Shown here: positions 1-37,333 of the stretch, piece after piece
How positions within the stretch are numbered: the stretch's first letter is position 1
How the letters are laid out: the number at the start of each line of letters is the position of its first letter
DNA from: a virus
Taxonomy: Duplodnaviria > Heunggongvirae > Uroviricota > Caudoviricetes
IMG/VR virus record: IMGVR_UViG_2563366859_000002
Reading direction: 5' to 3' (one strand)
Length of the DNA: 37,333 nucleotides
Made by a program: the position numbers and the translations under genes
The notes under the pieces: generated by a model
The model's input: the letters and a program-made list of their open reading frames with translations, nothing else
Told to the model about the DNA's origin: nothing
Database searches by the model: none

Positions 1-91
1 GAGTCTTGAGTCTTGAGTCTTGAGTCTTGAGTCTTGAGTCTTGAGTCTTGAGTCTTGAGTCTTGAGTCTTGAGTCTTGAGTCTTGAGTCTT
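1..91 (-). repeat. Tandem heptanucleotide repeat GAGTCTT (AAGACTC on the coding strand), 13 complete copies, probably continuing past the left edge
   Basis: Perfect 7-bp periodicity from position 1 to 91, directly abutting an ATG on the minus strand at 94-96. Confidence 0.95.
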
Positions 92-96
92 GACAT
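1..96 (-). CDS. neuO: 5' end of polysialic acid O-acetyltransferase NeuO (partial, runs off the left edge); repeats encode RLKTQDS heptapeptides
   Basis: Reverse complement reads ATG TCA AGA CTC AAG ACT C...; position downstream of an endosialidase-type tailspike matches the known CUS-3 arrangement. Confidence 0.65.
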   Translation of the reverse strand, partial: MSRLKTQDSRLKTQDSRLKTQDSRLKTQDSRL

Positions 97-249
97 ATTA
101 GTATCCTACGTTATTTTACCACTAGTTACTTTTCTTGTCATTAAAAAGCATTTAAATTTTTATATTTAATTTCGTTGACGTCAATGTTTTTTGCCAATGT
201 ACTTACTTCTTTATGTGAGCAGTTCATATTTTTGACGCCAACGAAACAT
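97..249 (-). promoter_or_regulatory. AT-rich region between tailspike stop and neuO start, presumed neuO promoter/leader
   Basis: About 150 bp of AT-rich non-coding sequence immediately upstream of the neuO ATG. Confidence 0.3.
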
Positions 250-3195
250 TTAGTGCTTCCCTTCTATTAAGTCTAACCTAGCTTTTATTCTTTCTATTTC
301 TCTGCGCTGCCATGCCGCCTCGATATAGAATAAGAGATCAGGTCTGACCCCCCATCTAGATCCTGCTGGCGTTATTTCAACGCGCTCAATGATGTCTTCC
401 ATTACCATCACTGGATTATCATCCTCATCAACAATGATGCTCCCGTCATTATCAGTCAGCGGCATTTCCCTTTGGCCAGTAATGACGTCATCATATACTG
501 CGGGATAATCGTCATAGCAAAGAAAGGCATAGCGGCATGTTGTGCTTTCTTCTTCCATGAGTCCGTGAGAAATAAGAACATCACGAAGTTGCTGCGCGAT
601 TACACCATGATGTATCCTCGCCCCTTCTTCCCCCTTTATAGCGACAGCGTTCAGCCATTTATAAGCGATATACCTGACGTCACCCCAGGCATCCAGCAAT
701 TCTTCGTCAGGAGAGACCGGCTCTGTCTTTAATGTTCCGTCACTGGTAACCACAGGATTGGAGCCAAGATAAACTGTCGAGAACCTGTTTCCCGGACCAC
801 CAAGAGCATTTACATTATCAAGATAAGGTTTAACATCTCCGTTCTCAAAAAGATGTTCGAGTGCGTTATATACCGCGCGACGTGGAGTACTGCTTCCGGA
901 ACCATGCAACGTTATCATTGCACCATCTGCTGAAGACGTTGTTTCACCGCCGCTAACGATTAATCTCTGAGCGGTAACATCATCAGACGGTACTTTCTTC
1001 GCAATAATGGCGTAATTACCCTCAAGTTTGACTTCCGCGCGAACTTGTCCTGATGTACCTGCATGGACAGTCAGTGACTGGACGGCAACATCATCTGTGA
1101 AATCAACGGGTACAGGAACCGTCCTCACGCCTGACGTCGACATAAAAGTAGGAAGCGTTCTGTTAGGAGTGGCTCCGTAGACAAAATCCCTTGAAACAAA
1201 TTCTTCCTGTTTAATTTTCACCCTGAAACAATACAAATCAGCCGGGTGACCATCGTGAACATAAGGATATTTTCTGTTGTTATCCCCTATGCTCCATGGG
1301 TTTAGAAAGTCTTCCCCACCGAAAATGTAGTACAGCCAGTTGTCTTTGATACAAACTGAACCAACACCAACCGCAGAGTTAACTATTCCGCCCTGATAAA
1401 TCTGATCAGTAACATTAACCCACTCTACATTATCCAGACTCCACTCATTGACGTTAACTCTGGTCATAAATGTTCTTGGATAATTTCCTGCATAACGGTT
1501 ATCAGGTTCTCCTCCTTCCCACTCACCAAATGCGCGCTCACTGCCAAAAATAATCAGCTCATCGCCAACTTTGGCAAAAGGAAGGTTTGAGTGATGAACA
1601 TTATTTGGGAAGCGAAGAGAATTCCATGATGTACCTAAATCAGAGCTTCTGTGCAATGAACTACCGGGTTGAGTACTTAATGTCCCCCTGGTCGTCAGAT
1701 ACAGAATGCCATCATAATATTTTACACATGGCTCAGATGCATTCGCCTCATATTCTGCAGGTATGCGTCTGCGAACAAAGCTACCAGGAGAACCGAAAGC
1801 ATCAGAGAAATAGAGTATCCCAAGCTCGCGTGGGCCAATATCACCATTATGGTAGCCAACAGCAAAACTGTTATCGCTAATCGTCGCAAAACTGTGAATC
1901 TCAGTAACAGGAGTGCTTCCGTCAACAAAAGAAGGAATAGTTCCAAGACTGGTTTTTCTCCATGGTGACGAGTGAAATGATGTACCAAAACTCCAGTATC
2001 TACCCTCGTTATTCTGATCCACATCCTGGGTATTTTGCGTCGTAACTGTAAAAGTATTTTTATCAATAACAGTAGTCACCGTCATATTCCCGGTAACACC
2101 TGTAACACCAGAGTTTGAGAAGTTGACAAAATCACCAGCAAATAATCCGTGATCAGTAATGCGAATATAAGCGACTTGCTGATTTGCTGCTTTCGTTATA
2201 CCACCATAAACGCGAAGGCTGCGACTCATTGGGCGATCCCACAACTCTGCAACCTGCAGTTTATTTCCGCTCACGGTCCGCGTCTCAATTACAGCAAAAA
2301 GGCGATTTCTGACAACCCCCATACTCATGCAGTGATAGTTAACTGTGGGATAGTTTTCATGTAAATCTGTAAGCCATTCCGGCGTTGTCCAGGTCTTCCC
2401 GTCATCTCCTGAGCGAACCCATGCAACATGGAGGTTATTTACACCATGGCGGTCTCCAGCCATAAAAGGCGCATAGATGACATTGTCATATACAAACGTT
2501 TTATCCTGCGTCCAGGCGTTGTACCACGGTGTATCTGTAATTTTAAATAACTCTCCCTGGATAAAATCTTCAGAAGCATAAAAAAGAGGCTGACCCGGTA
2601 TTCTCTCAAATAAAAAACGAGCATTTTTAAATCGACTGACATCTGGAAGAGTTGATACTTTAAAAGTAAGCCCTCGCCCATCTATCTTTTCACCACCTGT
2701 TGCAACAGAAAGTAATTCTGATAGAGCTGATGTATCATCATGAACACCATCACCAATAGCCCCCCAACCTCTTACATCATAACTGTCTCTCCATCTTGCT
2801 ATCTGAAGTTTTGGGTATTTATTCGCTCCATCTGGGTCTTCTAATTGCTGCCGTAACTGATCAGGATCATACTTCAGCACATTCGGAAAATAGAACTGCT
2901 GTGTACCATACGCATCATAAACAGCCATAGAATGGCCTTGCACGGTTACGAACTTGGCAATCTGTCCGTTATATACCGGATATCCAGCGGCGTTAATGAT
3001 GATTGGTTGCGAAACAGGAACGTGAGAACCATCTTCGTTCTCAACATAGACCTGAATCTGGTTTTCAGGATTTACCGGGTCAGTGTCAATTTTACCGATA
3101 TAAATTTTGCCATTAGCTACGGCTTTAAAAGAACGCGCCATAGTGAAGAGTTGCGAAGGCATACTCACTACAACATTGGCTGTAATGTCTGTCAT
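250..3195 (-). CDS. Tailspike, 981 aa: P22 gp9-like head-binding N-domain, sialidase-like domain with two Asp-boxes (endosialidase-like), C-terminal chaperone-like domain
   Basis: N-terminus [11 protein letters not shown]...KYDPDQ matches P22 gp9; Asp-boxes SGDDGKTW (2389-2412) and SSDLGTSW (1624-1647); S-D at aa 818-819 before a conserved C-terminal domain. Confidence 0.85.
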
Positions 3196-3254
3196 TTAAT
3201 TTGCTCCAGATACAAGGAATCGCCGCAGCATGGCTACGGTTGGCATTTATTACA

Positions 3255-3267
3255 TACCGAAACGGTA
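3255..3267. promoter_or_regulatory. Palindrome TACCGAAACGGTA between divergent tailspike and mnt-like genes; candidate operator
   Basis: Perfect 5-bp arms around AAA in the 132-bp divergent intergenic region. Confidence 0.3.
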
Positions 3268-3327
3268 CGATTGTTGATTTGTACAGTAGGTTTTACGATG
3301 CCATTCCACCCATTTGGTGAGGCATTG

Positions 3328-3585
3328 ATGATGTACAGCAAATACGATGAGGCGCAGTTCCACTTGAGGCTTACACACGAGTTGCACGCTAAGATTAAGC
3401 AGCGTGCAAAAATGAATAACAGGTCTATCAATTCCGAAATTGTGGCTACGATGGAAGAATCACTCTCCAAACCATCACCTGTAAGCGGGTATCGTGATGA
3501 AGAAGAGAGGCTGGCCTCATTAATCTCGGAACGAGTAAAAGAAGTTGCGGCTGAAATTCTAAGGAAAGAAAAAACCCGCGATTAA
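3328..3585 (+). CDS. mnt: Mnt-like ribbon-helix-helix repressor, 85 aa
   Basis: RHH motif ...NNRSINSEIV... and C-terminus SKPSPVSGYRDEEERLA resemble P22 Mnt; SD GGTGAGG before ATGATG. Confidence 0.7.
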   Translation: MMYSKYDEAQFHLRLTHELHAKIKQRAKMNNRSINSEIVATMEESLSKPSPVSGYRDEEERLASLISERVKEVAAEILRKEKTRD

Positions 3586-3600
3586 GCGGGTTTAGTTTTC
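3565..3600. terminator. Rho-independent terminator between convergent mnt-like and antirepressor genes, strongest on the minus strand
   Basis: Stem AACCCGC/GCGGGTT with a long U-run on the minus-strand side and a shorter one on the plus side. Confidence 0.6.
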
Positions 3601-3611
3601 ATTATAAAATG

Positions 3612-4340
3612 TTACGCCACATTTGAGCCATGTAGCAGGTGTTGTAGTGCTTTAACGCCTTCAGAATTGTAACGGAACGCCTCTACCTGTTTGCTGGAAT
3701 GCGCCGATTTATCCAGGAAGAACTTCCCGTACTGCTCAGTTTTGAGGTTGTTTGCGTTAGCAATGCGACCAATCTTGTTGGCCGTTACTCCAAGCTGCTC
3801 TGCAACCTCCCCTGCTGAGTAGTAATGCTCTTCTATTGCCGGAAGAGGTATTGCATTAAAACCAACAAGCGGGTTGATTATACTTGCTGCCGCTGTCTGC
3901 TTTGCCTCAGGCGCAAGATTTGGCATCAGATCGAACAGATTGGTAACAGCTTCAACCGTCATTTTCAATGTTCGCGCTTGACGATACTCAACAAGTCCAC
4001 TCGCTGATTTACCGCTTTTAATGTGCGCTTCTTGCATACTTTCAAGTTGGTCTACCAGTGAGCGGCGAACGGCTTTTGACTCGCGAGCGGCAACTCGCAA
4101 TGCTTGCTTGATTGACATCTCAATGATAACCATCGAAGTTTTGTTCGCTTTTTGCACTACACTTTTTGTGTAGTGCTCTCCATCCAATTCATCTTCAATT
4201 TTCTCGATGAATTTGTTATTACGAACCTCCGGCTCACCGCACTGTCTACGAGCCTGATTTACCATCTCAAGCAGGCGCTGGCTGTCAATGGTTTTATCCG
4301 TGACAACGGATCCGATGTTTGCTACATTCTTAAAAGTCAT
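3612..4340 (-). CDS. Antirepressor-type regulatory protein, about 242 aa, KilA-C-like C-terminal domain
   Basis: Internal start MTFKNVANIG with SD AAGGAA; C-terminal YYSAGEVAEQLGV...NKIGRIA motif typical of phage Ant/KilAC proteins. Confidence 0.6.
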   Translation of the reverse strand: MTFKNVANIGSVVTDKTIDSQRLLEMVNQARRQCGEPEVRNNKFIEKIEDELDGEHYTKSVVQKANKTSMVIIEMSIKQALRVAARESKAVRRSLVDQLESMQEAHIKSGKSASGLVEYRQARTLKMTVEAVTNLFDLMPNLAPEAKQTAAASIINPLVGFNAIPLPAIEEHYYSAGEVAEQLGVTANKIGRIANANNLKTEQYGKFFLDKSAHSSKQVEAFRYNSEGVKALQHLLHGSNVA

Positions 4341-4410
4341 TAGGCATTCCTTATGTGGTAGTAAGGGTGTGACATAGGCCGCCAGCAGCACACTGGCGGT
4401 TTTCTTTTTG
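4335..4410 (+). ncRNA. Candidate sar-like antisense RNA (about 75 nt) covering the RBS and start of the antirepressor gene
   Basis: Plus-strand promoter-like GTGACA-17bp-TACATT (4300-4328) followed by a strong plus-strand-only terminator at 4379-4410, antisense to the gene start at 4340. Confidence 0.4.
4379..4410 (+). terminator. Rho-independent terminator on the plus strand inside the minus-strand ant region
   Basis: Stem GCCGCCAG/CTGGCGG(T), 7-nt loop, then TTTTCTTTTT; no U-run on the minus-strand reading. Confidence 0.6.
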
Positions 4411-4428
4411 CGCCGTCCGGCGCACCAA

Positions 4429-5055
4429 TCAATGAATCCATTCCTCGCCGCGCAGTTTTGCCAGCATTGGCTGAGCGTTCTTTACGACAAAATTGTTGGT
4501 ATCAAGATTCTTCATTTCACGAAGAAGTGATTTCTTGGTTTCTTCTGACATATAGCGAGTCTCATATGCGATATCGTAAATCCTTCCTGAAAGCTCAGAA
4601 CAAATTTGCTTCATTCCTGGGTAGATGTGTTTGCACATTTGTTGACTCTTCTCCATCCACAATTGTAAGTAGCAGAGATTAACCAGTTCTTCGTCAGTAA
4701 ACTGTTTTGCAATCGGTGAGCATTCTGCCTGCCGATCCAAAATATCCAGCACCCAGCGGCGGAACTCTTTGGCTACCGGAGTGCGAGCAAACATCGCGAT
4801 TAGGTGGGCACCGCGTAGTGAGAAAACTCGCACTTTTTTGCGATAATTTCCTGAGGTACTCACTTCGAGTACCTGAGTCATTCCGGCGCTAAACTCATCG
4901 CTATACTTGTTATAAATCATTGTTACTGCACGACTATTTGCGTATTTAAGTGCAGATGCAATATTAGATGATGTAAACCAAACACCATGCATATCACGGG
5001 TGGGCACCAACTCAACTCCGTGGAAGTTGTAATCTGATTTTGCTACAATATTCAT
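4429..5055 (-). CDS. Bro-N-like domain protein, about 208 aa, possible second antirepressor
   Basis: Internal start MNIVAKSDYNFHGVELV with SD AAGGAA; N-terminal region resembles Bro-N/Ant N-domains (GxWF...A.AL.Y.N). Track ORF N-extension rejected. Confidence 0.5.
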   Translation of the reverse strand: MNIVAKSDYNFHGVELVPTRDMHGVWFTSSNIASALKYANSRAVTMIYNKYSDEFSAGMTQVLEVSTSGNYRKKVRVFSLRGAHLIAMFARTPVAKEFRRWVLDILDRQAECSPIAKQFTDEELVNLCYLQLWMEKSQQMCKHIYPGMKQICSELSGRIYDIAYETRYMSEETKKSLLREMKNLDTNNFVVKNAQPMLAKLRGEEWIH

Positions 5056-5128
5056 GTTAGTTTCCTTGCATACGGTTACTGACATAGAGGCCCGGTTTGT
5101 GTTCGCGCACTGCCGGGCTTCACTATTT

Positions 5129-5296
5129 TTATGTCCTAGCATTCTTCTCTCCAATCAGTCCGTACACTTTTCTCAATTGATAAATAAGTTCCGTGTTGAA
5201 CTGTCGACACTCTTTTTCTCCATTTCTTTCAATCGCCTTCCTTACATCCTCTGGGAAACGAACCTTGCGTTGATACATGTCTTTTGCTTTTTCCAT
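5129..5296 (-). CDS. arc: Arc-like ribbon-helix-helix repressor, 55 aa (absent from the ORF track because under 60 aa)
   Basis: MEKAKDMYQRKVRFPEDVRKAIERNGEKECRQFNTELIYQL...; SD AAGGAG 5 nt before ATG; position first in the ant operon as in P22. Confidence 0.6.
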   Translation of the reverse strand: MEKAKDMYQRKVRFPEDVRKAIERNGEKECRQFNTELIYQLRKVYGLIGEKNART

Positions 5297-5313
5297 CTCC
5301 ACTCCTTAAATAG

Positions 5314-5376
5314 CCCCACTGTGGGGCAATTGAAATTGTCACACCGTGCGTCATTGAAGTCAACCCCACCGTGGGG
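5314..5376. promoter_or_regulatory. Two 13-bp palindromic operators (CCCCACTGTGGGG at 5314-5326; CCCCACCGTGGGG at 5364-5376) in back-to-back divergent promoters
   Basis: Plus promoter TTGAAG(5354-5359)-17bp-CATAAT(5377-5382) has an operator in the spacer; minus promoter TTGACT-17bp-GACAAT has an operator just after +1. Confidence 0.55.
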
Positions 5377-5419
5377 CATAATTTACTTATTGTGAATTTT
5401 TCCTGTTTGGACTAATGGT

Positions 5420-5794
5420 ATGAGTAGAGAAGACCCTCAACTTCGGATTAGGCTTCCTGTTGAATTAAAAAAAATAATTGAAGCGTCATCAAAACAAAAT
5501 AATCGTTCTATGAATGCTGAGATTGTCACTCTGCTTGAGTTGGCGATTCGTGTTTGTCGTGATTTTGGGCCGGAGGATGGTCCTATCGTTCAGCAGTTTA
5601 AAGAACAACTAGATGCGATAAACAGAAAATATGATAAAATCGAGCATGAAAAACTTATACCTCAACTTTTAGAAATCATAGAAAAACAGAAAAAACAAGT
5701 AGATAAACTTATTAGCATGGTTGAAAGATCAATTCCTCTTTCAGAGGAATATAAGCAGAAATATCTTGGTGATGACAACAAAAAACCCACCTGA
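5420..5794 (+). CDS. Mnt/Arc-family RHH repressor with extended coiled-coil C-terminus, 124 aa
   Basis: N-terminus MSREDPQLRIRLPVELKK...NNRSMNAEIV parallels P22 Mnt; divergent from arc, as mnt is in P22. Confidence 0.65.
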   Translation: MSREDPQLRIRLPVELKKIIEASSKQNNRSMNAEIVTLLELAIRVCRDFGPEDGPIVQQFKEQLDAINRKYDKIEHEKLIPQLLEIIEKQKKQVDKLISMVERSIPLSEEYKQKYLGDDNKKPT

Positions 5795-5819
5795 CGGTGG
5801 GTTAATTTTTGCCTTTTTT
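5784..5819 (+). terminator. Rho-independent terminator after the 124-aa RHH gene
   Basis: Stem ACCCACC/GGTGGGT followed by a T-rich tract. Confidence 0.6.
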
Positions 5820-5892
5820 GGACCATATTGACTACTCATAAAATGAGATCAATATTTAATCGCCCAATAACGGGTGTATGTTGAGGTATATC

Positions 5893-6072
5893 ATGGCGAA
5901 AAAACCAGGTGAAAACACAGGAAAAAACGGCGGAATATACCAAGAAGTTGGCCCACGCGGCGGTAAGAAAGACAATTTTGCCACCGTCAAGGACAACGAA
6001 AGGCTTCCGCCAACAACAAAGCCAGGTCATGGCTGGGTATTGGATAAGCGAACTCCAGACAGCAAAAAGTAA
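5893..6072 (+). CDS. Small YjzC-like protein, 59 aa
   Basis: MAKKPGENTGKNGGIYQEVGPRGG...; SD GAGGT; own promoter-like TTGACT-17bp-AATATT (5828-5856) with CTCAT/ATGAG inverted repeat in the spacer. Confidence 0.55.
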   Translation: MAKKPGENTGKNGGIYQEVGPRGGKKDNFATVKDNERLPPTTKPGHGWVLDKRTPDSKK

Positions 6073-6085
6073 TAATCAAGCCGGG

Positions 6086-6451
6086 TCACTCCGGCTTTTT
6101 GATATGTCGCTCGCAGAACTCAACAAGCCTGCTCATTAAGTAGCAGTAAGTCTCATTGGCTCTTCCTGGTTCAACATCAACACCGACCCTTGAGCAGATA
6201 TCGAATGCCATGTGAGCGCACTCATGGGCAATAGTAGATAGTTTGCCATTGAACACGCCTATCACATGCAAAACACCATTCTCGCTGCTCATTGTATGAG
6301 ACGCTCCGTTGGCATCCGAGTCCTGCACGTCCACACCAAGTTTTTGATGCAGGCGTTGCCATTCTGGAAAGTCTCTACAAAACACAATTGTACCGCTCTC
6401 AAAGAGCGGAACGAGCATCTTTGGTACGTTTCCAATGTTAACTTTTTTCAT
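6086..6451 (-). CDS. Hypothetical 121-aa protein with HExxH...E motif (possible small zinc metallopeptidase)
   Basis: Motif IAHECAHMAFD with Glu residues 14-20 aa downstream; the antisense plus-strand reading looks non-proteinaceous. Confidence 0.5.
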   Translation of the reverse strand: MKKVNIGNVPKMLVPLFESGTIVFCRDFPEWQRLHQKLGVDVQDSDANGASHTMSSENGVLHVIGVFNGKLSTIAHECAHMAFDICSRVGVDVEPGRANETYCYLMSRLVEFCERHIKKPE

Positions 6452-6481
6452 GGTATCCTGCTCAAAACTAAGGAGGTTGGT

Positions 6482-6709
6482 GTGAAGCGATGGTTCCTCA
6501 TAATTACTGTTTTCGCGATCATTTACGCTATTTTCCCTGCATTAAAAGCACCAATGCAAATAATTTCACTAGCAATAATTGCAATTGGTGCTTTCATTAC
6601 AGTATCCGTACTTGTGTTTAAGGTTTTAAAGTTTTTAGTTTGGCTATCAAAAGATGATGGATGCAAAGTTCATCAAGAAAAAGAAGGCAAAATAACCAAA
6701 GTTGACTAA
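6482..6709 (+). CDS. Small two-helix membrane protein, about 75 aa, GTG start
   Basis: Strong SD AAGGAGG 5 nt before GTG; two hydrophobic segments (FLIITVFAIIYAIF and IISLAIIAIGAFITVSVLVF). Start uncertain. Confidence 0.45.
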   Translation: MKRWFLIITVFAIIYAIFPALKAPMQIISLAIIAIGAFITVSVLVFKVLKFLVWLSKDDGCKVHQEKEGKITKVD

Positions 6710-8829
6710 CTGTCACTAGCGAGCCATGTAATAATCCCCGTGCGGGCAATGGTTTTTGCTTCATCTGTTGATAGGGTTTTCTCCCATCTCTTAAATGCCC
6801 CAGATTGCATCAGTTTCCTTTCTATTGCGCGTCTCACTTCTGCTCTGTCTACTGGTGCGTTTTGCAGGCGAAATAGCATTGATTTAAACTCAGGAGAAGA
6901 CAGTAGAGCATCAGCAGCCTTTATCCTGCTTGTTTTCCCTGACATCAATGCGGACGTTATCACCCCTGTTGCACCTACACCAGGAAGACCAGATAAGCTT
7001 GTAATACCTTCCGCCGCAGCAGCTTTTGAGGCTATTCCATAAATTTTTGCTAGACTACCCTTTTCCTTCAGAAAGTTATTAACTTGCTGATCCACAAGGC
7101 TGCTAGCATACTGCTTACCAGTATTGAGTCTATTCATAGCCTTGGCTGCTTGATAAATCGTATCAAGGCGCTTTGATGCATCTGTGCCAATAGCATCACG
7201 GAGAGTCTTCATATTGGCCCCATTGCGTGATATTCCGTTATACCATTTTACAAATCCATCAACCCCTAATTGCTGACCTGGTGATTTAGCATAGCTGGTA
7301 AATGCTTTATTCATTGAGGTGAGCACAACTTCCTGCCGCATATCCTTTGGAATTGACTTCATTAATTGCCTAAAGTCACCACCGTTTCCTTTTGCCATAT
7401 TAACAACGGCACTTTCAACTTTTGGAATTGCTGATTGCTGAAGTTTTCTACCCAAAACGGTTACGGCATCATCTTCAATGGATTTTCGTTTTTTTACCAA
7501 CTCCTTACCAAGCGTCCATAACTCCCCTGCGCCATATTTTTCTGCGACAGCCTGTTGGTCATCTGTTATAGCTGCATATAACTTTTTAAGAACACCTGTT
7601 TCTTCATCCTTGAATGGGCCAGAGCCTTTGCCAATAGCTTGCCCAACCTGCTTTCTGGCGAGATCTAAACGCCCATACGTTGGCAAGGTGTTTGGATCAA
7701 GTCGGTTCAATGTCCGCTTCATTATTGGAGATAATTCATCAATTCCACCTATGTCATCAGCAAAATCCTCTAAAAAATTCAATGTATTGGTTGCCTCAAT
7801 ACGGTCTCTTACTGGAACCTTTTCGGCAATTTTGTTGTAGATGTTATCTGACTGATTTTGTAATGATGAAATGGTTTTATCAAAATTATCTGCAAGCCTG
7901 TCAGAAACCAGTTGCTTATCAAGGTTTCCCCCAAATGAAGTTATCATTTCATCAGCTTTTCTTCCTAATTCAGTAATAAAGCGCTTATGCGCCTCACTAA
8001 TCTCTGTTCCAGGAAGACTTGCCACTGCATTATCAAGAGCCCTGACAGCAGGATTATTAGAGATCATTCCTGGAGTGGCATAATTTTCCAGTTCTAGCTC
8101 ACGGATGGCATTTATCGCGTTAAAATCAGGATTAACTTCATCGGCGAAACCTTGAATAGCTCGTTGCCCGCCAATAAATTTATTATCCATTGCGCCAGCA
8201 GCTTTCTTTAACGTTGCTTTAGATGATTTACTCCCCATCCCTACGGATGAGCGATAAATATCCCCGGCACTATTTTTAATTTTTCCTGCAATCTTCCCAA
8301 GCGCTGGACCAACAATCTCGGCTACAGGGCCAGCCACAGCGCCAATAGCAGCGCCGGAAGCAACATCGCTATTTGTTCCATTGGCTACAATAGCCCCTTC
8401 TCCAGCACCAAGCCCTGCGGCGGCAGCCAGCCTTGCCGCCCCTTTCGGAACCTGAGAAATAATCCCACCACCACTAACAAATGGCGCGGCTTGTCCAACA
8501 AACTCACCAACATCTTGTGCGGTTGATGGTTTTGCCGCTAACTTCTGCTGTAGAGACTGAATTGCGGCTTGCTCTTCTGGTGTCATATCCTGAAACAGGC
8601 CAACACCTTTACCAACATCCATCAATCCACTGAGAACGCCATACATAAAACGGTCGAAGCCGTTAGCATTATTAACAACATTTTCCTGTCTGGAATTTTC
8701 CTCTGGTGAAACCAAAGGAGATTGCTGCTGTTCTGGTTGGGCATCAAGCACAAAGCCATCAGGAAGCTGTGAGTTATCAGGCTGATTATCGAGAACAAAG
8801 CCTTCGGGTAAACCTACATCGGTTGCCAT
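6706..8829 (-). CDS. Ejection/internal virion protein, P22 gp16-like, 707 aa
   Basis: Position last in the ejection-protein trio before the accessory region; large Ala/Gly-rich protein. Confidence 0.65.
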
Positions 8830-10157
8830 TGTCCGTTCCTGTAAATGAGTTTCTGACCAGTTTTAGGGTTCGTTGCCGTCGCGCCTTCTGATATCCCACT
8901 TGGCGCAGCTTTTGTCTGCCCATTACCACCTTGTGGTGTAGGCTGCGCTGGGACATCGTCAAATAGCTTGGCCTTCCTTCTCCCTAAGCTTTTTTTCAGC
9001 CCCTGAGGAATAGTATCTCCATACGTATCCAGATATTCGTCTACCTGCTGGTTAAACTGCTGCCCCATAGCGTTGGCGTTAATTTTTGCTGCGTTAACAA
9101 TGTTATCCCTCGCTTCCTGTGACAAGCCATTCCCTGCATTAAGCTGGTCTACATATCCTTTTATCTGCCCCCATATGCCATCAGAGCGCATAACCTGAAC
9201 CTGTTCACCTTCGCGAACAACTGACTGAGGGTCGAGAGACTTCATGTAATTAAAGATAATCCCAAGTTGGGCAGCGCCAGTATTTACCTTGCTAAGGGCT
9301 TGCAGAGAGTTTGCCGCCGCTCTGACAGAGTTATAATTTTTACCAAAATTGGTAATGTCAGAATTTAATCCCTTAATTAATTCTGCTGACGGCTTACCTT
9401 TTTGCCCCAGCTCCATTAGCTTCAATCCCATCTCATCTGAGTGCATTTGTGCCCGCTGAGCCCTGTCTAGTTGAGCGTTCTGGATATTTGCCCATCCTCT
9501 CTCGTTCTCCATGTCAGCCTGACGGATGCTTTCATCCAATCGCCCTTTCTCAATTTCACGACCAGCTATCTTGTCCTGAACAGCAAACGCCTTTTCTGGC
9601 CCAAGTGCACCGAGAGACATAGTAGTCAGCATGTGTGATAGCTGCTCTGGATTCTGAATACCTGTCTGAATCATCCAGTCAGCATTCGCCCCCACGCGAT
9701 TTAACCTGTCCTTGTTATCAGTAATGAATTTACTGTAGGCTTCCGGTCCCTGAGAAAGAGCGACGTTAGCCCTCATGGCTAAATCGCCCATATCGTTGCG
9801 TTGCTGCTCATTAAGACCGGAAAATGCCTGTTGTGCCTGTGCAACAAACGCTGGATTTTCCTGGGCAAACTTAAATAGTCCCGATGGATCACCAGAAGCC
9901 CATGCATCAGCGTGAACCTTATTGAACGCACTAATCGCTTTCTGTTGCTGTTCCTGCTTATAAATATCAGCAACTCCAGCCAGACCACGTAATGCGGTCA
10001 GACCAACGTTATTTGCACCTGATCGAGCCAGTTCATTGTTTTCGCGGATCAGACCAAGCGTTGCGTTAATGTCGCTTGCCTTTGGCGCATTCTCATTTTG
10101 CGTACCGATGCCAGCCAGAAAACCACCAGAATTAATACCCTGTTGCCACGTAGCCAT
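8814..10157 (-). CDS. Ejection protein, P22 gp20-like, 447 aa
   Basis: Synteny between gp7-like and gp16-like genes; size and composition. Confidence 0.65.
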
Positions 10158-10167
10158 TGATTACCCC

Positions 10168-10860
10168 TTAAAACAACGAGCCAAGCAGACCAAGACCAGC
10201 ACCGATACCAGCACCCCACGGAGTTGATAGCTCGAGAGCACTGGCTATGCCACCACCCAAAAGCGCACCGGATGCAGCACCACTAACACCCTGCTGCAAT
10301 GCTGACGGTCGGTTGGCGTTTGCCGCTGCCAGCGCCGCGCTTTGCTGTGAAATCTGGCTCATGTTGTTGGCATATGTTTGCCCGGCGTTTGCCTGCCCCT
10401 GAAGAGCGCCAAGACCGATATTTGCCAGGTTGTTGTAATTGTTCATTTGTCCAGATAGCCATTGCTGACCAAGCGTTGGTGCGATTGTTGCTAACTGATT
10501 ACTGGTTGCGGTGGAACCCAATCCACCTGTTGCTTCCGCTGCCGCCAGACTCTGATAGCGAGCCTGACCAGCAAGATCTTTGTACTGCTGAGAGTTGTAA
10601 TACTGGTTAAGCGCCTGACCTTGCCCCTCCAGAGACGATAAGTTCTCGAGGCTGCCGACATACTTATCAGCCAGAGGAGTAAACGGTTTCAGGTTGTTCA
10701 TGATGGTGTTGAACTGCTGATTTTGCAGGTCTGCGGCATACTTCTGAGCTTCTGCTGCATACTTTGCGCTTTTATCAGAGCTGCCACCTTTCCCGCCTTT
10801 TTCAGGGCAATAAGGTTCCTCGCCGCGCAGTTTTCTGCCCAGCTTAAATGCATATAACAT
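10168..10860 (-). CDS. Ejection protein, P22 gp7-like, 230 aa
   Basis: Gln/Ala/Gly-rich, about 229 aa, in the correct position. Confidence 0.65.
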   Translation of the reverse strand: MLYAFKLGRKLRGEEPYCPEKGGKGGSSDKSAKYAAEAQKYAADLQNQQFNTIMNNLKPFTPLADKYVGSLENLSSLEGQGQALNQYYNSQQYKDLAGQARYQSLAAAEATGGLGSTATSNQLATIAPTLGQQWLSGQMNNYNNLANIGLGALQGQANAGQTYANNMSQISQQSAALAAANANRPSALQQGVSGAASGALLGGGIASALELSTPWGAGIGAGLGLLGSLF

Positions 10861-10862
10861 GG

Positions 10863-11318
10863 CTATCTCCCGTGATTCAGGAAGTTGATTAGTTCTTCGC
10901 GTGTGGCGCTGTAAAACGTTACGTCATCCACGCCTTTGAAGTATTTCTTGATGGTTCCTACACGCTTAAGGCCAATCATTGCGCAGTACATCTGCCCGTG
11001 GCGGAATTTGCGTGCAGCGAACGATGTGACGCACTGAACGGTGGTGTTAGTCAGAATGTATCTCCAGAACGCCAGCCCGATTTCCTTGCTGAATCCGCGA
11101 ATCTCTGGCAGGTACATGGCGTGGCAATCAAAGGTCAGCGGCTGAATCTCCTGATAGTAAACAATTCCGCCGAACTGCCCGTGCACGTTCACCTCAAAGT
11201 AACGGCAATCAGGTTTGTAGTCGTATCCATCACCGTTGTTGCTCCCGGCGATAATGTCAGGGTGATTTCCGACTGCTTCGATCAGGTCAATGTTTCGCGT
11301 TGGTTTGAATGTAATCAT
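10863..11318 (-). CDS. P22 gp14-like virion protein, 151 aa
   Basis: Position between tail needle and ejection proteins. Confidence 0.5.
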   Translation of the reverse strand: MITFKPTRNIDLIEAVGNHPDIIAGSNNGDGYDYKPDCRYFEVNVHGQFGGIVYYQEIQPLTFDCHAMYLPEIRGFSKEIGLAFWRYILTNTTVQCVTSFAARKFRHGQMYCAMIGLKRVGTIKKYFKGVDDVTFYSATREELINFLNHGR

Positions 11319-12019
11319 CAGTCAATCAGCCCATGTAATCTAAGTGCTGTTTCAAGCGCCAGAATACGCTGCCGCGCCTGCTGCAAACCTGTAGCGAGAG
11401 CTGCGACTTCGGATTGTGTGTACGTAGTGCCGACAGCGTATGACTGGTTAGCGTTGAATGAGCCAAGAAGTGGCGTACCTGTGGCTGCAGTCCATCCGGT
11501 ATTTCTTGCTCCAACAACCTGAATTCCATCAACTGAATATGATGTTTTTACATCCAGCGGTGACGCAAGAGACTGCGATTCGGTTACAGTTTTCGATACG
11601 TAATCACTCTTAATGTCAGATACATCGCTTTCTACGCCATCCAGTCTTTGGTCAACAGTGACCAGATGCGCCTGAATATCGATAACCTCATCCAGCAAGT
11701 AATCAACATCGCTACGCAGTACGACTATCTTCCCTTCGGCAGTTGTTAACCTGACCTCAAGTAGATTTATCGCTTTTGTGTTTGCGGTGATTCTTGCGTC
11801 GTGATCAGCCAGTTCGACGTCCTGTTCATCGTTTTTCACCTGAGCATCGTAAGCGCCCTGACCAGCCTGATTTGCCTTCCCGGCAATTGCGCCGACATCA
11901 GCCCCCTGATTAATGACATACAACAGGTAAGACTGGCTGAATATATTGCGTGGAAGGATTGATGTATCGAGCCGCGTCGCCTGCACAATAACAGGGGTGT
12001 TGAGATTCGAATCAGCCAT
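11318..12019 (-). CDS. Tail needle, P22 gp26-like, 233 aa
   Basis: N-terminus [25 protein letters not shown] and C-terminus ...HGLID match recalled P22 gp26; identical length. Confidence 0.85.
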
Positions 12020-13437
12020 TACTCAATCCTTATCTGGCAGCCAGACAGAGTGACAGGTGACTTAGTGATAACGCGCAATTTGAAGCCGACATTTTTCCTG
12101 ATGCGCCCGACTCGCTTCCACAAAACACGTTTGTCATAAACGAACGGTTCATTCTGCTCAATCATCTGCTCACGCCCGTAATTGATGCCGTCAGTGGTTG
12201 CAGAGAGAAAAAGGCGGTCAGCATACTGCGCAACGCCAGTTGACGATTCAACCTCAAGGTCGAAAACTCTGGAGTTATCCGCTTTGAACAACGGAGTAAA
12301 CAGCAGGTGTTCCTGTTGCTTGTCGTACTGGCTGCTGATATCGAACTGCAATTTGCCGATAACCGATTCCAGCTTATCGCCGCACGTTATCTGATTGCCT
12401 TCGTAAATGAAGTCGATAGCGCGGTACACATCGTCATACAGGCCTGTTTTCAACACACACCATTGCGGACCATTGGCGCTTGAAGATGCGTCGTATACGA
12501 GGACGTGGCGCGGAAGATGGATAATCAGCAACTCATGAGCATCAAACCGCAACGATTCCATCACGCCATCAGCCAGTTCATCAGCAGTGTAGGAGCGGAG
12601 GATTTTCTCAATGCTCGCGCTGGCGATTGGTGACACCTGACCGGAGCCGATGATGTATACAGACGGCGCACCTGTTGCCGGATTGCTGATGAACGCATAC
12701 GAATCAGCAAACGGCGTTTTGCAGTAGGTTCCGGCAATCCCTTTCTGCACCATCAGTGATGGCTGTGCGACATACAAAGCGGCACCAACGGTGGTTGCAC
12801 CAGTCAGGGAGAAATATTCAATCGTCGATGAACCAAAGCAGACGATGAAGTCTCGCCATGTACCTATGCCGATGATGCCGTCCGGCTGCGATTCTGCGCG
12901 ATATTGTGCGCTGTAACGGTCAGGATGCGATTCGTCTTCAAGGTCAGTGATAAACCATGAATCAGTACCGTCTTTTGACCACGCATAACGCCCACGTAAA
13001 CGCGTAATGTCACGGACCGAACCTAACTCATACTGCGTGAATCCGCTGTCTGCAGGCCAGTTTGATACGGTTTTAACCGTGCCATCATAGCGATACTCGA
13101 CCAGTTGACCATTAACGCCTACCGCCTGTGATGTCCGACCATGCGCCATTGATACACGACCACTTCCGGAAACATCACCGACTTCACTTTCTCCTTTGTA
13201 GAGCTTGCCACCACACACGCGATAAACAGCATTCTGCGCCATGTTGTACTCGACTCCGCGCGATACACCGTTTACATCAGAGCGTTTGGCAATGCCCGGG
13301 AATGAGCGAAGATATCCGCTGATGTTAAGGATTTCTTTGGGGGTTGCCAGCATATTCACTGGCAGATAGTCGATATAGTCGGCGTTTCGAAAGTCTTTGC
13401 CGACACCTTTCATAAGCGGAAGTTGCTGAATAGGCAT
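12019..13437 (-). CDS. Tail hub protein, P22 gp10-like, 472 aa
   Basis: Size identical to P22 gp10 and correct synteny. Confidence 0.8.
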
Positions 13438-13445
13438 TTATTCAC

Positions 13446-13928
13446 CTATGCGTTTGGGATATCGCCATCAATCAGAGGGAGATCGCCTGGATAATATCGG
13501 TCAGATGTAAACACGTCATATTTATTACCCTGTCCTACAGGAAAATCTCCACGTCGTCGCATTGAAGGAACAACCAGAGTGTCGGTCATCAAGGCATCAT
13601 ATGAGCGTTGGGCGTTACTGAGAACTTGCGAAGTTGGCTCAAGGCTGTAATCAGATAGCATTCTCAGCAATAACTGATAGCCTACTGCGTGTTTGTATTT
13701 TCTTGGAAGACCTGACTCATCATCAGGTAATGGCTGCTCATCTCCAGTTGCGAAAGCGTAACCAATGTCGCCGGGGTTAATCATCCACTCGGACATCATA
13801 TCTTCCAGATCATTTACACCATCTTCAATTGATTGCGGCTCAACATCAGTCAGCGATGCATTAGAAGCAATAGCAAACTTACGAAGCGCAAAAAGGACGA
13901 TCTCACCCTTTGTCAGTACTGTTGCCAT
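13446..13928 (-). CDS. Head-tail adaptor, P22 gp4-like, 160 aa
   Basis: LTDVEPQS motif as in P22 gp4; correct synteny. Confidence 0.8.
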   Translation of the reverse strand: MATVLTKGEIVLFALRKFAIASNASLTDVEPQSIEDGVNDLEDMMSEWMINPGDIGYAFATGDEQPLPDDESGLPRKYKHAVGYQLLLRMLSDYSLEPTSQVLSNAQRSYDALMTDTLVVPSMRRRGDFPVGQGNKYDVFTSDRYYPGDLPLIDGDIPNA

Positions 13929-14088
13929 TGTCTGCCGCCTTACGACCTCGCTTACTGGTCGGTTTCAATTCATCAACTGAGGCAACAAAGCCCAACTTTT
14001 CGAAAAACTGGAAGTCTTTTTCTGCGATAACGGCCTGTACATGTCCTGATTCGTTATCTGCGGCAAGGAATACACTCATGCGATCCAT
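13903..14088 (-). CDS. Small hypothetical protein between coat and gp4-like genes, 61 aa
   Basis: SD AAGGAA before ATG; P22-like phages carry a small gene at this position. Confidence 0.45.
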   Translation of the reverse strand: MDRMSVFLAADNESGHVQAVIAEKDFQFFEKLGFVASVDELKPTSKRGRKAADNGNSTDKG

Positions 14089-14131
14089 ATTGTTTCCTTA
14101 AAACATAAAAGGGGCGTAAGCCCCCTTGTTA

Positions 14132-15403
14132 TTACGGATTACCGAAGAACTGACCGCCCATGTGAGGGTTAAAGCACACATATGCAGGCAGTAAGTCGAA
14201 GCGCATTTTTTGCACGTTGGCATCGCCATCTGCGTATTTATGTACGCGGATGGAGAAACCTTCATATGTTGCAACAGCAGAATCAATACTGTGCAGTTTC
14301 GGTAGTGGGATAGAGCCAAGTCCACAGAAGAACTTGTTATAGAACAGGTTTGGCTTCATTGTCTGGCTAGCAGTGCCTACCACAGATACGGCATCGCCTG
14401 CCGCTACCTGACGACTTACAGAGTTGTACTGCGGGTTTGTAGTGTCATAAATCGGAACACCAGAAAGCGTAACCGTCACATCGCCACTGCTGTCTGAATT
14501 AGCATCAGCAGTAACCGTTGCAGTGAAGCTAATTGGTGTGGCTCCGTTATACAACGCCTGTTTGGTCTGCTGTTGCAGCCAGTAGGTATTGGTGAATTTA
14601 ACCTGATCACCAGCTTTCAGAAAACCTGTAACGCTGGCTGTCGCTCCGGTCAATGTTACAGTGAACTGGTATGAGTCTTTAACTGCGTTATAGGTAACAG
14701 TTGGCTGTGTTTTGACTGTCAGTGTTCCGCCAAATGCCCCCTGCGTACGAGAGGCAAGCCCATTAGACATCAGTGCGCGAATGCCGCCAAAATTGGTTGG
14801 AATCTGCGCATTCTCCCATGCAGTACGAACCAATTGATCTGAAGCGTGCAAACCAGTCTGCGCATCAGCAAGTCGCTGTGCAGACCATGGATCCATTACA
14901 GCATAGTTTTCACCTTCATTAACGCCGAGGTCTTTCAGGAAAGATGCCGTCTGCGCAACATCAGACCATTTGGTGATTGGAGTATTGGGGCTACCAAGTG
15001 ACAACGCACCGTTATTCATCATGAAGTGAGCAAGCTCTGTTTCAAGGTCGGTAACGATTCGCTGGCGAACCGGCGCGAGAATTTCTTCCAGTTGGTTAAG
15101 CTTGATCGCTTCCTCCAGTTGCTGATATTCAACAGCAACAGTGATGTAGTTACCTACACGCCCCGTAGCTTTACCTGAGATCAGGTTGTTTTTATTTTGC
15201 CCTGAAATATCACCAGTGGGAGTACGGAGGGATGAGAATTGATGCGGACGTTTAAAGCTAACGCTATCGCCAGTGCTGGAGTTGATTTCACCTGCCAGCA
15301 ACTGACGGTCTACGGTTTTCGCCAGAACTAAATCTGACATAAAACCCGGAAGGAATTTTTTCAGAACGATTTGACTGACGTTACTGTCGAGATTGTTAGG
15401 CAT
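14132..15403 (-). CDS. Major coat protein, P22/Sf6-type, 423 aa
   Basis: Size and position after the scaffold gene. Confidence 0.85.
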   Translation of the reverse strand: MPNNLDSNVSQIVLKKFLPGFMSDLVLAKTVDRQLLAGEINSSTGDSVSFKRPHQFSSLRTPTGDISGQNKNNLISGKATGRVGNYITVAVEYQQLEEAIKLNQLEEILAPVRQRIVTDLETELAHFMMNNGALSLGSPNTPITKWSDVAQTASFLKDLGVNEGENYAVMDPWSAQRLADAQTGLHASDQLVRTAWENAQIPTNFGGIRALMSNGLASRTQGAFGGTLTVKTQPTVTYNAVKDSYQFTVTLTGATASVTGFLKAGDQVKFTNTYWLQQQTKQALYNGATPISFTATVTADANSDSSGDVTVTLSGVPIYDTTNPQYNSVSRQVAAGDAVSVVGTASQTMKPNLFYNKFFCGLGSIPLPKLHSIDSAVATYEGFSIRVHKYADGDANVQKMRFDLLPAYVCFNPHMGGQFFGNP

Positions 15404-15414
15404 TTATCTTTTCC

Positions 15415-16299
15415 TTATTCGATTTTTGCGCCGGGGCATAATTTGTTGAATTCGTCTTGTTTCGCATCAGCACCGCCACCACGTACTTCCGGCTCTGGCT
15501 TGATGGCTTTCTTTGGTTTTGGAGCAAGGCTTACCTGTTTGCTAATCTGCCCCAAGAGGAATGCTGCGCGAATTGGATCTGTCTCAGCGGCTACACGCTG
15601 GCGTAATTGCTGGCTCTTACCTAAGCCATAGGCGAGTAGTTCAGAGCCTTCGTCTGCACAGTGAATGATGATTTCCTGCTGAATTGGTGGTAGCTCACTA
15701 AGAACAATGGCCTCCATTTCCTGATAATCTTTCACAGGAAGTTTTGCTGCCCGTTGTTTATGCGCTTCTACCCTTTGCTGGAAACGCTGTTGGTATTCCT
15801 GTTGCTGACGTAGTTTTTGTTGCTGCTGCTGTTCGACACGGCCTTTTTTCTCATGCCAATCAGTCAATGCCTGTTCAAACGCCTGTTCGTCATAATCACA
15901 CGACTCAAGAGTCGGTTTTGGTGGAATAGCGTCTGGTTGTGGTTGCTGATGTTCCGCAGGCTTGGCTAATGCTTCCTCAAGCTGGCGGCGCAACTCACGG
16001 TTTTCTTTCTGTGTTTCTTTGAAGCCTTTGCGAAGATCTTTCACCCATTGCGGTGCAGGTTGCCCGTCAATGTGATCATCATCGTCAGCGTTAAGCTGAA
16101 TTTCTTCATCACCAATACGCAAGGCGTAATCTTCTGGTGTCTCTTCGGTTTTTTCAGGCTCAGTTGCCACCTCTTTACCGTTGTCATCCTGGCTTTCATT
16201 CTCAGGCTGTGACTCTGTTTGGATGATGGTTTCTTCTGCATTTTCCTGTGTTTCAGACAGGCCAATAACCTGACCGTCGATGATCAGTTCGTTTTCCAT
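15415..16299 (-). CDS. Scaffolding protein, 294 aa
   Basis: Acidic, Gln/Glu-rich low-complexity protein between portal and coat. Confidence 0.8.
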   Translation of the reverse strand: MENELIIDGQVIGLSETQENAEETIIQTESQPENESQDDNGKEVATEPEKTEETPEDYALRIGDEEIQLNADDDDHIDGQPAPQWVKDLRKGFKETQKENRELRRQLEEALAKPAEHQQPQPDAIPPKPTLESCDYDEQAFEQALTDWHEKKGRVEQQQQQKLRQQQEYQQRFQQRVEAHKQRAAKLPVKDYQEMEAIVLSELPPIQQEIIIHCADEGSELLAYGLGKSQQLRQRVAAETDPIRAAFLLGQISKQVSLAPKPKKAIKPEPEVRGGGADAKQDEFNKLCPGAKIE

Positions 16300-16312
16300 T
16301 GATTACTCCTGG

Positions 16313-18439
16313 TTAACTCGGCATTAAGTCTGCCGGAGACTGTGGTGGTGACTGGAATTGCTGTTGTTGTGACTCGGCGACATCTTTCAGAAGGCGTATT
16401 GCCTCCATCACTGCTTTGTCATCGATGTTTCTGGCTTGGGCCAGTTTATAGACAGTGTTTGCCTGACTCTCCATCGCATCCTGCTGGGCAGTAAATGCTT
16501 TGATTTGAGTTTGAGCAGTTTCGTTAGTTGCTTTTTGCGCTTCTGCCTGCGCTGCTACCATTTGCGCCTGAGCGAGAACCATTTCAGGATTTGGCTGGCT
16601 TTGTGCTGCCATTTGCGCCTGTTGAACAATCTGCTGATCTTTCTCATTGCGTGGTTTTGCAATACCAGATATCAGCAGTTGGTTTCGGTTGTACTCTTTG
16701 AAGTCATCAAGGCCTTCGCCATCGATATTGTCCAGAATAATACCCTGAATTGCCGGGCGCATTGGGTCTGTTGGAAGCATAGAGCTAAGGACATTTGTCA
16801 GTACAGAAACCGTTGCATCACGTCGTGCTGTGTAGCTTGGTCCAACATCAACCGTCACATCGTATCGACCGACAGAAAGGTCATTTAACGCAACAACAGC
16901 CCCTGTTTGCCTGTCAACAACCTGTGCGCTCAGGACAGCGATATCATCACTTCCATCTTCGTTAACGATGCGCACTTCACGTTCTGAACCGTACACTTCA
17001 CGCGCCATTGACAGCCATACTTCACCAGCGCGTTTAAGACTTTTCGCCATATTGTCCAGATAGATAAACGAAGCCATATCTGCTCTGTTCATCAAGTTGT
17101 TAACCGTTTCCTGAGCAATATTACTTGGCATCTGCTGCATGGCCTGACTGCCGCCTGTAACCTCCTGAATATCAGCACTGGTTTGCTGTAGTAATGCAGC
17201 CAATGCCTGATTCATAACCGCAGGCTGTGTATATCCTGCCGGGGTAGCTCCAGCGATGATGTTGCCAGATTTATCTCTCACTTCGCGCAACGGCAAGAAC
17301 GCTGGTCGTTTCTTGTTGCGAGCCTCCCAGTGCTTCTCAAGTCCACGTATTTGCTCCATGCCAACTATAGGGATCTGACCGGGGTCTTGCGCTGCAGTAT
17401 CAGCCAGCATTGATACCTGAAGGTTGTACAAACGCTGTGGATCCATTGCTTTTGCAATATGTCCTTCGACACGCTCAATGTCATCAATGAACCAGCGTTT
17501 TCCATAAACCGGGATGAGGGGGATATGCTCACCAGGAATACGTCGAGGTTTCTCAAGGAAACCATCACCATCCACTACTGATACATACACACGACGCCGC
17601 TTCACTGAGCGCCTTGCAACTTCCTGAAATCCAGCTATTGCCAGTTCATCTTCAATATCTTCGACCTGATCACTGTCGTATGTTGCAATCTCTCCAGTGA
17701 TTGAATGTCGATAACTGATAACGTCAACAGACTCTTTACGAACTTCGTAATACTTCGCTATGTAAATAACATCTGCATCAAACCAGTCATATTCCCAACT
17801 GGTCATAGACGTTACATCCAGAGAAGCAGGAGGTTTCTTTCCGTATTCAGCCTCATATTTTTCAGGTGACAACGAATACATGCAGAACGCCCACAACGCG
17901 TCAGATTTGTCGTACTTCTTAGCGTCAGGGTCAAACCACACAGAGCGCGACGGGTCGTATATTGGTTCAATAGCAATACGCTGACGATCGTCCATGGGGT
18001 CGTATTCATTGACCAGCATCGACGTCAAACGGAAGCAACCGAAACCACCAGTAGCAGCGTCGTCAAATGCATTATCGCAAGCCTCACCGCCATCAGTTTC
18101 TTCGTAGTCAGCACGGAACAGACCATTTAATTTATTGGCTAACTCTTCGCTTGCCTCTCTGTCACCAGGACGAAACTTAACGGTGATTCTGTTATTGCGG
18201 TATTCTGCAATGATGCGGTTAAGTTCAGTTGCTACCTTATTGATTTCAAACTTAGGATACTTCTCGAACTGCTCATCAAGCTTAGTTCCAGCCGCCGTTG
18301 CTCCTTCCCATTGACCTCCGGGGACACGAGCAAACCTCGTAGCTTCAATGCACTTTTCGCGCACTTCCTGCTGTGGAGAATAGGCGCGGTCAAACCTGAG
18401 CATGATCCGCTCATGTTTTTTCTCTAATGTCTCTGCCAT
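16313..18439 (-). CDS. Portal protein, about 708 aa
   Basis: Internal start MAETLEKKHERIM placed just after the terL stop; size and synteny. Confidence 0.85.
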   Translation of the reverse strand: MAETLEKKHERIMLRFDRAYSPQQEVREKCIEATRFARVPGGQWEGATAAGTKLDEQFEKYPKFEINKVATELNRIIAEYRNNRITVKFRPGDREASEELANKLNGLFRADYEETDGGEACDNAFDDAATGGFGCFRLTSMLVNEYDPMDDRQRIAIEPIYDPSRSVWFDPDAKKYDKSDALWAFCMYSLSPEKYEAEYGKKPPASLDVTSMTSWEYDWFDADVIYIAKYYEVRKESVDVISYRHSITGEIATYDSDQVEDIEDELAIAGFQEVARRSVKRRRVYVSVVDGDGFLEKPRRIPGEHIPLIPVYGKRWFIDDIERVEGHIAKAMDPQRLYNLQVSMLADTAAQDPGQIPIVGMEQIRGLEKHWEARNKKRPAFLPLREVRDKSGNIIAGATPAGYTQPAVMNQALAALLQQTSADIQEVTGGSQAMQQMPSNIAQETVNNLMNRADMASFIYLDNMAKSLKRAGEVWLSMAREVYGSEREVRIVNEDGSDDIAVLSAQVVDRQTGAVVALNDLSVGRYDVTVDVGPSYTARRDATVSVLTNVLSSMLPTDPMRPAIQGIILDNIDGEGLDDFKEYNRNQLLISGIAKPRNEKDQQIVQQAQMAAQSQPNPEMVLAQAQMVAAQAEAQKATNETAQTQIKAFTAQQDAMESQANTVYKLAQARNIDDKAVMEAIRLLKDVAESQQQQFQSPPQSPADLMPS

Positions 18440-18441
18440 GT

Positions 18442-19854
18442 TTACCAACCGGAGGATGAGGGAACGTATATTTCTGTTTCTTCGCGGACCAATGCCGGGC
18501 AATGCATACACATCATCAGCGCATCAGCCAGGTTAGGAGATGGAATACCGAGCTTCTGCTTCATTTCGACCTTAGTCATAAGCTCCAGCTTCCCGTTATT
18601 ATTGAATTTGCGCTGAATCTGCGTCAGTTCTGCAAACAGCTTCTCCAGCATCTTCTCGCCTATCGCTTCTTTGTCGAAACTCAGCATGTCGTCGGGGTCT
18701 GCATACTCACCGTGGACAACCGCCCGATATGTCAGATACAGCCTGTCAGCCAGCGCGTAATAGAATTGCGCTCGCTTATTGCGGAACACATCGCCAATAG
18801 TGCGAACGTTGTCGCCCTGTACGACTTCATCAGCCCATGCTCCGGCCTGATACGGTGCATCTTCATCGAATGGCGATTCGCTGCCCTTGAACATCGTGGC
18901 GGTGATTTTCTTACCGGAGAACGCTTCCGTTGTCTGTCTGCGTAGCCCGGCACCAACACCATCACCATCCCACAGGTAATGGTCAGCGCCGTCTTCAATC
19001 GCCAGCGAAGTAGCCCAGTCAGCACCCTCGTTGATGTCCATCAGCAGACCTTCGGCAATGCGCTTAACTACCGAACCGTGACGCGATGCATAACCTTTAG
19101 CATCTGGCCCTGTATCTGATGGGTCATGCGCAGAGACAACAGCGCCTTTCGCTTTCCATCCGAGTTTCTTGTGCGCATCGGTTGCGGCTTCAAGCCATTC
19201 ACGTTTGATGATTGCCATATCACTTGCGCTTACTGGCTCACCAAGCCAGATATGACGATACAGTGTCGGATTTCTGCGTTTACACTCTTCCATCTCCAGA
19301 CGGAGAACTTCAGGAAAGTGCGGGTTGTCGGTGTAGTTCACCGTCAGCAGACAAATATCATCGGGAGGATTTACAACGAATCGCTGATAGGTATCGTCGA
19401 GGATGTTCTTCGGGTTAAAGCTCACCCATATTTCAGAGAACGGCTTACGGATGGTTGGGATCAGGATATCCCACGATTCCTTTGTTACCGCTTCCGCTTC
19501 TTCCACCCAGCAGATATCAATGCCTTCGAGCGATTTAATCTTCGTCGGGTTGTTTTTGATGCCGTAGAACATGAATTCAGCATTCGTTCCGAGATGACGA
19601 ATCATGGAACGCTGAATTTCAAACTCAGCCGAATACCCTTCACGCTCGATAGTGTCTTCAAGCAACCGGATTACCGAATCGCTGATACTGTTTTGCAGTT
19701 CACGAGCGCAGAGTATGCGCACAGGCTGCCGACGCGCCGCTTCAACAAGCAGTCTCGCAATTGCCCATGACTTACCGCTACCTCGACCGCCTTTGGCGAC
19801 TTTGTAGCGATGCGCCTCAATGAACGGTTCAAAGATAGGATTAATCGAGGTCAT
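18442..19854 (-). CDS. Terminase large subunit, 470 aa
   Basis: N-terminal Walker A KGGRGSGKS; size and position. Confidence 0.9.
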   Translation of the reverse strand: MTSINPIFEPFIEAHRYKVAKGGRGSGKSWAIARLLVEAARRQPVRILCARELQNSISDSVIRLLEDTIEREGYSAEFEIQRSMIRHLGTNAEFMFYGIKNNPTKIKSLEGIDICWVEEAEAVTKESWDILIPTIRKPFSEIWVSFNPKNILDDTYQRFVVNPPDDICLLTVNYTDNPHFPEVLRLEMEECKRRNPTLYRHIWLGEPVSASDMAIIKREWLEAATDAHKKLGWKAKGAVVSAHDPSDTGPDAKGYASRHGSVVKRIAEGLLMDINEGADWATSLAIEDGADHYLWDGDGVGAGLRRQTTEAFSGKKITATMFKGSESPFDEDAPYQAGAWADEVVQGDNVRTIGDVFRNKRAQFYYALADRLYLTYRAVVHGEYADPDDMLSFDKEAIGEKMLEKLFAELTQIQRKFNNNGKLELMTKVEMKQKLGIPSPNLADALMMCMHCPALVREETEIYVPSSSGW

Positions 19855-20273
19855 TTTCCGAATAGAGTGCTCATCGGTGATGTTTCAATCTGGATTGCGC
19901 CGCCGTCTTTGCCGACAAGCTCGTTAGTTACCTTGTCGCCATACTTACGGGGATTCATTCGGGCCAGCGCCCATTTGCGGGTATCAACGCGAAGTCTTGC
20001 CTTTGCCACCTCAGCAGCATCTGGAATCGCATTGTCAGCAATTTCGAATATCTCTTCGAAAATAGAATCAGCTCGTGCCTCAGTTGCCTTCGCGTACTTG
20101 TCGCGAAAATCCTCATGCTTTGCCAGCCAGCGGAAAACAGTGGACTTATCCGGCATACCAGGACGCTTACATACTTTCAGCAAACTTTCGCCAGAAGAAA
20201 GCAACGAGCAGATATCGTCAGCCACCTCCGGCATATAATCAGAGGGGCGACCAGCTTTTGGTTCAGTCGCCAT
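19851..20273 (-). CDS. Terminase small subunit, 140 aa
   Basis: Immediately upstream of and overlapping terL. Confidence 0.7.
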   Translation of the reverse strand: MATEPKAGRPSDYMPEVADDICSLLSSGESLLKVCKRPGMPDKSTVFRWLAKHEDFRDKYAKATEARADSIFEEIFEIADNAIPDAAEVAKARLRVDTRKWALARMNPRKYGDKVTNELVGKDGGAIQIETSPMSTLFGK

Positions 20274-20280
20274 ATTTATC

Positions 20281-20472
20281 TCACTTAGTTGTTATTTCAG
20301 GTCGTTGGCTCTTCATGCTTTCAATCAATGACTGCTTCAGCAATTCGAGTGTGCCAATAGCCTCACATACACTGATTTCACCATAATCATGGATGACGCT
20401 TTCCAGCCTCTCGTATAGCTCTTGAGTAATTGGGAATTTCTTCTCCTTACCCAAATTGATTACGCGGCTCAC
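20281..20472 (-). CDS. Hypothetical 63-aa protein upstream of terS
   Basis: Tightly packed with the 80-aa ORF and terS. Confidence 0.4.
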   Translation of the reverse strand: MSRVINLGKEKKFPITQELYERLESVIHDYGEISVCEAIGTLELLKQSLIESMKSQRPEITTK

Positions 20473-20473
20473 A

Positions 20474-20716
20474 TCATGCTCCGGTAGTGAACAGGTCTAA
20501 CGCTTCCTTCGATTTACGCACCGCTTCGATAGTGCGGGTCGTGATATCTGAATTAGCGCCGCCTGACTGGAAGTGAATTTTGAATGGCTCAAGCTTCAAC
20601 TCGTCAGTGCCAATGAACTGAAATGCTTCTTCTGCGGCTGCGTTCTGGTTCATGACCAGTTTATAAATCTCTAACTGGAATTTCTGTTCTTCAGTCATGG
20701 GAATAATCTCTGCCAT
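20474..20716 (-). CDS. Hypothetical 80-aa protein
   Basis: ORF abutting the 63-aa gene with a 1-nt gap; no motif recognised. Confidence 0.4.
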   Translation of the reverse strand: MAEIIPMTEEQKFQLEIYKLVMNQNAAAEEAFQFIGTDELKLEPFKIHFQSGGANSDITTRTIEAVRKSKEALDLFTTGA

Positions 20717-21073
20717 TGTTGGCTCCGTTTATCCGTTAAAAGGGATATCAGTTAAGTTATCCCGTGTAGGGTATAAGCCATTGTCGAGACCACTCATTGA
20801 ATGGTCTCTGCAATAACCGATGTCTTTCCATCAGTCCGCCACCACAAAGAATCTTTTTTGCCATAAGGCAGGAGGTTCATCTTTCAGTGGCTGCCGGTGT
20901 TATTTCCCCACTTACTGGCTTGGGTTGCTTCGTGGTACTGCCGTAACTGGTTGCCAAGAATAAATTCCGGTTTCATTATCAAGCCCACCCGTAGATGGGC
21001 TTTGTAATGGATAGCCGTTGCTCAGTTCTCGTAATGCTTTGATTTTTCCGATAACGCAGTTTTGCGTTTGCCA

Positions 21074-21595
21074 TCAGCACGCGATATCGAGAGTCAACTG
21101 CAGTTGCTCGCGCCAGTACTCAACATTTGCTTCAATAACCGGCTTATCCCATCGCCAGCGAGCCATCTCTCTTGCCCCATTGCTGGCTTTTGATTTCCGG
21201 TCATCGCGAATGCGACATGCTTGCTCATATTTCTGCTGCTCAGTCAGTTCACCGCGAAGCAGACTATCAATGTGCAGGTCGCACCACACAGCAAAACGAG
21301 CATCACACCAACGGGCAAATGCAACTGAAAGTTTTGGATGTAGCCACGTACCACCACCCCTGTCCTTTCGTGCCTTGCTGGTTTTTACATACCTCGATTG
21401 TGAGGGATGTAAAATTTGAGATTCTTTCCCGGTCAACGCTTCGTCTAAAGCACGAACGTATTCAAGCGTTTCTGCCAAACGCATCCAGTTATCAATGCGT
21501 TTCCCAAATCTCTCAGCAACACCTGTGACGTTGATCCAACCATCAGTGTTGAAACTGACAATTTCACCTTTGTAATTAAGTGGCACGATATTCAT
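21074..21595 (-). CDS. KilA-N domain protein, 173 aa (moron between lysis cassette and terminase)
   Basis: KilA-N-like N-terminal region WINVTGVAERFGKR...WLHPKLSVAFARW. Confidence 0.6.
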   Translation of the reverse strand: MNIVPLNYKGEIVSFNTDGWINVTGVAERFGKRIDNWMRLAETLEYVRALDEALTGKESQILHPSQSRYVKTSKARKDRGGGTWLHPKLSVAFARWCDARFAVWCDLHIDSLLRGELTEQQKYEQACRIRDDRKSKASNGAREMARWRWDKPVIEANVEYWREQLQLTLDIAC

Positions 21596-21709
21596 AACGT
21601 TTACCTACCATTTGAAATGAACCTTTGCCGCATAGGAAACCAGCCCACCGAGGCTCGCCAGCACTAACTGGCATCCTCAAAGGCCCATTCCAAAGGGGCA
21701 GGTTCGGTG

Positions 21710-21766
21710 TAAAAAACATGCGTTGCGGTACGCATTTATTGCAAAAAGCCCCGCATCGCGAGGCTC
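21710..21766 (-). terminator. Two tandem rho-independent terminators after Rz
   Basis: Minus-strand stems AGCCTCGC/GCGGGGCT and ATGCGT/ACGCAT, each followed by a U-run. Confidence 0.55.
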
Positions 21767-21796
21767 ATTAAATTGACTTTGTGATTTGCAAAAAAA

Positions 21797-22234
21797 TTAT
21801 TTCAGGCATTGCGTCCTGATGTATTCCTGCAGGTAGTTAACCTGCGCGGTTATCTTGTCGATTCCACTTCGGAGACGGTAATAATTGAGTTCAGCATCTG
21901 CTGTAAGTCTTGGGCTTTCTCCATCGCCCATGCCGCTGGCTCCGGTCTTTGACTTTGCACAGGAGGCGGCGACTTGCAGCCGCTTACGCCCAGCAGAAAC
22001 ATCATCACGGAGACTTTCGATAGTCGCGTTAGCATCAGCAAGCTCCTTTGTATATCTGGCATCGAGTTCTGCTACATCACGTTGACGCTTCTGCATATCA
22101 GCGATGATGGATGTGGATTTATCGCGCTGGTCTTTGTAGGCGATGGCGTTATCACGGTAATGATTAACAGCCCATGACAGGCAGACGATGATGCAGATAA
22201 CCAGAGCGGAGATAATCGCGGTGACTCTGCTCAT
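21797..22234 (-). CDS. Rz: Rz i-spanin, 145 aa
   Basis: N-terminus [31 protein letters not shown] matches lambda Rz. Confidence 0.9.
21850..22035 (-). CDS. Rz1: Rz1 o-spanin lipoprotein embedded in the +1 frame of Rz, about 61 aa
   Basis: Signal peptide with lipobox VSGC followed by a Pro-rich segment; exact start uncertain. Confidence 0.6.
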
Positions 22235-22707
22235 ACCTCAATCTCTCTGACCGTTCCGCCCGCTTCTTTGAATTTTGCAATCAGGCTGTCAGCCTTATGC
22301 TCGAACTGACCATAACCAGCGCCCGGCAGTGAAGCCCAGATATTGCTGCAACGGTCGATTGCCTGACGGATATCACCGCGATCAATCATCGGTAAAGCGC
22401 CACGCTCCTTAATCTGCTGCAATGCCACAGCGTCCTGGCTTTTCGGAGAGAAGTCTTTCAGGCCAAGCTGCTTACGGTAGGCATCCCACCAACGGGAAAG
22501 AAGCTGGTAACGTCCGGCGGCTGTTGATTTGAGTTTGGGGTTTAGCGTGACAAGTTTGCGAGGGTGATCGGAGTAATCAGTGAATAGCTCTCCGCCAACA
22601 ATGACGTCATAACCATGATTTCTGGTTTTCTGTCGTCCGTTATCAGTTCCCTCTGACCACGCCAGCATATCGAGGAACGCCTTACGTTGATTATTGATTT
22701 CCACCAT
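22231..22707 (-). CDS. R: Endolysin R (lytic transglycosylase), 158 aa
   Basis: Protein resembles lambda R closely; identical length. Confidence 0.92.
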
Positions 22708-23014
22708 CTTCTACTCCGGCTTTTTTAGCAGCGAAGCGTTTGATAAGCGAACCAATCGAGTCAGTACCGATGTAGCCGATGAACACGCTCGTTATATAAG
22801 CGAGATTGCTACTTAGTCCGGCGAAGTCGAGAAGGTCACGAATGAACCAGGCGATAATGGCGCACATCGTTGCGTCGATTACTGTTTTTGTAAACGCACC
22901 GCCATTATATCTGCCGCGAAGGTACGCCATTGCAAACGCAAGGATTGCCCCGATGCCTTGTTCCTTTGCCGCGAGAATGGCGGCTAACAGGTCATGTTTT
23001 TCTGGCATCTTCAT
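22691..23014 (-). CDS. S: Holin S, 107 aa, with dual-start MKM motif
   Basis: [39 protein letters not shown]... matches lambda S. Confidence 0.95.
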
Positions 23015-23307
23015 GTCTTACCCCCAATAAGGGGATTTGCTCTATTTAATTAGGAATAAGGTCGATTACTGATAGAACAAATCCAGGCTACTGTGTTTAG
23101 TAATCAGATTTGTTCGTGACCGATATGCACGGGCAAAACGGCAGGAGGTTGTTAGCGCAACCTCTTGCCACCCGCTTTCACGAAGCCAGCCATTGCGCTG
23201 GTTTTCTTTTATGCAAAGCACACCGCACCGTAGCCACAGCGGATAAGGTGATTATTTTTGTCTGTCTGGTATTTGGCTTGATGTGCTTTCAGAAAGGTCG
23301 TGATTAA

Positions 23308-23342
23308 AACGCAAAAAGCCCCGAGCTATTAACTCAGGGCTT
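23308..23342 (-). terminator. tR'-like terminator ending a short PR' leader RNA
   Basis: Minus-strand stem GCCCUGAG/CUCGGGGC followed by UUUUUGCGUUUU. Confidence 0.6.
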
Positions 23343-23369
23343 TATTTAACGAGTGCATTTATCCATCGT

Positions 23370-23410
23370 TAGGTCAAATTTACCCAACTTTATTCAAAAA
23401 GTCAATATTA
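23370..23410 (-). promoter_or_regulatory. Late promoter PR' with qut region
   Basis: TTGACT-17bp-TAAATT on the minus strand, nearly identical to the lambda PR' sequence. Confidence 0.65.
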
Positions 23411-23447
23411 TGCCGTTAATATGTTGCCATCCGTGGCAATCATGCTG

Positions 23448-24071
23448 CTAACGTGTGACCGCATTCAAGATATTGTCTGCAATTGACTCTTCCTTGTGGC
23501 ATTGCACCACCAGAGCGTCATACAGCGGCTTAACAGTGCGTGACCAGGTGGGTTGAGTAAGGTTTGGGATTAGCATCGTTACAGCGCGATATGCGGCGCT
23601 TGCTGGCATCCTTGAATAGCCGACACCTTTGCATCTTCCGCATTCTTTCTCAACAACTCTCCCCCACTGCTCTGTTTTTGCTATATCAACCACACGGCCT
23701 GTACCGTGACAATCTCTGCATCTTGCACCCGGCGTCGCGGCACTACGGCAATAATCCGCATAAGCGAATGTTGCGAGAACTTGCAGTACCTTTGCCTTAG
23801 TATTTCCTTCGAGCTTTGCCACACCACGGTATTTCCCCGATACCTTGTGTGCAAATTGCATCAGATAGTTGATAGCCTTTTGTTTGTCGTTCTGGCTGAG
23901 TTCGTGCTTACCACAGAATGCAGCCATTCCAAATCCGGCCTGTGATTGTGCCATCCCCATAGCAGCCATCACATCAGTACCGGAAAGAGAGTCAGAAGCC
24001 GTAGCCCGTGGTGAGTCGCTCATCATCGGGCTTTTTGGCGAATGAAATTTAGCTACGCTTTCGAGTCTCAT
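23448..24071 (-). CDS. Q: Late antiterminator Q, 207 aa
   Basis: MRLESVAKFHSPKSPMMSDSPRATASDSLSG... is essentially lambda Q. Confidence 0.95.
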   Translation of the reverse strand: MRLESVAKFHSPKSPMMSDSPRATASDSLSGTDVMAAMGMAQSQAGFGMAAFCGKHELSQNDKQKAINYLMQFAHKVSGKYRGVAKLEGNTKAKVLQVLATFAYADYCRSAATPGARCRDCHGTGRVVDIAKTEQWGRVVEKECGRCKGVGYSRMPASAAYRAVTMLIPNLTQPTWSRTVKPLYDALVVQCHKEESIADNILNAVTR

Positions 24072-24256
24072 GGTCTTCCCCTCTTGCCCTGTCTGACCAT
24101 CAGGACGCCGTTAACTATTACGTGACGCTCACCTTTGCTGTCTCGGTTGTACTTGAGCACTGTTCCTCTTGCACAGGAAAGCATCCTCGCCACTTCGGTC
24201 TGATTGCCTCGTGTCTGGATAAGAAGCTCTGGTATCGTTTGAATTGTGGCGTTCAT
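24068..24256 (-). CDS. ninH: NinH-like protein, 62 aa
   Basis: ETYGNQTEVAR-type motif similar to lambda NinH. Confidence 0.75.
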   Translation of the reverse strand: MNATIQTIPELLIQTRGNQTEVARMLSCARGTVLKYNRDSKGERHVIVNGVLMVRQGKRGRP

Positions 24257-24615
24257 GCGCTCTCCAGTTCGGTGATTTTTATTCCAAGCCGTCCGCCTGG
24301 TACTTTCACACCACGAATTACGCGAATGTCATCGAATTGCTCGTCGTCTTCCGCAAATCCGGCGTGGATAAGGGAATCGAGTAAACCTTTCAGGATGTTA
24401 TCGAGGTCGCGGCGGCGGGAGTCTGGAACGTCTGCGATTACTTTGATGCGGAGTCGTGATTTGGTGAAAATGTCTAACTTGAGTTGGCGGATGATTTGCT
24501 GAACGTCTTTTCGGTATTTCTGGCCTTTATCGCTGATGTAGTATTGGCTTCCCCGTCTTCGCCAGTAGGTGTTCACCGACGGCGGGTATGGAAGCACAAA
24601 CTGATATTCGTTCAT
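24253..24615 (-). CDS. rusA: RusA Holliday-junction resolvase, 120 aa
   Basis: RusA motifs PPSVNTYW and DRRRRDLDN. Confidence 0.85.
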   Translation of the reverse strand: MNEYQFVLPYPPSVNTYWRRRGSQYYISDKGQKYRKDVQQIIRQLKLDIFTKSRLRIKVIADVPDSRRRDLDNILKGLLDSLIHAGFAEDDEQFDDIRVIRGVKVPGGRLGIKITELESA

Positions 24616-24902
24616 GGCTTAATCTTCCCCTCCTTCAGCAGTATCGCCTGCGTCCTGATTACGCCTTCGAGGTGGCAAAGTCTGGCGTCTTTGTTGTCGA
24701 GGTTATGGGTGCGTCGGTCGATTTCATCGTGACACGCGCTACAAGCCCATGCGCCGATCAGGTCGTCAGGCTTCATTCCCGTTCCGCAAATTCCAGCCAT
24801 CCTGTAATGTGCCAGAACTGTAGTTTCAGGATTACCATTGCATACGCCGTAAATACGTACCTGGCATTCTCTGCCGCGTGCTTCTTTGCGTAGATTAGCC
24901 AT
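24612..24902 (-). CDS. DUF1364 (YbcO-like) Cys-rich protein, 96 aa
   Basis: Cys-rich small protein directly upstream of rusA, as in DLP12-type nin regions. Confidence 0.6.
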   Translation of the reverse strand: MANLRKEARGRECQVRIYGVCNGNPETTVLAHYRMAGICGTGMKPDDLIGAWACSACHDEIDRRTHNLDNKDARLCHLEGVIRTQAILLKEGKIKP

Positions 24903-25107
24903 TTACCTTCCCTCGCAATTGAAGAATTGACTGAAGGTCTTTTTTAATAAATATGCGAGTGCGAATTGAGCAGTAGTTTTCCTTCATTCTGGCGTAGTAA
25001 TAGTCTTTTCTTTGCTTAAGCTTGTTGGCATCCGCTGTCATCCAGTCTTTTACAGCAAACTTAATTAACCAGCGGTGGCAGAGATACCATTTCAGGTAAT
25101 CATTCAT
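24895..25107 (-). CDS. Hypothetical 70-aa nin-region protein
   Basis: ORF with 8-nt overlaps to both neighbours; no motif recognised. Confidence 0.4.
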   Translation of the reverse strand: MNDYLKWYLCHRWLIKFAVKDWMTADANKLKQRKDYYYARMKENYCSIRTRIFIKKDLQSILQLRGKVNG

Positions 25108-25276
25108 CGTCTTCTTCCTCGTACATTGAACTATTCGGATCGCTCATCAGTTCTGCGCAGCAATCGGAGCACACGTGAACTTCCAGCACATGCAGCTTCT
25201 GACCGCAGTTAGCGCACGTTAAAGCCCGCTCGACGCTTTCTTTCTGGTATTGAAGGGATTGGGATGGGCTAAGCAT
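25100..25276 (-). CDS. ninF: NinF, 58 aa (absent from the ORF track because under 60 aa)
   Basis: [36 protein letters not shown]... matches lambda NinF. Confidence 0.8.
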
Positions 25277-25616
25277 TATTGGCGTCCTGCATCATGAGAA
25301 AGACAATCATGGCGGCGCGGAGAGGTCTGGTATCAAATATTGGTCTTACGCCGTTTGCATCCACACACCATTCAGTTAACTGGTCTAAGATAGAAATCCT
25401 GTGTTTCTCAATAATCGGCCATGAGGCACTCGGATCATTGCAGTAGTCAGGTAAATGGTTTAATGGCTCAAAAGTTGTATCAGCGTTTCCGTAATACCAT
25501 TTGTTGGTATTATTCCCTGACGTTTCCGGCTTACATGCCCAAAGGCCTTTAAAAATTATGTCTCCTACCATTCTGTTAATTTCAAAATCACTTAACTGTG
25601 AATAATCCATTGTCAT
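25269..25616 (-). CDS. Nin-region protein, DUF2591-like, 115 aa
   Basis: Position between ninE-like and ninF; commonly found in lambdoid nin regions. Confidence 0.5.
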
Positions 25617-25789
25617 TTCCTAGCACGATGTCTTAGCCACCGGATATCCCACAGGTGAGCCGTGTAGTTGAAGGTTTTTACGTCAGATTCTTTTGGGGTT
25701 GGCTTGCGTTTATTTCTGGAGCGTTTCGTTGGAAGGTATTTGCAGTTTTCGCAGATGATGTCGGTGATACTTCGTCGCTGTCGTCTCAT
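25613..25789 (-). CDS. ninE: NinE-family protein, 58 aa
   Basis: Internal start [23 protein letters not shown]...; recalled as a lambda nin-region protein, NinD versus NinE naming uncertain. Confidence 0.65.
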
Positions 25790-26229
25790 GCCGCCCTGTC
25801 TCCCCATCGCGCTTTCCATTCGAGAGCCAGTCGCGCTTCGTCTGACCACTTAACGCCACGCTCTGTACCGAATGCCTGTATAAGCTCTAATAGCTCCGCA
25901 AATTCGCCTACACGCATCCTGCTGGTTGACTGGCCTATTACCACAAAGCCATTCCCGGCAAGGTTAGGAACAACATCCTGCTGCTTTAATGCTGCGGTAA
26001 ACACACACTTCCAGCTTTCTGCATCCAGCCAGCGACCATGCCATTCAACCTGACGAGAGACGTCACCTAAGCAGGCCCATAGCTTCCTGTTTTGGTCTAA
26101 GCTGCGGTTGCGTTCCTGAATGGTTACTACGATTGGTTTGGTTGGGTCTGGAAGGATTTGCTGGATAGCTTGAATGGCGTTCTGCTGATGGATGGTGCTT
26201 CTTAGTTCAAACGTTAGTTTCCTCACCAT
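25786..26229 (-). CDS. ninB: NinB recombination protein, 147 aa
   Basis: Near-identical to lambda NinB ([33 protein letters not shown]...). Confidence 0.93.
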
Positions 26230-26371
26230 TTACGCTCCTGTAATCGTCAAGTGCAGCTGCAATAGTCCCTATCGGGTCATGGTCTTGCCCGATAATCTCA
26301 TTTACGTTTTCATCTTCTTCCACATCGAAAAAGAATCGCAGGGCTAACATGATTTCTTCGTATGCGCTCAT
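26207..26371 (-). CDS. Hypothetical acidic 54-aa protein
   Basis: Internal start MSAYEEIM with SD AAGGAG. Confidence 0.4.
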   Translation of the reverse strand: MSAYEEIMLALRFFFDVEEDENVNEIIGQDHDPIGTIAAALDDYRSVNGEETNV

Positions 26372-26373
26372 AC

Positions 26374-26640
26374 TCACTCCTTCACTTTGATTCCAGCGGC
26401 GCGAATCCGTCCTTCGCATTCACTAATTGCGTCGTTATAACCAAATGTGACCCCATCCTCGAAATCGGTAGAAAATGCCTCACGCTCTCTTTTTCCAGGA
26501 CACTCAATCTCGATAGCTGCTCGCGATGCCTGCCACGCTTGCCAATACATCTCAACCATATTGGCGTATATTTTATTTTTAGGATCACATCCGGTGTAAT
26601 TTTCAAACCATTCTTCAAACTGCTTTCTTGATTCGTCCAT
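26374..26640 (-). CDS. Hypothetical 88-aa nin-region protein
   Basis: ORF in operon context; no motif recognised. Confidence 0.45.
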   Translation of the reverse strand: MDESRKQFEEWFENYTGCDPKNKIYANMVEMYWQAWQASRAAIEIECPGKREREAFSTDFEDGVTFGYNDAISECEGRIRAAGIKVKE

Positions 26641-26657
26641 CGATACTTACCCTCAGT

Positions 26658-26864
26658 TCAACTCACAAAACGCCACGCCACTTTTGCTACGACAACAGGC
26701 ATAACACCGATAATCACCCACAGGAAAATGCTACCGAAAAGCACACCCACCGGGTCTTTACCTTCGCCTACCAACCGGACAAAACTGCTGGCAACAACAA
26801 TGAACGTCGCCACCATCCACATGGCACCGAGAATCCTCAATGCAGAGAAAATCAACTCAACCAC
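26658..26864 (-). CDS. Small hydrophobic membrane protein, 68 aa
   Basis: Two predicted transmembrane helices; first gene after the terminator following P. Confidence 0.45.
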   Translation of the reverse strand: MVELIFSALRILGAMWMVATFIVVASSFVRLVGEGKDPVGVLFGSIFLWVIIGVMPVVVAKVAWRFVS

Positions 26865-26877
26865 GATTTACTCTCCC

Positions 26878-26912
26878 CCAAATAAAAAGGCCTGCGATTA
26901 CCAGCAGGCCTG
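26878..26912 (-). terminator. Rho-independent terminator downstream of P
   Basis: Minus-strand stem AGGCCTGC/GCAGGCCT followed by UUUUUAUUU. Confidence 0.6.
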
Positions 26913-26936
26913 TTATTAGCTCAGTGATGTAGATGG

Positions 26937-28313
26937 TCATACGTCAGCCCCTTGTGCATATCGTCTGCCACGCGCAGCAGGTGCATTTGATGCTGTGCAA
27001 ATCTGTCTGGCTTCATCCTGGTCACATGCAACAAAGTGTCCGTTACAGAACCGCTGGTAAACCGTACCAAGCGAGCCAAAACGGTTTTTCGTCACGATGA
27101 TTTCAGCAAATGGCGCGGCGCTACTGCTCTCGTCATATACCGCTTCCCGATAGAGCATGATGATTGAGTCTGCGTCCTGTTCAATGCTTCCTGAATCACG
27201 CAAATCTGCGTTTGTCGGGCGTTTGTTTGGTCGCTTCTCAACATCGCGCGAAAGTTGACTTAGGGAGATAACAGGCGTTTTCAGGTCTTTCGCCATCGCC
27301 TTCAGGCTTCCGGAGATGTGAGCAATTGCGAGGTCGTTGCGGTCTGCTTTCGGCTTCTCAATCAGGCCAAGATAATCCGCCATGATGAGTGACAGGTTTG
27401 GATTTTCCTGTTTGTGCCGTTCTGCGATTGATCGTATTTCTTCGACCGATAACCGCGAGGCATCGACTACCCATACATCCAAATCTGCAAGCTGACTCAT
27501 GCCGTTAGCAACACGTGCCCAGCCTTCGTCATCCATCGCTGCAGGATTTCGCAGCACACTAACCGACATCCTCCCGGCGTTGGCAATGCTTCGCTCTGCA
27601 ATCTGCAATGCGCTCATTTCCATTGAGAAAATCAATACTCCGCGCCGGACGTCAGAACCAGGAATAACACGACTTGCAACGCCTTCGGCAATCTTCAGCG
27701 CCAGTTCGGTTTTCCCCATACCAGGACGAGCGGCGATTATCACCAGGTCTTCCGCGTTCATCCCTCCGGTGATGGCGTCAAGTTCTTCGATTCCGGTCTT
27801 CAGGGTATCGGACTCTTCTCCGTTCCTCAGACGCCTGTCAAGCGTGTCAGTGTAGTCAGTTATGATTTCCCCTAACCGTACAGGTTTAACCTCGTCACGG
27901 GGCTTTCTGATGGCTGAAAGACGCTTTACAAGTTCATCCATCGCCTGACTCGATGCGTCGATGGTTCCGCTCTGAATTGGTTCACGCATTTCATCCATGA
28001 TTTCCAGCACCAGACGGCGGTGATAGTTATCCGCGACCATTCCAGCATATCCCTTCAGGTTTGCGGAACTCGGGCAGTTTTTGCTGGTCATCAGGATTGA
28101 CGTGAAATGCTCCTCTCCGCACGCCTCGGCAACCATCAGCGCGTCGATTAGGTTTCTGTTTCGCGCCTGCTTGCGGATAACCTCGAAGGCTTTCCGGTAG
28201 AGCGGTATTGAAAACGCTTCCGGCTCAAGCGTTGCCAGAACGTCACTGGCAATTGGTGTTAATCCACCAATCAGCAGGCCACCGATAACGCTCGCTTCGA
28301 TATCCTGTTTCAT
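26937..28313 (-). CDS. P: Replicative DNA helicase, DnaB family, 458 aa
   Basis: Walker [15 protein letters not shown] and DnaB-like organisation; overlaps the O stop. Confidence 0.9.
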
Positions 28314-29260
28314 GCAATCCCCCTGTCTGCAAACTTCCCTTCCCGAACTCCCGTTAACGAATCTTCCCTCAGCAGGTAATCAAAATCTGCCGTCCAGCCC
28401 GTGTCGTTGTCTCCGAAGTAAAACGGCTTGGCCTGATGCACAAACGCCCTGACATACGCTCTGAAACCGTCCACGTTTGGCGTTTTCAGTTGCGGGATGA
28501 TTTTCTTCAGGCGGCGTTTGCGTTTCTCGTTGACCGCAACAGCGTGTGGAAGCCTGTCACCGACTTCGGTGTTGTAGGCGTTCAGGAAGGATTCGTAGTC
28601 GATTCGTTCTGCCTTGCGACGTTCAGGTTTAACCTGCCCATCGCCTCCCCCATTGGGGGGTAGGGGGGTATTATTTATATTCTTGTTAATACCTTCTTGT
28701 TCATGATGTGCGGTTGTTTGTGCGGCTTCATGTGCGCTTTCATGTGCGGCATGTACGCTGAAAGCCGCGCCATTACTGGCTTCATCATGTGCGGCATCAT
28801 GTGCGGTTGTTTGTGCGGCTTCATGTGCGGGGGAATTGTCCATTTTTTGAGCGTATTCATGGTAATTTGTGATGGTGATCACACGACCTTTTTGCTTCTC
28901 TCCATCAATGGAGATCATCCCCTCTTTCACAAAAACCTGAAGCATCCGCTCAACCTGATCACGGCTTGCCGGCTTGCCATGCCTGTCGCATAACTGAAGA
29001 CCTAAATCAGCTGCTGTCACAACCAGTTGACCGGGTTGCAGATGCCATTCATGACCTTTGAAATTCGCTTTGTATGGCTTTCTGGCGGCATTCAGGAGAA
29101 GGTTTTCCCACAGGGTGCGAAGATAAACATCTTTCGCCCATGACTGTTTCAGAATGCTCCGGTACAACGGAATGTAACCAGTTTTCTGGTTCTCCATCCT
29201 GTTGCTCCTGCGCTCGTGTGCGGCGCTGAAATCGTAGATTTTTGCTGTATTGCTCATCAC
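28310..29260 (-). CDS. O: Replication initiator O-like protein, 316 aa, with internal origin
   Basis: N-terminus [11 protein letters not shown] resembles lambda O; iterons lie inside the coding sequence. Confidence 0.8.
28650..28835. repeat. Origin iterons: about 8 copies of a TGTGCG(G/C) core in two roughly 45-bp direct repeats, flanked by a G-rich tract and an AT-rich segment
   Basis: Direct repeats visible at 28701-28736 and 28783-28829; AT-rich 28669-28695. Confidence 0.75.
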
Positions 29261-29532
29261 TACCTGCCTTGACGAAAGACCTTAAGAACATCGTTAAACT
29301 GACTTACGGATATGTCTTCTTTGATCAGCTTTTCCAGAAATGCGTTTGGAATGAACGTATATCCCTCCTCTTTTGGTAGAGACGGGAGCAACGCCCTCGC
29401 CTCAGCCTTCAGAAGCTCAGTTCTGGCAACTTTCACAAAAGAGATTTGAGTTCTTTCATCAATGGAACGAAGGAAGCGCAAACGCTTAGCTTCTTTGTGT
29501 GTATCAGGTGGATTAAAGCCTTTGTTTCGCAT
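29260..29532 (-). CDS. Hypothetical 90-aa protein between cII and O, stop overlapping the O start
   Basis: Internal start MRNKGFNPPD with SD GAGGT; ATGA overlap with the O start codon. Confidence 0.45.
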   Translation of the reverse strand: MRNKGFNPPDTHKEAKRLRFLRSIDERTQISFVKVARTELLKAEARALLPSLPKEEGYTFIPNAFLEKLIKEDISVSQFNDVLKVFRQGR

Positions 29533-29554
29533 ATAATTACCTCGTTGGATGTTA

Positions 29555-29848
29555 TTAAAATTCCATTTGTATTTGATCAGAACGCTCGGTTGCCGCCGGG
29601 CGTTTTTTATTGGTGAGAATCGAAGCAACTTGTCGTGCCAATCGAGCCATATCGTCGTCAACGACGCCCCATTCAAGAACAGCAAGCAGCATTGAGAACT
29701 TTGGAATCCAGTCCCTCTTCCACCTGCTGATCTGCGACTTATCAACTCCCACAGCTTCCGCTGTCTTCTCAGTTCCAAGCATTGCGATTTTGTTAAGCAA
29801 CGCACTCTCGATTCGTAGAGCCTCGTTGCGTTTGTTTGCACGAACCAT
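29555..29848 (-). CDS. cII: Transcriptional activator CII, 97 aa
   Basis: MVRANKRNEALRIESALLNKIAMLGTEKTAEAVGVDKSQISRWKRDWIPK... is essentially lambda CII. Confidence 0.95.
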   Translation of the reverse strand: MVRANKRNEALRIESALLNKIAMLGTEKTAEAVGVDKSQISRWKRDWIPKFSMLLAVLEWGVVDDDMARLARQVASILTNKKRPAATERSDQIQMEF

Positions 29849-29927
29849 ATGTAAGTATTTCCTTAGATAACAATTGATTGAATGTATGCAAATAAATGCA
29901 TACACCATAGGTGTGGTTTAATTTGAT

Positions 29928-29959
29928 GCCCTTTTTCAGGGCTGGAATGTGTAAGAGCG
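29928..29959 (-). promoter_or_regulatory. nutR: boxB GCCCTGAAAAAGGGC (29928-29942) and boxA CGCTCTTAC (29951-29959) on the minus strand
   Basis: Sequence matches lambda nutR as recalled. Confidence 0.85.
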
Positions 29960-29967
29960 GGAATGTC

Positions 29968-30183
29968 TTAAGCGGCTTTGTGTTCCGGAGGGAACACGTC
30001 ATCAAGACTGACTTTTGCGCCTAACTTGTTTAGGCATGCAACAAGAGCGCGGCATGTTTTAAGGTCTGGGAAGCGACGACCAGATTCCCAATGTCCGATA
30101 GCTCCCTGTGTGCATCCAACTGCCTTAGCAAGTGTTGTTTGAGAGATATTCAGTGACTCTCGATATTTTCGTAGGTTGCTCAT
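29968..30183 (-). CDS. cro: Cro repressor, 71 aa
   Basis: Internal start MSNLRKYRESLNISQTTLAKAVGCTQGAIGHWESG (HTH); divergent from cI. Confidence 0.8.
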   Translation of the reverse strand: MSNLRKYRESLNISQTTLAKAVGCTQGAIGHWESGRRFPDLKTCRALVACLNKLGAKVSLDDVFPPEHKAA

Positions 30184-30295
30184 ATGCCCTCCATAGTAAC
30201 CATGAAACAATAATACGATATGTACTTTTAGAATGCAAACAAAAAAATACATCTTGTGCATGGATGGTTTTAGTACAGAGCGTAATAATAAGGGT
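30184..30295. promoter_or_regulatory. OR region with divergent PR and PRM
   Basis: PR-like TTGCAT-17bp-TATTAT on the minus strand; GTACT(A/T)TTTAG-like motifs shared with the OL region. Confidence 0.55.
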
Positions 30296-30955
30296 ATGAA
30301 AATGAAATGGTATGAACTGGCTAGATCCAGAATGAAAGAGCTCGGCATAACTCAAGAGAAGTTAGCTGAAGAGCTTGGTATGACGCAGGGTGGAATTGGT
30401 CACTGGTTGCGCGGATCTCGTCATCCATCTCTTGACGAGATTGGTGTGGTGTTTAAATACCTTGGTATTGATAATGTCTCATTCAACCACGACGGTACAT
30501 TTTCACCTGTTGGCGAATACTCATCTGCCCCCGTTAAAAAACAATATGAGTACCCTGTTTTTTCTCATGTTCAGGCCGGGATGTTCTCGCCTGAGCTTAT
30601 AACCTTTACCAAAGGTGATGCGGAGAGATGGGTCAGCACAACCAAAAAAGCCAGTGATTGTGCGTTTTGGCTTGAAGTTGAAGGTAATTCCATGACCGCG
30701 CCAACAGGATCCAAGCCAAGCTTTCCTGACGGGATGTTAATTCTCGTTGACCCTGAGCAGGCTGTTGAGCCAGGTGATTTCTGCATAGCCAGACTTGGTG
30801 GTGACGAGTTTACCTTCAAGAAACTGATCAGGGATAGCGGTCAGGTGTTCCTACAGCCACTAAACCCGCAATATCCAATGATTCCATGCAATGATAGCTG
30901 TTCCGTAGTAGGGAAAGTTATCGCCAGCCAGTGGCCTGAAGAGACATTTAGTTAA
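30296..30955 (+). CDS. cI: CI repressor, about 219 aa: heterologous HTH N-domain, lambda-like C-terminal domain
   Basis: C-terminal half ([17 protein letters not shown]...[14 protein letters not shown]) matches lambda CI; N-domain differs. Start at MKMKWYEL is inferred. Confidence 0.85.
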
Positions 30956-30987
30956 CAGCCTCACCACTCTAAAACACACAACAATAA

Positions 30988-31015
30988 CCCGACCTTAGCG
31001 TCGGGTTTTCTTTTT
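30988..31015 (+). terminator. Rho-independent terminator after cI
   Basis: Stem CCCGAC/GTCGGG followed by TTTTCTTTTT. Confidence 0.6.
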
Positions 31016-31059
31016 CCAAAATATAAACCCATTAAATACAAAGCGTTATAAAAAACCAA

Positions 31060-31115
31060 TTATATTTAGAACATTTTGTATTGACTCGATAAAGTACAAA
31101 TCGTACTATTTAGCC
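31060..31115 (+). promoter_or_regulatory. PL promoter with OL operators
   Basis: TTGACT (31081-31086), 17-bp spacer, TACTAT (31104-31109); downstream leader matches lambda PL transcript. Confidence 0.7.
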
Positions 31116-31149
31116 ATCAGCAGGACGCACTGACCACCATGAAGGTGAG

Positions 31150-31179
31150 GCTCTTAAAAATTAAGCCCTGAAGAAGGGC
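31150..31179 (+). promoter_or_regulatory. nutL: boxA GCTCTTAAAAA and boxB GCCCTGAAGAAGGGC
   Basis: Sequence matches lambda nutL as recalled. Confidence 0.85.
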
Positions 31180-31377
31180 AGCATTCAAAGCAGAAGGCTT
31201 TGGGATTGGATGAATGAGCAGGCTGATGCTCGACCAATGTATAAACAGCGCTCATGGCAAGCAGTAACCAATCTGCGCCTCAAGACAGCGTCACTGGTAG
31301 TGCGGGCGCTCTAACCAGTAAGCCGGGGTTCAGCGCCGGCCATCCAATCACCAAAGCTAACTGACAGGAGAATCCAG

Positions 31378-31704
31378 ATGGATGCACAAACACGCCGCCG
31401 CGAACGTCGCGCAGAGAAACAGGCTCAATGGAAAGCAGCAAATCCCCTGTTGGTTGGGGTAAGCGCAAAACCAGTTAACCGCCCTATTCTCTCGCTGAAT
31501 CGCAAACCGAAATCACGAGTAGAAAGCGCACTGAATCCGATAGACCTTACGGCGCTGGCTGAATACCACGAACAGATTGAAAGCAACCTGCAACGTATTG
31601 AGCGCAAGAATCAGCGCACATGGTACAGCAAGCCACGCAGTGAAATGGGTGTGACTTGTGTTGGTCGCCAGAAAATGAAATTAGGCAGCAAACCACTTAT
31701 TTGA
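31378..31704 (+). CDS. N: Antiterminator N, 108 aa
   Basis: MDAQTRRRERRAEKQAQWKAANPLLVGVSAKPVNRP... is near-identical to lambda N. Confidence 0.95.
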   Translation: MDAQTRRRERRAEKQAQWKAANPLLVGVSAKPVNRPILSLNRKPKSRVESALNPIDLTALAEYHEQIESNLQRIERKNQRTWYSKPRSEMGVTCVGRQKMKLGSKPLI

Positions 31705-31712
31705 GGTGATAT

Positions 31713-31976
31713 ATGGACAAGAAAATTAAATCATTGAAGCCAGGAATTGTTATCAGAGACATAAGTGGTGATTACGATACAGAGACATATGATATTTTAT
31801 ATGTGCATGCAGATGGAAAATGTCAGTATTCGAACGACATTTTTAATAATAAAGGTGGTGCCGAAATTGCTGCCACCACAGTTAATAAAGAGTTAGTAGC
31901 TAACGAGTCGTGGGATTATTTTATGCCATCATCCACTTCTATGAACTGGAAAGTGGTTTTGTACATTCCATCATAA
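31713..31976 (+). CDS. Hypothetical 87-aa protein, AT-rich moron directly after N
   Basis: SD GAGGTG; markedly AT-rich relative to flanking lambda-like sequence. Confidence 0.5.
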   Translation: MDKKIKSLKPGIVIRDISGDYDTETYDILYVHADGKCQYSNDIFNNKGGAEIAATTVNKELVANESWDYFMPSSTSMNWKVVLYIPS

Positions 31977-32017
31977 TTGTAGCTGCCGTTCAAAAATGAA
32001 AGTAAATCTAACATCAC

Positions 32018-32045
32018 AGGCCGCATAGTCGGCCTTTATTTTTAA
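32018..32045 (+). terminator. Rho-independent terminator (tL1-like)
   Basis: Stem AGGCCG/CGGCCT followed by TTATTTTT. Confidence 0.55.
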
Positions 32046-32053
32046 GGTGCTAT

Positions 32054-32296
32054 ATGAAAATTAAAACTATGGGCGCAAGCCCATTGAGCGGTCGTATTTT
32101 TCAAGGAACATTAAACACTGAAAAAGGAATGTGGGTAGGAAAGAAAGAAGATGTCACCGAGCAAGCGGTTAAGGCAGTAGCTGAACACCTGATGATAAAA
32201 GACCAGAAATACGCATACGAAACGAAGGATGGCAAATGGCTGATAATAAGCCATCAACTGGTTGATAAATTACCAGAAGAGTTTATTGCTGGTTAA
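32054..32296 (+). CDS. Hypothetical 80-aa protein
   Basis: SD AAGGTG 6 nt before ATG; lies between two terminators. Confidence 0.5.
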   Translation: MKIKTMGASPLSGRIFQGTLNTEKGMWVGKKEDVTEQAVKAVAEHLMIKDQKYAYETKDGKWLIISHQLVDKLPEEFIAG

Positions 32297-32333
32297 ATTC
32301 ACCTTGGAACAAACAACAGAATAAACACTGCGC

Positions 32334-32363
32334 TGTGTATTCATTCCAACGAGTGAATACACG
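32334..32363. repeat. Perfect 9-bp inverted repeat GTGTATTCA...TGAATACAC with 12-nt spacer
   Basis: Read directly from the sequence. Confidence 0.7.
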
Positions 32364-32424
32364 GAGCAATGTCGCTCGTAACTAAACAGGAGCCGACTTG
32401 TTCTGATTATTGGAAATCTTCTTT

Positions 32425-32450
32425 GCCCTCCAATGTGAGGGCCTTTTTAT
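32425..32450 (+). terminator. Rho-independent terminator upstream of cIII
   Basis: Stem GCCCTC/GAGGGC followed by CTTTTTAT. Confidence 0.6.
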
Positions 32451-32514
32451 ATGCATACCAATAACGCTTCACTCGAGGCGTTTTCGTTATGCAATCAAAC
32501 AGAAGGAGCATCCT

Positions 32515-32685
32515 ATGCAACAGTTCGCTATTGCAGGGGCGGCATCGGTTCGCCCTTTCAACCCGATTTTATCGGTACAGCATTCACGAAAAAACATTTT
32601 AACCGGAGCAGACTTTAAACAACCAAGAATGAAAAGTTTGCTCGAAAAGCTTTGGGATATTTTGAAACAACAAGGCCGTCCATGA
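32515..32685 (+). CDS. cIII: CIII-like protein, 56 aa
   Basis: N-terminus MQQFAIAG resembles lambda CIII MQYAIAG; SD AAGGAG. Confidence 0.6.
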   Translation: MQQFAIAGAASVRPFNPILSVQHSRKNILTGADFKQPRMKSLLEKLWDILKQQGRP

Positions 32686-32789
32686 GTTTTACGGATAACT
32701 GGTCAGACGAAGAATTCATTCGTCAGATGAACAAAATGCTCAATCAGCACAAAGAACAGGAGAAAGATGATGATTCTGACTCTGAATGA
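32682..32789 (+). CDS. Possible small ORF, 35 aa, at the kil position
   Basis: ATGA overlap with the cIII stop; acidic C-terminus. Weak support. Confidence 0.2.
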   Translation: MSFTDNWSDEEFIRQMNKMLNQHKEQEKDDDSDSE

Positions 32790-33078
32790 TAAGCGTGAAA
32801 TATCGCAAATAATCGCAAGTTTTACTGATGAAGATTACGAACGAATTAACAGTGAAGTTGATCGCCTCTGCAAACGTTGCGACCCAATAAGCGAAATGCT
32901 TCGCTCATATAAACCAGATGAACACACTAAGGACGCTATCGACTGGCTGGAAGATGATGACTGTAACTATCAGGAAAAAGCCGCTGAATGGTTCTGGTAT
33001 GCAATAACCGAAAGAGTTAAGGCTGAATATGCCTTCGCAATATTTAAACGCAGACACATTTTTGGAGAAGCAGCATGA
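32767..33078 (+). CDS. Hypothetical 103-aa protein upstream of recT
   Basis: ORF overlapping the recT start; acidic, two Cys pairs. Confidence 0.45.
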   Translation: MMILTLNDKREISQIIASFTDEDYERINSEVDRLCKRCDPISEMLRSYKPDEHTKDAIDWLEDDDCNYQEKAAEWFWYAITERVKAEYAFAIFKRRHIFGEAA

Positions 33079-33986
33079 GCAATATCGTTGAATTCGTTAA
33101 ACAGCAAGAGCAGTTATTCTGCGGAGCATTGACTGAACAGACGGTGACATGGGCTAAGGAAAGCCAGTTTGCAATTCAGTATTTCCAGAAAAACGATTAC
33201 CTGGCTAAAACAGCACTGGCAAATCCAACCAGCGCACAGAACGCCATCATCAATGTTGCGGCGATCGGCATCACCTTAAACCCTGCAAGCAAACTGGCTT
33301 ATCTGGTTCCGCGCGATGGCATGGTTTGCCTTGATATCAGCTATATGGGATTGCTCCATATTGCAATGGAGTCTGGTGTTATCTCATGGGGTCAGGCAAA
33401 ACTTGTTCATGCTAACGATACCTATGAGTCAAACGGGCTTGATAAAGCACCAACCCATAAATACAACGCCTTCGGTGATCGTGGTGATATCGTTGGCGTT
33501 TACTGCACAGTTAAGACGCCGGCAGGTGATTATCTAACGGAAGAGATGAGTCTGGCTGAAATTGAGGCTGTAAGGAAAACAAGCAAGGCAGCATTCAGCG
33601 ATAAAGGACCATGGGTAAATCACTGGAATGAGATGGCGCGAAAGACGGTCGTAAAGCGTGCAAGCAAGTATTGGCCTAAGGCATCACGTCTTGATAGTGC
33701 TATTCACGTACTAAACGAAGAAGAAGGTGTATGGACTGAACCAGTTATGCCGCACAAATCAGAGGAAGATATCCGCGAAGATGAACGGAAACGCCAGCAG
33801 GAAATAACGGATAAAGCACAACTTCTTTGTGATGAAATGGCTCAGGCAGAAAACATGGATGATTTGAAGCGATATTTTGCAGAAGCATATCGCCTGACAT
33901 CTGGAATGAAATTGCAGCAGAACATACAAGCCATTTACATAGAATGCAAAGCGAAACTGGAGGTTGCCAGTGAGCAAACTGTATGA
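33075..33986 (+). CDS. recT: RecT-family single-strand annealing recombinase, 303 aa
   Basis: Motif GPWVNHWNEMARKTVVKRASKYWP parallels Rac RecT GPWVTHWEEMAKKTAIRRLFKYLP. Confidence 0.85.
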   Translation: MSNIVEFVKQQEQLFCGALTEQTVTWAKESQFAIQYFQKNDYLAKTALANPTSAQNAIINVAAIGITLNPASKLAYLVPRDGMVCLDISYMGLLHIAMESGVISWGQAKLVHANDTYESNGLDKAPTHKYNAFGDRGDIVGVYCTVKTPAGDYLTEEMSLAEIEAVRKTSKAAFSDKGPWVNHWNEMARKTVVKRASKYWPKASRLDSAIHVLNEEEGVWTEPVMPHKSEEDIREDERKRQQEITDKAQLLCDEMAQAENMDDLKRYFAEAYRLTSGMKLQQNIQAIYIECKAKLEVASEQTV

Positions 33987-34452
33987 AATAGCTAATGAAT
34001 ACGCAAAATTGATGGATTCAGATTTAGAACCAGAGATGATTGCTGACACAATAGAAGGCATGGAAGGAGAATTTACCGATAAAATAGAGCAACTTCTCGC
34101 CATTATTAAAAATGAATCTGGTTATGCTGAACGCCTCAAGGAAGAGGCAAAGTCACTAAATGAGCGAGCCGCAGTAATTCAAAATAAGATTGACAGCATC
34201 AAATCATATATAGCGTCATCGCTTGAAATGGTTGGCAAGAAAAAGATTCGAGCAGGTATTCACCAGGTAACAATCCGCAAACCGTCAGAAACTGTAGAAA
34301 TCATCGACTCAAGCGCCCTTCCTCCTGAATACGTTGAGTTTGAAACGACAATTAAAGCCGACAAGTTGGCAATCAAACACCAACTAAAAGCAGGAATAAA
34401 TATCCCCGGTGCTCAACTCAAAGTTGGGAAACCTTCACTTCTTATCAAATAA
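33970..34452 (+). CDS. Gp157-like protein, about 160 aa, GTG start; recombinase-associated
   Basis: SD GGAGG 6 nt before GTG; position directly after recT. Family assignment from memory only. Confidence 0.4.
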   Translation: MSKLYEIANEYAKLMDSDLEPEMIADTIEGMEGEFTDKIEQLLAIIKNESGYAERLKEEAKSLNERAAVIQNKIDSIKSYIASSLEMVGKKKIRAGIHQVTIRKPSETVEIIDSSALPPEYVEFETTIKADKLAIKHQLKAGINIPGAQLKVGKPSLLIK

Positions 34453-34463
34453 CGATATCGCCT

Positions 34464-34778
34464 ATGAAAAAGACTCCTTGGGAGAAATGGGAAGTCGATT
34501 TCTTGCGCGAAGTAGCGGCAACAATGCCAGTTGAAGTTATCGCTGAAAAACTGGAAAGGACTGAAAAAGCAGTAATGGCGAAAGCAACAAGGATTGGCGC
34601 TGACATTGTTAGCCGACTTCGTGGAAGACGCTGGACAAGAGCCGAAGTATCACTTTTCGGTAAGTTCTCCGCAGAAGAAATAGCAATTGCAACCTGCCGC
34701 TCAATTTATTCAGTGAGAGCTATGCGATACAAGCTAAAAAAACTCGATGAAGAAAGAGCAGGCATACGAATAAATTAA
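34464..34778 (+). CDS. Hypothetical 104-aa protein with internal duplication of a roughly 40-aa helix-rich module
   Basis: Two similar segments beginning PWEKWEVDFLREVA... and RRWTRAEVSLFGKFSAEEIA.... Confidence 0.45.
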   Translation: MKKTPWEKWEVDFLREVAATMPVEVIAEKLERTEKAVMAKATRIGADIVSRLRGRRWTRAEVSLFGKFSAEEIAIATCRSIYSVRAMRYKLKKLDEERAGIRIN

Positions 34779-34794
34779 CATGGAGTAATTAACA

Positions 34795-35076
34795 ATGAAG
34801 CTAAACATCGACCTCGGAAAATACGTTATTACCGGAACCAAACACGACCTGATTCTTAGCGAAAGAGGAATTATCAAAGAAGGCGAGAATGCAGGGAAAG
34901 AAACACTAAGCCGTATCGGTTATTACAGCAAGTTTGAGCATCTGGTTAAAGAATTATGCAACCGTGAAATCCTGTTATCTCAGGCGCAGACGCTACAGGA
35001 TATTCAGCAACATATCGAGAATTTAGGTGTGTCACTTAGCATGGCTATTGACCAGTTCGTGGAGAGTAAATCATGA
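34795..35076 (+). CDS. Hypothetical 93-aa protein
   Basis: ORF in operon context; no motif recognised. Confidence 0.45.
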
Positions 35077-35234
35077 GAGGACTTGCATACAATCCCGGCA
35101 TTCTTCCGGCAGAAATGATTATTCGCCAACGCGTAAAGCCAATGCCATCGAGAGAGGAATTGCTTAAGAGAAATTCTTTTCCATCAGTGAATCAAAACAA
35201 ATATCTGAATGCGATGTGGCGGAGTGGGAAGAAA
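35073..35234 (+). CDS. Possible 53-aa ORF translationally coupled to flanking genes
   Basis: ATGA overlaps at both ends. Confidence 0.25.
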
Positions 35235-35821
35235 TGAAACAAATGTCACTAATTGAGATGGATGGTTTTCTGAAAGGTAAATGCATCCCAAGTGATTTAA
35301 AGGTTAACGAAACAAACGCTGAATATCTGGTGCGTAAATTTGCTGAAGCGGAGGCCAAGATTTCGGCTCTGTCCGAAGACCACCAGAAAGCGATTGAGTC
35401 AATTAAGCAGGCTGATGCAGCTGTTAAGTTGGCACACGAGAAGTTTTCGGCGCTGGCGGCGGAGAATGCGGCAATGCATGAAACTATTGAAGCCGTTCGC
35501 AGTGTTGCGGATAACTCCAGTGGAATTGCCGGATGGCATTTGAATGGCGATATCGCCACATGGGAAGAGATTCTTCCTGAAATTAACGATATCGAAACCC
35601 CAGCCACCAACTCTTTCCTGTCGGAACTGCGGGCACAGGGGGTGGATGCTGCTATAGGAGCTGCAAAAAATCTGGTGGCCCAAGAATATGAGTATAAGGA
35701 TTTCAAAGCGGCGCAGAGTGATTGCTGTATGCACCCTGGTTCAGACCTGGTAGGGAAGGTTGAAATGACTGAGTGGTTAGTTGACTTTGCTGCCCAGCTT
35801 CGCAAAGGAGGCAACCAGTGA
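35231..35821 (+). CDS. Hypothetical coiled-coil protein, about 196 aa (Ea22-region type)
   Basis: Ala-rich helical sequence; start inferred at [11 protein letters not shown]. Confidence 0.45.
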
Positions 35822-36423
35822 GCAAGATTAACTATCAAGCACTGCGTGAAAAGGCAGAGAAAGCAACATGTGGCGAGTGGTCGCTCGAATATGGAGAGGG
35901 CCGATTTGATGGTGATGATGCACTAATTCATCGCGAGGCTGATGGATATATTCCCATTTGCAGAATTGAAGGAGCGCATCCTGAAAGCGGTTTCGATGAA
36001 GATTTCCAAATGGAACAGCAGGCAAATGCTGAATTCATCGCCGCAGCCAATCCGGCTACCGTGCTGACACTGCTGGACGAGCTGGAAACAGCAAAAAAGC
36101 GCATAGCAGAACTGGAAGCCGAACCCGTAAGCCAAACTTACAAGTTGAACGAGCTATCGGGCAACTCTCCGGTAACTCCGGATGGTTGGATAAGATGTAG
36201 TGAGCGAATGCCAGAAATGGGAGAGCGACAATGCTATGTGTTAGCAGCTGACTTTAAAAACAACTACCCGCCAAACATCCCCAACACTCAGGTCGGTGTA
36301 TATGGCGACTGGTTTAATGATGGCAATCCCACTTGGGATGACGGTGATGGCGAAGACCTGTATCTCAAAGAGGTAACCCACTGGATGTCGCTACCAGAAC
36401 AGCCTCGATTAAAGGAGCTATAA
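35818..36423 (+). CDS. Ead/Ea22-like protein with DUF551-like C-terminal domain, 201 aa, GTG start
   Basis: N-terminus [20 protein letters not shown] is typical of Ead/Ea22-like proteins; C-terminal WIRCSERMPE...VTHWMSLPEQP. Confidence 0.6.
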   Translation: MSKINYQALREKAEKATCGEWSLEYGEGRFDGDDALIHREADGYIPICRIEGAHPESGFDEDFQMEQQANAEFIAAANPATVLTLLDELETAKKRIAELEAEPVSQTYKLNELSGNSPVTPDGWIRCSERMPEMGERQCYVLAADFKNNYPPNIPNTQVGVYGDWFNDGNPTWDDGDGEDLYLKEVTHWMSLPEQPRLKEL

Positions 36424-36537
36424 TAGTGAACTATTATATCTATTTGTATTAAAAGAGTTTTTATAAAATAAATCTTCCAAAGCATGTAAAAACACTGTTA
36501 ATCTTAACGTGTGTGAAACGTGAAGAGAGGTGTTGAA

Positions 36538-36819
36538 ATGAGCATTCATGATTTGTGTGAAGATCAAGAGCAATGGGCTATGCAGACCCTTATGGGATCA
36601 GGAGTTCTTGCAAGGTGCAGTATCCATAACGATGTAATTTTAGACAGCGGAAATGATGCTTCTTCTGCTTATAAATTAGGAACTTACCTATATCAAAAAG
36701 ATAATAGCTGCAACTTATTCAATACTCTTACTGAAGCCCGCGACGCAATAAAGGATGCATATGAATCGTATTGTGGGATCGATGATTGCCCACAATGCTC
36801 AAAATACATTGACGATTAA
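36538..36819 (+). CDS. Hypothetical Cys-rich protein, about 93 aa, AT-rich moron
   Basis: Seven Cys including a C-terminal CPQC; preceded by an AT-rich promoter-like region; start at second ATG with SD GAGG. Confidence 0.45.
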   Translation: MSIHDLCEDQEQWAMQTLMGSGVLARCSIHNDVILDSGNDASSAYKLGTYLYQKDNSCNLFNTLTEARDAIKDAYESYCGIDDCPQCSKYIDD

Positions 36820-36837
36820 TAATATGAACAAGTAACT

Positions 36838-36895
36838 ACCCTCGCACTCGCGGGGATTTCTTTTATCTGAACTCGCTACGGCGAGTTTTGTTTTA
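36838..36895 (+). terminator. Two tandem rho-independent terminators
   Basis: Stems CCTCGC/GCGGGG and ACTCGC/GCGAGT, each followed by a T-run. Confidence 0.6.
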
Positions 36896-36907
36896 TGGAG
36901 ATGATAA

Positions 36908-37075
36908 ATGCACTTCCGAGTCACAGGTGAATGGAATGGAGAACCATTCAACAGAGTTATCGAAGCAGAGAACATCAATGACTGCTATGACCACTGGATG
37001 ATATGGGCGCAGATAGCACATGCAGACGTAACCAATATTCGAATTGAAGAACTGAAAGAACACCAAGCCGCCTGA
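36908..37075 (+). CDS. Hypothetical 55-aa protein (absent from the ORF track)
   Basis: SD GGAG 8 nt before ATG; ends inside the terminator hairpin. Confidence 0.35.
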   Translation: MHFRVTGEWNGEPFNRVIEAENINDCYDHWMIWAQIAHADVTNIRIEELKEHQAA

Positions 37076-37090
37076 AGGCGGTTTTTTATT
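37066..37090 (+). terminator. Rho-independent terminator before xis
   Basis: Stem GCCGCC/GGCGGT followed by TTTTTTATT. Confidence 0.55.
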
Positions 37091-37132
37091 GCCTGATTTG
37101 CAGGTTCGATTCCCTATTTGGAGATAGCACTC

Positions 37133-37333
37133 ATGCAACACGAACTACAACCTGATTCACTGGTTGATTTGAAATTCATCATGGCCGATACTGGCTTCGG
37201 TAAAACCTTCATCTATGACCGGATTAAGTCCGGAGACCTGCCTAAAGCCAAAGTTATCCACGGGCGAGCAAGATGGTTATATCGTGACCATTGTGAATTC
37301 AAAAATAAACTCTTAAGCCGCGCCAATGGGTAA
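37133..37333 (+). CDS. xis: Excisionase / AlpA-family DNA-binding protein, about 66 aa
   Basis: Motif TGFGKTFIYDRIKSGDLPKAKVIHGRARW typical of AlpA/Xis winged-helix proteins; last gene of the PL operon; stop at the window end. Confidence 0.6.
   Translation: MQHELQPDSLVDLKFIMADTGFGKTFIYDRIKSGDLPKAKVIHGRARWLYRDHCEFKNKLLSRANG

Follow-up and report, generated by a model that had tools for sequence, protein, structure and literature searches.

The window, by which we mean the whole stretch of 37,333 nucleotides analysed here, opens inside a tandem repeat. Positions 1-91 consist of 13 perfect GAGTCTT units, followed by GA (92-93) and CAT (94-96), and on the minus strand this reads as ATG-TC-(AAGACTC)13, continuing off the left edge. 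The translation of positions 96..1 on that strand is MS(RLKTQDS)4RL, three units making up one RLKTQDS heptad (Table 1). Tandem Repeats Finder (TRF) describes the array with a period of 7, 13.3 copies, 100% matches, and a score of 186. A probe of three units has 11 in-register matches at 1-91 and none elsewhere in the 37.3-kb window, and it had no match in 100 dinucleotide-preserving shuffles; the tract is therefore far beyond chance, and its origin as chance or low-complexity noise is ruled out by the shuffles. Since the tract reaches the window edge, 13 units is a lower bound. Both the sequence and TRF bear out the 13 perfect units up to the edge reported in the initial annotation, which rightly placed the total copy number outside the view, the tract being cut there. 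Its statement that the repeats start immediately after the ATG needs correction, as two bases, TC (93..92), intervene. It is also worth mentioning that the dinucleotide after the ATG is polymorphic, being TC (Ser) in the window, Ec15103, and AREA_486, and TT (TTA, Leu) in CUS-3, ATCC 11775, IHE3034, and UM146; the TC variant prolongs the repeat by a partial unit.

Table 1. Coordinates of the features at the left end of the window and of the right prophage end.
Feature	Position	Strand	Basis
AAGACTC array, 5' part of the neuO poly-psi variable-number tandem repeat	1..91	-	sequence, TRF, CUS-3 annotation
TC spacer from start codon to array; codon 2 reads TCA (Ser)	92..93	-	sequence
neuO start codon ATG (CAT on the + strand)	94..96	-	same position as the acetyltransferase start annotated in Ec15103
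AT-rich intergenic region, 153 nt, from the tailspike stop codon to the neuO start	97..249	-	99.9% conserved in E. coli K1-type genomes
Putative Shine-Dalgarno-like AGGA, 7 nt upstream of the ATG	104..107	-	reading of the sequence
Endosialidase tailspike gene, 981 aa	250..3195	-	domain matches; siaK1 in CUS-3; directly upstream of neuO
Prophage attR core	37098..37113	+	mapped from CUS-3 40192-40207

In the region upstream of the start codon, a scan of window positions 1-600 gave, by consensus only, two sigma-70-like minus-strand matches, one at 184..156 and the other at 141..113, and found no terminator-like site after the tailspike gene. From the match at 141..113 transcription would start inside or beside the Shine-Dalgarno-like motif, and no neuO promoter is claimed. 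The 981-aa tailspike combines a P22-type Head_binding domain, End_beta_propel, a beta-barrel, End_tail_spike, and the C-terminal chaperone Peptidase_S74. The flank formed by positions 94-1300 is 99.8-99.9% identical to its counterpart in 182 complete E. coli chromosomes.

Since the attR core is located at 37098-37113, the window spans the element from the neuO tract to the right end of the prophage, and is essentially a P22-like prophage minus only the neuO body and int. This prophage is a mosaic, and identity to CUS-3 of about 99% is confined to its tailspike-neuO end. The CUS-3-matching blocks outside that end show about 91-98% identity, and the structural genes beyond position 9558 (DNA-transfer and head) are nearest to those of phage HK620, with approximately 96.6% identity. 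No match to CUS-3 was found in window 3241-9558, which contains two antirepressor-like ORFs on the minus strand (3612-4391 and 4429-5154), an Arc-like ORF on the plus strand (5420-5794), and two ORFs of unknown function; taken together, these suggest an immI-type module of another kind. Among complete E. coli genomes, the best match extends over 75% of window 94-25000. As positions 1-3240 are about 99% CUS-3 while the other modules differ, the endosialidase and the phase-variable neuO may travel among P22-like phages as one recently exchanged module, with the window as an undescribed mosaic carrier, a proposal to which we would give even odds.

Two further observations concern the rest of the prophage. 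Just past the attR core lies a 66-aa excisionase-like ORF (phrog_66; 37133-37333), the stop codon of which is the window end; it is presumably similar to TorI, which belongs to the KplE1/CPS-53 element at argW, a likeness that, on our assumption, would point to tandem elements at the argW tRNA site. Inside the homologue of replication gene O, at 28640-28830, there is a near-palindrome rich in G, CCCCCATTGGGGGGTAGGGGGG, besides several 12-nt repeats of the CATCATGTGCGG and TGTGCGGCTTCA types. By comparison with other lambdoid phages, these probably represent iterons of the origin together with a repetitive linker.

The left end of the window can be identified by comparison with CUS-3. Positions 1-3240 are 99.0% identical to positions 2277-5516 of CP000711.1, where the tract is annotated as 'neuO poly(psi) domain' with 19 copies of the heptanucleotide AAGACTC, and the match to the NeuO repeat tract of CUS-3 that had been proposed from the sequence is thereby borne out. 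An AAGACTC array beginning two nucleotides after the ATG is the published neuO arrangement (PMC3046976). Every defining feature that can be tested within the window is present in it, and the others are present in relatives with near-identical flanks; the tract is the neuO contingency locus itself and not a look-alike. With a probability of roughly 95%, we read it as the 5' end of the lysogenic-conversion gene neuO in an E. coli K1 prophage that is CUS-3-like (P22-like), and as a simple-sequence contingency locus, the gene body being deduced from relatives.

As the neuO body lies to the left of the window edge, the gene was examined in relatives with the same flank. In Ec15103 (L002) the ATG and TC are followed by 30 units and a frame of 214 codons, giving a 286-aa protein designated in RefSeq as an acetyltransferase. 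This protein contains the Pfam Hexapep domain and matches PDB 3jqy, 'polysialic acid O-acetyltransferase', with an E value of 2.5e-160, its next structural match being the meningococcal OatWY (PDB 2wlc, E 7e-31). The acetyltransferase frame anticipated downstream of the repeats in the initial annotation is thus encoded in relatives sharing the flank, and among the matches listed, all those extending through the ATG into the tract have the neuO body behind it. In this prophage the tract would be expected to run into GTTTTCCGTTGATG... and a hexapeptide acyltransferase frame of roughly 214 codons.

The proposed mechanism is that of slipped-strand mispairing, in which the identical 7-nt units would misalign during replication and units would be gained or lost, according to the literature mostly one at a time. 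As 7 is no multiple of 3, the reading frame moves with every unit gained or lost. The phase condition is that ATG + 2 nt + 7n + 1 nt, i.e. 6 + 7n, be divisible by 3, and hence that n be divisible by 3; such alleles would yield full-length NeuO, and any other n would lead to an early stop. This rule, already put forward for the tract, was confirmed on relatives' alleles, all of them real: n=57 and n=30 (Ec15103) give 349 and 286 aa from the ATG, and n=26, n=19 (CUS-3), n=13, and n=5 give 80, 49, 35, and 31 aa, respectively. The stop lies 3 codons past the tract if n mod 3 = 1 and 17 codons past it if n mod 3 = 2. In ON alleles every three units would add one RLKTQDS heptad to the N-terminal poly-psi extension of the enzyme, which according to the literature is a hexapeptide-repeat, acetyl-CoA-dependent O-acetyltransferase acting at O7/O9 of the polysialic acid capsule. 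NeuO is a trimeric left-handed beta-helix, and its substrate is alpha-2,8 polysialic acid with 14 or more residues (PMC3046976).

The copy number was surveyed with a query of 800 nt from both flanks, with the repeats removed, searched against 5,426 complete E. coli genomes; the halves of the query align separately, and the extra length between them is the tract length. Both flanks were present in 156 genomes, and the copy-number figures come from the 86 distinct records listed among these. The insert is an exact multiple of 7 in 84 of the 86 records. These 84 complete genomes, whose flanks share 99.5% identity or more, show 36 different values of n between 5 and 57, the median being 20.5. The tract is thus variable in copy number and not invariant, as befits the switch proposed for it. 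In frame are 28 of the 84 listed genomes (33.3%), the proportion expected with no net bias. Of six loci fetched as a check, five had pure tracts of the predicted length, and for MS7163 the survey method gave n=21, equal to the value obtained by long-read, Sanger, and fragment analysis (PMC13001214). Earlier surveys reported 3-53 repeats in 64 complete genomes, with 65.6% OFF (PMC13001214), and before that a range of 2-93 copies (PMC3046976).

Differences in n are also found between very close genomes. In ATCC 11775 n is 30 (ON), and in JCM 20135 it is 26 (OFF); the flanks are the same in both and the chromosomes differ by 99 bp in length, from which we infer a single strain. Two poultry isolates of series 729 likewise differ, with n=19 in one and n=14 in the other. 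In MS7163, fragment analysis assigned 93% to n=21, 1.9% to n=20, and 5.4% to n=22 (PMC13001214). Within-clone switching rests on this published analysis together with the near-identical genomes differing in n. Among the out-of-frame alleles of the 84 listed genomes, n mod 3 is 2 in 36 and 1 in 20, a skew that may mean nothing, relatedness being uncorrected and the duplicated assembly F11 being included. Two tracts have lengths other than multiples of 7: in UM146 (L008, NC_017632.1) the tract is 139 nt long, with one 6-nt unit, AAGGTT, after unit 9, and in 729_270514_x_12 (NZ_CP160121.1) it is 225 nt long. They may reflect sequencing errors, or else genuine interruptions that would make the tract more stable.

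The treatment of out-of-frame neuO in RefSeq deserves a separate remark. In the alleles L005, L007, L008, and L009, RefSeq calls only a 111-aa 'acyltransferase' from an internal ATG, the product being WP_011478229.1 in three of them and WP_244423851.1 in UM146, and flags neither a pseudogene nor a phase-variable gene. As this 111-aa fragment is unmarked, OFF alleles of neuO are hidden in protein catalogues. Recognition of the locus helps annotation, since OFF genomes receive the fragment and short-read assemblies break in the tract.

Of the alternatives to a contingency switch, graded control survives best. According to it, the main role of the tract would lie in the length of the poly-psi extension tuning the enzyme, or in an effect of tract length or DsdC binding on transcription. 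The extension is unfolded, and catalytic efficiency rises linearly as the heptads increase in number; however, NeuO without any heptad is still active (PMC3046976). Transcription of neuO is dependent on DsdC; this regulator binds for the most part within the gene and downstream of it and controls the mRNA level, and the authors raise the speculation that slippage could be affected (PMC9659370). ON alleles in the 84 listed genomes span n=9 to 57, but two thirds of these genomes are out of frame and unable to make the enzyme, close to the published share of OFF genomes. Because so many genomes carry out-of-frame alleles, frame switching dominates the phenotype. Graded control is compatible with the contingency switch, and as the main role of the tract it is rather unlikely.

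Far less probable is that a real tract here heads a disrupted or missing neuO, through an IS insertion, a deletion, or the decay of the prophage to a remnant, and is a relic and not a working switch. The gene body is beyond the window edge, and dead alleles do exist, since in AREA_R504 (L041, NZ_CP123315.1 1196800-1199800) an IS3-family element splits the neuO tract into 18 + 12 units. The two parts lie at 1066-1191 and 2505-2588 of L041, and the IS3 transposase has a programmed frameshift; the tract of the sister strain AREA_504 is uninterrupted, with n=29. Read from the sequence, the insertion would be a permanent knock-out of a phase-variable gene, with the tract as the insertion target. 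Dead alleles are, however, rare among the matches listed. Of 194 genomes, 38 match the tailspike flank in part and lack a full match to neuO, but these partial matches end at query position 334 or earlier, before the ATG; matches that extend through the ATG into the tract, as stated above for those listed, go on into the neuO body. In the window itself the promoter region, the Shine-Dalgarno-like motif, the ATG, and the 13 perfect units are all intact. We consider a relic very unlikely, and a working contingency locus remains the preferred reading.

The position of the window start raises the question of the assembly. The 40-nt flank beside the ATG is contained in 16 IMG/VR contigs, and seven of them (L026, L029, L034, L035, L036, L037, L040) stop inside the tract, with 2-13 units followed by at most 5 bases. 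L035 is a complete contig that opens with the tract, and L040, the closest IMG/VR contig, with 0 mismatches over the first 3.1 kb, breaks off in the tract with 2 units. Assemblies break systematically in the tract, and for this reason copy numbers from short-read contigs, including the 13 of the window, are not to be trusted. That the repeat run is nothing but a contig-end artefact, as its place at the window edge and the contigs ending there might suggest, is hardly conceivable, since closed chromosomes from long reads and the CUS-3 reference alike carry the same repeats at the same place and in the same register, only the count being unreliable. An assembly artefact was accordingly rejected as an explanation of the tract and accepted as the likely cause of its count: the window start and the number 13 were probably set by an assembly break, and 13 probably says nothing about phase.

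O-acetylation by NeuO alters the antigenicity of the K1 capsule in E. coli causing neonatal meningitis and urosepsis, as well as resistance to K1-specific phages, neutrophils, and serum (PMC3046976, PMC13001214, PMC9659370). It protects against K1 phage and neutrophils, but at the price of higher serum sensitivity (PMC13001214). The biology of the neuO switch has been settled knowledge since 2005, and a survey of copy numbers across complete genomes is already available in a 2026 paper. The feature is thus already known, and the initial annotation interpreted it correctly; the tract adds nothing beyond the published record (PMC3046976; PMC13001214).

Three known systems can be set beside the locus. 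Apart from NeuO itself, the solved homologue nearest to the NeuO catalytic domain is OatWY of N. meningitidis W-135/Y, which shares its left-handed beta-helix fold but is without the heptanucleotide tract and the poly-psi extension, and is not prophage-borne (PMC3046976). The neuO tract of CUS-3 agrees with that of the window in the unit AAGACTC, the start two nucleotides after the ATG, the heptad RLKTQDS, and the endosialidase tailspike (siaK1) as upstream neighbour, and differs from it in codon 2, which is TTA (Leu) versus TCA (Ser), and in copy number, 19 versus at least 13. The poly-psi tract of CUS-3 neuO was reportedly described by Deszo et al. in PNAS in 2005 and by King et al. in J Bacteriol in 2007. 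The contingency loci of Haemophilus influenzae and Neisseria meningitidis, with tetranucleotide or homopolymer tracts in lic, opa, siaD, and others, also have intragenic repeats with a unit not divisible by three, slippage of which toggles a surface-modifying function. The neuO tract resembles them in being an intragenic repeat whose slippage toggles translation. Unlike them, it has a 7-nt unit, is borne by a temperate phage, and its repeats are translated into an N-terminal extension that tunes the activity of the enzyme (PMC3046976).

Follow-up and report, generated by a model that had tools for sequence, protein, structure and literature searches.

At the start of this viral DNA lies a long open reading frame (ORF) whose product begins like the P22 tailspike and continues as something else, raising the question of what has been joined to the P22-type attachment domain. 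The original prediction, made from the letters alone, placed at positions 250–3195 a chimeric tailspike with a P22 head-binding domain, a sialidase-like catalytic domain and a self-cleaving, chaperone-like C-terminus, next to the gene neuO. Within the window, i.e., the whole stretch of 37,333 nucleotides that was analysed, these coordinates proved exact, and the strand, which had been left unnamed, is the minus strand. The ORF is uninterrupted and encodes 981 amino acids, with the ATG at 3195–3193 and the TAA at 252–250. It is almost certainly siaK1, the endosialidase tailspike gene of a CUS-3-type P22-like prophage of E. coli K1, and nothing contradicts this identity. The features of the locus are as follows.

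250–3195, minus strand: complete tailspike ORF, orthologue of CUS-3 siaK1 (ORF call; 98.9% nucleotide and 99.2% amino-acid identity to siaK1 of CP000711)
3204–3207, minus strand: GGAG ribosome-binding site, read from the sequence, with the ATG 8 nt downstream
2857–3195, minus strand: P22-type head-binding (virion attachment) domain, aa 1–113 (PF09008, 6e-67; 1LKT, 2XC1, 8TVR, 7SG7)
2761–2856, minus strand: linker or neck, aa 114–145, common to K1F gp17 (aa 214–245) and the tailspike of phage Gally
2560–2760, minus strand: endosialidase N-terminal extension (End_N_terminal), aa 146–212 (PF12218, 9e-37)
1210–2559, minus strand: catalytic six-bladed beta-propeller (End_beta_propel), aa 213–662 (PF12217, 1e-233; 1V0E, E = 0)
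1978–2226, minus strand: beta-barrel (End_beta_barrel) inserted into the propeller, aa 324–406 (PF12195, 1e-46)
2389–2412, minus strand: Asp-box 1, SGDDGKTW, aa 262–269, aligned to SGDDGQTW of K1F
1624–1647, minus strand: Asp-box 2, SSDLGTSW, aa 517–524, aligned to SRDIGQTW of K1F
745–1209, minus strand: stalk (End_tail_spike; triple beta-helix region of the trimer), aa 663–817 (PF12219, 8e-78)
253–744, minus strand: C-terminal intramolecular chaperone/auto-cleavage domain, aa 818–981 (PF13884; 3GW6, 4e-94; dyad S818/K823)
1–96, minus strand: 5′ end of neuO, i.e., ATG (96–94), TC and 13 copies of the AAGACTC poly-psi repeat (sequence; CUS-3 annotation)

Domain architecture and conserved residues

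Six Pfam domains, i.e., Head_binding and five endosialidase domains, were found in the 981-aa protein, all far above the curated cut-offs; the profile search that had been proposed as a check of the original prediction detected both an endosialidase beta-propeller and the chaperone domain. The Head_binding profile is covered over its full length (1–113 of 113). Residues 1–113 align without gaps to residues 1–113 of P22 gp9, with 87 of the 113 identical (77%), and the similarity ends at the common motif VLKYDPDQ. The homology is overwhelming, but at 77% identity the likeness is not "almost residue for residue", as had been claimed. The N-termini of the P22 and Sf6 tailspikes in the PDB match residues 1–127 only, and the accompanying claim that the remainder is unrelated to the P22 endorhamnosidase is borne out by this confinement of the P22 chains. 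The linker that follows is shared with the Gally tailspike, which is not an endosialidase.

The part previously called sialidase-like consists, more specifically, of the propeller, barrel and stalk of a phage endosialidase. In a PDB sequence search, the K1F endoNF structures 1V0E and 3GVL matched with E = 0 across residues 145–817, and a second solved endosialidase, 4HIZ (phi92-type), matched at 7e-273. An alignment of aa 114–980 with full-length K1F gp17 gave 62.7% identity. The predicted catalytic residues H250, R456, E488, R503 and R554 correspond to H350, R549, E581, R596 and R647 of K1F endoNF, with all five identical. A deep mutational scan of the K1F endosialidase identified 11 residues as catalytic or part of the active-site network (Q330, D331, H350, H527, S528, R549, E581, K585, R596, R647 and N699 in K1F numbering), every one of which is kept in this tailspike. 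The beta-barrel is, in K1F, a polysialic-acid binding site. Both of the Asp-boxes that had been claimed are present in the propeller and aligned with endosialidase motifs of K1F, and they were the only two matches in a scan of the whole protein for S-x-D-x-G-x-x-W.

At the C-terminal end, the S-D dipeptide noted in the original prediction is S818-D819 (nt 739–744), which is aligned to S911-N912 of K1F and marks the exact border between two Pfam domains, with End_tail_spike extending to 817 and Peptidase_S74 (PF13884, "chaperone of endosialidase") starting at 818. The latter was matched over residues 818–878 (2e-10, 41.2 bits against a cut-off of 22), and 3GW6, the structure of the K1F stalk and chaperone domain, was matched at 4e-94 across residues 698–979. 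The counterparts of K1F S911 and K916 are S818 and K823, which keeps the five-residue spacing of the Ser-Lys dyad at the start of the domain; the Ser/Lys pair at the aligned positions is the auto-cleavage dyad of phage endosialidases. The proposal of a self-cleaving-chaperone type of C-terminus is upheld by the domain match and the retained dyad, and the chain is predicted, by analogy with K1F, to be cut after S818 with K823 as the dyad partner. The calculated mass of the full protein is 109.3 kDa, and the predicted cleavage products are approximately 90.6 and 18.7 kDa. The folds can be taken as already fixed by sequence matches to solved structures, because the PDB matches reach E = 0 for the catalytic body, 4e-94 for the chaperone domain and about 1e-50 for the head-binding domain.

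The protein is nearly identical to one that is annotated as assayed. CUS-3 SiaK1 (CP000711, ABQ88383; also CAJ29292) has the same length of 981 aa and the same domain order, with 973 of the 981 residues identical, and the 98.9% nucleotide identity to siaK1 extends over the full length of the ORF. The eight substitutions, given with the window residue first, are V9I, P43T, T98A, P121T, A207V, G767R, T807I and E832T, none of which falls on a catalytic or cleavage residue. The GenBank record of CUS-3 names the product an endosialidase tailspike protein and credits it with endo-alpha-sialidase activity on direct-assay evidence (IDA, PMID 16689790); both its chimeric architecture and its activity were published in 2006. 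A review gives 109 kDa for the CUS-3 enzyme, in agreement with the mass calculated here. Based on the 99.2% identity to the CUS-3 protein, the protein encoded at 250–3195 would be expected to endo-cleave alpha-2,8 polysialic acid.

Proposed mode of action and the neuO neighbour

By homology to K1F endoNF and P22 gp9, a mechanism can be proposed in which the C-terminal chaperone domain would help the 109-kDa precursor to trimerise. After folding of the triple beta-helix stalk, the Ser818/Lys823 dyad would cut after Ser818, releasing the ~18.7-kDa fragment and leaving a mature subunit of ~90.6 kDa. Residues 1–113 would attach the trimer to a P22-type tail, and the propeller would hydrolyse internal alpha-2,8 linkages, while the barrel and stalk may provide extra polymer-binding sites, as in K1F. 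The virion would in this way reach the outer membrane by tunnelling through the K1 capsule, and in lysogens the product of the phase-variable neuO gene next to the tailspike would O-acetylate the same polymer. For the allele in the window, trimerisation, cleavage and activity are expected by analogy with these relatives.

That neuO lies next door, as had been stated, is correct insofar as its 5′ end adjoins the tailspike gene, but only the first 96 nt fall within the window; the repeat continues off the window edge, and the acetyltransferase body lies outside. The pairing itself is real, with the neuO start 153 nt beyond the tailspike stop, as in CUS-3. The phase of neuO is set by the copy number of the AAGACTC repeat, i.e., by whether or not it is divisible by three. 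The 13 copies are the visible ones only, since the window edge lies inside the repeat, which is consistent with an assembly break at that point. In neuO as published, two nucleotides separate the start codon from the poly-psi repeat, and the repeat in the window starts accordingly; neuO is placed relative to the tailspike as in CP000711. The idea that one phage can cut the K1 polymer and also modify it is already established, and NeuO acetylation has recently been proposed to act as superinfection exclusion against K1 phages. Between the tailspike stop and neuO, a consensus scan found no terminator, and the promoter-like sites at 141–113 and 184–156 (minus strand) occur at the frequency expected by chance for the region (10 found vs. 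8.3 expected).

Exchange joints, distribution and alternative readings

A blastn comparison of the window with the whole CUS-3 genome covered only ~46% of the window, structural-gene regions included, so that outside the tailspike block the prophage is a mosaic. The tailspike–neuO block (window 1–3240) exhibits 98.95% nucleotide identity to CUS-3; the homology breaks off 45 nt upstream of the ATG of the tailspike gene, within the element listed as "bsq1, boundary sequence" in the CUS-3 record. The same comparison gave no nucleotide match to CUS-3 for window positions 3241–9558, a region that includes the following genes.

3328–3585, plus strand: Arc/Mnt-like gene, convergent with the 259-aa ORF, without a CUS-3 counterpart
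3612–4391, minus strand: 259-aa ORF with no Pfam match, without a CUS-3 counterpart
4429–5154, minus strand: Bro-N/P22_AR_C antirepressor, without a CUS-3 counterpart
5420–5794, plus strand: Arc-like protein of 124 aa, without a CUS-3 counterpart

A bidirectional terminator-like hairpin lies at 3572–3593, between the Arc/Mnt-like gene and the 259-aa ORF. At the far end of the window, a 71-aa ORF (37118–37333, plus strand) lies directly past a match to the CUS-3 attR core (~37098–37113), and its stop codon closes the window exactly; the sequence of the ORF suggests a small DNA-binding protein of the AlpA/excisionase type. No tRNA genes were found in the entire window.

Two further phages divide the tailspike at other points. 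In the Uetakevirus vB_EcoP_ZX5 (MW722083, QTH80017), the DNA for the endosialidase body and the chaperone domain is 99.6% identical (query nt 522–2914), and the protein is essentially identical to the window tailspike from aa ~174 to ~971. However, the ZX5 tail fibre protein (1039 aa; 1803–4922) has a different and longer N-terminal attachment region (~190 aa) without a Head_binding match. Because the endosialidase module is 99.6% identical at the nucleotide level while the N-terminus differs, the comparison indicates a very recent module exchange between phage genera. The Lederbergvirus Gally (OV696608, 3001–5400; 799 aa), on the other hand, has aa 1 to ~150 in common with the window tailspike (91% over 159 residues), a part that includes the linker of K1F gp17, and in its remaining body neither endosialidase domains nor any other Pfam match were found. 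Since the P22 match stops at residue 113 and the Gally and ZX5 matches break at ~150–173, these comparisons imply two discrete exchange joints in the tailspike, at aa 113/114 and at aa ~150–173. A broader reading, in which the neuO–endosialidase block would act as a mobile cassette and would recently have passed between phage backbones that are otherwise unlike, is rather unlikely. The observations that fit it are solid, i.e., the ~46% match to CUS-3 with its 45-nt breakpoint, the body shared with ZX5 and the head-binding-plus-linker part shared with Gally, but it is doubtful that these observations are new, given earlier descriptions of both tailspike module exchange and the CUS-3 "boundary sequences".

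The sharp breaks at aa 113/114 (P22) and aa ~150–173 (Gally, ZX5), in an architecture that is plainly chimeric, could be read as the mark of a fusion newly arisen in this genome. However, the same full-length fusion occurs not only in CUS-3 but also in vB_EcoP-720R6, whose tail gene exhibits 99.4% nucleotide and 99.5% amino-acid identity, in phiv205-1 and in many complete E. coli chromosomes, and the exact fusion is already described in a review. A newly arisen chimera peculiar to the window is exceedingly improbable on these grounds, and the idea was rejected. The gene's central 2 kb, i.e., the catalytic part, is present at a nucleotide identity of at least 99% in 185 of 5426 complete E. coli genomes, where the chromosomal copies are mostly annotated "phage tailspike protein"; in some E. 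coli genomes, the catalytic region is matched at up to four places. It could also be argued that the gene is a dead relic of a cryptic prophage, with a protein that is inactive or never built into virions. Loss of function does occur in the population, as the orthologous gene is split by insertion sequences in NZ_CP135957 (MS1657, IS66-family ISCro1) and NZ_CP101741 (FY26, IS3 family). A relic is nevertheless very unlikely here: the ORF is full length, as in CUS-3, every catalytic and cleavage residue is intact, the identity is maintained across the 185 genomes, and the window also matches CUS-3 in structural-gene regions.

A change of specificity would be a subtler departure from CUS-3, with the eight substitutions, or the divergence of the stalk from K1F, shifting the enzyme towards O-acetylated polysialic acid or the alternating alpha-2,8/2,9 polymer of K92. 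G767R, T807I and E832T lie in or close to the stalk, and the position of K1F Q853, presumably a stalk binding residue, is occupied by Met760 in the window tailspike. The deep mutational scan of the K1F enzyme calls the stalk a host-specificity tuning region. However, residue 760 is outside the eight differences, so that Met760 is common to the characterised CUS-3 enzyme; the active-site residues of the propeller are identical to those of K1F, and the window allele is the common one among K1 genomes. Such a shift is hence about as improbable as a dead gene, and a CUS-3-type endosialidase tailspike remains the preferred reading.

Relation to known tailspikes

The gene, its chimeric architecture, the activity and the pairing with neuO have all been published previously and are unremarkable in an E. 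coli K1 lysogen. Because of this, and because annotations of E. coli K1 genomes routinely include the gene, the locus carries little weight as a discovery, and its mosaic tailspike illustrates a well-known principle rather than a new one. The presence of siaK1 is nonetheless a useful marker, identifying the window as a prophage of CUS-3 type from an E. coli with the K1 capsule, probably an extraintestinal pathogen, and it is relevant to phase variation of capsule O-acetylation and to susceptibility to K1 phages. With its near-identical module, the Uetakevirus ZX5 also offers a tidy case of recent receptor-binding-module exchange between genera.

Among the known systems, CUS-3 is the closest, with neuO and its AAGACTC repeat lying downstream of siaK1, as in the window. 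In a review, the CUS-3 tailspike serves as an example of module exchange, with its N-terminus conserved with P22, Sf6 and HK620 and its catalytic domain with K1F. The window tailspike likewise has the N-terminal head-binding domain of P22 gp9, which is also present in the Sf6 and HK620 tailspikes, but the body of the P22 protein is an endorhamnosidase beta-helix without a chaperone domain, and the two proteins are unlike beyond residue ~127. The K1F endoNF gp17 (1V0E, 3GVL, 3GW6) shows the opposite pattern. Its catalytic body and chaperone domain are the same as those of the window protein, whereas its N-terminus is of the T7 gp17 type (213 aa), in place of which the window protein has the P22 head-binding domain. 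Relative to K1F, the window protein also has insertions of 7 residues (aa 422–428) and, within the chaperone domain, of 8 residues, and the residue following the cleavage serine is Asp rather than the Asn of K1F.

Follow-up and report, generated by a model that had tools for sequence, protein, structure and literature searches.

The small gene that adjoins the tailspike gene of this prophage most likely encodes a functional Mnt-family repressor, with a ribbon-helix-helix (RHH) DNA-binding domain and a C-terminal oligomerisation helix. In the reading that we prefer as a whole, with a rough probability of 0.6, the gene would stand in the configuration known from phages L and ST64T, where mnt comes last before the tailspike gene and diverges from it, with an operator and a promoter of its own, in a region that has lost arc and ant from this side; the protein would probably regulate its own synthesis, and it would not be the regulator of the antirepressor genes nearby. 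Its identification as a Mnt-type repressor is made with high confidence, and its target would be its own operator (of the type called class A below) at its own promoter. The window (i.e., the whole stretch of 37,333 nucleotides that was analysed) is a CUS-3-like, P22-type prophage of E. coli K1, and the range considered here, 3196-3585, comprises the mnt gene together with the 132-bp intergenic spacer that it has in common with the tailspike gene. Table 1 gives the position of each feature.

Table 1. Positions of the features discussed, in window coordinates.
Feature	Position	Strand	Basis or remark
Endosialidase-type tailspike gene (981 aa)	250-3195	-	N-terminal head-binding domain linked to the mnt module
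Hairpin CCGUAGC-CAU-GCUGCGG in the tailspike leader	3223-3239	-	Relatives with compensatory stem variants
Predicted Mnt operator CATACCGAAACGGTACG, 17-bp dyad, core TACC-N5-GGTA at 3255-3267	3253-3269		Uniqueness, fixed offset, position of P22 Omnt
Predicted mnt promoter: -35 TTGTTG (3271-3276), 17-bp spacer, -10 TACGAT (3294-3299)	3271-3299	+	Position-weight scan, conservation
Shine-Dalgarno GGTGAGG of mnt	3316-3322	+	Sequence reading; conserved in relatives
mnt homologue (85 aa)	3328-3585	+	ORF list, Pfam/PHROG/PDB matches, purifying selection
Predicted bidirectional intrinsic terminator, for mnt (+) and the convergent antirepressor gene (-)	3572-3593		Prediction on both strands
Separate antirepressor cassette, apparently not part of the mnt module	3612-5794		Family matches, palindromes, promoter-like sites
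ant2	3612-4340	-	
ant1	4429-5055	-	
Arc-like gene	5129-5296	-	
CCCCAC-N-GTGGGG palindromes	5314-5326 and 5364-5376		
Divergent promoter-like sites of the ant cassette	5335-5382		
RHH gene (124 aa), in the P22 mnt slot	5420-5794	+	

What sets Mnt apart from Arc is homology that runs past the RHH, through the linker and the C-terminal helix, and this is what the 85-aa protein has. Its N-terminal RHH, with the beta-strand QFHLRL, is joined by the linker SKPSPVSGYRD to a C-terminal helix whose homology is with the tetramerisation region of Mnt, and the protein would form tetramers. Residues 8-53 match the Pfam Arc profile (PF03869; E = 3e-15, 56.1 bits against a curated cut-off of 20.4), residues 7-78 match PDB 1MNT (E = 9e-16), and the match to phrog_795 spans the full protein (E = 7e-33). 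Under BLASTP the identity with P22 Mnt is 45% over 73 aa (residues 7-79, 70 bits), SKPSPVSGYR included. The 124-aa protein encoded in the P22 mnt slot, in contrast, resembles P22 Mnt over its N-terminal 43 residues only (33%, 39 bits; 1MNT E = 0.0016), and the match stops there, short of the linker and the C-terminal helix. The first-pass annotation, which had taken the 85-aa protein for the one nearest to P22 Mnt in the window and its gene for divergent from the tailspike gene, is thereby borne out. With P22 Arc the protein shares the fold family PF03869; unlike it, Arc is a 53-aa dimer without a C-terminal tetramerisation domain, its 21-bp operator lies inside the promoter spacer, and the Arc-like gene of the window is another ORF altogether. 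Since most relatives begin MYSKY, the true start of mnt may be the second in-frame ATG, at 3331, rather than the one at 3328. An N-terminal extension from an ATG at 3298 (MPFHPF...) was rejected: the codon falls within the predicted -10, and among the relatives it does not keep the same frame with respect to mnt. At the other end of the gene, the stop codon sits in the loop of the predicted terminator.

The spacer carries the palindrome TACCGAAACGGTA at 3255-3267, exactly as the first-pass annotation had described it. Its pattern, TACC-N5-GGTA, occurs once in the 37,333 bases of the window, where 0.15 copies would be expected, and by our own arithmetic its chance of occurring in the 132-bp spacer is about 5e-4. 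When the whole window was searched for RTACC-N5-GGTAY with up to two mismatches, 24 matches were obtained against 23.5 expected, none of them between 3600 and 5900. The palindrome is found at a fixed offset in all the related loci examined, including 79 of the 79 class-A loci found by protein homology. The arms TACC/GGTA and the central AAA are conserved among the relatives, and the inner G (G/T/A) and the inner C (C/T) vary; these two variable positions are those that make the 13-mer a perfect palindrome. Aligned to the annotated P22 record, the predicted operator occupies the position of Omnt relative to Pmnt, and because that record names the elements in this alignment as its mnt operator and mnt promoter, the palindrome can be read as the positional homologue of P22 Omnt. 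Going by this anatomy and comparison, the gene has a further mark of the Mnt family, namely a single dyad operator of about 17 bp beside the -35 of its own promoter.

Between the predicted operator and the -35 hexamer there is a single base pair (A). The promoter predicted for mnt is the best promoter-like site of the spacer, although weak, with 8.8 bits in the position-weight matrix where the best sites of random 196-bp segments of this sequence have a median of 7.9. Read in the sense of mnt, one layout is common to P22, ST64T and the window, operator(17)-A-TTGnnn-17-TAnnAT, followed by the leader, the Shine-Dalgarno sequence and the ATG. In P22, where the mnt operator and promoter are annotated, it runs AGGTCCACCGTGGACCT, A, TTGAGA, 17 bp and TATCAT; in ST64T it runs AAGACCACGGTGGTCTT, A, TTGTGG, 17 bp and TATGAT; and in the window CATACCGAAACGGTACG is followed by A, TTGTTG, 17 bp and TACGAT. 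Measured from the operator centre, the -10 stands at +33 whether the operator is of one class or the other, and our alignment puts it there in the annotated Pmnt of P22 too. Sf101-type spacers have the same promoter hexamers just 15 bp apart. In the column profile of 74 distinct class-A spacers, conservation is 90-100% in the operator arms, the central AAA, the ATTG, the -10 and the leader, but only 40-60% in the 40 bp on the tailspike side of the operator. Further towards the tailspike gene, the hairpin lies within a conserved stretch annotated as boundary sequence bsq1 in the CUS-3 record; it is 13 bp away from the operator and bounds the mnt module on the left. An Rfam search of positions 1-9000 gave no credible RNA family match.

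The residues with which the protein would read DNA are not those of P22 Mnt. In place of Arg2, His6, Asn8 and Arg10 the window has Tyr, Gln, His and Arg (i.e., class A differs by Arg2 to Tyr, His6 to Gln and Asn8 to His, Arg10 being kept); Knight and Sauer are said to have shown that these four positions determine the specificity of P22 Mnt, and three of them are thus changed in class A. The operators differ as well, with a core of GGTCCAC-N-GTGGACC in P22 against TACC-N5-GGTA in the window, and the C-terminal helix is divergent in sequence (LISERVKEVAAEILRKEK). Over 87 loci the pairing of strand and operator is complete: QFHLRL (class A) goes with TACC-N5-GGTA in 79 of 79, and QFNLRL (class B) with GACCAC-N-GTGGTC in 8 of 8. 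This holds whichever of three types of C-terminal domain is attached, each class occurring with all three, and the recombination joint between the N- and C-terminal types lies in the conserved linker SKPSPVSGYRD. Where the arm is R(D/E)DP, as in P22 Mnt, in class B and in the 124-aa protein of the window, the core alongside is always CCAC-N-GTGG. Class A would, on these grounds, be an altered-specificity allele, in which the beta-strand residues and the operator both differ from those of P22. The operator is about 70 bp from the N-terminal codons, and their co-inheritance could reflect linkage instead of selection for binding. Within a repressor family that is well known, the gene stands as an uncharacterised specificity variant.

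Set beside P22, the unit of the window is alike in the two-domain architecture of its protein, in having a 17-bp dyad one base pair from its own -35, and in transcription of mnt directed away from the tailspike gene. It is unlike P22 immI in that arc and ant are missing between the operator and the tailspike gene and the equivalent of Pant is degenerate; an operator overlapping the start of a strong divergent antirepressor promoter, which characterises a P22-type immI, is absent from the window. The ant morons of phages L, ST64T, ST104, ST160 and SE1, by comparison, hold mnt without ant (Villafane 2008, Zaworski 2020). In the L/ST64T group, as in the window, mnt adjoins gene 9 divergently across a spacer of about 130-135 bp, with the same operator-promoter geometry and a degenerate Pant remnant. 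The spacers of ST64T and ST160 align with that of the window, the left 45 bp being nearly identical and the operator and promoter at the same positions, and mnt lies upstream of and divergent from the tailspike gene in all of them. The window differs from this group in two respects. The strand of the latter is of class B (RDDPQFNLRLP, with the operator AAGACCAC-N-GTGGTCTT), and their interval from gene 16 to gene 9 is without an antirepressor, whereas the window has a complete antirepressor cassette between mnt and gene 16, with two ant-family and two further RHH genes.

The first-pass annotation had noted that the gene is away from the canonical mnt position and had regarded two Mnt-family repressors in one immI region as unusual, a view that the wider survey does not sustain. 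Phages L, ST64T and ST104 have been published with just such a mnt gene, beside the tailspike gene and transcribed away from it (PMC2629481, PMC8022706); ST64T is 99.9% identical to phage L (PMC8022706), and ST64T, ST104 and Para1 have only mnt and one unknown gene there (Villafane et al., PMC2629481). We find the same adjacency and divergence in JEP4, VSe13, Sf101, IME10, vB_EcoP-720R6, ST64T and ST160. In IMG/VR, a protein-based scan sampled 80 loci and an operator-pattern scan at least 119 more, which together yield at least about 140 distinct 1.6-kb neighbourhoods with the mnt-tailspike arrangement. Among the operator-pattern matches listed there are 109 class-A mnt loci, in 105 of which the start of the tailspike gene is directly adjacent; the remaining four comprise three with too short a flank and one (L177) with a 3' fragment of ant, and among those with flank enough to judge, none has class-A mnt in the full P22-style mnt-arc-ant arrangement. 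At least 80% of the spacer plus mnt gene is also held by 64 of 5,426 complete E. coli genomes. As for the second repressor, the annotation of the CUS-3 reference record lists two mnt genes, and at least 12 of 85 surveyed loci have, at the distal end of the region, another gene of the Arc/Mnt family. The arrangement is therefore widespread in P22-like phages of E. coli, Shigella and Salmonella, and had already been documented for L and ST64T.

CUS-3 itself (CP000711) resembles the window in being P22-like, with an endosialidase tailspike, neuO, and two Arc/Mnt-family genes plus an antirepressor between gene 16 and the tailspike gene. Its two mnt genes, however, are in tandem at the gene-16 side, its ant abuts the boundary sequence of the tailspike, and neither of its Mnt proteins has the class-A strand. 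With a 2.8-kb query, only 141 bases at the tailspike end (window 3100-3240) were found in common.

The simplest origin for the arrangement is a P22-like immI region from which arc-ant was lost. The boundary hairpin sequence is present in two copies in P22 (after ant and before gene 9) and in a single one in the window. Moreover, one IMG/VR contig (recovered twice, as L063 and L177) keeps the last 110 codons, i.e., the 3' third, of a P22-type ant together with its terminator, between a class-A operator and the tailspike gene, and this remnant looks like a deletion intermediate.

The antirepressor genes of the window, on the other side of mnt, do not seem to be regulated by the 85-aa protein. 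They appear to form a separate, mobile cassette, with an RHH pair and CCCCAC-N-GTGGGG operators of its own: one of these palindromes covers the predicted start of the ant-directed promoter, and the other is within the spacer of the promoter of the 124-aa gene. The operator predicted for the 85-aa protein is, judging from this anatomy, distinct from the CCCCAC palindromes and belongs to a promoter separate from that of the antirepressor genes. Among 85 related loci, the region from mnt to gene 16 is empty in about 25, and the others have varied ant cassettes with a regulator of their own, either an Arc-like plus a second RHH gene or a small protein plus a C2-like repressor.

Several other readings of the gene were weighed against this one. 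The first-pass annotation had proposed that the protein represses a promoter in the spacer which drives the tailspike gene and, by read-through, neuO, and so keeps both under lysogenic control. That the operator lies between mnt and the start of the tailspike gene, that the homologous operator of P22 covers the start of Pant, from which transcription extends to gene 9, and that mnt is under purifying selection in the roughly 25 of 85 loci without any antirepressor, where some target is needed, all speak for it, and Villafane et al. 2008 raised, as a speculation, an influence of Mnt and Arc on transcription that enters the tailspike gene (PMC2629481). We nevertheless hold this proposal to be unlikely. 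The best sigma-70-like promoter facing the tailspike gene in the spacer of the window reaches 5.8 bits, which is below the background median of 7.9 and far below the 17.1 of P22 Pant; across 80 distinct related spacers the median of the best tailspike-directed sites is 6.8 bits, with no shared position and none above background. Where P22 Pant has TTGACA-17-TATATT (17.1 bits), the window has ATGGCA-17-CAAATC and ST64T has TCGGCA-17-TATATC, which would be recognisable but disabled remnants of it. The class-A mnt-operator module, being fixed to the conserved head-binding domain, adjoins dozens of unrelated tailspike receptor-binding domains, and the neuO repeats are found, among the loci carrying the module, in the endosialidase cluster only. 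In the window, whose start (1-94, minus strand) lies inside the AAGACTC repeats of neuO, this gene has its own upstream region (150 bp, 99-249), a minus-strand terminator at 3593-3572 separates the ant genes from the tailspike gene, and neuO has been reported to be under the control of the host factor DsdC (PMC9659370). Given the missing promoter, the variety of the tailspikes and the upstream region that neuO has to itself, control of the tailspike gene or neuO by Mnt is not supported. Nor is it probable, to about the same degree, that the 85-aa protein is the true maintenance repressor of the ant genes, acting at the ant promoter (5335-5363) and leaving the 124-aa protein to another job. It does come nearer to P22 Mnt than any other protein of the window, and at most 30 bp lie between its gene and where the ant operon ends; but three of the four Mnt specificity residues are changed in its DNA-reading strand, the ant cassette (3600-5900) has no TACC-N5-GGTA-like site with up to two mismatches, and the ant promoter is flanked by CCCCAC-N-GTGGGG palindromes, which fit the R(D/E)DP-type arm of the 124-aa protein encoded next to them. 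In the relatives, besides, the same mnt occurs alongside differing ant cassettes, of which some include a C2-like repressor, and also where there is no cassette.

A decaying immI remnant without present function is what one might expect from the disappearance of arc, ant and Pant from the mnt side of the region and from the existence of a deletion intermediate, and Zaworski et al. state that the mnt-like gene of phage L could be a remnant (PMC8022706). The sequences of the gene make this very unlikely. As many as 174 of the 177 recovered mnt ORFs are of full length (83-88 aa), the exceptions being two truncated to 31 aa and one 203-aa fusion, and in the N-terminal DNA-binding domain pN is 0.049 against a pS of 0.49 (pN/pS of about 0.1), with up to 17-22 synonymous differences between alleles; the window and L066, for instance, differ in this domain by 17 synonymous and two non-synonymous changes. 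The operator arms and promoter hexamers, too, are nearly invariant while the adjacent spacer varies. The mnt gene is under strong purifying selection, and hence functional. That the function could be that of an RHH antitoxin (of the HicB or FitA type) or of a ParG-like partition protein is hardly credible, even though there are weak Pfam matches to HicB (E = 9e-6) and to a FitA-like RHH (E = 1e-4) and the database names for the family include 'partition protein ATPase'. The former reflect the generic RHH fold only, and are far below the Arc/Mnt score; as to the latter, RefSeq labels P22 mnt itself 'partition protein ATPase', which is an annotation error. No toxin or ParA gene is adjacent, let alone co-transcribed, since mnt is monocistronic, flanked by the start of the tailspike gene and the terminator in which it ends.

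We thus return to a Mnt repressor with its own operator and promoter, and to what it could do there. As in P22, the 85-aa protein would most likely bind the single 17-bp dyad, which is predicted to lie one bp from the -35 of mnt's own promoter, the module as a whole being the mnt/Omnt/Pmnt unit of P22 after arc and ant, which had stood between operator and tailspike gene, were lost and Pant decayed. Binding would probably set the level of the protein itself (i.e., autoregulation), and may also silence residual leftward initiation. Vershon et al. 1987 reportedly observed that P22 Mnt stimulates Pmnt just indirectly, by shutting Pant. If this is so, an operator at about -45 in a spacer without Pant may do little in cis, in which case its strong conservation would lack a full explanation, and there would be room for an effect in trans or on transcription passing through the spacer. 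The protein could, for example, act in trans on another genome with the same operator. No such target turned up among the listed IMG/VR operator-pattern matches, of which ten are without an adjacent mnt; nine of these are chance matches in unrelated contigs, and the tenth (L121) is in a contig that ends just past the operator.

A related thought is that class-A Mnt and its operator are a conserved stand-alone module with a job unlike that of P22 Mnt, either the tuning of tailspike transcription or immunity in trans against antirepression, which we regard as rather doubtful, if somewhat easier to entertain than the other departures from our preferred reading. The strong purifying selection is seen in well over a hundred P22-like phages, many of them without an antirepressor. 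Tuning could take the form of a roadblock, or of head-on interference with the late-operon polymerases that come from the gene-16 side; anti-antirepressor immunity would shield the prophage against induction by superinfecting relatives.

In conclusion, the results of this work leave the understanding of tailspike and neuO regulation unchanged, and bear instead on how the region is built and on how Mnt-type repressors recognise DNA. Rather than one immI with a spare repressor, the region would be a composite of two modules: a mnt-operator unit of the L/ST64T type, which stays with the tailspike head-binding domain, and an exchangeable antirepressor cassette that brings its own regulators. To the classic model of beta-sheet DNA recognition it adds what may be a natural altered-specificity pair (QFHLRL with TACC-N5-GGTA), together with natural domain-swap recombinants that could be used for testing the rules of specificity. 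Finally, on the question posed by the phage L literature of why mnt is kept in phages without an antirepressor, the selection data argue against simple decay.

Among the related mnt loci surveyed, the mnt genes of L054, L070-L074 and L075-L086 are natural domain-swap recombinants, in which the class of the N-terminal DNA-binding part and that of the C-terminal oligomerisation part assort independently, the joint lying within the conserved linker SKPSPVSGYRD. An erroneous annotation has spread through this family: its proteins, including P22 mnt itself in RefSeq (NC_002371.2), phrog_795 and Sf101_0014, are named 'partition protein ATPase' or 'chromosome segregation ATPase', although P22 Mnt is an 83-aa DNA-binding repressor.

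In the window, mnt converges on the antirepressor gene and shares a terminator with it, in whose hairpin loop the mnt stop codon (3583-3585) is found. Further into the ant cassette, two almost identical palindromes, GCCCCACTGTGGGGC and CCCCACCGTGGGG, both lie on divergent promoter-like sites, a layout similar to that of the P22 ant promoter and mnt operator (Pant/Omnt), except that here a single operator type is present twice. Two small genes of unknown function separate the cassette from gene 16, and the HExxH motif (HECAH) of the longer product suggests, from its sequence, a small metalloprotease.

Coordinates of features in the window and in the related mnt loci L063 and L177, which are the same contig
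Feature	Position	Strand	Remarks
neuO ATG	96-98	-	
AT-rich 150-bp region	99-249		between neuO ATG and tailspike gene end
7-bp hairpin CCGUAGC-CAU-GCUGCGG	3223-3239	- (RNA)	tailspike leader
Bidirectional terminator	3572-3593	both	common to convergent mnt and antirepressor genes
Palindrome GCCCCACTGTGGGGC	5313-5327		within 5303-5419
Palindrome CCCCACCGTGGGG	5364-5376		within 5303-5419
Promoter-like site TTGACT-17-GACAAT	5303-5419 region		directed at Arc-like and ant genes
Promoter-like site TTGAAG-17-CATAAT	5303-5419 region		directed at 124-aa RHH gene
59-aa protein, phrog_3202	5893-6072	+	
121-aa protein, phrog_1365	6086-6451	-	
ant remnant, L063	411-743		
ant remnant, L177	414-743		

The window begins in neuO (1-98, - strand), within its heptanucleotide repeat (1-94), with at least 13 copies of GAGTCTT, read as AAGACTC on the coding strand.

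The hairpin of the tailspike leader falls within a conserved stretch, annotated as boundary sequence bsq1 in the CUS-3 record, and its stem shows compensatory variants in relatives (CCGCAGC/GCUGUGG and ACGCAUC/GAUGUGG). It is absent from the short spacers of the Sf101 type, and P22 has it twice, between ant and gene 9, the tailspike gene. The hairpin may mark a recombination joint or serve to stabilise or process the mRNA.

In phage JEP4 (L001 2323-2520), a pseudo-start left over from the standard tailspike gene (CTGTCAT followed by TTAATTTGCTCC) persists; the actual tailspike gene of this phage is a different one and starts some 190 bp away. Evidently the tailspike was swapped out and the mnt module left in place. 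L063 and L177 still have the last third (3' end) of an ant gene of the P22 type (110 aa, 92% identical), together with its terminator, between the operator of a class-A mnt (strand QFHLRL, predicted operator TACC-N5-GGTA) and the tailspike gene, apparently a halfway stage in arc-ant loss.

Follow-up and report, generated by a model that had tools for sequence, protein, structure and literature searches.

The plus strand at 4300-4409 of a P22-like Escherichia coli prophage is likely to be a cis-antisense RNA gene, and its predicted product, an RNA of about 74 nt with two hairpins, would pair with the leader, the Shine-Dalgarno (SD) sequence, the AUG and codon 2 of an antirepressor message, shutting off antirepressor synthesis post-transcriptionally. 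The prophage was analysed as one stretch of 37,333 nt, called the window below, and the target is the second antirepressor gene of an operon, called gene 2. At the level of sequence, the positions of the element, the strand-specific conservation of its promoter and terminator and its complementarity to the message are established. Antirepressors decide the induction of their own or a neighbouring prophage, and a cis-antisense RNA over an antirepressor ribosome-binding site (RBS) is known as a kind of system. What appears to be new is the RNA family, the target family, the co-occurrence with a true sar in a single operon and the portable cassette, which includes the first 14 codons of the gene. 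A full-text literature search found no description of the gene 2 antisense RNA, and it has no Rfam family.

The ant operon and the predicted antisense RNA

The window is a P22-like (Lederbergvirus-type) E. coli prophage that carries an immI-like "ant moron". The minus-strand ORF at 250-3195, which adjoins this moron, is the endosialidase tailspike of phage CUS-3 (98.9% identity), but the ant moron of CUS-3 differs, and CUS-3 was ruled out as the origin of the locus. Among deposited phages, Escherichia phage JEP4 and Klebsiella phage phiKp_30 come nearest; neither record has an annotated ncRNA, nor is one among the features listed for the RefSeq E. coli prophages that bear the locus. The locus is also present in E. 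coli 55989 (NC_011748.1, about 2,671,500-2,673,000). The genes and candidate promoters of the locus are the following.

3334-3585, plus strand: Mnt/Arc-type gene, a member of the moron
3612-4340, minus strand: gene 2, the second antirepressor gene of the operon, encoding a 242-aa antirepressor-like protein (phrog_1726)
4429-5055, minus strand: ant1, the first antirepressor gene, with Bro-N and P22_AR_C domains (Pfam PF02498 and PF10548; PHROG anti-repressor Ant families)
5129-5302, minus strand: Arc-like ribbon-helix-helix gene, first in the operon (Pfam Arc, E 0.0012, under the curated cut-off; PHROG Arc-like repressor families)
5335-5363, minus strand: candidate Pant-like operon promoter, TTGACT-17-GACAAT (consensus scan only)
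5354-5382, plus strand: divergent promoter-like site that faces the gene at 5420-5794 and overlaps the Pant-like candidate (consensus scan only)
5420-5794, plus strand: divergent Mnt/Arc-like gene with an Arc domain (Pfam)

The gene 2 product matches the profile phrog_1726 'anti-repressor' over its full length (E 7.3e-101, residues 1-242 on profile positions 1-264) and has 2109 homologs, and a Pfam search gave no family above threshold for it. Its putative function as an antirepressor is that of the PHROG annotation label. The SD sequence of gene 2, AAGGAA (4347-4352), lies 6 nt 5' of the ATG at 4340, and 88 bp separate this ATG from the ant1 stop codon (4429-4431). A consensus scan of this gap showed neither a minus-strand promoter nor a minus-strand terminator, and therefore ant1 and gene 2 probably share one transcript. 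At the other end of gene 2, the plus-strand gene at 3334-3585 has a bidirectional terminator (3572-3593).

The antisense element overlaps the start of gene 2 and the gap, and consists of the following parts.

4300-4305, plus strand: antisense -35 hexamer GTGACA, overlapping gene 2 codons 12 (position 3), 13 (GTC) and 14 (positions 1-2)
4320-4328, plus strand: antisense extended -10, with TG at 4320-4321 and TACATT at 4323-4328, overlapping gene 2 codons 5-7 (AAT GTA GCA)
4335-4409, plus strand: predicted antisense RNA of 74-75 nt, containing the anti-AUG (4338-4340), the anti-SD TTCCTT (4347-4352), a 5' hairpin domain (4336-4373) and the terminator hairpin
4376-4409, plus strand only: intrinsic terminator found by sequence scan, with stem 4376-4385/4393-4402, loop 4386-4392 and T run 4400-4409

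The initial annotation had proposed a promoter GTGACA-17bp-TACATT inside the start of the antirepressor gene, and this site is indeed found at 4300-4328 on the plus strand, with a TG extension in addition. It has a spacer of 17 nt, agrees with the consensus at 9 of 12 positions and spans gene 2 codons 5-14. The presumed transcription start, A4335, is 7 nt past the -10 and is the complement of the third position of gene 2 codon 2. Over 3 kb, promoter-like matches are at background (6 found vs 5.3 +/- 2.2 expected), whereas terminator-like sites are enriched (12 found vs 2.9 +/- 1.6 expected). A promoter match of this kind in a single sequence is thus at chance level, and it is the comparison across relatives that carries the case for the predicted promoter. 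A plus-strand ORF as the product of this promoter was ruled out, as just ATG-TGG-TAG lies between 4335 and the terminator.

The terminator stem has 10 pairs, 6 of them G-C, the loop has 7 nt and the plus-strand tail is TCTTTTTGCG; the T run at 4400-4409 reads TTTTCTTTTT, so that a G+C-rich hairpin is followed by a U tract. Past the same hairpin, the minus strand reads CCTATGTCAC, which has no T run, and the hairpin is therefore not a terminator for the operon transcript. The earlier proposal of a plus-strand-only terminator in the 88-bp gap is thus borne out. A small hairpin at 4410-4423 (GCGCCGTCCGGCGC) was left out of the element, being conserved only with an ant1-type flank.

By sequence, the predicted RNA is complementary to gene 2 codon 2, the AUG, the SD and the entire leader, which agrees with the plus-strand transcript of about 75 nt over the RBS and start codon that had been suggested before. 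Its predicted fold has two hairpins and -25.1 kcal/mol (z -2.8), a modest value against the z of -4.7 to -6.2 for sar RNAs. The complement on the minus strand folds at -19.5 kcal/mol, pairing CCUUA with UAAGG at the SD and GUCA with UGAC at the AUG, and three G-U pairs of the antisense fold are A-C mismatches on this sense strand.

Conservation, alternative readings and proposed mechanism

Relatives of gene 2 were gathered from 80 viral contigs and 40 species-representative genome loci, and yielded 63 distinct segments of the antisense strand. Sixty of these are all that share the conserved first ~14 codons, and the other three come from distant relatives with neither those codons nor the promoter and terminator features. 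GTGACA-17-TA(C/A)A(T/G)T with the TG is present in every one of the 60 segments that have the conserved N-terminal codons, in all 60 the -10 stops exactly 12 nt short of the end of the CAT, and a hairpin with its T tract follows on the antisense strand, 25-40 nt past the start codon, again in 60 of 60. The antisense layout is kept at the nucleotide level in prophages of Escherichia, Salmonella, Klebsiella, Serratia, Pantoea, Citrobacter, Kluyvera, Buttiauxella, Proteus, Yersinia and Xenorhabdus, and its signatures suit nothing but a plus-strand sigma-70 promoter with an intrinsic terminator. The -10 occurs as TACATT, TAAATT, TAAAGT or TACAGT, while T1, A2, A4, T6 and the TG never change among the 60 segments. 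Positions 3 and 5 of the -10 are the least important to sigma-70, and these are the only -10 positions that vary in the relatives.

Third-codon entropy was calculated from 24 representatives that are more than 4 nt apart in the first 75 nt. Among codons 2-25, the third positions of codons 2, 5, 6, 7, 12 and 13 have zero entropy and the remainder 0.65-1.89 bits, and the six frozen positions map exactly to the +1 (A4335), positions 4 and 1 of the -10, the T of the TG and positions 6 and 3 of the -35. Codon 12 reads GTT, ATT, TCT, GCT, GAT or TTT (V/I/S/A/D/F), and thus changes the amino acid but always ends in T, giving a fixed A at -35 position 6; codon 6 is limited to GTA and TTA, and codon 7 to GCA and ACA. 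When 20 diverged sequences were aligned along the full gene, 12 of the 240 third-codon positions proved invariant, of which 6 are promoter positions and 3 belong to Met codons. In these alignments, the frozen synonymous sites are a sign of selection on nucleotides rather than on protein, in the pattern of a putative plus-strand sigma-70 extended -10 promoter. The N-terminal peptide of these antirepressors would then be largely dictated by the opposite-strand promoter, an overlap of coding and regulatory constraints that would explain an otherwise puzzling conserved N-terminal motif, and synonymous mutations should uncouple the antisense promoter from the protein.

The terminator is conserved as a structure. 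Its consensus helix of 9 pairs has 98.6% of the cells paired in 23 sequences; compensatory changes occur at 3 pairs (8 cells), the covariation score was reached by none of 500 shuffles, and slid controls collapse. The pairing is kept despite sequence change in Kluyvera (GCCGATAG/CTATCGGC), Proteus (CCAGCAG/CTGTTGG) and Xenorhabdus (ACCAGCA/TGCTGGT). The RNA body between the -10 and the terminator diverges freely among the relatives, as is expected of a cis-antisense RNA whose specificity comes from complementarity, and RNAalifold gave the terminator helix only, the 5' domain being too divergent to align across relatives for a consensus fold. The predicted homologous RNAs are 63-78 nt long (median 69), and their folds consist of a 5' domain that holds the anti-SD and of the terminator hairpin. 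In 23 of 25 cases, the more stable fold is that of the antisense strand (mean -22.8 kcal/mol, against -18.9 for its complement); this asymmetry is no more than suggestive, the sequences being related and G+U-rich strands folding better anyway.

Other readings of the same features were weighed against this conservation. Transcriptional interference, in which a polymerase from 4300-4328 collides with or occludes the operon polymerases, the short RNA is a by-product and the terminator protects ant1, would account for the convergent arrangement inside the operon, for a terminator directly before the upstream gene in every relative and for the poor conservation of the RNA body. As the sole explanation it is nevertheless unlikely, since interference alone needs neither an RNA that always spans the SD and AUG nor a -10 fixed 12 nt from the start codon; furthermore, of the two strands the antisense one gives the better fold in the 5' domain, and P22 sar, which has the same layout, is described as acting by base-pairing with the ant mRNA (PMC13397905). 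Interference and pairing are not exclusive, and interference may well contribute beside pairing.

The complement of the RNA folds too, around both the SD and the AUG, which would suit a structure of the sense mRNA leader, either a hairpin that hides the SD and AUG or an element in the processing or stability of the ant1-gene 2 message, with codons 2-14 conserved for translation initiation. We hold this to be very unlikely, as three antisense G-U pairs give way to mismatches on the sense strand, the sense strand is systematically less stable, the invariant bases form two hexamers and a variable 17-nt spacer rather than a helix, and the U tract is on the wrong strand for a sense function. That the hairpin and T tract are a backstop against plus-strand read-through into ant1 and arc, from the Mnt-like gene at 3334-3585 or elsewhere, with a promoter-like site by coincidence, agrees with the chance frequency of promoter-like matches in the region and with an upstream plus-strand gene whose bidirectional terminator could leak. 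Such a coincidence is highly improbable with six third-codon positions of the +1, -10, TG and -35 frozen among variable neighbours, even where the amino acid changes, and with a unit that travels with genes into loci of quite different surroundings. The least probable reading takes the invariant bases for an operator, bound by an Arc/Mnt-type repressor, rather than for a promoter: the locus does hold three ribbon-helix-helix regulator genes, but GTGACA, N17 and TGnTAnAnT are without dyad symmetry and fit the sigma-70 spacing and position hierarchy, and such operators would be expected in the divergent promoter region, 1 kb away from the site. Every one of these alternatives is contradicted by at least one of the frozen synonymous sites, the fixed distance between -10 and AUG, and the U tract's strand taken with the absence of dyad symmetry.

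For the antisense RNA gene, the following mechanism is proposed. A sigma-70 extended -10 promoter in gene 2 codons 5-14 would start the transcript at about A4335, and the intrinsic terminator would end it at about 4405-4409. The gene 2 message is probably the distal part of an arc-ant1-gene 2 transcript from the Pant-like promoter near 5335-5363. Pairing of the RNA with the gene 2 leader would block ribosome binding, and duplex cleavage may possibly be triggered. By analogy with P22, the convergent operon promoter, when active, probably interferes with the antisense promoter (PMC2629481, PMC13397905), and the antisense RNA would therefore act mainly in lysogens and when Arc-like or Mnt-like repressors have reduced transcription of the operon. 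Synthesis of the RNA, its repression of translation and the timing are what we infer from the conserved layout and from P22.

Mosaic junctions and spread of the unit

The window and a related locus, L012, are identical over 138 nt up to and including the hairpin, and show no relation from the T tract on. Among the 60 segments, the flanks past the T tract fall into 16 classes, with mosaic junctions directly after the T tract. The promoter-leader-terminator unit precedes genes with differing N-domains, namely the phrog_1726 type, Rha and ORF6N. It stands before Rha (PF09669) genes in Intestinirhabdus, Yersinia, Citrobacter and Chimaeribacter (loci L095, L100, L106 and L107, respectively) and before an ORF6N (PF10543) gene, gp22 of Salmonella phage SPN3UB, where the -10 is 27 nt from the start codon.

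A covariance model of the gene 2 antisense element (R1) was built from 23 homologs. On the 37-kb window, its sole match below E=1 is at 4335-4408, the weaker ones (E>6) being at chance level, and outside its training set it matched SPN3UB and Proteus, Providencia, Erwinia, Photorhabdus and Advenella assemblies. The predicted gene 2-type RNA is common in Enterobacterales prophages, typically in tandem with a true sar in two-antirepressor operons, and the model is ready for use by annotators.

The first ~14 codons, the leader and the terminator may tentatively be seen as a portable 'antisense lock', a module joined by recombination to antirepressor genes whose N-domains are unrelated (phrog_1726 type, Rha, ORF6N). 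In operons with several antirepressor genes, each gene would then have a specific lock of its own, sar on the first and the gene 2 RNA on the second. The leader is near-identical in many E. coli, Salmonella and Klebsiella prophages, so that, on this tentative proposal, the RNA of a resident prophage could also work in trans against an incoming or co-resident phage, silencing its matching antirepressor. If this is true, such a trans-acting lock would add a layer of immunity between prophages, based on RNA and directed against anti-repression.

Comparison with sar and other antisense RNAs

The sar RNA of P22 is the long-standing textbook case of antisense control of an antirepressor. The Rfam sar model, RF00262, has a gathering threshold of 43 bits and scored the positive controls P22, L012 and SPN3UB at 97.8, 83.9 and 48 bits. 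In P22, it places sar at the arc-ant junction, with the -10 (TGcTATACT) in ant codons 2-4 and the +1 beside the CAT; the P22 RNA has 68 nt and two hairpins. Rfam at the gathering threshold matched no family on the window, and RF00262 gave no match to the gene 2 element either at that threshold on the whole window or at E<=10 on 4000-4700. Weak Rfam matches to SgrS, NsiR4 and symR (E<=10; 4000-4700 and 4950-5350) were set aside as terminator-hairpin noise.

A second covariance model (R2) was built from the sar sequences of P22, L012 and SPN3UB, with the window left out, and recognized in the window a true sar homolog over the ant1 start.

5056-5128, plus strand (5041-5131 with promoter and T run): sar homolog, with TG at 5041-5042, -10 TACAAT at 5044-5049, +1 at G5056 and CAT at 5053-5055

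This homolog, which the initial annotation had not reported, occupies the place between arc and ant1 that is canonical for sar. R2 scored it at 29.2 bits (E ~3e-4), whereas Rfam misses it at the gathering threshold and at E<=10 on 4950-5350. Its -10 lies in ant1 codons 2-4, a 5' stem-loop is followed by a long terminator hairpin, and the T run (5126-5130) abuts the stop codon of the arc-like gene (5129-5131). It aligns with P22 sar and folds at -33.3 kcal/mol (z -6.2). The homolog and the gene 2 element share operon, strand and design; the former differs in its target, ant1 (Bro-N/P22_AR_C), in a +1 that adjoins the AUG and in being found by R2.

The two models fail to cross-detect in either direction: R2 at E<=10 gave no match at 4335-4408, and R1 matched neither P22 sar nor the sar homolog of the window. 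The two elements of the window have in common the strings TTGCTACA(A/T)T at the -10 (TTGCTACAWT) and TGACATAG before the terminator. Both strings are too short to prove common descent of the predicted elements. By the RF00262, R1 and R2 tests, the putative gene 2 element is outside the sar family, yet has the same plan. The earlier view that it mirrors P22 sar therefore holds for the design, with an antisense promoter, an RNA of about 75 nt over the RBS and AUG and an oriented terminator, but not for detectable membership of the sar family.

In most related loci, R2 matches the start of the first antirepressor gene and R1 that of the second. L012, for example, has a P22-type Ant with a canonical sar, followed by a gene 2-type cassette. 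The common layout thus seems to be an operon with a pair of antirepressor genes, each of which has a convergent antisense RNA gene of its own. In a Xenorhabdus locus (L115), only a sar-like unit, with no antirepressor gene, lies between the gene 2-type element and the Arc-like gene.

The c4 RNA of P1 and P7 (immI of phage P1, where it controls icd-ant) is likewise an antisense RNA that keeps a phage antirepressor untranslated. It is processed from a transcript of the same strand of the operon and pairs with sites downstream, and unlike the gene 2 RNA it does not come from a convergent promoter. Lambda OOP, P22 sas and other lambdoid cis-antisense RNAs are short, terminator-ended transcripts in regulatory regions of temperate phages (PMC7067206, PMC13397905). 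They differ in position and target, which is the cII 3' end or sieB, and none lies over an antirepressor RBS. A 2008 paper on epsilon34 noted that some P22-like ant morons seem to be without arc and must control ant differently (PMC2629481).

P22 sar is described as acting by base-pairing with the ant mRNA and, like the predicted gene 2 RNA, is complementary to the antirepressor RBS (PMC13397905). The two further share an extended -10 (TGnTAnAnT) in the first antirepressor codons, a direction convergent to the operon, a length of about 70 nt and a 5' domain with an anti-SD followed by an oriented terminator (PMC2629481, PMC13397905). They differ in that P22 sar starts at -1, whereas the gene 2 RNA would start 6 nt inside the coding region and cover the AUG; in that sar sits between arc and ant, but the gene 2 RNA between ant1 and gene 2; and in that the gene 2 RNA has a target of another family (phrog_1726, no Pfam) and co-occurs with a true sar in one operon. 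The likeness of the two rests on architecture and not on homology, and the gene 2 RNA would be a second RNA family, of no detectable similarity to sar, that reaches the same solution.

Predicted antisense units over the two antirepressor starts

A true sar homolog overlies the start of ant1, the first antirepressor gene of the window, and was detected by a covariance model built from the sar RNAs of P22, SPN3UB and L012, a related locus with a canonical sar (29.2 bits, E about 3e-4). It is absent from the Rfam output for the window.

5041-5131 (+), sar homolog: TGcTACAAT with G5056 as +1; a pair of hairpins follows, and the T run abuts the stop codon of the arc-like gene

The frame of gene 2, the second antirepressor gene, is open further upstream to a GTG at 4391 (3612-4391, minus strand), which falls within the terminator loop of the predicted antisense RNA unit over its start (the new cassette). 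All gene 2 homologs begin at the ATG equivalent to 4340, with a good SD, so use of the longer ORF is unlikely. Between the T tract of this unit and the ant1 stop codon, an extra small hairpin, GCGCCGTCCGGCGC, lies at 4410-4423. This hairpin is confined to ant1-type flanks and lacks a T run on either strand; its SPN3UB counterpart is degenerate.

Promoter-like motifs within antirepressor N-termini

In three antirepressor families, TGnTAnAnT is encoded opposite the N-terminal codons (window 4320-4328 and 5041-5049; 1931-1939 in a further locus, L004), as follows:

Gene 2, M-T-F-K-N-V-A, motif on the opposite strand
Bro-N type, M-N-I-V-A-K, motif on the opposite strand
P22 Ant, M-N-S-I-A-I, motif on the opposite strand

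Both antisense units of the window also have TGACATAG immediately 5' of the terminator. The common motif and the shared TGACATAG may reflect either common descent or convergence.

Variant arrangements in Salmonella phage and Xenorhabdus

In Salmonella phage SPN3UB (L003 2420-2540), a variant cassette precedes gp22, an ORF6N-domain gene. Its promoter-like site is TCGACA-17-TACATT with TG, its terminator hairpin is the same as in the new cassette, 27 nt separate the -10 end from the start codon, and the predicted RNA would span about 7 codons.

In Xenorhabdus santafensis (locus L115, 1101-1506), an Arc-like ORF is followed by two antisense units in succession:

L115 1101-1307, Arc-like ORF
L115 1308-1380 (minus), sar-like match to the sar-derived model (R2), directly after the ORF
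L115 1439-1506 (minus), new cassette, matched by its own model (R1), after the sar-like match

The first antirepressor gene is missing between these two matches, and the back-to-back units may be a deletion remnant.

Surroundings of the ant moron

The ant moron, an immI-like block beside the tailspike, comprises an Arc-like gene besides two plus-strand ribbon-helix-helix genes:

5129-5302 (-), Arc-like gene
3334-3585 (+), Mnt/Arc-type ribbon-helix-helix gene, 83 aa
5420-5794 (+), Mnt/Arc-type ribbon-helix-helix gene

Gene 2 and the 83-aa gene converge on a shared bidirectional terminator at 3572-3593. The window ORF at 250-3195 (minus strand) is the K1 endosialidase tailspike of CUS-3 (L126), with 98.9% identity. 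However, the ant moron of CUS-3 is unlike that of the window, which beside the tailspike is of the type found in JEP4 and phiKp_30, the closest deposited phages; this places the mosaic exchange right at the tailspike boundary.

Follow-up and report, generated by a model that had tools for sequence, protein, structure and literature searches.

A candidate immI-type antirepressor control region with three operator-like dyads and back-to-back promoters in prophages of Enterobacterales

For P22-like phages, Villafane et al. 2008 (PMC2629481) describe an "ant moron" region, an insert of the late operon that is highly variable and expressed independently, often with mnt, arc and ant homologues and with ten types in sixteen genomes. 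According to that paper, the P22 version was the only one studied functionally; its passages on the region mention neither the present allele nor its operator layout. An antirepressor acts by inactivating the main repressor of the prophage; it can also induce co-resident prophages or cross-activate them, as established for P22 Ant and summarised in an iScience paper of 2024 (PMC11016777). In P22, the immI region lies between the gene 16/sieA side and the tailspike gene, and contains a Mnt-type repressor gene divergent from a small Arc-type gene and an antirepressor gene. The genomic position recurs in the phage DNA analysed here, a stretch of 37,333 nucleotides that we call the window, and so does this arrangement, with a putative Arc-type gene (Table 1).

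In the window, the divergent Mnt-like and arc-like genes are separated by a gap of 123 bp. We consider it fairly probable, from sequence comparisons, that this gap is an immI-type antirepressor control region and that the Mnt-like protein is the main reader of three RHH operators within it. Near-identical DNA in deposited phages was found for the flanks only, the central part having no match, and our literature search found no functional study of the present allele.

Table 1. Features of the module and its surroundings, in coordinates of the window
Feature	Position	Strand	Details
Tailspike gene	250-3195		
Second Mnt homologue of the window	3328-3585		
Second antirepressor-family gene, 242 aa	3612-4340	-	ATG 4340, same operon; PHROG 1726 anti-repressor, E 7e-101, full length
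Antirepressor gene, 208 aa	4429-5055	-	Bro-N + P22AR_C; Pfam P22AR_C E 5.4e-13, Bro-N E 1.9e-10
Candidate sar-like antisense RNA	5041-5133	+	Extended -10 TGcTACAAT 5041-5049; start ~5055, opposite ant start codon
Arc-like gene, 55 aa	5129-5296	-	First gene of minus-strand operon, ATG 5296
Gap between the divergent genes	5297-5419		
O1	5313-5327		GCCCCACTGTGGGGC = GCCCCAC-T-GTGGGGC; perfect 15-bp dyad, centre 5320
Arc-like/antirepressor operon promoter (predicted)	5335-5363	-	-35 TTGACT 5363-5358, 17-bp spacer, TG-extended -10 GACAAT 5340-5335; start near 5328
Middle site	5338-5352		GtCaCACCGTGcGtC = GTCACAC-C-GTGCGTC; degenerate dyad (sequence reading and repeat-family listing)
Mnt-like gene promoter (predicted)	5354-5382	+	-35 TTGAAG 5354-5359, 17-bp spacer, -10 CATAAT 5377-5382; start near 5389
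O2	5363-5377		aCCCCACCGTGGGGC = aCCCCAC-C-GTGGGGC; perfect 13-bp dyad at 5364-5376, centre 5370
Mnt-like RHH repressor gene, 124 aa	5420-5794	+	N-terminal RHH domain, then predicted 50-residue helix
Bidirectional terminator-like hairpin	5784-5803		End of Mnt-like gene; homology to P22 mnt 3' end starts here
Injection-protein-like gene	6706-8829		

Genes of the module and a candidate antisense RNA

The 124-aa protein scored 30.6 bits against the Pfam Arc family, above the cut-off, and its top match in the PDB was 1mnt (E 0.0016). Its N-domain aligned with Mnt in register from residue 1 (hhalign, 96%), retained both arginines at Mnt positions 2 and 10, and was ~49% identical to P22-group Mnt proteins over 39-43 aa. 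The AlphaFold model, of moderate confidence (pLDDT 69), contained helices at residues 14-26, 31-48 and 55-104. The C-domain showed no sequence similarity to that of P22 Mnt, the two domains being unrelated in sequence. We call the protein Mnt-like, as by sequence it is a Mnt homologue in register and occupies the genomic slot of mnt.

The 55-aa product of the arc-like gene scored slightly under the cut-off of the Pfam Arc family (19.1 versus 20.4 bits) and matched the Arc-like repressors of PHROG 228 (E 1.3e-5). BLASTP aligned it in register with P22 Arc at 33% identity (E 2e-5), with Q9, R13 and P15 conserved, and hhalign gave 55% against Arc. Comparison of its profile with PDB sequences gave designed proteins and a primase as top matches, which were judged spurious, and Arc itself appeared at E 0.2-0.5. 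The AlphaFold model (pLDDT 66) had the strand region built as helix and, as a monomer model of an obligate dimer, was uninformative; Foldseek found no match to it in the PDB. Taken together, these comparisons weakly suggest an RHH fold for the Arc-like protein. GTG 5302 was also considered as the start of this gene and rejected, since homologues and the RefSeq annotation support the ATG in Table 1.

The 208-aa antirepressor matched PHROG 245 (anti-repressor Ant, E 8.6e-53). Unlike P22 Ant, it has a Bro-N N-domain, and it is followed by a second antirepressor-family gene, which is also unlike P22. No Pfam match was found for the 242-aa product of this second gene. In other loci, the genes downstream of the arc-like gene encode antirepressors of several families, differing by locus. 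At the other end of the module, positions 5779-6485 (the 3' flank) match the P22 mnt 3' end, terminator and orf59a at 98% identity.

A sar-like antisense RNA is likely encoded opposite the antirepressor start; the layout of the candidate matches that of the annotated sar and Psar of P22. It would fold into two hairpins (dG of -35 kcal/mol, z of -5.8), and a U run follows the second, a terminator stem at 5087-5121. Diverse cassettes retain both the -10 box and this terminator hairpin, with compensatory changes. An Rfam search at a permissive threshold gave nothing credible and no match to the sar family.

Operator-like dyads, predicted divergent promoters and their conservation

The initial annotation had reported two near-identical palindromes, and both CCCCACTGTGGGG (5314-5326) and CCCCACCGTGGGG (5364-5376) were indeed recovered as the dyads O1 and O2, with centres 50 bp apart. 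The exact pattern CCCCACNGTGGGG matched these two sites only in the 37-kb window and matched nothing in any of 100 dinucleotide shuffles, which excludes a chance origin of the two exact dyads. The core CCACNGTGG was likewise confined to O1 and O2 within the window, with 0.31 matches expected by chance. However, the proposed pair of twin operators was incomplete. The conserved sites are three, and the middle site, which had been overlooked, agrees with the O1/O2 dyad at 11 of 15 positions. All three sites belong to a single sequence class with the consensus (G/A)CCCCAC-N-GTGGGGC.

The predicted promoters and the three sites are tightly interleaved. The annotation had placed one palindrome in the spacer of a plus-strand promoter for the 124-aa RHH gene and the other at +1 of a minus-strand promoter for the arc-ant operon, with the two -35 hexamers overlapping back to back. 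This geometry held: the promoter scan located O2 in the spacer between TTGAAG and CATAAT, the predicted leftward start coincided with the edge of O1, and the two hexamers had 2 bp in common (5358-5359). O1 occupies ~+1 to +15 of the minus-strand promoter, its centre lying 15 bp past the -10. The middle site covers the spacer and extended -10 of the same promoter and ends 1 bp short of the plus-strand -35, and O2, which fills the plus-strand spacer, abuts the minus-strand -35.

Promoter-like matches were not enriched overall in the region (6 found versus 5.3 expected), and the promoter calls therefore stand on conservation in relatives, not on the scan. CATAAT and the TTG of the -35 were kept in the plus-strand promoter across cassettes. 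In the minus-strand promoter, TTGAC was invariant, with TTGACA as the -35 in most relatives, and GACA[A/C]T retained A2 and T6. By inspection of the sequence, the gap contains no acceptable pair of fully overlapping promoters in the style of P22.

Conservation was calculated as mean pairwise identity over 53 distinct homologous cassettes from many Enterobacterales prophages. The identity was 0.53 to 0.55 at codon third positions (the neutral level) and 0.49 to 0.53 at the remaining intergenic bases, compared with 0.974 for O2, 0.983 for the middle site and 0.856 for O1. With palindromes and promoter hexamers far above neutral conservation, the alignments indicate that the control region is under strong selection. 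In O2, the centre base alone varied, as expected of a dyad operator with an uncontacted centre. O1 was mostly imperfect in relatives, with 12-13 of 14 positions matching. Among further loci, O2 read ACCCCAC[C/G]GTGGGGC in 75 of the 76 from which the site was extracted, and the middle site read GTCACACCGTGCGTC in 72 of 77. The centre base of the middle site varies in locus L087.

The distance from the middle site to O2 was identical in 46 of 47 cassettes (25 bp from dyad centre to dyad centre). Across cassettes, neighbouring sites were spaced by 25 bp and O1 and O2 by 49-52 bp, without helical phasing, which counts against the reading proposed below. Of the 88 loci retrieved with the Arc-like protein, 86 have the arc-like gene paired with its Mnt-like (MSREDPQ) partner; in the other two, the script did not locate the arc-like start. 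No natural separation of the two RHH genes was found among these 88 loci. The two proteins being inherited together, their pairing is equally compatible with either of them reading the sites. One locus (L077), the sole one without an arc-like gene, has lost O1, arc-like and ant and retains the Mnt-like gene, O2 and the middle site; it is a deletion remnant.

Assignment of the sites to a regulator

By their sequences, O1 and O2 are dyads of the Mnt-operator class. They have the core CCAC-N-GTGG in common with the annotated mnt operator of P22 (GGTCCAC-G-GTGGACC), with the sites directly upstream of mnt in ST160 (AGACCAC-G-GTGGTCT) and Gally (AGACCAC-T-GTGGTCT), and with a site in the Salmonella cassette L094 (GCACCAC-T-GTGAGCC). 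The earlier statement that the operators differ from those of P22 is thus correct for the full sequences but not for this core. The size of 15-17 bp, the core, the free centre base and a position adjoining or within a promoter are all features of a Mnt-class operator dyad that are present here.

We take the DNA contact residues of Mnt to be 2, 6, 8 and 10. As a general rule for RHH proteins, strand positions 2, 4 and 6 contact bases (PMC3413123). In the four cassette types from which the correspondence was drawn, the outer half-site bases covaried with strand residues 6 and 8, the combinations being His,Asn; Gln,Asn; Gln,Lys; and Gln,Arg, the last in the present cassette. This correspondence serves as support only, as it failed as a predictive rule on phage Kapi1, whose short intergenic region contained no CCAC-N-GTGG dyad beside a Gln,Asn,Arg protein. 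The same design was also found with other specificities, namely AAGTCAA-A-TTGACTT in locus L093 and ACCAA-C-TTGGT in locus L002. Each of these loci has sites of a single class, one close to the arc-like start and the other within the repressor promoter spacer.

It is possible, if rather doubtful, that both RHH proteins read one operator code and that the switch is set by oligomerisation and stability, not by separate operators. The three-site array would then be shared, competitively or cooperatively, by the Arc-like dimer and the Mnt-like oligomer. The Mnt-like repressors carry at least five unrelated types of C-terminal domain on an identical DNA-binding domain, and these interchangeable domains could act as sensor or partner-binding modules, providing prophage-specific triggers of antirepressor release. 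All carriers, podovirus-like and siphovirus-like and in many genera, would be mutually immune at the antirepressor level through the shared operator.

That the dyads are operators of the 55-aa Arc-like protein alone, with the Mnt-like protein acting elsewhere or at the middle site only, appears unlikely. Such an arrangement would imply autoregulation of the arc-like/antirepressor operon together with repression of the divergent gene. Gln9, Lys11 and Arg13, the strand residues of the Arc-like protein, would indeed match a G-rich half-site, and the Mnt-like protein has nearly identical ones; the promoter-spacer operator of P22, to which O2 and the middle site correspond as spacer sites, belongs to Arc. 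In addition, the TL-2011b lineage, the only one in which O2 has become degenerate, has perfect copies of O1 and the middle site next to an intact arc-like gene. However, the CCAC-N-GTGG class is found upstream of mnt in ST160 and Gally, in which mnt adjoins the tailspike gene with no arc or ant in between. The core is that of the annotated P22 Mnt operator, whereas the Arc operator annotated in P22 has an unrelated sequence. Cassette L094 and the present cassette agree in their Arc-like contact residues and differ in their outer operator bases; the Mnt-like residue, in contrast, differs between them (Lys versus Arg). Furthermore, the deletion remnant retains O2 without any arc-like gene.

We judge it very improbable that the palindromes act mainly as nucleic-acid hairpins, with O1 as an mRNA-stabilising 5' stem-loop of the arc-like/antirepressor transcript or the pair as terminators. 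O1 does lie at the predicted leftward 5' end, where it could form a 6-bp G+C-rich hairpin (-10.7 kcal/mol), and 36 of 48 distinct cassettes retained its six pairs in full on the transcribed strand, partly by G-U pairing. However, this hairpin was no stabler than shuffled sequences (z of -0.92), and the O1 variants reflect few mutational events, both pair-keeping and pair-breaking on the transcribed strand. Neither dyad is followed by a T run. O2, which lies in a promoter spacer upstream of both predicted starts and would be untranscribed, is nevertheless better conserved than O1.

A hairpin role of O1 could coexist with operator function, and the same applies to the P22 Mnt operator.

It is hardly credible that the sites are bound by a host factor or by some other phage protein, for instance the main repressor of the prophage, because they are strictly co-inherited with the two RHH genes in podovirus-like and siphovirus-like prophages of many genera and change when the RHH N-domain is swapped and the C-domain retained (P0018 in L093). 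A LexA box was rejected by inspection, the sequence being unlike CTGT-N8-ACAG.

Proposed regulation and comparison with P22 and related modules

With the Mnt-like protein as the main reader, the anatomy, homology and selection described above lead us to infer the following binding, start sites and regulatory logic. Two sigma-70 promoters would fire in opposite directions from the overlapping -35 hexamers, the leftward one into the arc-like gene, the antirepressor gene and the second antirepressor gene, and the rightward one into the Mnt-like repressor gene. O1, the middle site and O2 would be RHH operators, each sized for one tetramer (dimer of dimers), and the Mnt-like protein, forming an oligomer via its long C-terminal helix, would most likely be their main reader. 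In a lysogen, it would occupy all three sites. Occupancy of O1 would block the leftward promoter at its start point. Protein at the middle site would lie in the spacer of that promoter, and protein at O2 would abut the leftward -35 and sit within the spacer of the promoter that drives the repressor gene. This would keep the antirepressor off, and the repressor would limit its own synthesis. The DNA-facing strand residues of the Arc-like protein (Gln, Lys, Arg) are nearly equal to those of the Mnt-like protein (Gln, Arg, Arg). We give about an even chance to the Arc-like protein reading the same sites and shutting both promoters after an expression burst on infection, as P22 Arc does.

O2 is the best site and lies within the repressor's own promoter, so that in a simple model the repressor would shut itself off before the antirepressor promoter. 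Cooperativity or occlusion of the -35 must therefore be assumed.

Prophages of E. coli, Salmonella, Klebsiella, Enterobacter, Citrobacter, Yersinia (including Y. pestis), Proteus, Pantoea and others carry the cassette as one conserved unit. It is present in P22-like and lambda-like phages, also among lambda-like tail genes, and its DNA-binding domain and operators are nearly invariant. If the model is true, one repressor specificity would police the antirepressor genes of many unrelated phages, which would add a layer of shared immunity and cross-talk. The four operator variants with their four residue combinations would then be a natural series for the Mnt-type beta-strand recognition code, and the compact design with three operators and two promoters would be a useful synthetic-biology part.

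Several known modules resemble this one in part. The Mnt-only modules of the P22-like phages ST160/SE1 and Gally, with which the second Mnt homologue of the window is grouped, have a perfect dyad of the same class with a variable centre base as here. However, they contain a single operator just upstream of the mnt -35, as in P22, and have no arc or ant; their outer half-site bases are different, and their strand residues 6 and 8 are Gln and Asn. Escherichia phage TL-2011b (JQ011317) and lambda-like prophages such as that of E. coli CFSAN018748 have the same arc-like gene, three sites and the MSREDPQLRIRLP N-domain, and their genes are annotated as hypothetical or merely as Arc family. TL-2011b as deposited has a 1-nt insertion in the Mnt-like gene. 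In CFSAN018748, tail genes L and K flank the cassette, which has a different antirepressor there.

The likeness to Pant/Pmnt of P22 asserted in the initial annotation stands for the immI-type region itself, with its mnt slot and its Mnt-like, Arc-like and antirepressor genes, but not for the promoter geometry. The P22 promoters overlap fully, and the -10 of each covers the -35 of the other, whereas here the -35 hexamers alone overlap, and the promoter starts are ~61 bp apart compared to ~37 bp in P22. The centre of the P22 Mnt operator is 15 bp after the Pant -10, and O1 lies at an equal distance; another P22 operator occupies the antirepressor promoter spacer, a place taken here by the middle site. 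The single Arc operator of P22 (in the spacer) and its single Mnt operator (at the start site) have unrelated sequences, as opposed to three sites of one class here. A P22-like split, with one site for Mnt and one for Arc, thus does not follow. P22 Mnt activates Pmnt indirectly, whereas a site inside the repressor's own promoter suggests direct self-repression in the present module. The module would be a previously uncharacterised yet widespread variant of P22 immI, with back-to-back promoters, three same-class sites and, probably, self-repression by the Mnt-like protein as its three differences, and as such it extends the P22 paradigm while overturning no concept.

Organization of the arc-like/mnt-like control region

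Pfam assigns the 124-aa protein an RHH domain of the Arc type (30.6 bits), and among solved structures its best match is Mnt of P22 (1mnt, residues 3-43 on 2-42). A profile of its homologues matched Mnt with 96% probability, aligned from residue 1, and the AlphaFold model (moderate confidence) showed two RHH helices followed by a helix at 55-104. The 55-aa protein showed a weak but in-register likeness to P22 Arc (33% identity, with Gln9, Arg13 and Pro15 kept); it scored slightly under the Pfam Arc cut-off and matched the PHROG Arc-like repressor with an E of 1.3e-5. It is followed on the minus strand by an antirepressor gene (Bro-N + P22AR_C) and a second antirepressor-family gene. Since positions 5779-6485 of the window are 98% identical to the 3' end of P22 mnt, the terminator and orf59a, the 124-aa gene sits in the mnt slot of a P22-like genome. 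The tailspike of the window combines an N-terminal head-binding domain of the P22 type with a receptor-binding part that is long and different.

The initial annotation described an immI-like switch in which one of twin palindromes fills the spacer of the plus-strand promoter, the other lies at +1 of the minus-strand promoter, and the two -35 hexamers overlap back to back. The sequence bears this description out, and the reading as an immI-like control region is essentially right; the bistability also proposed there is conjectural. The pattern CCCCACNGTGGGG matched only at O1 and O2 in 37,333 bases (none in 100 dinucleotide shuffles), with 50 bp between the two centres. The predicted minus-strand start (~5328) borders O1, O2 lies between TTGAAG and CATAAT, and bases 5358-5359 belong to both -35 hexamers. 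The scan showed no excess of promoter-like matches over shuffles (6 against 5.3 expected), which leaves the promoter calls dependent on comparative support. The operators are not merely twin, however, because a third site had been overlooked. This middle site is at the exact midpoint between O1 and O2. It takes up both the spacer and the extended -10 in the minus-strand promoter and ends 1 bp short of the plus-strand -35. The layout has near two-fold symmetry about 5357-5358, with one spacer site in each promoter that also abuts the -35 of the opposite promoter. O1 is an additional block on the antirepressor side.

Features of the window, with mean pairwise identity among 53 distinct cassettes
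Feature	Coordinates	Strand	Sequence or detail	Identity
Tailspike gene	250-3195	-		
13-bp palindrome	3256-3268		TACCGAAACGGTA	
Second Mnt homologue	3328-3585	+	85 aa	
Candidate antisense RNA	5041-5133	+	extended -10 TGcTACAAT at 5041-5049; predicted start ~5055	
Intergenic gap	5297-5419		between ATG 5296 (55-aa gene, -) and ATG 5420 (124-aa gene, +)	
O1 dyad	5313-5327		GCCCCACTGTGGGGC, from sequence	0.856
Minus-strand promoter	5363-5335	-	TTGACT, 17 bp, GACAAT preceded by TG; consensus scan	
Middle site	5338-5352		GTCACAC-C-GTGCGTC; 11/15 positions match the dyad	0.983
Plus-strand promoter	5354-5382	+	TTGAAG, 17 bp, CATAAT; O2 inside spacer; consensus scan	
-10 of plus-strand promoter				0.98
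-35 pair				0.91
O2 dyad	5363-5377		aCCCCACCGTGGGGC, from sequence	0.974
Two leaders and O1-to-middle spacer				0.49-0.53

Conservation and spread of the cassette

Codon third positions of both flanking genes, used as the neutral yardstick, were 0.53-0.55 identical among the 53 cassettes. Measured against them, the control region is under purifying selection. Variation in O2 was confined to the centre base column, and the middle site was altered in one genome at its centre base, as the centre bases of O1 and O2 vary. The invariance of the middle site exceeds what promoter hexamers explain. The distance from the middle site to O2 was constant in 46 of 47 cassettes (25 bp between dyad centres), and that from O1 to O2 ranged from 49 to 52 bp. 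O1 was imperfect in most relatives (12-13/14 positions). The leftward -35, TTGACT in the window, is the consensus TTGACA in most relatives. The TL-2011b lineage reverses the strengths, with a perfect O1 and a degenerate O2. Phage TL-2011b itself (JQ011317 30035-31639) is a deposited phage with the cassette, and all its cassette genes are listed as hypothetical. A G run in its Mnt-like gene is one G too long, through either a frameshift or a sequencing error. A relative that is intact has a perfect O1, the degenerate O2 GCACACGGTGAGGC and a -10 of CATACT. A deletion derivative (L077, 2880-3460) retained the Mnt-like gene and O2 without O1, arc-like or ant, and the C-terminal remnant of a second antirepressor gene was fused beside its middle site. 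In this it resembles phages L and ST64T, which are mnt-only.

The cassette is common in prophages. The 124-aa protein retrieved 80 viral-contig loci and the 55-aa protein 80 further ones, and the cassette was found in 8 species genomes from Rouxiella to Yersinia pestis. Its hosts include P22-like prophages and a lambda-like prophage, where it lies between tail genes L and K. The matching protein clusters number in the hundreds, with annotation never beyond "Arc family". Among deposited phages, the central DNA of the cassette had no match and no Mnt-like N-domain exceeded 60% identity, the closest being those of Mnt from P22-like phages (~49% over 39-43 residues). The conserved unit comprises arc-like together with the intergenic region and some 40 codons at the 5' end of the Mnt-like gene (MSREDPQLRIRLP...). 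Past this unit, the C-terminal domains were of at least five unrelated types, none known in Pfam, giving proteins of 86 to 151 aa, and antirepressors of several different families follow arc-like in different loci. Recombination evidently takes place immediately after the RHH domain. The C-domains on an identical DNA-binding domain came from loci L012-L082 (proteins P0018-P0112); the commonest, in proteins of 143-151 aa, looks like a globular alpha/beta domain. Two proteins, P0018 and P0024, combine the C-domain of the 124-aa protein with another RHH domain, and the palindromes there differ too (AAGTCAAATTGACTT). According to Villafane et al. (PMC2629481), this region of P22-like genomes is a highly variable "ant moron", of which the P22 version alone is described as studied. 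Our literature searches turned up no functional study of the allele in the window. The very wide distribution and the domain-swapped repressors somewhat raise the otherwise moderate interest of the cassette.

Recognition of the dyads and proposed regulation

The P22 record places the mnt operator, GGTCCAC-G-GTGGACC, directly after the Pant -10. Its core, CCAC-N-GTGG, is shared with O1 and O2, and the suggestion that the operators differ from those of P22 gives way to a single Mnt-like operator class. The same dyad class is found directly upstream of mnt in ST160 (AGACCAC-G-GTGGTCT) and Gally (AGACCAC-T-GTGGTCT). In these phages mnt adjoins the tailspike gene with no arc/ant in between, and the dyad is most unlikely to serve an RHH protein besides Mnt. 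At the O2 position, the more distantly related cassette L094 from Salmonella reads GCACCAC-T-GTGAGCC. Across the four cassette types (P22, ST160/Gally, L094 and the window), the core is constant and the outer operator bases change. Mnt reportedly contacts DNA through residues 2, 6, 8 and 10, as described by Knight and Sauer. The arginines equivalent to residues 2 and 10 are constant across the four types, and residues 6 and 8 vary (His,Asn; Gln,Asn; Gln,Lys; and Gln,Arg in the window). RHH base contacts are made by hydrophilic residues at alternate strand positions (PMC3413123). This residue-to-base correspondence, in few cases, supports the Mnt-like protein as the operator reader; it did not predict the region of phage Kapi1.

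The DNA-facing residues of the two window proteins are nearly identical (Gln,Lys,Arg in Arc-like; Gln,Arg,Arg in Mnt-like), and in L093, a cassette of other specificity, they are identical (Lys,Thr,Arg). Given this near-identity and the single site class, shared recognition of the sites by the two proteins is put at roughly even odds; if true, this would set the cassette genuinely apart from P22. The Arc-like protein may possibly be the sole reader, but this agrees less closely with the Mnt-only phages and with L094. Binding by a host factor is unlikely, since the dyads are co-inherited strictly with the RHH genes and a swap of the RHH N-domain is accompanied by site replacement. A hairpin function cannot explain O2, the most conserved copy yet outside both predicted transcripts; O1 hairpin stability was no better than that of shuffled sequence, and its variants did not consistently keep pairing.

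Anatomy, homology and purifying selection are established by these data. With the Mnt-like protein as reader, we infer that in the lysogen its oligomer would occupy all three dyads. It would thereby close the arc-like/antirepressor promoter in three places and limit its own promoter via O2. RNA polymerases at the two promoters would compete because the -35 hexamers overlap. Upon infection, when repressor is absent, the leftward promoter would fire, and the Arc-like protein would then build up and close the region.

A third regulator is likely a putative sar-like antisense RNA. Its predicted start is opposite the antirepressor start codon (5055-5053), and the RNA is also opposite the ribosome-binding site. 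The predicted fold has two hairpins (dG -35 kcal/mol, z -5.8), the second of which (5087-5121) precedes a U run. The -10 box and terminator hairpin are kept in a variety of cassettes whose antirepressor genes differ, and the terminator stems differ in sequence with complementarity kept by compensatory changes. The layout resembles that annotated for sar RNA and Psar in P22; Rfam gave no match for the candidate.

Comparison with P22 and other control cassettes

The second Mnt homologue of the window adjoins the tailspike gene and has a P22 Mnt-like C-terminus. Its upstream palindrome precedes TTGTTG and TACGAT, which are separated by 17 bp, so the window has two immI-type repressors. This operator-then-promoter geometry is that of P22, ST160 and Gally, whereas the operator sequence is different. 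In an E. coli HS prophage (L104, NC_009800 324576-329658), the antirepressor 5' region is 100% identical over 83 bp but adjoins another control cassette, with a small RHH-like protein and a divergent 213-aa helix-turn-helix protein, LexA-like in appearance. An apparent absence of arc from this prophage was remarked on earlier by Villafane et al. 2008 (PMC2629481).

The same plan with other operator specificities was found in two further cassettes. In L093, a perfect dyad near arc-like is followed by a half-site and an imperfect dyad in the repressor promoter spacer, and the layout of L002 is similar.

The proposed analogy with P22 Pant/Pmnt stands as far as the region is immI-like, but the promoter geometry is unlike that of P22. 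The O1 centre lies 15 bp past the last base of the minus-strand -10, as far as the P22 mnt operator centre lies past the Pant -10. The middle site corresponds in the minus-strand promoter spacer to the P22 arc operator, annotated in the Pant spacer, and just upstream of the plus-strand -35 to the mnt operator relative to Pmnt. In P22, Pmnt and Pant overlap completely, whereas in the window the plus-strand promoter is displaced, its overlap is limited to the -35 hexamers, and it has a spacer operator of its own, O2. Unlike the separate Arc and Mnt operators of P22, O1, the middle site and O2 belong to one class.

What the first reader, a model, noticed from the sequence alone, without database searches (positions are those of the whole stretch)
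5820..6709. Three-gene accessory cluster at the sieA position: YjzC-like, HExxH protein and small membrane protein
Between the last ejection-protein gene and the immI module, where P22 carries superinfection-exclusion genes, lie three small genes in alternating orientation. The 121-aa protein has a HECAH...E arrangement typical of zinc metallopeptidases. The membrane gene and the HExxH gene start only about 30 bp apart and diverge. The YjzC-like gene has its own promoter with an inverted repeat in the spacer. No known module matches this combination, so it is a candidate exclusion or defence function.
Basis: partly seen in the sequence, partly recalled or inferred. Interest (0 to 1): 0.6.

Follow-up and report, generated by a model that had tools for sequence, protein, structure and literature searches.

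The report
P22 "ant moron": two known genes plus a sieA-slot swap
The three small genes are real but are not one new defence module: two are the long-known, uncharacterised P22 genes orf59a and hkcC, here shown to be a conserved mobile pair (a tiny YjzC-like protein and a mini zinc-protease-like protein), and the third is a 75-residue membrane protein swapped into the slot where P22 keeps its superinfection-exclusion gene sieA.

Summary
All three ORFs exist as described: orf59a 5893-6072 (+), hkcC 6086-6451 (-), and a 75-aa two-TM gene 6482-6709 (+). The window is an HK620/CUS-3-like P22-like coliphage.

Window 5778-6484 is about 98% identical to P22 itself and to HK620. It covers orf59a, a bidirectional terminator, hkcC and the PsieA leader. 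Identity stops exactly at the GTG start of the sieA-slot gene. The literature already lists hkcC and 59a as P22 "ant moron" genes of unknown function, so "no known module matches" is wrong.

New here:
- HkcC belongs to a large phage family (551 clusters) in which only H76, E77, H80 and E100 are invariant (HExxH-x19-E). Its predicted fold has zincin topology. It is always co-oriented with lytic operons.
- The convergent hkcC/orf59 pair is kept in siphovirus prophages and other genera (37 of 38 non-P22-type viral loci).
- The sieA slot holds at least 11 unrelated small envelope-protein cassettes behind one conserved leader.
- The 75-aa gene also occurs, far more often, without hkcC/orf59a.

Best reading: the region is a composite. 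The 75-aa protein is a plausible but untested SieA-like entry blocker. No function is demonstrated for any of the three genes. Interest is modest.

The parts
5784..5803 (.). GC-rich hairpin with T/A runs on both sides, lying after the mnt-like gene (HK620 annotation: tMNT). It marks the left edge of the block shared with P22 and HK620.
   Evidence: Terminator scan. The hairpin is conserved in P22 and HK620. HK620 annotation.
5828..5856 (+). Sigma-70-type promoter of orf59a, TTGACT-17-AATATT. The spacer contains the non-conserved inverted repeat CTCAT-aaa-ATGAG (5835-5847).
   Evidence: Promoter scan. Both hexamers and the spacing are conserved in L086, L089 and L090 with a variable spacer sequence.
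5893..6072 (+). orf59a (also called HkcD or '59a'). It encodes a 59-aa soluble YjzC-like protein, predicted to be a three-stranded beta mini-domain. It lies on the strand opposite to late transcription.
   Evidence: phrog_3202, E=7e-31; pLDDT 86.7. P22 annotation of orf59a.
6078..6097 (.). Bidirectional intrinsic terminator between the convergent orf59a and hkcC genes. One arm of the stem encodes the KKPE* C-terminus of HkcC.
   Evidence: HK620 annotation 'bidirectional terminator tORF59A'. The hairpin is kept by compensatory changes in L086, L087, L089 and L091.
6086..6451 (-). hkcC. It encodes a 121-aa soluble zincin-like protein (H76-E77-x-x-H80 ... E100). It is co-oriented with late genes 7/20/16, and the scan found no terminator between it and gene 16.
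   Evidence: (phrog_1365, E=1.4e-39). HK620 hkcC. No minus-strand terminator between 6452 and 6706.
6397..6481 (+). Conserved leader of the sieA slot. In P22 the equivalent 85 bp, containing the putative PsieA, was the upstream DNA included when a single chromosomal sieA copy gave exclusion. The annotated P22 PsieA maps to about 6422-6452, inside the 5' end of hkcC. The AAGGAGG Shine-Dalgarno lies at 6470-6476.
   Evidence: P22 annotation. The alignment is near-identical up to the GTG. [quoted passage not shown]
6482..6709 (+). sieA-slot cassette of this phage. It encodes a 75-aa protein with two hydrophobic helices (about residues 3-22 and 23-56) and a charged C-terminal tail. It is AT-rich (GC about 0.37). 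It overlaps the stop of gene 16 by 4 nt.
   Evidence: (phrog_7294, E=3e-48).
6706..8829 (-). Gene-16-type ejection (DNA transfer) protein of 707 aa. It is a flanking gene. Its C-terminal type co-occurs with the 75-aa cassette in 9 of 9 loci, and also in the alternative layout.

Best explanation
The cluster is a composite of two independent units inside the known, fast-changing 'ant moron' of P22-like phages.

Unit 1 (5778-6481) is a conserved, horizontally mobile two-gene module.
- orf59a encodes a YjzC-like 59-aa beta mini-protein. It has its own sigma-70 promoter and lies on the strand opposite to late transcription. By inference it is made in the lysogen.
- hkcC encodes a 121-aa soluble mini-zincin with HExxH-x19-E. 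It converges on orf59a across a shared bidirectional terminator. It has no conserved promoter of its own and is always co-oriented with the surrounding lytic operon. By inference it is transcribed by read-through from the late operon after gene 16.

Unit 2 (6482-6709) is a swappable cassette. It is joined exactly at the start codon to the conserved PsieA/Shine-Dalgarno leader. In P22 the cassette is sieA. Here it is an unrelated 75-aa inner-membrane hairpin protein.

The most likely role of the 75-aa protein is inferred and untested. It would be a prophage-expressed envelope protein that blocks DNA entry by related phages at the inner membrane. This would work like SieA, which interferes with the gp16/gp20 ejection-protein conduit. 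By sequence the protein is not a SieA family member.

HkcC most likely acts as a zinc-dependent peptidase during lytic growth. Its substrate is unknown.
For: Shown by tool results:
- Window 5778-6484 is about 98% identical to P22 and HK620, and the identity ends right after the slot gene's GTG.
- In 81 loci with near-identical hkcC, the slot carries 11 unrelated protein families. Ten have an N-terminal hydrophobic segment or lipobox, and the eleventh is just below the cut-off.
- The 75-aa protein has no similarity to SieA or HkcB.
- Its commonest allele lies in an mnt-92aa-186aa-75aa layout without hkcC or orf59a, next to the same 707-aa gene-16 type.
- The convergent hkcC/orf59 pair with a hairpin between is kept at 46-63% HkcC identity in prophages of Klebsiella, Rosenbergiella, Xenorhabdus, Proteus and a Pasteurellaceae bacterium. 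It is also kept in 37 of 38 non-P22-type IMG/VR loci.
- hkcC relatives are co-oriented with the flanking long ORFs in every locus examined. This includes the orf129 subfamily, which sits after the lysis genes and before the terminase genes.
- The scan found no terminator between gene 16 and hkcC.
- H76, E77, H80 and E100 are the only invariant columns in 74 relatives.
- The AF2 model has pLDDT 83 and the order beta-beta-alpha-beta-beta-alpha(HExxH)-alpha(E100).
- BFVD matches include proteins named SprT-like, PolyVal metallopeptidase and Metalloprotease.

From the literature:
[quoted passage not shown] A single chromosomal sieA copy carried with only 85 bp of upstream DNA (the putative PsieA) gave strong exclusion (PMC10883804).
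- The region is a moron in rapid flux, and hkcC and 59a have unknown function (PMC2629481).
Against: - No expression or phenotype data exist for any of the three genes.
- The exclusion role of the 75-aa protein rests only on position, the shared leader, membrane topology and analogy.
- Sequence variation among the 75-aa alleles at hand is too low to demonstrate purifying selection.
- The late-transcription claim for hkcC is inferred from orientation and the absence of a terminator. A promoter-like site inside the cassette (6716-6689, minus strand) could in principle drive it.
Confidence: 0.6

Rival explanations
1. One reading: the three genes form one co-functional exclusion or defence module at the sieA position.
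For: The three genes are tightly packed. The membrane gene and hkcC have divergent starts only 30 bp apart and share a control region. The location is next to the ejection genes, where P22 keeps sieA.
Against: - The parts assort independently. The same hkcC/orf59a block sits beside at least 11 different slot genes.
- The pair occurs in siphovirus tail clusters and in an early region without any slot gene.
- The 75-aa gene occurs in more than 1000 index blocks without the pair.
- The window's exact join appears in only about 6 of 5426 complete E. coli genomes.
- In P22, sieA alone suffices for exclusion (PMC10883804).
- There are no PADLOC hits.
Confidence: 0.05
2. HkcC and Orf59a are a functional pair, either protease and target or protease and modulator. 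The lysogen-strand Orf59a would be cleaved, or would control HkcC, once lytic transcription reads into hkcC. This would act as a life-cycle switch or self-relief device.
For: - The convergent pairing with a shared terminator is conserved down to 46% (HkcC) and 64% (Orf59) identity, across podovirus and siphovirus prophages and several genera. It is kept in 37 of 38 further loci.
- The two genes have opposite orientation relative to lytic operons in every case.
- Orf59a is a confidently folded mini-domain.
Against: - Each partner also occurs alone. orf129-type HkcC relatives lack orf59. Orf59 relatives lie in other prophages and mobile elements without an HkcC.
- HK620 carries hkcC with an orf59a inactivated by a stop codon.
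- Many of the 37 loci are near-duplicates.
- No interaction or cleavage evidence exists.
Confidence: 0.15
3. The 75-aa protein is not an entry blocker. It would be another kind of small membrane moron product, for example a holin/antiholin-like or membrane-depolarising abortive-infection effector, a type-I-toxin-like peptide, or a modulator of a host transporter.
For: - It has two TM helices and a charged tail, as many holins and small membrane toxins do.
- There is a weak sub-threshold hit to a PADLOC '4TM effector' model (E=0.046).
- In the common layout it follows a 186-aa coiled-coil, TM-anchored protein, so it may act as part of a multi-protein membrane system.
Against: - It occupies the sieA slot behind the same leader.
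- It is invariably adjacent to, and overlaps, one gene-16 type, in 9 of 9 loci and in the alternative layout.
- The phage has its own lysis cassette elsewhere by synteny with HK620.
Confidence: 0.2
4. HkcC is a prophage-expressed abortive-infection protease (Lit-like), or an ImmA-like protease acting on the Mnt/Arc/repressor circuit.
For: - HExxH is invariant.
- The pair often travels with RHH (Mnt-like) and Ant/KilA-N genes.
Against: - There is no sequence or fold link to ImmA/IrrE or Lit. Pfam gives nothing, and BFVD IrrE hits have probability 0.16-0.44.
- There is no conserved own promoter. The upstream DNA is the variable cassette.
- The gene is co-oriented with lytic operons everywhere, including sites far from any repressor genes.
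Confidence: 0.07

Closest known systems
P22 'ant moron' / immI-sieA region (genes sieA, hkcC, orf59a, mnt, arc, ant), and the HK620 hkcB-hkcC-hkcD region
   Same: The position between genes 16 and 9 is the same. The orf59a-terminator-hkcC-PsieA leader block is about 98% identical. The literature describes the same picture of rapid gene flux (PMC2629481).
   Different: The slot gene is neither sieA (164 aa) nor hkcB (109 aa), but an unrelated 75-aa protein. The mnt-like gene here is a different 124-aa Arc-family protein.
SieA superinfection-exclusion proteins (types A, B, C)
   Same: The 75-aa gene has the same slot, the same leader and start position, a predicted inner-membrane location, and adjacency to the ejection-protein genes that SieA targets (PMC10883804).
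   Different: There is no detectable sequence similarity. It has 2 rather than about 4 TM segments, is less than half the size, and has no FxRYPxEAxxFNK motif. It could work like SieA, but it is not a member of the family.
Small inner-membrane injection blockers such as T4 Imm and HK97 gp15 (recalled from my own knowledge, not tested here)
   Same: These are small, roughly two-TM inner-membrane proteins. HK97 gp15 is prophage- or moron-encoded.
   Different: No sequence comparison was made. This is an analogy only.
Zincin metallopeptidases with HExxH plus a downstream Glu (gluzincin type: thermolysin M4, collagenase M9, M3; 'minigluzincins')
SprT-like / PolyVal metallopeptidase domains of phages and conjugative elements (PF10263 and relatives)
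   Same: They are of similar size and phage-borne. 13 of 74 family members give weak SprT-like hits (best E=1e-4). Some BFVD structural neighbours carry these names.
   Different: The window protein has no Pfam hit. The conserved third residue is Glu, not the His of SprT/Spartan-type sites (my own knowledge).
YjzC-like family (PF14168)
   Same: Orf59a shares the GxYxExGPRGG...LPPT core. 21 of 35 homologues match the model.
   Different: The window protein itself scores 19.4 bits against a cut-off of 25. The family has no known function.

Membership tests
SieA (P22 superinfection exclusion protein, types A-C) | Detectable sequence homology to SieA | tested here: not met
   BLASTP of the 75-aa protein against P22 SieA gives a best E of 2.3 over 15 residues of TM sequence. 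The PHROG family differs (phrog_7294).
SieA (P22 superinfection exclusion protein, types A-C) | Conserved cytoplasmic motif FxRYPxEAxxFNK and about 4 TM segments (PMC10883804) | tested here: not met
   The motif is absent from the 75-aa sequence by direct reading. Only two hydrophobic helices are present.
SieA (P22 superinfection exclusion protein, types A-C) | Location between genes 16 and 9 of a P22-like prophage, behind PsieA | tested here: met
   The leader is identical up to the GTG start. Gene 16 is adjacent.
SieA (P22 superinfection exclusion protein, types A-C) | Blocks DNA entry of P22-like phages, with escape mutations mapping to genes 16/20 | not testable with these tools
   This needs plating, K+ efflux and escape-mutant experiments.
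Zincin / gluzincin-type metallopeptidase | Invariant HExxH | tested here: met
   H76, E77 and H80 are invariant in 74 relatives of 23-44% identity and in the close family.
Zincin / gluzincin-type metallopeptidase | Third zinc ligand Glu on the helix following the active-site helix | tested here: met
   E100 is invariant. It lies 20 residues after H80, at the N-terminus of helix 100-116 in the AF2 model. Its role as a ligand is inferred.
Zincin / gluzincin-type metallopeptidase | Significant structural similarity to solved zincin catalytic domains | tested here: inconclusive
Zincin / gluzincin-type metallopeptidase | Zinc binding and peptidase activity | not testable with these tools
   This needs biochemistry.
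SprT-like (PF10263) | Pfam model match at or above the gathering score | tested here: not met
   The window protein has no hit. 13 of 74 relatives give weak hits only, the best at E=1e-4.
ImmA/IrrE (M78) repressor-cleaving peptidases | Sequence or fold match to ImmA/IrrE | tested here: not met
   None of the 74 members has a Pfam hit. BFVD IrrE entries match only at probability 0.16-0.44 and TM below 0.45.
YjzC-like (PF14168) | Pfam model match at or above the gathering score (25 bits) | tested here: not met
   Orf59a scores 19.4 bits, E=0.0013.
YjzC-like (PF14168) | Continuous homology chain to bona fide members, with the shared core motif | tested here: met
   21 of 35 aligned homologues match PF14168, the best at E=4.1e-10. 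G14, E18, G20-P21-R22-G23, T31 and P39 are invariant. UniRef names 'YjzC family protein'.
Moron (independently expressed insert in a phage operon) | Own promoter and terminator, variable presence among syntenic relatives, opposite to or independent of the host operon | tested here: met
   orf59a has a conserved promoter and a terminator. The slot cassettes are variable. The region is named 'ant moron' in PMC2629481. Expression was not measured.
Known anti-phage defence systems (PADLOC-DB) | Match to any defence-protein model | tested here: not met
   There are no hits for Orf59a or HkcC. The 75-aa protein gives only E=0.046 to a generic 4TM effector model.

The most novel reading that the evidence does not exclude
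hkcC and orf59a form a previously unrecognised, mobile two-component device. A YjzC-like mini-protein would be made in the lysogen. A mini-zincin transcribed only when lytic transcription reads through would cleave or antagonise it, or a common host or phage target. This would couple an accessory function to the lysis-lysogeny state. Alongside this, the sieA slot would be a start-codon-precise exchange site for a whole repertoire (at least 11 families) of envelope-acting exclusion proteins, of which the 75-aa protein is a new minimal type matched to a particular gp16 ejection-protein type.
Probability: 0.12. Interest if true: 0.65.

Novelty: new member of a known kind. Interest (0 to 1): 0.35.

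Why it matters
hkcC and orf59a have sat in the P22 genome for more than 20 years with no function assigned.

This work shows three things about them. HkcC is a member of a large phage family of mini-zincins that are always co-oriented with lytic operons. It travels as a conserved convergent pair with a YjzC-like gene. The pair crosses phage morphotypes. Together these give a concrete, testable handle: the active-site mutants H76A and E77A, and Orf59a as a candidate partner.

The sieA slot turns out to hold many unrelated small envelope proteins behind one conserved leader. SieA is the only one with a known function. The slot is therefore a compact natural library in which to look for new superinfection-exclusion mechanisms aimed at the ejection-protein conduit.

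None of this is surprising in kind. Morons and exclusion cassettes are well known, and the variability of this region is published.

Tried and rejected
- Sequence and profile searches of HkcC against Pfam, NCBIfam, PADLOC and PDB sequences found nothing significant.
- The 75-aa protein showed no similarity to SieA or HkcB. Homologue searches found only E. coli and Salmonella proteins of at least 78% identity.
- dN/dS on the 75-aa alleles at hand rested on too few substitutions to be informative.
- Rfam found nothing in 4000-7200.
- A possible conserved hairpin just downstream of the orf59a -10 gave only 4 weak pairs in 6 sequences, so it is not claimed.
- I checked whether genes convergent with stand-alone orf59 relatives were hidden HkcC homologues. 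They are not.
- A viral-contig search with the single Klebsiella HkcC homologue found nothing.
- Literature searches for orf59a, YjzC and phage SprT-like or HExxH counter-defence proteins found no functional study.
- I considered and rejected ImmA-like, Lit-like and single three-gene-module readings (see the rival explanations).
Full report
**1. What is in the sequence**

The window is a P22-like (Lederbergvirus) coliphage or prophage. Its closest relatives are HK620 and CUS-3, at 96-97% identity over much of the virion gene cluster.

Within 5820-6709 there are three ORFs in alternating orientation.
- orf59a lies at 5893-6072 (+) and encodes 59 aa. It is preceded by a GAGG Shine-Dalgarno.
- A 121-aa ORF lies at 6086-6451 (-). 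It carries HECAH at residues 76-80 and a downstream ANETY.
- A 75-aa ORF lies at 6482-6709 (+). It has a GTG start and an AAGGAGG Shine-Dalgarno at 6470-6476.

The two divergent start codons are 30 bp apart.

The flanks are as follows.
- On one side is a 707-aa gene-16-type DNA-transfer protein at 6706-8829 (-). It overlaps the stop of the 75-aa gene by 4 nt.
- On the other side is an Arc/Mnt-like gene at 5420-5794 (+). Beyond it lies the antirepressor gene ant at 4429-5154 (-), preceded by a short arc-like ORF at 5129-5302 (-) that I judged by eye.

**2. Two of the three genes are known P22 genes**

Window 5778-6484 matches P22 itself at about 98% identity, along with some 60 other phage records.

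In the P22-pbi record this stretch carries, in order: the end of mnt, orf59a, a terminator, an unannotated ORF, the PsieA promoter and the first bases of sieA. In HK620 the same block is annotated as hkcC ('unknown'), a 'bidirectional terminator tORF59A', and 'may encode hypothetical protein HkcD'.

A three-way alignment shows near-identity from the hairpin after mnt through orf59a, the terminator, hkcC and the 30-bp intergenic leader. The identity stops immediately after the GTG start of the next gene.

That next gene differs between phages. It is sieA (164 aa) in P22, hkcB (109 aa) in HK620, and the 75-aa gene here.

[quoted passage not shown] It names the region the 'ant moron' and notes ten types in sixteen genomes (PMC2629481).

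**3. The sieA slot is a cassette site**

I fetched 80 IMG/VR loci whose hkcC is at least 99% identical to the window's. I then read the gene that starts behind the conserved leader.

Including the window, P22 and HK620, 81 loci fall into 11 unrelated protein families:
- a 161-aa lipoprotein (16 loci);
- SieA (13);
- a 129-aa protein with a signal-peptide-like N-terminus (11);
- two different 109-aa TM-plus-coiled-coil proteins (10 and 9; the latter is HkcB);
- the 75-aa protein (9);
- proteins of 62, 106, 68, 99 and 149 aa.

Ten of the 11 have an N-terminal hydrophobic segment or lipobox. The eleventh falls just below the cut-off. HkcC and Orf59a have no hydrophobic segment.

The 75-aa protein has two hydrophobic helices and a charged C-terminal tail. 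It is AT-rich relative to its neighbours. It has no similarity to SieA or HkcB. It matches no defence model. Its homologues are confined to E. coli and Salmonella and are nearly all at least 84% identical.

In this sample each cassette type goes with one type of adjacent gp16 C-terminus. The 75-aa cassette is with type G2 in 9 of 9 loci, SieA with the P22 type in 13 of 13, and HkcB with the HK620 type in 9 of 9. The P22 type of gp16, however, carries seven different cassettes.

**4. The 75-aa gene is independent of the other two**

The commonest allele of the 75-aa protein (P0040) lies in a different layout: mnt, a 92-aa gene, a 186-aa coiled-coil protein with a C-terminal TM segment, then the 75-aa gene. 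All are on one strand. They converge on the same 707-aa gene 16 with the same 4-nt overlap. Neither hkcC nor orf59a is present.

That allele differs from the window's mainly in the first 17 residues. This places a recombination joint inside the first TM helix.

The window's join of hkcC to the 75-aa gene is rare. About 6 of 5426 complete E. coli genomes cover it, whereas 319 carry the hkcC/orf59a block.

**5. HkcC**

The close family has 32 clusters. A profile search of 1.84 billion representatives found 551 proteins at E<=1e-3 and 152 at E<=1e-10. Almost all are stand-alone proteins of 110-130 aa.

In 74 diverse members (23-44% identity to the window protein), the only invariant columns are H76, E77, H80 and E100. 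This is HExxH followed 20 residues later by Glu within an 'NE' motif. That is the spacing and context of gluzincin-type sites such as thermolysin (my own knowledge).

The AF2 model has pLDDT 83 and pTM 0.80. Its order of elements is beta-beta-alpha-beta-beta-alpha(74-88, HExxH)-alpha(100-116, starting at E100). This is the order of a minimal zincin core.

Structural comparison is weak.
- Foldseek against the PDB finds nothing.
- Against viral models it matches many uncharacterised phage proteins. A few are named SprT-like, PolyVal metallopeptidase or Metalloprotease.
- 13 of 74 members give sub-threshold SprT-like Pfam hits.

I therefore call HkcC a zincin-like mini-metallopeptidase of an uncharacterised family. 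I do not call it a member of SprT, ImmA or any MEROPS family.

**6. When hkcC is likely expressed**

hkcC is on the same strand as late genes 7/20/16. The scan found no terminator between the gene-16 stop (6706) and the hkcC start (6451). The DNA upstream of hkcC is the variable cassette, so no conserved promoter can exist there.

In every other context examined, HkcC relatives are co-oriented with the surrounding long ORFs:
- between tail tube/chaperone genes and the tape-measure gene in Klebsiella, Rosenbergiella and Xenorhabdus siphovirus prophages;
- after the replication genes in a Pasteurellaceae prophage;
- for the 38-42% identical orf129 subfamily, after the lysis genes and just before dec or the terminase genes, in phages L and ST64T, mEp044 and several enterobacterial prophages.

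I infer lytic (late) expression by read-through. This is an inference, not a measurement.

**7. The hkcC/orf59a pair**

Wherever HkcC is at least 46% identical to the window's, a 59-61-aa orf59 homologue (64-80% identical) lies convergent immediately downstream. A GC-rich hairpin between the two genes is kept by compensatory changes.

In a second IMG/VR sample, 37 of 38 non-P22-type loci keep the pair. Many of those are near-duplicates, but at least five sequence types are represented.

One arm of the terminator encodes HkcC's C-terminal KKPE*.

The orf59a promoter hexamers TTGACT and AATATT, with 17-bp spacing, are conserved in three diverged loci (L086, L089, L090), and L087 keeps the -10 hexamer.

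Orf59a is a divergent YjzC-like protein. It is predicted to fold as a three-stranded beta mini-domain (pLDDT 86.7).

Both partners also occur alone. HK620 has a stop codon in orf59a. A functional coupling is therefore possible but not required.

**8. Mechanism**

The best-supported reading is a composite: a mobile hkcC/orf59a module plus an exchangeable slot cassette.

For the 75-aa protein I commit to a SieA-like way of working. It would be a prophage-expressed inner-membrane protein that hinders the ejection-protein conduit of incoming P22-like phages. The grounds are:
- the shared leader, since in P22 a single chromosomal sieA copy with only 85 bp of upstream DNA gave strong exclusion (PMC10883804);
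- the envelope location of essentially all slot cassettes;
- the constant adjacency to one gp16 type.

My probability for this is roughly 0.4. It fails every sequence-based SieA membership test.

For HkcC I commit to a zinc-dependent peptidase active during lytic growth, with unknown substrate.

The rival readings are listed with their refutation tests. They are a single three-gene module, a protease/target pair, a non-exclusion membrane effector, and a Lit- or ImmA-like role.

**9. Novelty and score**

The region, its variability, and the existence of hkcC and 59a are all published. The zincin family assignment, the conserved cross-morphotype pairing, the start-codon-precise cassette exchange with at least 11 envelope proteins, and the alternative home of the 75-aa gene were not found in the papers I could search.

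These are useful but unsurprising extensions of known phage biology. Interest is 0.35.

Noticed in passing
L108-L111 (3501-3728, with upstream genes at 2375-3472): The commonest allele of the 75-aa protein lies in an mnt -> 92-aa -> 186-aa (coiled coil plus C-terminal TM) -> 75-aa same-strand array. It converges on the same 707-aa gene 16, without hkcC or orf59a. It differs from the window allele mainly in the first 17 residues, so the recombination joint lies inside TM1.
   Followed up: partly
window 6706-6709; L004-L083: The 75-aa gene and gene 16 converge and overlap by 4 nt, and the scan found no terminator between them. Late transcription must therefore run antisense through the cassette, and cassette transcription must run antisense into gene 16. 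In this sample the cassette type tracks the gp16 C-terminal type: 75-aa with G2 in 9 of 9 loci, SieA with G1 in 13 of 13, HkcB with G3 in 9 of 9.
   Followed up: partly
L003 (HK620), orf59a homologue; alignment A3 column about 186: HK620's orf59a carries an in-frame GAA->TAA stop, while its hkcC is intact. This explains the cautious 'may encode HkcD' annotation. It also shows that hkcC can persist without a functional partner.
   Followed up: no
window 6078-6097; L086, L087, L089, L091: One arm of the bidirectional terminator encodes the conserved KKPE* C-terminus of HkcC. The hairpin is maintained by compensatory changes in diverged loci.
   Followed up: partly
L084 (phage L, 3001-3390); records ST64T, ST104, epsilon34, mEp044: A paralogous HkcC subfamily (orf129, 38-40% identity) sits in the late operon after the lysis genes, just before dec or the terminase genes. 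Some P22-like phages (ST160, SE1) show two matching places.
   Followed up: partly
window 5857-5880; L086-L091 equivalents: A short palindrome or hairpin (CGCCC-aataa-CGGGTG) lies just downstream of the orf59a -10, with apparent compensatory changes in other loci. RNAalifold support is weak (4 pairs, -1 kcal/mol).
   Followed up: partly
window 5420-5794: The mnt-position gene here encodes a 124-aa Arc-family protein with a long C-terminal extension, unlike the 82-aa P22 Mnt. Identity with P22 and HK620 begins only at its last few codons and the terminator. Promoter-like sites for overlapping divergent promoters lie at 5335-5382, resembling Pant/Pmnt.
   Followed up: no
L100-L102 (Salmonella bongori prophage): A stand-alone orf59 relative lies opposite to the late genes, beside GmrSD and HEPN genes, in what looks like a prophage defence or moron island.
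   Followed up: no
L112 (2200-2966): In a P22-like locus from another lineage (HkcC about 57% identical to the window's), two unrelated minus-strand genes (143 and 107 aa) fill the slot between gene 16 and hkcC. The slot can therefore hold more than one cassette.
   Followed up: no

Follow-up and report, generated by a model that had tools for sequence, protein, structure and literature searches.

Our analysis of the junction between the lysis and packaging genes in this tailed-phage DNA (the window: the whole stretch of 37,333 nucleotides, IMG/VR record IMGVR_UViG_2563366859_000002) indicates that a 357-bp gap on the minus strand (21073-20717) is conserved and structured, and predicts that on the late-mRNA strand the gap folds into three parts: a hairpin H1, a compact relative of Proteo-phage-1 RNA, and a second hairpin H2. 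Reciprocal covariance-model matches (E about 5e-4) support the middle part as a compact homologue of Proteo-phage-1, a candidate sRNA of Proteobacteria and their prophages, but the score of the window lies below the Rfam threshold. The first-pass annotation had described this stretch as lacking a convincing ORF and as possibly holding a regulatory RNA or a binding site. The size it gave for the gap was exact, and what we find there is a conserved, non-coding, structured RNA element on the transcribed strand. On balance we consider it probable that the region works as a late-operon junction with read-through, insulation by terminators, and a chain of sense-strand RNA structures that includes the Proteo-phage-1 homologue.

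The whole interval reads on the minus strand, from Rz through the terminators, the KilA-N gene, the gap and two small genes to an Sf6-type terS (Table 1), and it belongs to the late operon of a P22/Sf6-like prophage, forming the lysis-to-packaging junction that is standard among P22-like and lambdoid phages. The late region of P22 (Rz, rha, orf25, pid, orf80, orf59, gene 3) has the same gene order, with T1 after Rz, and is alike in its accessory-gene leader, core RNA module, H2, orf80 and orf59; it differs in having rha for KilA-N and in lacking H1, while the window has an empty pid site and a terminase of Sf6 type. The two small genes before terS, first noted as unknown, are present, but the homolog search suggested for them identifies both as orthologues of known, if uncharacterised, P22 genes: the 80-aa ORF is 98% identical to P22 ORF80 and matches DUF2560 above the gathering score (143 bits, cut-off 25), and the 63-aa protein is 91% identical to P22 ORF59C. 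The latter had no match in Pfam, NCBIfam, PADLOC or PDB, and sequence searches of PADLOC, NCBIfam and PDB with the three small proteins returned only a weak KilA-N-domain match, to the candidate family PDC-S22. A tRNA/tmRNA scan of the window found none.

Table 1. Features of the lysis-to-terminase interval, in order of transcription (positions in the window).
Feature	Position	Strand	Description or basis
Rz	22234-21797	-	Pfam Phage_lysis, 2e-35
T1, strong intrinsic terminator just 3' of Rz	21743..21766	-	GAGCCUCGCG-AUG-CGGGGCU then U5
T2, weak terminator-like hairpin	21711..21735	-	AUGCGU-ACCGCA-ACGCAU, then G + U6; terminator scan
Conserved leader of the accessory-gene slot	21596..21710	-	also precedes P22 rha
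KilA-N domain gene, 173 aa, accessory gene of slot 1	21074..21595	-	PF04383, 8e-22; phrog_129 'transcriptional regulator'
3' untranslated stretch, travels only with the KilA-N gene	21010..21073	-	comparison of phages
Hairpin H1 (predicted)	20974..21009	-	9-bp stem, c(UACG)g tetraloop, 5-bp AU-rich outer helix (AUUA/UAAU core)
Variable spacer	20946..20973	-	1-nt and 9-nt indels
Compact Proteo-phage-1-like RNA module (predicted)	20811..20945	-	covariance-model comparison with RF03044
Module loop block	20921-20909	-	AAGCCAGUAAGUG
Module tail	20901-20889	-	AACACCGGCAGCC
Module helix P3 (predicted)	20891-20838	-	
Module hairpin P4 (predicted)	20834-20817	-	GAAAGA loop
Hairpin H2 (predicted)	20780..20814	-	10-bp stem, loop AAU, 4-5 bp outer helix
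Empty pid-type moron site	20717..20779	-	P22 diverges here; diversity 0.027
Hairpin H3 (predicted)	20763-20738	-	GGGAUA...UAUCCC + U4; inverted repeat I1
Shine-Dalgarno sequence of orf80	20726-20723	-	GGAG
Orthologue of P22 orf80, 80 aa	20474..20716	-	DUF2560 PF10834, 3e-42
Orthologue of P22 orf59, 63 aa	20281..20472	-	phrog_3546, 2e-38
terS	20273-19851	-	Sf6-type

Two terminators directly after Rz had been called unexpected inside a late operon. Both are present, but only T1 is strong, with a GC-rich stem of 7-9 bp, a U-run and a fold of -14.6 kcal/mol. It is kept in 41 related loci, where changes in the stem, for example U-to-C, preserve pairing; it is common to P22, HK022, Emek and SE16; and the homologous site carries a rho-independent terminator annotation in the records of phages Emek and HK544. 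T2 has a 6-bp stem and a fold of only -6.9 kcal/mol; of the 41 loci with T1, no more than 15 have it. Its U-run is restricted to the lineage of the window, Emek and HK544, and P22, HK022 and SE16 have at the same position a hairpin with other stems and no U-run. If an intrinsic terminator is taken to be a GC-rich stem-loop followed directly by a U-run, T1 is a clear case, T2 a weak one and H3 marginal, and H1, H2 and P4 fall outside the definition. Terminators within a Q-antiterminated late operon are, moreover, not unexpected.

The gene that follows the terminators does encode a KilA-N domain, as first reported: PF04383 matches residues 7-114 above the gathering score (77.5 bits against a cut-off of 23.8). 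Comparison of the phage sequences marks it as an exchangeable accessory gene. Emek, HK544 and BIS08P22 carry the same gene at the same position, P22 has rha there, with no sequence similarity between the two, and elsewhere the slot holds a 242-aa ORF or, in ST64T, is empty. The slot thus behaves as morons do in that its contents are present or absent, or differ, at one site among related phages. The description of KilA-N as a self-contained moron did not hold up, however, because a scan for consensus sigma-70 sites found no sigma-70-like promoter on the minus strand between 19800 and 22300, and because its leader and start codon are those used for rha in P22. The leader is near-identical to that of P22 as far as the P22 stretch extends (about 21640), and the annotated GTG start of P22 rha falls inside it, within the aligned part. 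Downstream, H1 lies 65 nt past the KilA-N stop codon and is a strong stem with the tail UUGAUAAU rather than a U-run. Lambdoid morons (Juhala et al. 2000, reviewed in PMC3594210) are likewise extra genes in fixed slots between conserved neighbours, variable among relatives and bounded by hairpins or terminators, but KilA-N differs from them in having no detected promoter of its own and no canonical terminator after it, so that it looks dependent on the late operon rather than independently expressed. In phages without KilA-N the match to the gap starts only at query position 54-65. Further downstream, at the site that is empty in the window, P22 carries pid on the opposite strand, and the P22 orf25-orf80 interval is a proven moron site with pid (PMC3573128, PMC8835761).

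The gap as a whole has a fold z-score of -5.9 on the minus strand against -3.2 on the plus strand, and the two flanking hairpins stand out within it. H1 has a predicted fold of -16.5 kcal/mol (z = -5.05), and its common variants all stay paired by way of G.U or U-A, which holds for this strand alone. For H2 the predicted fold is -19.5 kcal/mol (z = -6.9), with none of 200 shuffles folding as well; across 21 variants 96.6% of cells are paired, with compensatory change in 4 pairs. Over the variants of both hairpins, pairing is preserved at 99% on the sense strand and at 87-89% on the antisense strand, as fits G.U wobble. The feature originally singled out in the gap, a perfect 7-bp inverted repeat with no U-run behind it (GAGACCA/TGGTCTC, 20786-20792 and 20802-20808), is exact and forms the core of the covarying H2 stem. 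By itself such a repeat is near chance, with about 0.4 expected in 357 bp by our estimate, and it is not the main feature of the gap: the best-conserved part is the 110-130-nt module upstream of it (about 20945-20811). We looked for more copies of the H1/H2 3' arm with its GAUAAUG flank in the window, and only H1 and H2 are real, a match at 33433 having no hairpin.

The edges of H1 and H2 coincide with mosaic joints, where other phages carry extra genes. H1 is an exact mosaic unit (query 65-100), and mEp043 and Stx2 phage 1717 have H1 alone, after the last post-Rz gene. Directly 5' of H2, other phages have a cargo of 0, 116 or about 350-600 nt. Emek, HK544 and BIS08P22 are 97-98% identical to the window in Rz, T1, KilA-N, H1, core and H2, but between P4 and H2 they have an insert, either of 116 nt with a 23-codon ORF or of about 600 nt with two genes and an int-alpA RNA, and their H2 is an AAAGCC... 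variant, unlike that of the window.

The link of the module to Proteo-phage-1 (RF03044) emerges from comparison in both directions. No Rfam family matched anywhere in the window at the gathering threshold, and the full RF03044 model scores the window at 20 bits (E = 0.25-1), short of its gathering score of 42 bits, where canonical loci score 42-86 bits; P22 and HK022 also come in below E = 1. A covariance model trained on Pseudomonas sequences alone yields a single match in the window, over the full length of the model (20931-20804), and its 14.9 bits for P22 are on a par with the 12-17 bits of true group B members. Conversely, a model trained on lambdoid sequences alone recovers bona fide RF03044 RNAs with scores of 21-25 bits and E values of 5e-4 to 6e-3, against a noise level of 17 bits set by one false positive on a Pseudomonas hairpin-repeat array. 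With nhmmer, a Pseudomonas-only profile matches the window best at 20922-20889 (E = 0.033), finding the 5' block only and not the P4 block. Weak Rfam matches to isrJ, the rimP leader, RT-17 and STnc470 had E above 1 and no other support, and we took them as chance.

What the two RNAs share is a set of parts in the same order. The P2 loop AUAAGCCGGnnAGUG and the 3' tail AAAAACACCGGCAGCC of RF03044 are both in the window, matching at 11 of 13 and 17 of 18 consensus positions; the conserved loop block reads AAGCCnGnnAGUG and the tail AAnAACACnGGCAGCC, and downstream come a closing helix and a GGCnGAC-stem-GAAAGA-stem hairpin. Loop and tail can pair with each other, GCCAG/CUGGC covarying with GCCGG/CCGGC, so that the pairing is retained through an exchange of A-U for G-C. 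At this pair four lineages have A-U and four have G-C, and the only other form found is an A.C variant, both positions being free in the search pattern. The window itself has this A.C mismatch (A20916/C20896), in common with 14 of 125 lambdoid loci. If Proteo-phage-1 is defined in an extended form (alignment A6) by the loop-tail pairing, the closing helix and a terminal GGCnGAC-stem-GRAAGA-stem hairpin, the window falls within it. The stems of P4 are wholly different between clades while its loop is retained. Since the lambdoid core hardly varies, the lambdoid copies offer no covariation within P3 or P4, and the support for these two helices comes entirely from the comparison with Pseudomonas. 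We also considered a switch in which a UCUUU block pairs with the P4 GAAAGA loop, and rejected it: in Pseudomonas the loop never changes but the block does, leaving no covariation.

The module also differs from RF03044. The P1 hairpin, which in RF03044 has an internal loop and lies 5' of P2, is absent, the cmscan alignment marking non-pairs there, and no covarying helix was found in 20960-20925 among the lambdoid variants. P2, which covaries well in the other lineages, is down to 3-4 pairs: in the window only CCC/GGG is possible (20924-20922 with 20908-20906), and a few copies are broken by single, uncompensated changes. The central domain measures 38 nt against about 85 nt in RF03044, P4 has no clear U-run after it, and, unlike RF03044, the window module is embedded in an operon between lysis and packaging genes. 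In the Pseudomonas copies the terminal hairpin serves to terminate transcription of a discrete RNA about 200 nt long, of which the RF03044 model spans only the 5' 82 nt. Our literature search found no paper naming Proteo-phage-1.

Could the conservation of the gap have arisen in the absence of any function? Part of the gap is present in 2556 of 5426 complete E. coli genomes and the core in 1120 (about a fifth), so that the gap proved conserved among relatives when this was put to the test; among the E. coli matches listed (the 30 best and a spread of 60), no feature of the NCBI annotation lies under the gap or core match. Some of this high conservation could be due to recombination and recent horizontal spread instead of selection. 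In the extreme case the gap would be a leftover linker at a mosaic joint, its conserved look resulting from recent spread with its neighbours and from recombination that needs shared sequence. Every element edge is indeed a recombination joint, the copies are 90-99% identical throughout, and, because the core is almost invariant, selection and recency are inseparable within the lambdoid group. We nevertheless regard a functionless gap as unlikely. The diversity of the 110-nt core is 0.013 per site, about 14 times below that of the third codon positions of orf80 (0.108, 0.066 and 0.181 for positions 1, 2 and 3) and about 9 times below the 0.124 of the 20 nt just 5' of it (20944-20925) in the same set of sequences; in alignment A3 the variable stretch, columns 37-84, comprises the spacer and the first 20 or so nucleotides of the module. 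Moreover, substitutions in H1 and H2 almost all preserve pairing on the sense strand only, and recent spread cannot explain a detectable homology to a structured Pseudomonas RNA.

If the module is an RNA, it might be an independent sRNA gene with its own promoter, expressed in the lysogen and acting in trans on host or phage mRNAs as do the anti-sRNAs of EHEC phages. Rfam classes RF03044 as an sRNA gene, the group C copies of Pseudomonas, which are located outside phages, have a U-rich terminator at their end, P4 of the window is followed by UUAUU, and conserved moron sites are known to harbour phage sRNAs (PMC4104026); the EHEC anti-sRNA paper and the epsilon34 genome paper do not treat the interval. 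We consider an independent gene distinctly unlikely, since the scan for consensus sigma-70 sites shows no promoter-like site upstream on the minus strand, the upstream sequences differ between phages, and P4 has no proper U-run and loses its outer pairs in the insertion-type phages. Nor does the module have any complementarity of at least 12 nt within the window, where matches of 10-11 nt occur in chance numbers.

It is very improbable, in our judgement, that the gap acts as DNA, for instance by binding KilA-N, Rha, a host factor or the packaging machinery. Sequence conservation does exceed what the structure needs, and both accessory proteins have DNA-binding domains, but the core is present in phages with neither KilA-N nor Rha, such as ST64T, and in cos-type (HK022, HK544) and pac-type (P22, Sf6-like) phages alike; the substitution pattern is strand-specific and RNA-like, and the Pseudomonas relatives have a terminator and covarying helices. 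We give little credence to the idea that the module, like put of HK022, works in cis as an RNA for processive antitermination and renews terminator resistance before the long structural operon. The module lies upstream of long operons in several contexts, its canonical copies adjoin terminators, and it combines stem-loops with conserved single-stranded blocks; but Q already antiterminates (an ORF of the length of lambda-type Q, 207 aa at 24071-23448, is identified from its translation only), the canonical copies follow a strong terminator rather than precede one and themselves end in a terminator, and in the Pseudomonas chromosome the copies are found at a gene's 3' end, so that for a put-like or nut-like role the position relative to terminators does not fit. 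Least credible are micro-proteins, encoded by a 35-codon homologue of P22 'orf25' (20864-20757) and by ORFs of 31 and 30 codons past the KilA-N stop: these ORFs are on the right strand, the first one after KilA-N overlaps its stop codon (TGATG) and orf25 is annotated in P22, but none has a PHROG match or a conserved frame, the orf25 start being AAG in 2 of 24 sequences and its alternative ATG being ATA in 2 of 24, an extra A (A7 for A6) shifting its frame in 3 of 24, a 1-nt indel changing the frame of the middle ORF, which is shortened in Emek, and orf25 being preceded by CCUCC with no Shine-Dalgarno sequence.

How would a junction built in this way work? During lytic growth, we propose, Q-modified RNA polymerase from the late promoter would pass T1 and T2 and go on to transcribe the accessory gene (KilA-N here, rha in P22), the 357 untranslated nucleotides, orf80, orf59, terS and terL. 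In the lysogen, unmodified polymerase should halt at T1 and T2, with the terminator-like hairpins P4 and H3 as possible further stops, which would keep the terminase genes silent. In phage BTP1, which carries the module, the lytic genes form one polycistronic operon, and in the lysogen only five phage genes, rha not among them, are highly expressed (PMC7067206).

H1 and H2 are stable hairpins that close off, on the 3' side, the two cargo slots in which relatives have extra genes. At the RNA level they may form protective or processing ends or terminate transcription weakly, and as shared sequence they may also be points of module exchange. Intergenic hairpins that shape polycistronic phage mRNAs are known from the RNase III sites of T7 and the sib site of lambda, and H1 and H2 are comparable to this type in their bipartite stems, which are 15-17 bp long and have a 2x2 internal loop, lying between gene blocks and with no U-run. 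The module itself would act as RNA, most likely as a stable domain released from, or working within, the late transcript. More specifically, and tentatively, we suggest as a possibility that it is a functional regulatory RNA of a widespread but wrongly delimited class, an extended Proteo-phage-1 of 120-200 nt in which loop and tail form a pseudoknot and a GAAAGA hairpin comes last, and which is released from the late transcript or acts in cis, and which would control entry into the packaging genes or act on the host.

In P22-like and lambdoid phages the stretch from the lysis genes to terminase is commonly regarded as a spacer with optional morons. Our analysis places in it a non-coding sequence that ranks among the most conserved of its kind in these genomes, found in P22, in HK022 and in some 20% of complete E. 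coli genomes. Since the two hairpins mark cargo slots, it also accounts for the clustering of mosaic joints and moron insertions at exactly this place. Several ORF annotations are corrected as well: 'orf118' of ST64T is a run-through from non-coding gap sequence into the DUF2560 gene, and P22 orf25 and the start of P22 rha need revision. The link to Proteo-phage-1 would give an orphan RNA family a genetically tractable host system. If the regulatory-RNA reading is true, an unrecognised riboregulator is present in P22, in HK022 and in a fifth of E. coli genomes, and the genetics of P22 would offer a direct route to the function of the whole Proteo-phage-1 family.

The interval is the junction of the lysis and packaging genes, and the gene order from Q to the portal gene, including an Sf6-type terS, identifies the prophage as a P22/Sf6-like lambdoid phage; the minus strand carries every gene in this part of the window. 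The interval is matched by 226 phage records (megablast). In Emek, HK544 and BIS08P22, Rz, T1, the KilA-N gene and the gap are arranged as in the window, at 97-98% identity, and P22 shares the layout (Rz, T1, leader, rha, 'orf25', pid on the opposite strand, orf80, orf59, gene 3) but has rha where the window has KilA-N. Inside Rz, out of frame, lies a 70-codon ORF with a lipobox-like LLGVSGC (21850-22062, minus), the expected Rz1 (o-spanin).

Features of the lysis-to-packaging junction, with mosaic joints in the gap (query positions count within the gap, 5' to 3' on the transcribed strand)
Feature	Position	Strand	Remarks
Putative Q	24071-23448	minus	
Holin, then endolysin	between Q and Rz	minus	
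Rz	22234-21797	minus	
Terminator-type hairpin T1	21766-21743	minus	strong, -14.6 kcal/mol, U5
Terminator-type hairpin T2	21735-21711	minus	weak, -6.9 kcal/mol, U6
KilA-N gene	21595-21074	minus	
Gap	21073-20717	minus	357 bp, no annotated gene
Joint	query 54-65		5' edge of H1
Hairpin H1	21009-20974	minus	9-bp stem, c(UACG)g tetraloop, 5-bp AU-rich outer helix; -16.5 kcal/mol, z = -5.05
Joint	query 100		3' edge of H1
Joint	query 123-133		5' edge of core
Joint			directly after GACAUC of P4
Hairpin H2	20814-20780	minus	10-bp stem plus outer helix; -19.5 kcal/mol, z = -6.9
Joint	query 304-316		directly after H2
Joint	query 346		directly before Shine-Dalgarno sequence
80-codon gene	20716-20474	minus	orthologue of P22 ORF80, 98% identity
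63-codon gene	20472-20281	minus	orthologue of P22 ORF59C, 91% identity
terS, Sf6-type	20273-19851	minus	
terL, then portal	after terS	minus	

The first-pass annotation correctly described two U-run hairpins after Rz but considered terminators unexpected inside a late operon. Established lambda biology predicts the opposite: Q-modified polymerase is expected to ignore terminators within the late operon, and T1 and T2 are therefore no anomaly. T1 is kept in 41 of the related loci collected, and the Emek and HK544 records annotate it as a rho-independent terminator. The U-run of T2 occurs in only 15 of the 41, and at its position other phages have a hairpin with different but complementary arms and no U-run.

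Nor does the next gene fit the isolated KilA-N moron that had been proposed. Alignment with P22 shows that the leader starting after T2 is common to KilA-N phages and rha phages, the aligned P22 stretch ending about 45 nt short of the KilA-N start codon. Since the KilA-N and Rha proteins are unrelated, the post-T2 site is a fixed slot with exchangeable cargo. No sigma-70-type promoter was predicted on the minus strand across 19800-22300. In the BTP1 lysogen, five prophage genes are highly expressed and rha is not one of them; the BTP1 lytic genes form a single polycistronic operon (PMC7067206). We therefore read KilA-N as belonging to the late operon, as an accessory gene, and not as a self-contained moron. 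In P22, the annotated GTG start of rha (L005:896-1501) falls within the leader that precedes KilA-N in the window; the true start is probably the downstream ATGAAT, which opens both genes.

That the gap holds no convincing ORF is confirmed by lost starts, frameshifts and indels among related copies. Three coding-strand ORFs of 30-35 codons were rejected because they are not kept in this comparison. Among 24 distinct sequences, the homologue of P22 'orf25' (20864-20757) has its start ATG changed to AAG in two and its A6 run lengthened by one A in three, and an overlapping alternative ORF has ATG changed to ATA in two; the ORF after H1 is shifted in frame by a 1-nt indel and truncated in Emek. 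The A6 homopolymer (20854-20859), which is A7 in several relatives (Emek, L039, L093, L113), is the sole recurrent length change within the core, the central module of the gap. The ST64T 'orf118' (118 aa, L004:1651-2007) likewise joins non-coding 'orf25' sequence to a DUF2560 gene by readthrough, a 36-nt deletion having taken out the stop codon and the third gap hairpin, H3; the true protein probably begins MAEIT... and is about 80 aa long.

The non-coding gap is nevertheless strongly conserved among related phages. Parts of it are present in 2556 of 5426 complete E. coli genomes and the core (116 nt) in 1120, nearly always at an identity of at least 95%; no annotated feature lies under the gap or core match among the matches listed (the 30 best and 60 across the ranking). 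Over 55 distinct sequences, nucleotide diversity per site is 0.013 in the core (taken as 110 nt) and 0.027 both in H2 and in H3 with the Shine-Dalgarno region, as compared with 0.124 in the 20 nt 5' of the core and 0.108, 0.066 and 0.181 at codon positions 1, 2 and 3 of orf80.

What, then, is the core? An Rfam scan in E-value mode gives a full-length match to Proteo-phage-1 RNA (RF03044) at 20960-20889, with 20 bits and E = 0.25-1, under the gathering score of 42, so that the module lies outside the family by the Rfam criterion. The family's two best-conserved single-stranded blocks are, however, almost intact in the window. A block scan with free positions picked up 120 viral and 31 genomic loci: a block spacing of 39-41 nt marks bona fide RF03044 RNAs of Pseudomonas and Stutzerimonas (42-86 bits), and one of 33 nt the lambdoid form. 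The loop GCCnG is able to pair with the tail CnGGC, and at the two free positions G/C is seen in four lineages (L158 and three groups of Pseudomonas type) and A/U in another four (lambdoid, L133, L152, L159), with A/C in some lambdoid copies, a minority to which the window belongs; no other combination occurs. The A.C mismatch in the window arises from C at 20896, where most lambdoid copies have U; the mismatch is shared by 14 of 125 lambdoid loci, and these do not all have the same flanking context.

Of a conserved RNA about 200 nt long, the Rfam model spans no more than the initial 82 nt. The Pseudomonas RNAs (extended alignment: L019, L038, L043, L094, L128-L154) align over about 170-200 nt, with 98% of cells paired and compensatory change in 14 pairs, and beyond the model they show several more covarying helices before ending in a GGCnGAC-stem-GRAAGA-stem hairpin, followed by U5-6 in the chromosomal group. 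The module in the window has an ending of this kind, GGCGGAC-UGAUG-GAAAGA-CAUCG (hairpin P4), with an identical loop and a completely different stem. A Pseudomonas-only nhmmer profile matches the window best at 20922-20889 (E = 0.033), and a Pseudomonas-only covariance model yields exactly one match, at full length, in all 37 kb of the window (20931-20804; 10.7 bits, E = 0.12). The latter model scores P22 at 14.9 bits, comparable to the 12-17 bits of family members that are true but divergent. Conversely, a lambdoid-only model (28 sequences) recovers bona fide Pseudomonas RNAs at full length (21-25 bits, E = 5e-4 to 6e-3); the only false positive scores lower than these true matches, at 17 bits. 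That false positive is a short hairpin-repeat array of GGTCGGAAAAAAATCCGA-like units on a Pseudomonas chromosome (L129:1723-1823). The shared loop and tail blocks and four homology tests lead us to conclude, on sequence comparison, that the module is a real but divergent, shortened relative of Proteo-phage-1 RNA, without P1, with a minimal P2 and with a central domain of 38 nt versus about 85 nt.

Constraint on the gap is strong and strand-specific. The gap folds better than shuffled sequence, and far more so on the minus strand (z = -5.9) than on the plus strand (z = -3.2), and pairing over all helices is 99-100% on the sense versus 75-92% on the antisense strand, a figure biased toward sense because the structure was predicted on that strand; the observed direction of substitution is independent of the prediction. 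The common variants of H1 (5'-arm C-to-U opposite G, G-to-A opposite U, UACG to UGCG) preserve pairing on the minus strand only. The inverted repeat GAGACCA/TGGTCTC lies where it was first reported and is now the stem core of H2, in which 96.6% of cells are paired and four pairs are changed on both sides among 21 variants; for example, A-U replaces G-C at positions 1 and 3 and in the outer helix, and position 4 is found as A-U, G.U or G-C. These two-sided changes stem mostly from two lineages and hence represent few independent events.

Matches of other phages to the gap begin or end at the edges of these elements (table). In mEp043 and Stx2 phage 1717 a lone H1 (query 65-100) follows the last post-Rz gene, and directly 5' of H2 other phages have an insert, which either is 116 nt long and holds a 23-codon ORF or is 350-600 nt long and holds genes. 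The BIS08P22 cargo of about 600 nt, between P4 and H2, opens with an int-alpA RNA (RF02996, L003:2404-2466; 38.5 bits against a gathering score of 35.8), just downstream of which is an 89-aa hypothetical gene. In P22, pid sits between H2 and orf80, where the window is empty; pid, whose transcript has been mapped (PMC8835761), is a genuine moron, with relatives that have no insert or a different one at the site (Cenens et al., PMC3573128). Just after H2, P22 has a strong opposite-strand terminator (AAGCCGCTAAGTAAGCGGCTTTTTT, L005:1790-1830), which matches the published pid terminator. Of the window's cargo slots the first is filled, by KilA-N, and all others are empty.

The contexts of the module's relatives are too varied to suggest a biochemical role. 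They lie after Q-like genes and a terminator, before tRNAs and holin; upstream of recT/exo; or beside a relaxase. One group lies outside prophages, on chromosomes of the Pseudomonas brassicacearum group (L131:3779-3983, L150:4130-4334), where it adjoins the 3' end of an 82-aa gene of Cys-rich, metallothionein-like type, precedes a KGG-repeat stress-protein gene and has a U-rich terminator at its end. At L026:2862-3008, between a canonical Proteo-phage-1 RNA and the holin gene further downstream, are two tRNA genes, 120-260 nt beyond the RNA; tRNAs occupy the same position, downstream of Q, in Stx phages, and in ST64T they are likewise upstream of holin (L004:1-129).

How might such a junction work? 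T1 and T2, perhaps also the terminator-like P4 and H3, would halt unmodified polymerase, which would keep the terminase genes off in lysogens, and Q-modified polymerase would pass through T1/T2. On the RNA, H1 and H2 may form caps to the cargo slots, working either as weak terminators or as structures for 3' protection or processing, and as common sequence they could double as crossover points. The Proteo-phage-1-like module would function at the RNA level, whether as a stable fragment or in cis, as part of the late transcript.

Thus the original interpretation holds for a conserved, non-coding gap with an RNA element, and fails for anomalous terminators and a self-contained moron. Most of the interval is the P22-type junction already known. 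What is new is a compact form of a known RNA family, conserved and unannotated, and with it a pair of covarying hairpins marking the moron slots; we judge this to be of moderate significance, and the module is directly testable in P22.

Follow-up and report, generated by a model that had tools for sequence, protein, structure and literature searches.

The distal end of the early-left operon in this viral DNA is very probably the 'exo-xis' segment of a lambda-type prophage, made up of accessory, mosaic early genes that depend on PL and N. The window, by which we mean the whole stretch of 37,333 nucleotides that was analysed, ends in this segment, and the features described below lie on the + strand unless stated otherwise. 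An ORF that a first-pass annotation had called a cysteine-rich moron can be relabelled as the gene for a predicted Ea8.5-family zinc-finger protein, and an unlisted ORF of 55 aa as lambda orf55. Earlier work on lambda and on an E. coli O111 prophage protein (PDB 2M7A) has already described the segment's genes, protein fold and terminators. As a discovery the segment carries small weight; its value lies in annotation. Additionally, its terminator-bearing linkers provide a clear example of lambdoid accessory cassette exchange.

The segment was followed from 35,818 to the end of the window at 37,333. Its first gene (35818..36423) is a fusion of an Ead/Ea22-like N-terminal part (Pfam PF13935, E 1.8e-23) and a DUF551 C-terminal part (PF04448, E 1.5e-16); in RefSeq, close relatives are named DUF551, ead/Ea22-like or 'dATP/dGTP pyrophosphohydrolase domain-containing'. 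An AT-rich intergenic spacer follows (36424..36537), within which the Shine-Dalgarno sequence GAGAGG (36525-36530) is placed 7 nt 5' of the ATG start of a 93-aa ORF (36538..36819). This ORF, with its C-terminal CPQC, was found as the first-pass annotation had described it, save that its product contains six cysteines (C7, C27, C58, C79, C84 and C87) and not the seven that had been claimed.

A search for homologues and a metal-binding motif, suggested earlier as a check on the moron reading, placed the 93-aa protein in the Ea8.5 family. The protein matched Pfam PF20735 (Lambda_ea8_5) with a score of 56.6 bits (cut-off 27; E 4.2e-15), covering profile positions 1-90 of 90, and matched phrog_6325 with an E of 8.8e-56. 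In a protein-level search, lambda Ea8.5 aligned with it across all 93 residues at 39.8% amino acid identity. Furthermore, 92 of its 93 residues are identical to PDB 2M7A, which the PDB labels as the E. coli O111:H- 11128 ORF ECO111_1119, similar to bacteriophage lambda ea8.5. Among 1.8 billion representative proteins 85 relatives were found, nearly all of them 85-100 aa in length, and 66 of these were taken into an alignment. Besides Met1, the only invariant columns in this alignment were C27, H30, C84 and C87, which give the zinc site the pattern C27-x2-H30 ... C84-x2-C87. The three remaining cysteines (C7, C58 and C79) lie outside the conserved set and are peculiar to the window allele. An AlphaFold model of the protein (pLDDT 84.6) matched 2M7A and 2M7B only within the PDB. 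Judged from its sequence, the protein is a predicted zinc-binding member of the Ea8.5 family with the hybrid homeodomain/zinc-finger fold. Neither the Ea8.5-like protein nor Orf55 was matched by any NCBIfam or PADLOC (anti-phage defence) profile. When the DNA of the ea8.5-like cassette (36400-36835) was compared with deposited phage genomes there was no match, low stringency included; the lambda-type ea8.5 emerged at the protein level only.

Two tandem hairpins with T-tracts lie 3' of the Ea8.5-family gene, as had been reported in the first-pass annotation. The first terminator spans 36840..36865 (hairpin 36840-36855, dG -10.1 kcal/mol) and the second 36869..36897 (hairpin 36869-36888, dG -11.9 kcal/mol); a third, likewise with a T-tract, is found at 37065..37089 (hairpin 37065-37084, dG -11.9 kcal/mol). 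Lambda positions 29091-29360, which extend from just 3' of the ea8.5 stop codon to just 5' of xis, align almost base for base with the block from about 36833 to 37095 of the window, all three hairpins included. The lambda exo-xis hairpins had already been predicted as t3, t4 and t5 (PMC4195576, Table 4). The alignment identifies the three window hairpins as predicted rho-independent terminators, the respective counterparts of t3, t4 and t5, and we use these names below.

The gene orf55 (36908..37075; phrog_676, E 6.6e-40) occupies the interval between t4 and t5. A 55-aa ORF ending in its own terminator had been noted before as missed by the ORF track; both the ORF and its terminator are present, but it had been missed only for its short length and is the lambda gene. 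The encoded protein is identical to lambda Orf55 at 55 of 55 residues. The two genes differ by five synonymous and no nonsynonymous changes, and because all five codon differences are synonymous there is strong evidence that orf55 is a real, selected gene. Its ribosome-binding site, GGAG, is reached by the tail of the second terminator, and its stop codon sits within the loop of the third hairpin.

Both ORFs are short and their RefSeq name is mostly 'hypothetical protein', as would be expected if one or both had arisen by chance, or were the remains of decay, within DNA that does not code for protein. The likelihood of this is negligible. The Ea8.5-like protein has a Pfam match above the gathering score, and an NMR structure exists of a protein essentially identical to it; the exact sequences of the Ea8.5-like protein and of Orf55 are found on 189 and at least 1000 contigs. 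The idea is refuted by the Pfam match, by the identity with 2M7A and by the restriction of the orf55 changes to synonymous positions.

We also considered the fold of Orf55. Its AlphaFold model (pLDDT 90.8) shows a beta-beta-alpha-beta fold, and the top PDB match of this model was T7 Gp2 in its complex with E. coli RNA polymerase, with a probability of 0.93-0.99 and a TM of 0.57-0.70 at a weak E of 0.04-0.37. For chain 4lk0_M the fold search gave a probability of 0.99, a TM of 0.57-0.63 and an E of 0.04, a statistically weak value (E > 0.001). By sequence, no PDB chain matched Orf55 in any meaningful way. A Gp2-like model of Orf55 has already been published as an explicitly speculative proposal (PMC8614690) and is reproduced by our fold search; Orf55 carries a substitution at one of two arginines that are important in Gp2 (PMC8614690). 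Orf55 may engage RNA polymerase as T7 Gp2 does.

The last ORF of the window is torI (37133..37333), an excisionase (xis) of the KplE1/HK620 type that was assigned through phrog_66 and an identical region named torI in RefSeq. It marks the end of the prophage and adjoins dsdC in related genomes. Between t5 and torI lies a predicted pI-type promoter region (37089..37126), recognised by homology to a 'phage integration' promoter and cII site annotated in HK620; positions 37028-37333 of the window are 97.7% identical to the HK620 sequence (L008 1501-1806). Here TTGCCTGATTTGC, with the motif TTGC-N5-TTGC (37089-37101), stands directly 3' of the third terminator as the counterpart, by homology to the HK620 annotation, of the cII-binding site and pI promoter. 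Since this region is homologous to the HK620 cII site and pI, the third terminator abuts a predicted cII-dependent promoter before torI. Both the gene order and the operon context bear out the earlier placement of the unit next to xis, where the early-left (PL) operon ends.

An Rfam search of 35500-37333 produced nothing at gathering level, the sub-threshold output consisting of a spurious microRNA match and a weak match to the Salmonella sRNA family STnc130. The latter falls on the minus strand (37056-37183) and scores 26.8 bits against a gathering score of 55. One end of it is the t5 hairpin read in reverse, without a U-tract. The STnc130 match is probably due to chance or a remnant.

The DNA that carries the terminators recurs in phages with a different gene content. 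In phages with other genes between them, the t3/t4 linker (36833-36905) and the t5 linker (37024-37090) show 94-98% identity to those of the window, and both are retained in Sf6 and in strain 13E0780, where orf55 is replaced by another ORF of 99-103 aa. A faint ClpX-type zinc-finger signal was seen in ORFs of this size located in the orf55 place, namely Sf6 gene 19 (L007 1563-1874) and L004 3006-3305; Sf6 gene 20 and HK620 hkaD, located upstream, are Lar-like. Related prophages also bear extra DNA placed exactly at the linkers. In E. coli 2021CK-01784 (L009 1048-1963) t3 is separated from t4 by an inserted ORF of 266 aa, which gave no Pfam or PADLOC match and has the same GGATTTCTTTTAT tract at each of its two joints. 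E. coli YZ3-11 (L010 1389-1691) has about 300 bp inserted between t5 and the pI region, ending in a hairpin and T-tract. The gene neighbourhoods of two distant relatives were inspected as well; in one, another lambdoid phage carries an Ea8.5-family gene (34% identical) in its nin region, between the replication genes and RusA/Q, with no terminator 3' of it (L011 3001-3279). Because this distant member resides in the nin region, the Ea8.5 family is a mobile cassette unbound to the exo-xis slot. Likewise, because the linkers are common to phages with other genes and the nin-region member has no terminator, we conclude that the terminators belong to conserved linkers flanking swappable cassettes and not to the Ea8.5 gene itself. 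The terminator-bearing linkers double as conserved recombination joints, with different cassettes exchanged or inserted between them in different prophages.

The conservation of these linkers raises the question of whether the three hairpins are themselves the main role of the segment, insulating xis/torI and the cII-dependent pI from non-antiterminated transcription while the small ORFs are carried as passengers. The retention of both linkers around other genes would fit such a role, as would the abutment of t5 on the pI/cII site and the presence of the orf55 block in 3084 of 5426 E. coli genomes. Conversely, the model of Orf55 is confident and its gene bears clear signs of purifying selection on the protein, all five differences being synonymous, and the Ea8.5 family has an invariant zinc site and a solved fold. 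We therefore regard a primary role for the hairpins as improbable; moreover, it would complement our reading of the segment as a set of accessory early genes and not replace it.

The boundaries of the ea8.5-like cassette were defined by BLAST of 35500-37333 against related loci. On the left, other prophages with the window allele become homologous from 36373 or 36381 onwards, within the 3'-terminal part of the Ead/Ea22-DUF551 gene, so that the conserved last 45 or so nucleotides of that gene (36373/36381 to 36423) constitute the left recombination joint. The right joint of the allele falls at about 36828-36833, just 5' of t3. Further downstream, homology to lambda stops at 37095, where the xis modules diverge. 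In every case the spacer travels with the ea8.5-like allele. The allele is present in 111 of the 5426 complete E. coli genomes, and in 110 of these 111 it is at least 99% identical. It (WP_000022062.1) precedes three different integration modules: torI by dsdC, a lambda-type xis-int by torS, and a wrbA-type module. The allele was also observed on a plasmid, where the same module of ea22, ea8.5-like gene, orf55, xis and int lies in a 111-kb record, pSM107_MCR (NZ_CP130669.1, 27343-32776; L006). HK620 is without both the ea8.5-like and the orf55 cassette, and in Sf6 a Lar-like gene occupies the ea8.5 slot.

These observations bear on the first-pass description of the unit as an independently transcribed insertion. 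A moron in the strict sense would have its own promoter in the spacer, which would drive the Ea8.5-like gene independently, in the repressed prophage included, while t3 and t4 kept the transcript from reaching xis. Several features are compatible with such an arrangement. The spacer and the gene move as one unit between flanking mosaic joints, HK620 lacks the gene and Sf6 has another in its place, and two strong predicted terminators stand directly 3' of it. The base composition is also suggestive: the 114-bp spacer has 27.2% G+C, placing it in the lowest 0.45% of 114-bp windows, and the gene has 38.7%, compared with 48.7% for the flanking gene and a window mean of 46.4%. Low G+C as a sign of recent insertion was nevertheless ruled out, as lambda ea8.5 also has 38.7%. 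Because the lambda gene has identical G+C, the low value is better read as a property of the Ea8.5 family. Lambda carries its homologous ea8.5 in the same slot, followed by t3/t4, orf55 and t5, which argues against an insertion. The terminators 3' of the gene, for their part, are components of the conserved linker and not of the cassette, and the nin-region member of the family has none.

The remaining argument for autonomy is the spacer, which had been described as an AT-rich, promoter-like region of about 100 bp. The AT-richness is real, though other stretches of the PL operon are equally AT-rich. The promoter did not materialise: a consensus scan of the spacer detected no sigma-70 site. Hexamers resembling a -10 element do occur in or near the spacer (TATAAT at 36419, TATTAT at 36432 and TAAAAT at 36464). 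A position-weight scan allowing spacers of 14-20 bp gave TTAAAG-17-TATTAT as the best site (score 10.0; -10 element at 36432); dinucleotide shuffling of this stretch reached the score in 36% of cases, and 10.5% of other windows reached it too. The spacer has no RNA structure (fold z-score 0.06), which ruled out a riboswitch or leader RNA. At the sequence level, 'promoter-like' here amounts to AT-richness only. With no promoter above chance, with lambda ea8.5 treated as a PL early gene (PMC8614690) and with the terminators located in the linker, the claim of independent transcription is not upheld, and we consider a moron of this kind unlikely. We read the unit instead as an accessory cassette, mosaic and of lower G+C, in the terminal part of the PL operon.

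A weaker form of autonomy deserves mention. The spacer might hold a weak promoter, perhaps silenced by H-NS or dependent on stress, from which the Ea8.5 allele would be made in the lysogen with t3 and t4 shielding xis. We rate this as unlikely. If true, it would mean that a prophage zinc-finger/homeodomain-like protein acts on host regulation or cell division during lysogeny.

The wider operon agrees with the reading of the segment as PL/N-dependent. A cI-like repressor gene (30233-30955) is followed by a PL candidate, TTGACT-17-TACTAT, at about 31081-31109 (weight score 11.9). Next come boxA and boxB elements identical to those of lambda nutL (GCTCTTAAAAATTAAGCCCTGAAGAAGGGCAGC, about 31150-31182) and an N-like antiterminator gene (31378-31704). 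Further genes of the same strand lie 3' of the N-like gene, namely cIII, RecT, a Gam-like gene and several small genes. Terminator-like sites on the + strand are met early in the operon, at 32018, 32425 and 32463, much as tL1-tL3 in lambda; between 34000 and 36840 a consensus scan found no such site on this strand. Because terminator-like sites thus occur elsewhere in the operon, terminators 3' of ea8.5 conform to the general pattern of an antiterminated operon and are not the mark of an autonomous gene.

The lambda PL strand has the order ea22, ea8.5, orf55, xis, int, and the exo-xis genes, lambda ea8.5 included, are early genes transcribed from pL (PMC8614690, PMC4195576). By analogy, loss of the repressor would allow RNA polymerase to start at PL. 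The N-like protein would then modify the polymerase at nutL, permitting read-through of all terminators, and the Ea8.5-like protein and Orf55 would be made as early proteins. Polymerase lacking the N modification would halt at t3, t4 or t5. As the hairpins would stop unmodified polymerase, the last genes and xis would depend on antitermination. In lambda, the transcript levels of ea8.5, ea22 and orf73 differ from those of the genes that precede them, and it has been suggested that an internal promoter, p1, lies 5' of orf73 (PMC4195576). Because of these differences and the proposed p1, exo-xis transcription may exceed a single PL transcript in complexity.

The work on lambda also offers some indication of what the two proteins do. 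The lambda ea8.5 gene is non-essential (PMC10695390). Extra copies of ea8.5 are cited as repressing cII-dependent promoters (Los 2008, as cited in PMC7093339), and the Ea8.5 fold is cited in later literature as pointing to the binding of a regulator or nucleic acid (Kwan 2013). According to a further report (Sergueev 2002, as cited in PMC9239242), orf73, ea22, ea8.5 and orf55 are implicated in a block of host replication initiation. By extension from lambda, Ea8.5 is probably a small zinc-dependent binder of a regulator or nucleic acid. The Ea8.5-like protein and Orf55 would probably serve as dispensable accessory regulators, biasing the lysis-lysogeny decision and the host cell cycle.

Morons of lambdoid phages include, for example, lambda lom and bor and the HK97 morons (Juhala et al. 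2000; Hendrix et al. 2000). The unit described here resembles these in being a small accessory gene of lower G+C with mosaic joints, intrinsic terminators 3' and a patchy distribution among relatives. It differs from them in that no promoter rises above chance, in its co-directional position inside an antiterminated early operon, in the presence of a lambda homologue in the same slot, and in that its terminators are those of a shared linker.

The closest counterpart is lambda ea8.5, which shares with the window gene its length of 93 aa, its slot between an ea22-type gene and orf55/xis, the C-x2-H ... C-x2-C site and its G+C content. The differences lie in the modest protein identity given above and in the three additional non-conserved cysteines of the window protein. 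The spacer 5' of the gene also differs, being 114 bp at 27% G+C in the window compared with 191 bp at 39% in lambda. The structures of two Ea8.5 homologues have been solved (Kwan et al. 2013, Biochemistry 52:3612), namely 2M7A from E. coli O111:H- 11128 (ECO111_1119) and 2M7B from Pseudomonas putida (PP_3909). For Orf55, the comparison of fold is with T7 Gp2 (PDB 4LK0, 4LLG), which inhibits the RNA polymerase of E. coli and has a small beta-beta-alpha-beta fold like that of the Orf55 model, yet a sequence identity of only 23-25%.

Conserved stretches of a similar kind have been described in HK620 and Sf6 as 'boundary sequences' (Clark et al. 2001; Casjens et al. 2004), with bsq2 and bsq3 annotated in the Sf6 record. 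As in the window, these are short conserved stretches that flank exchangeable cassettes near xis. The t3/t4 linker is kept in Sf6 yet bears no boundary-sequence annotation there, whereas bsq2 is the torI/pI region, homologous to positions from about 37024 to 37333 of the window. With lambda, finally, the order ea8.5, t3, t4, orf55, t5, xis is held in common, and Orf55 (phrog_676) is 100% identical. The t3-t5 hairpins and their spacing are very nearly unchanged, a few substitutions of single bases in the hairpins aside. Beyond the orf55 block the two diverge, the window continuing into the pI promoter and the KplE1/HK620-type torI excisionase and lambda into its own xis-int.
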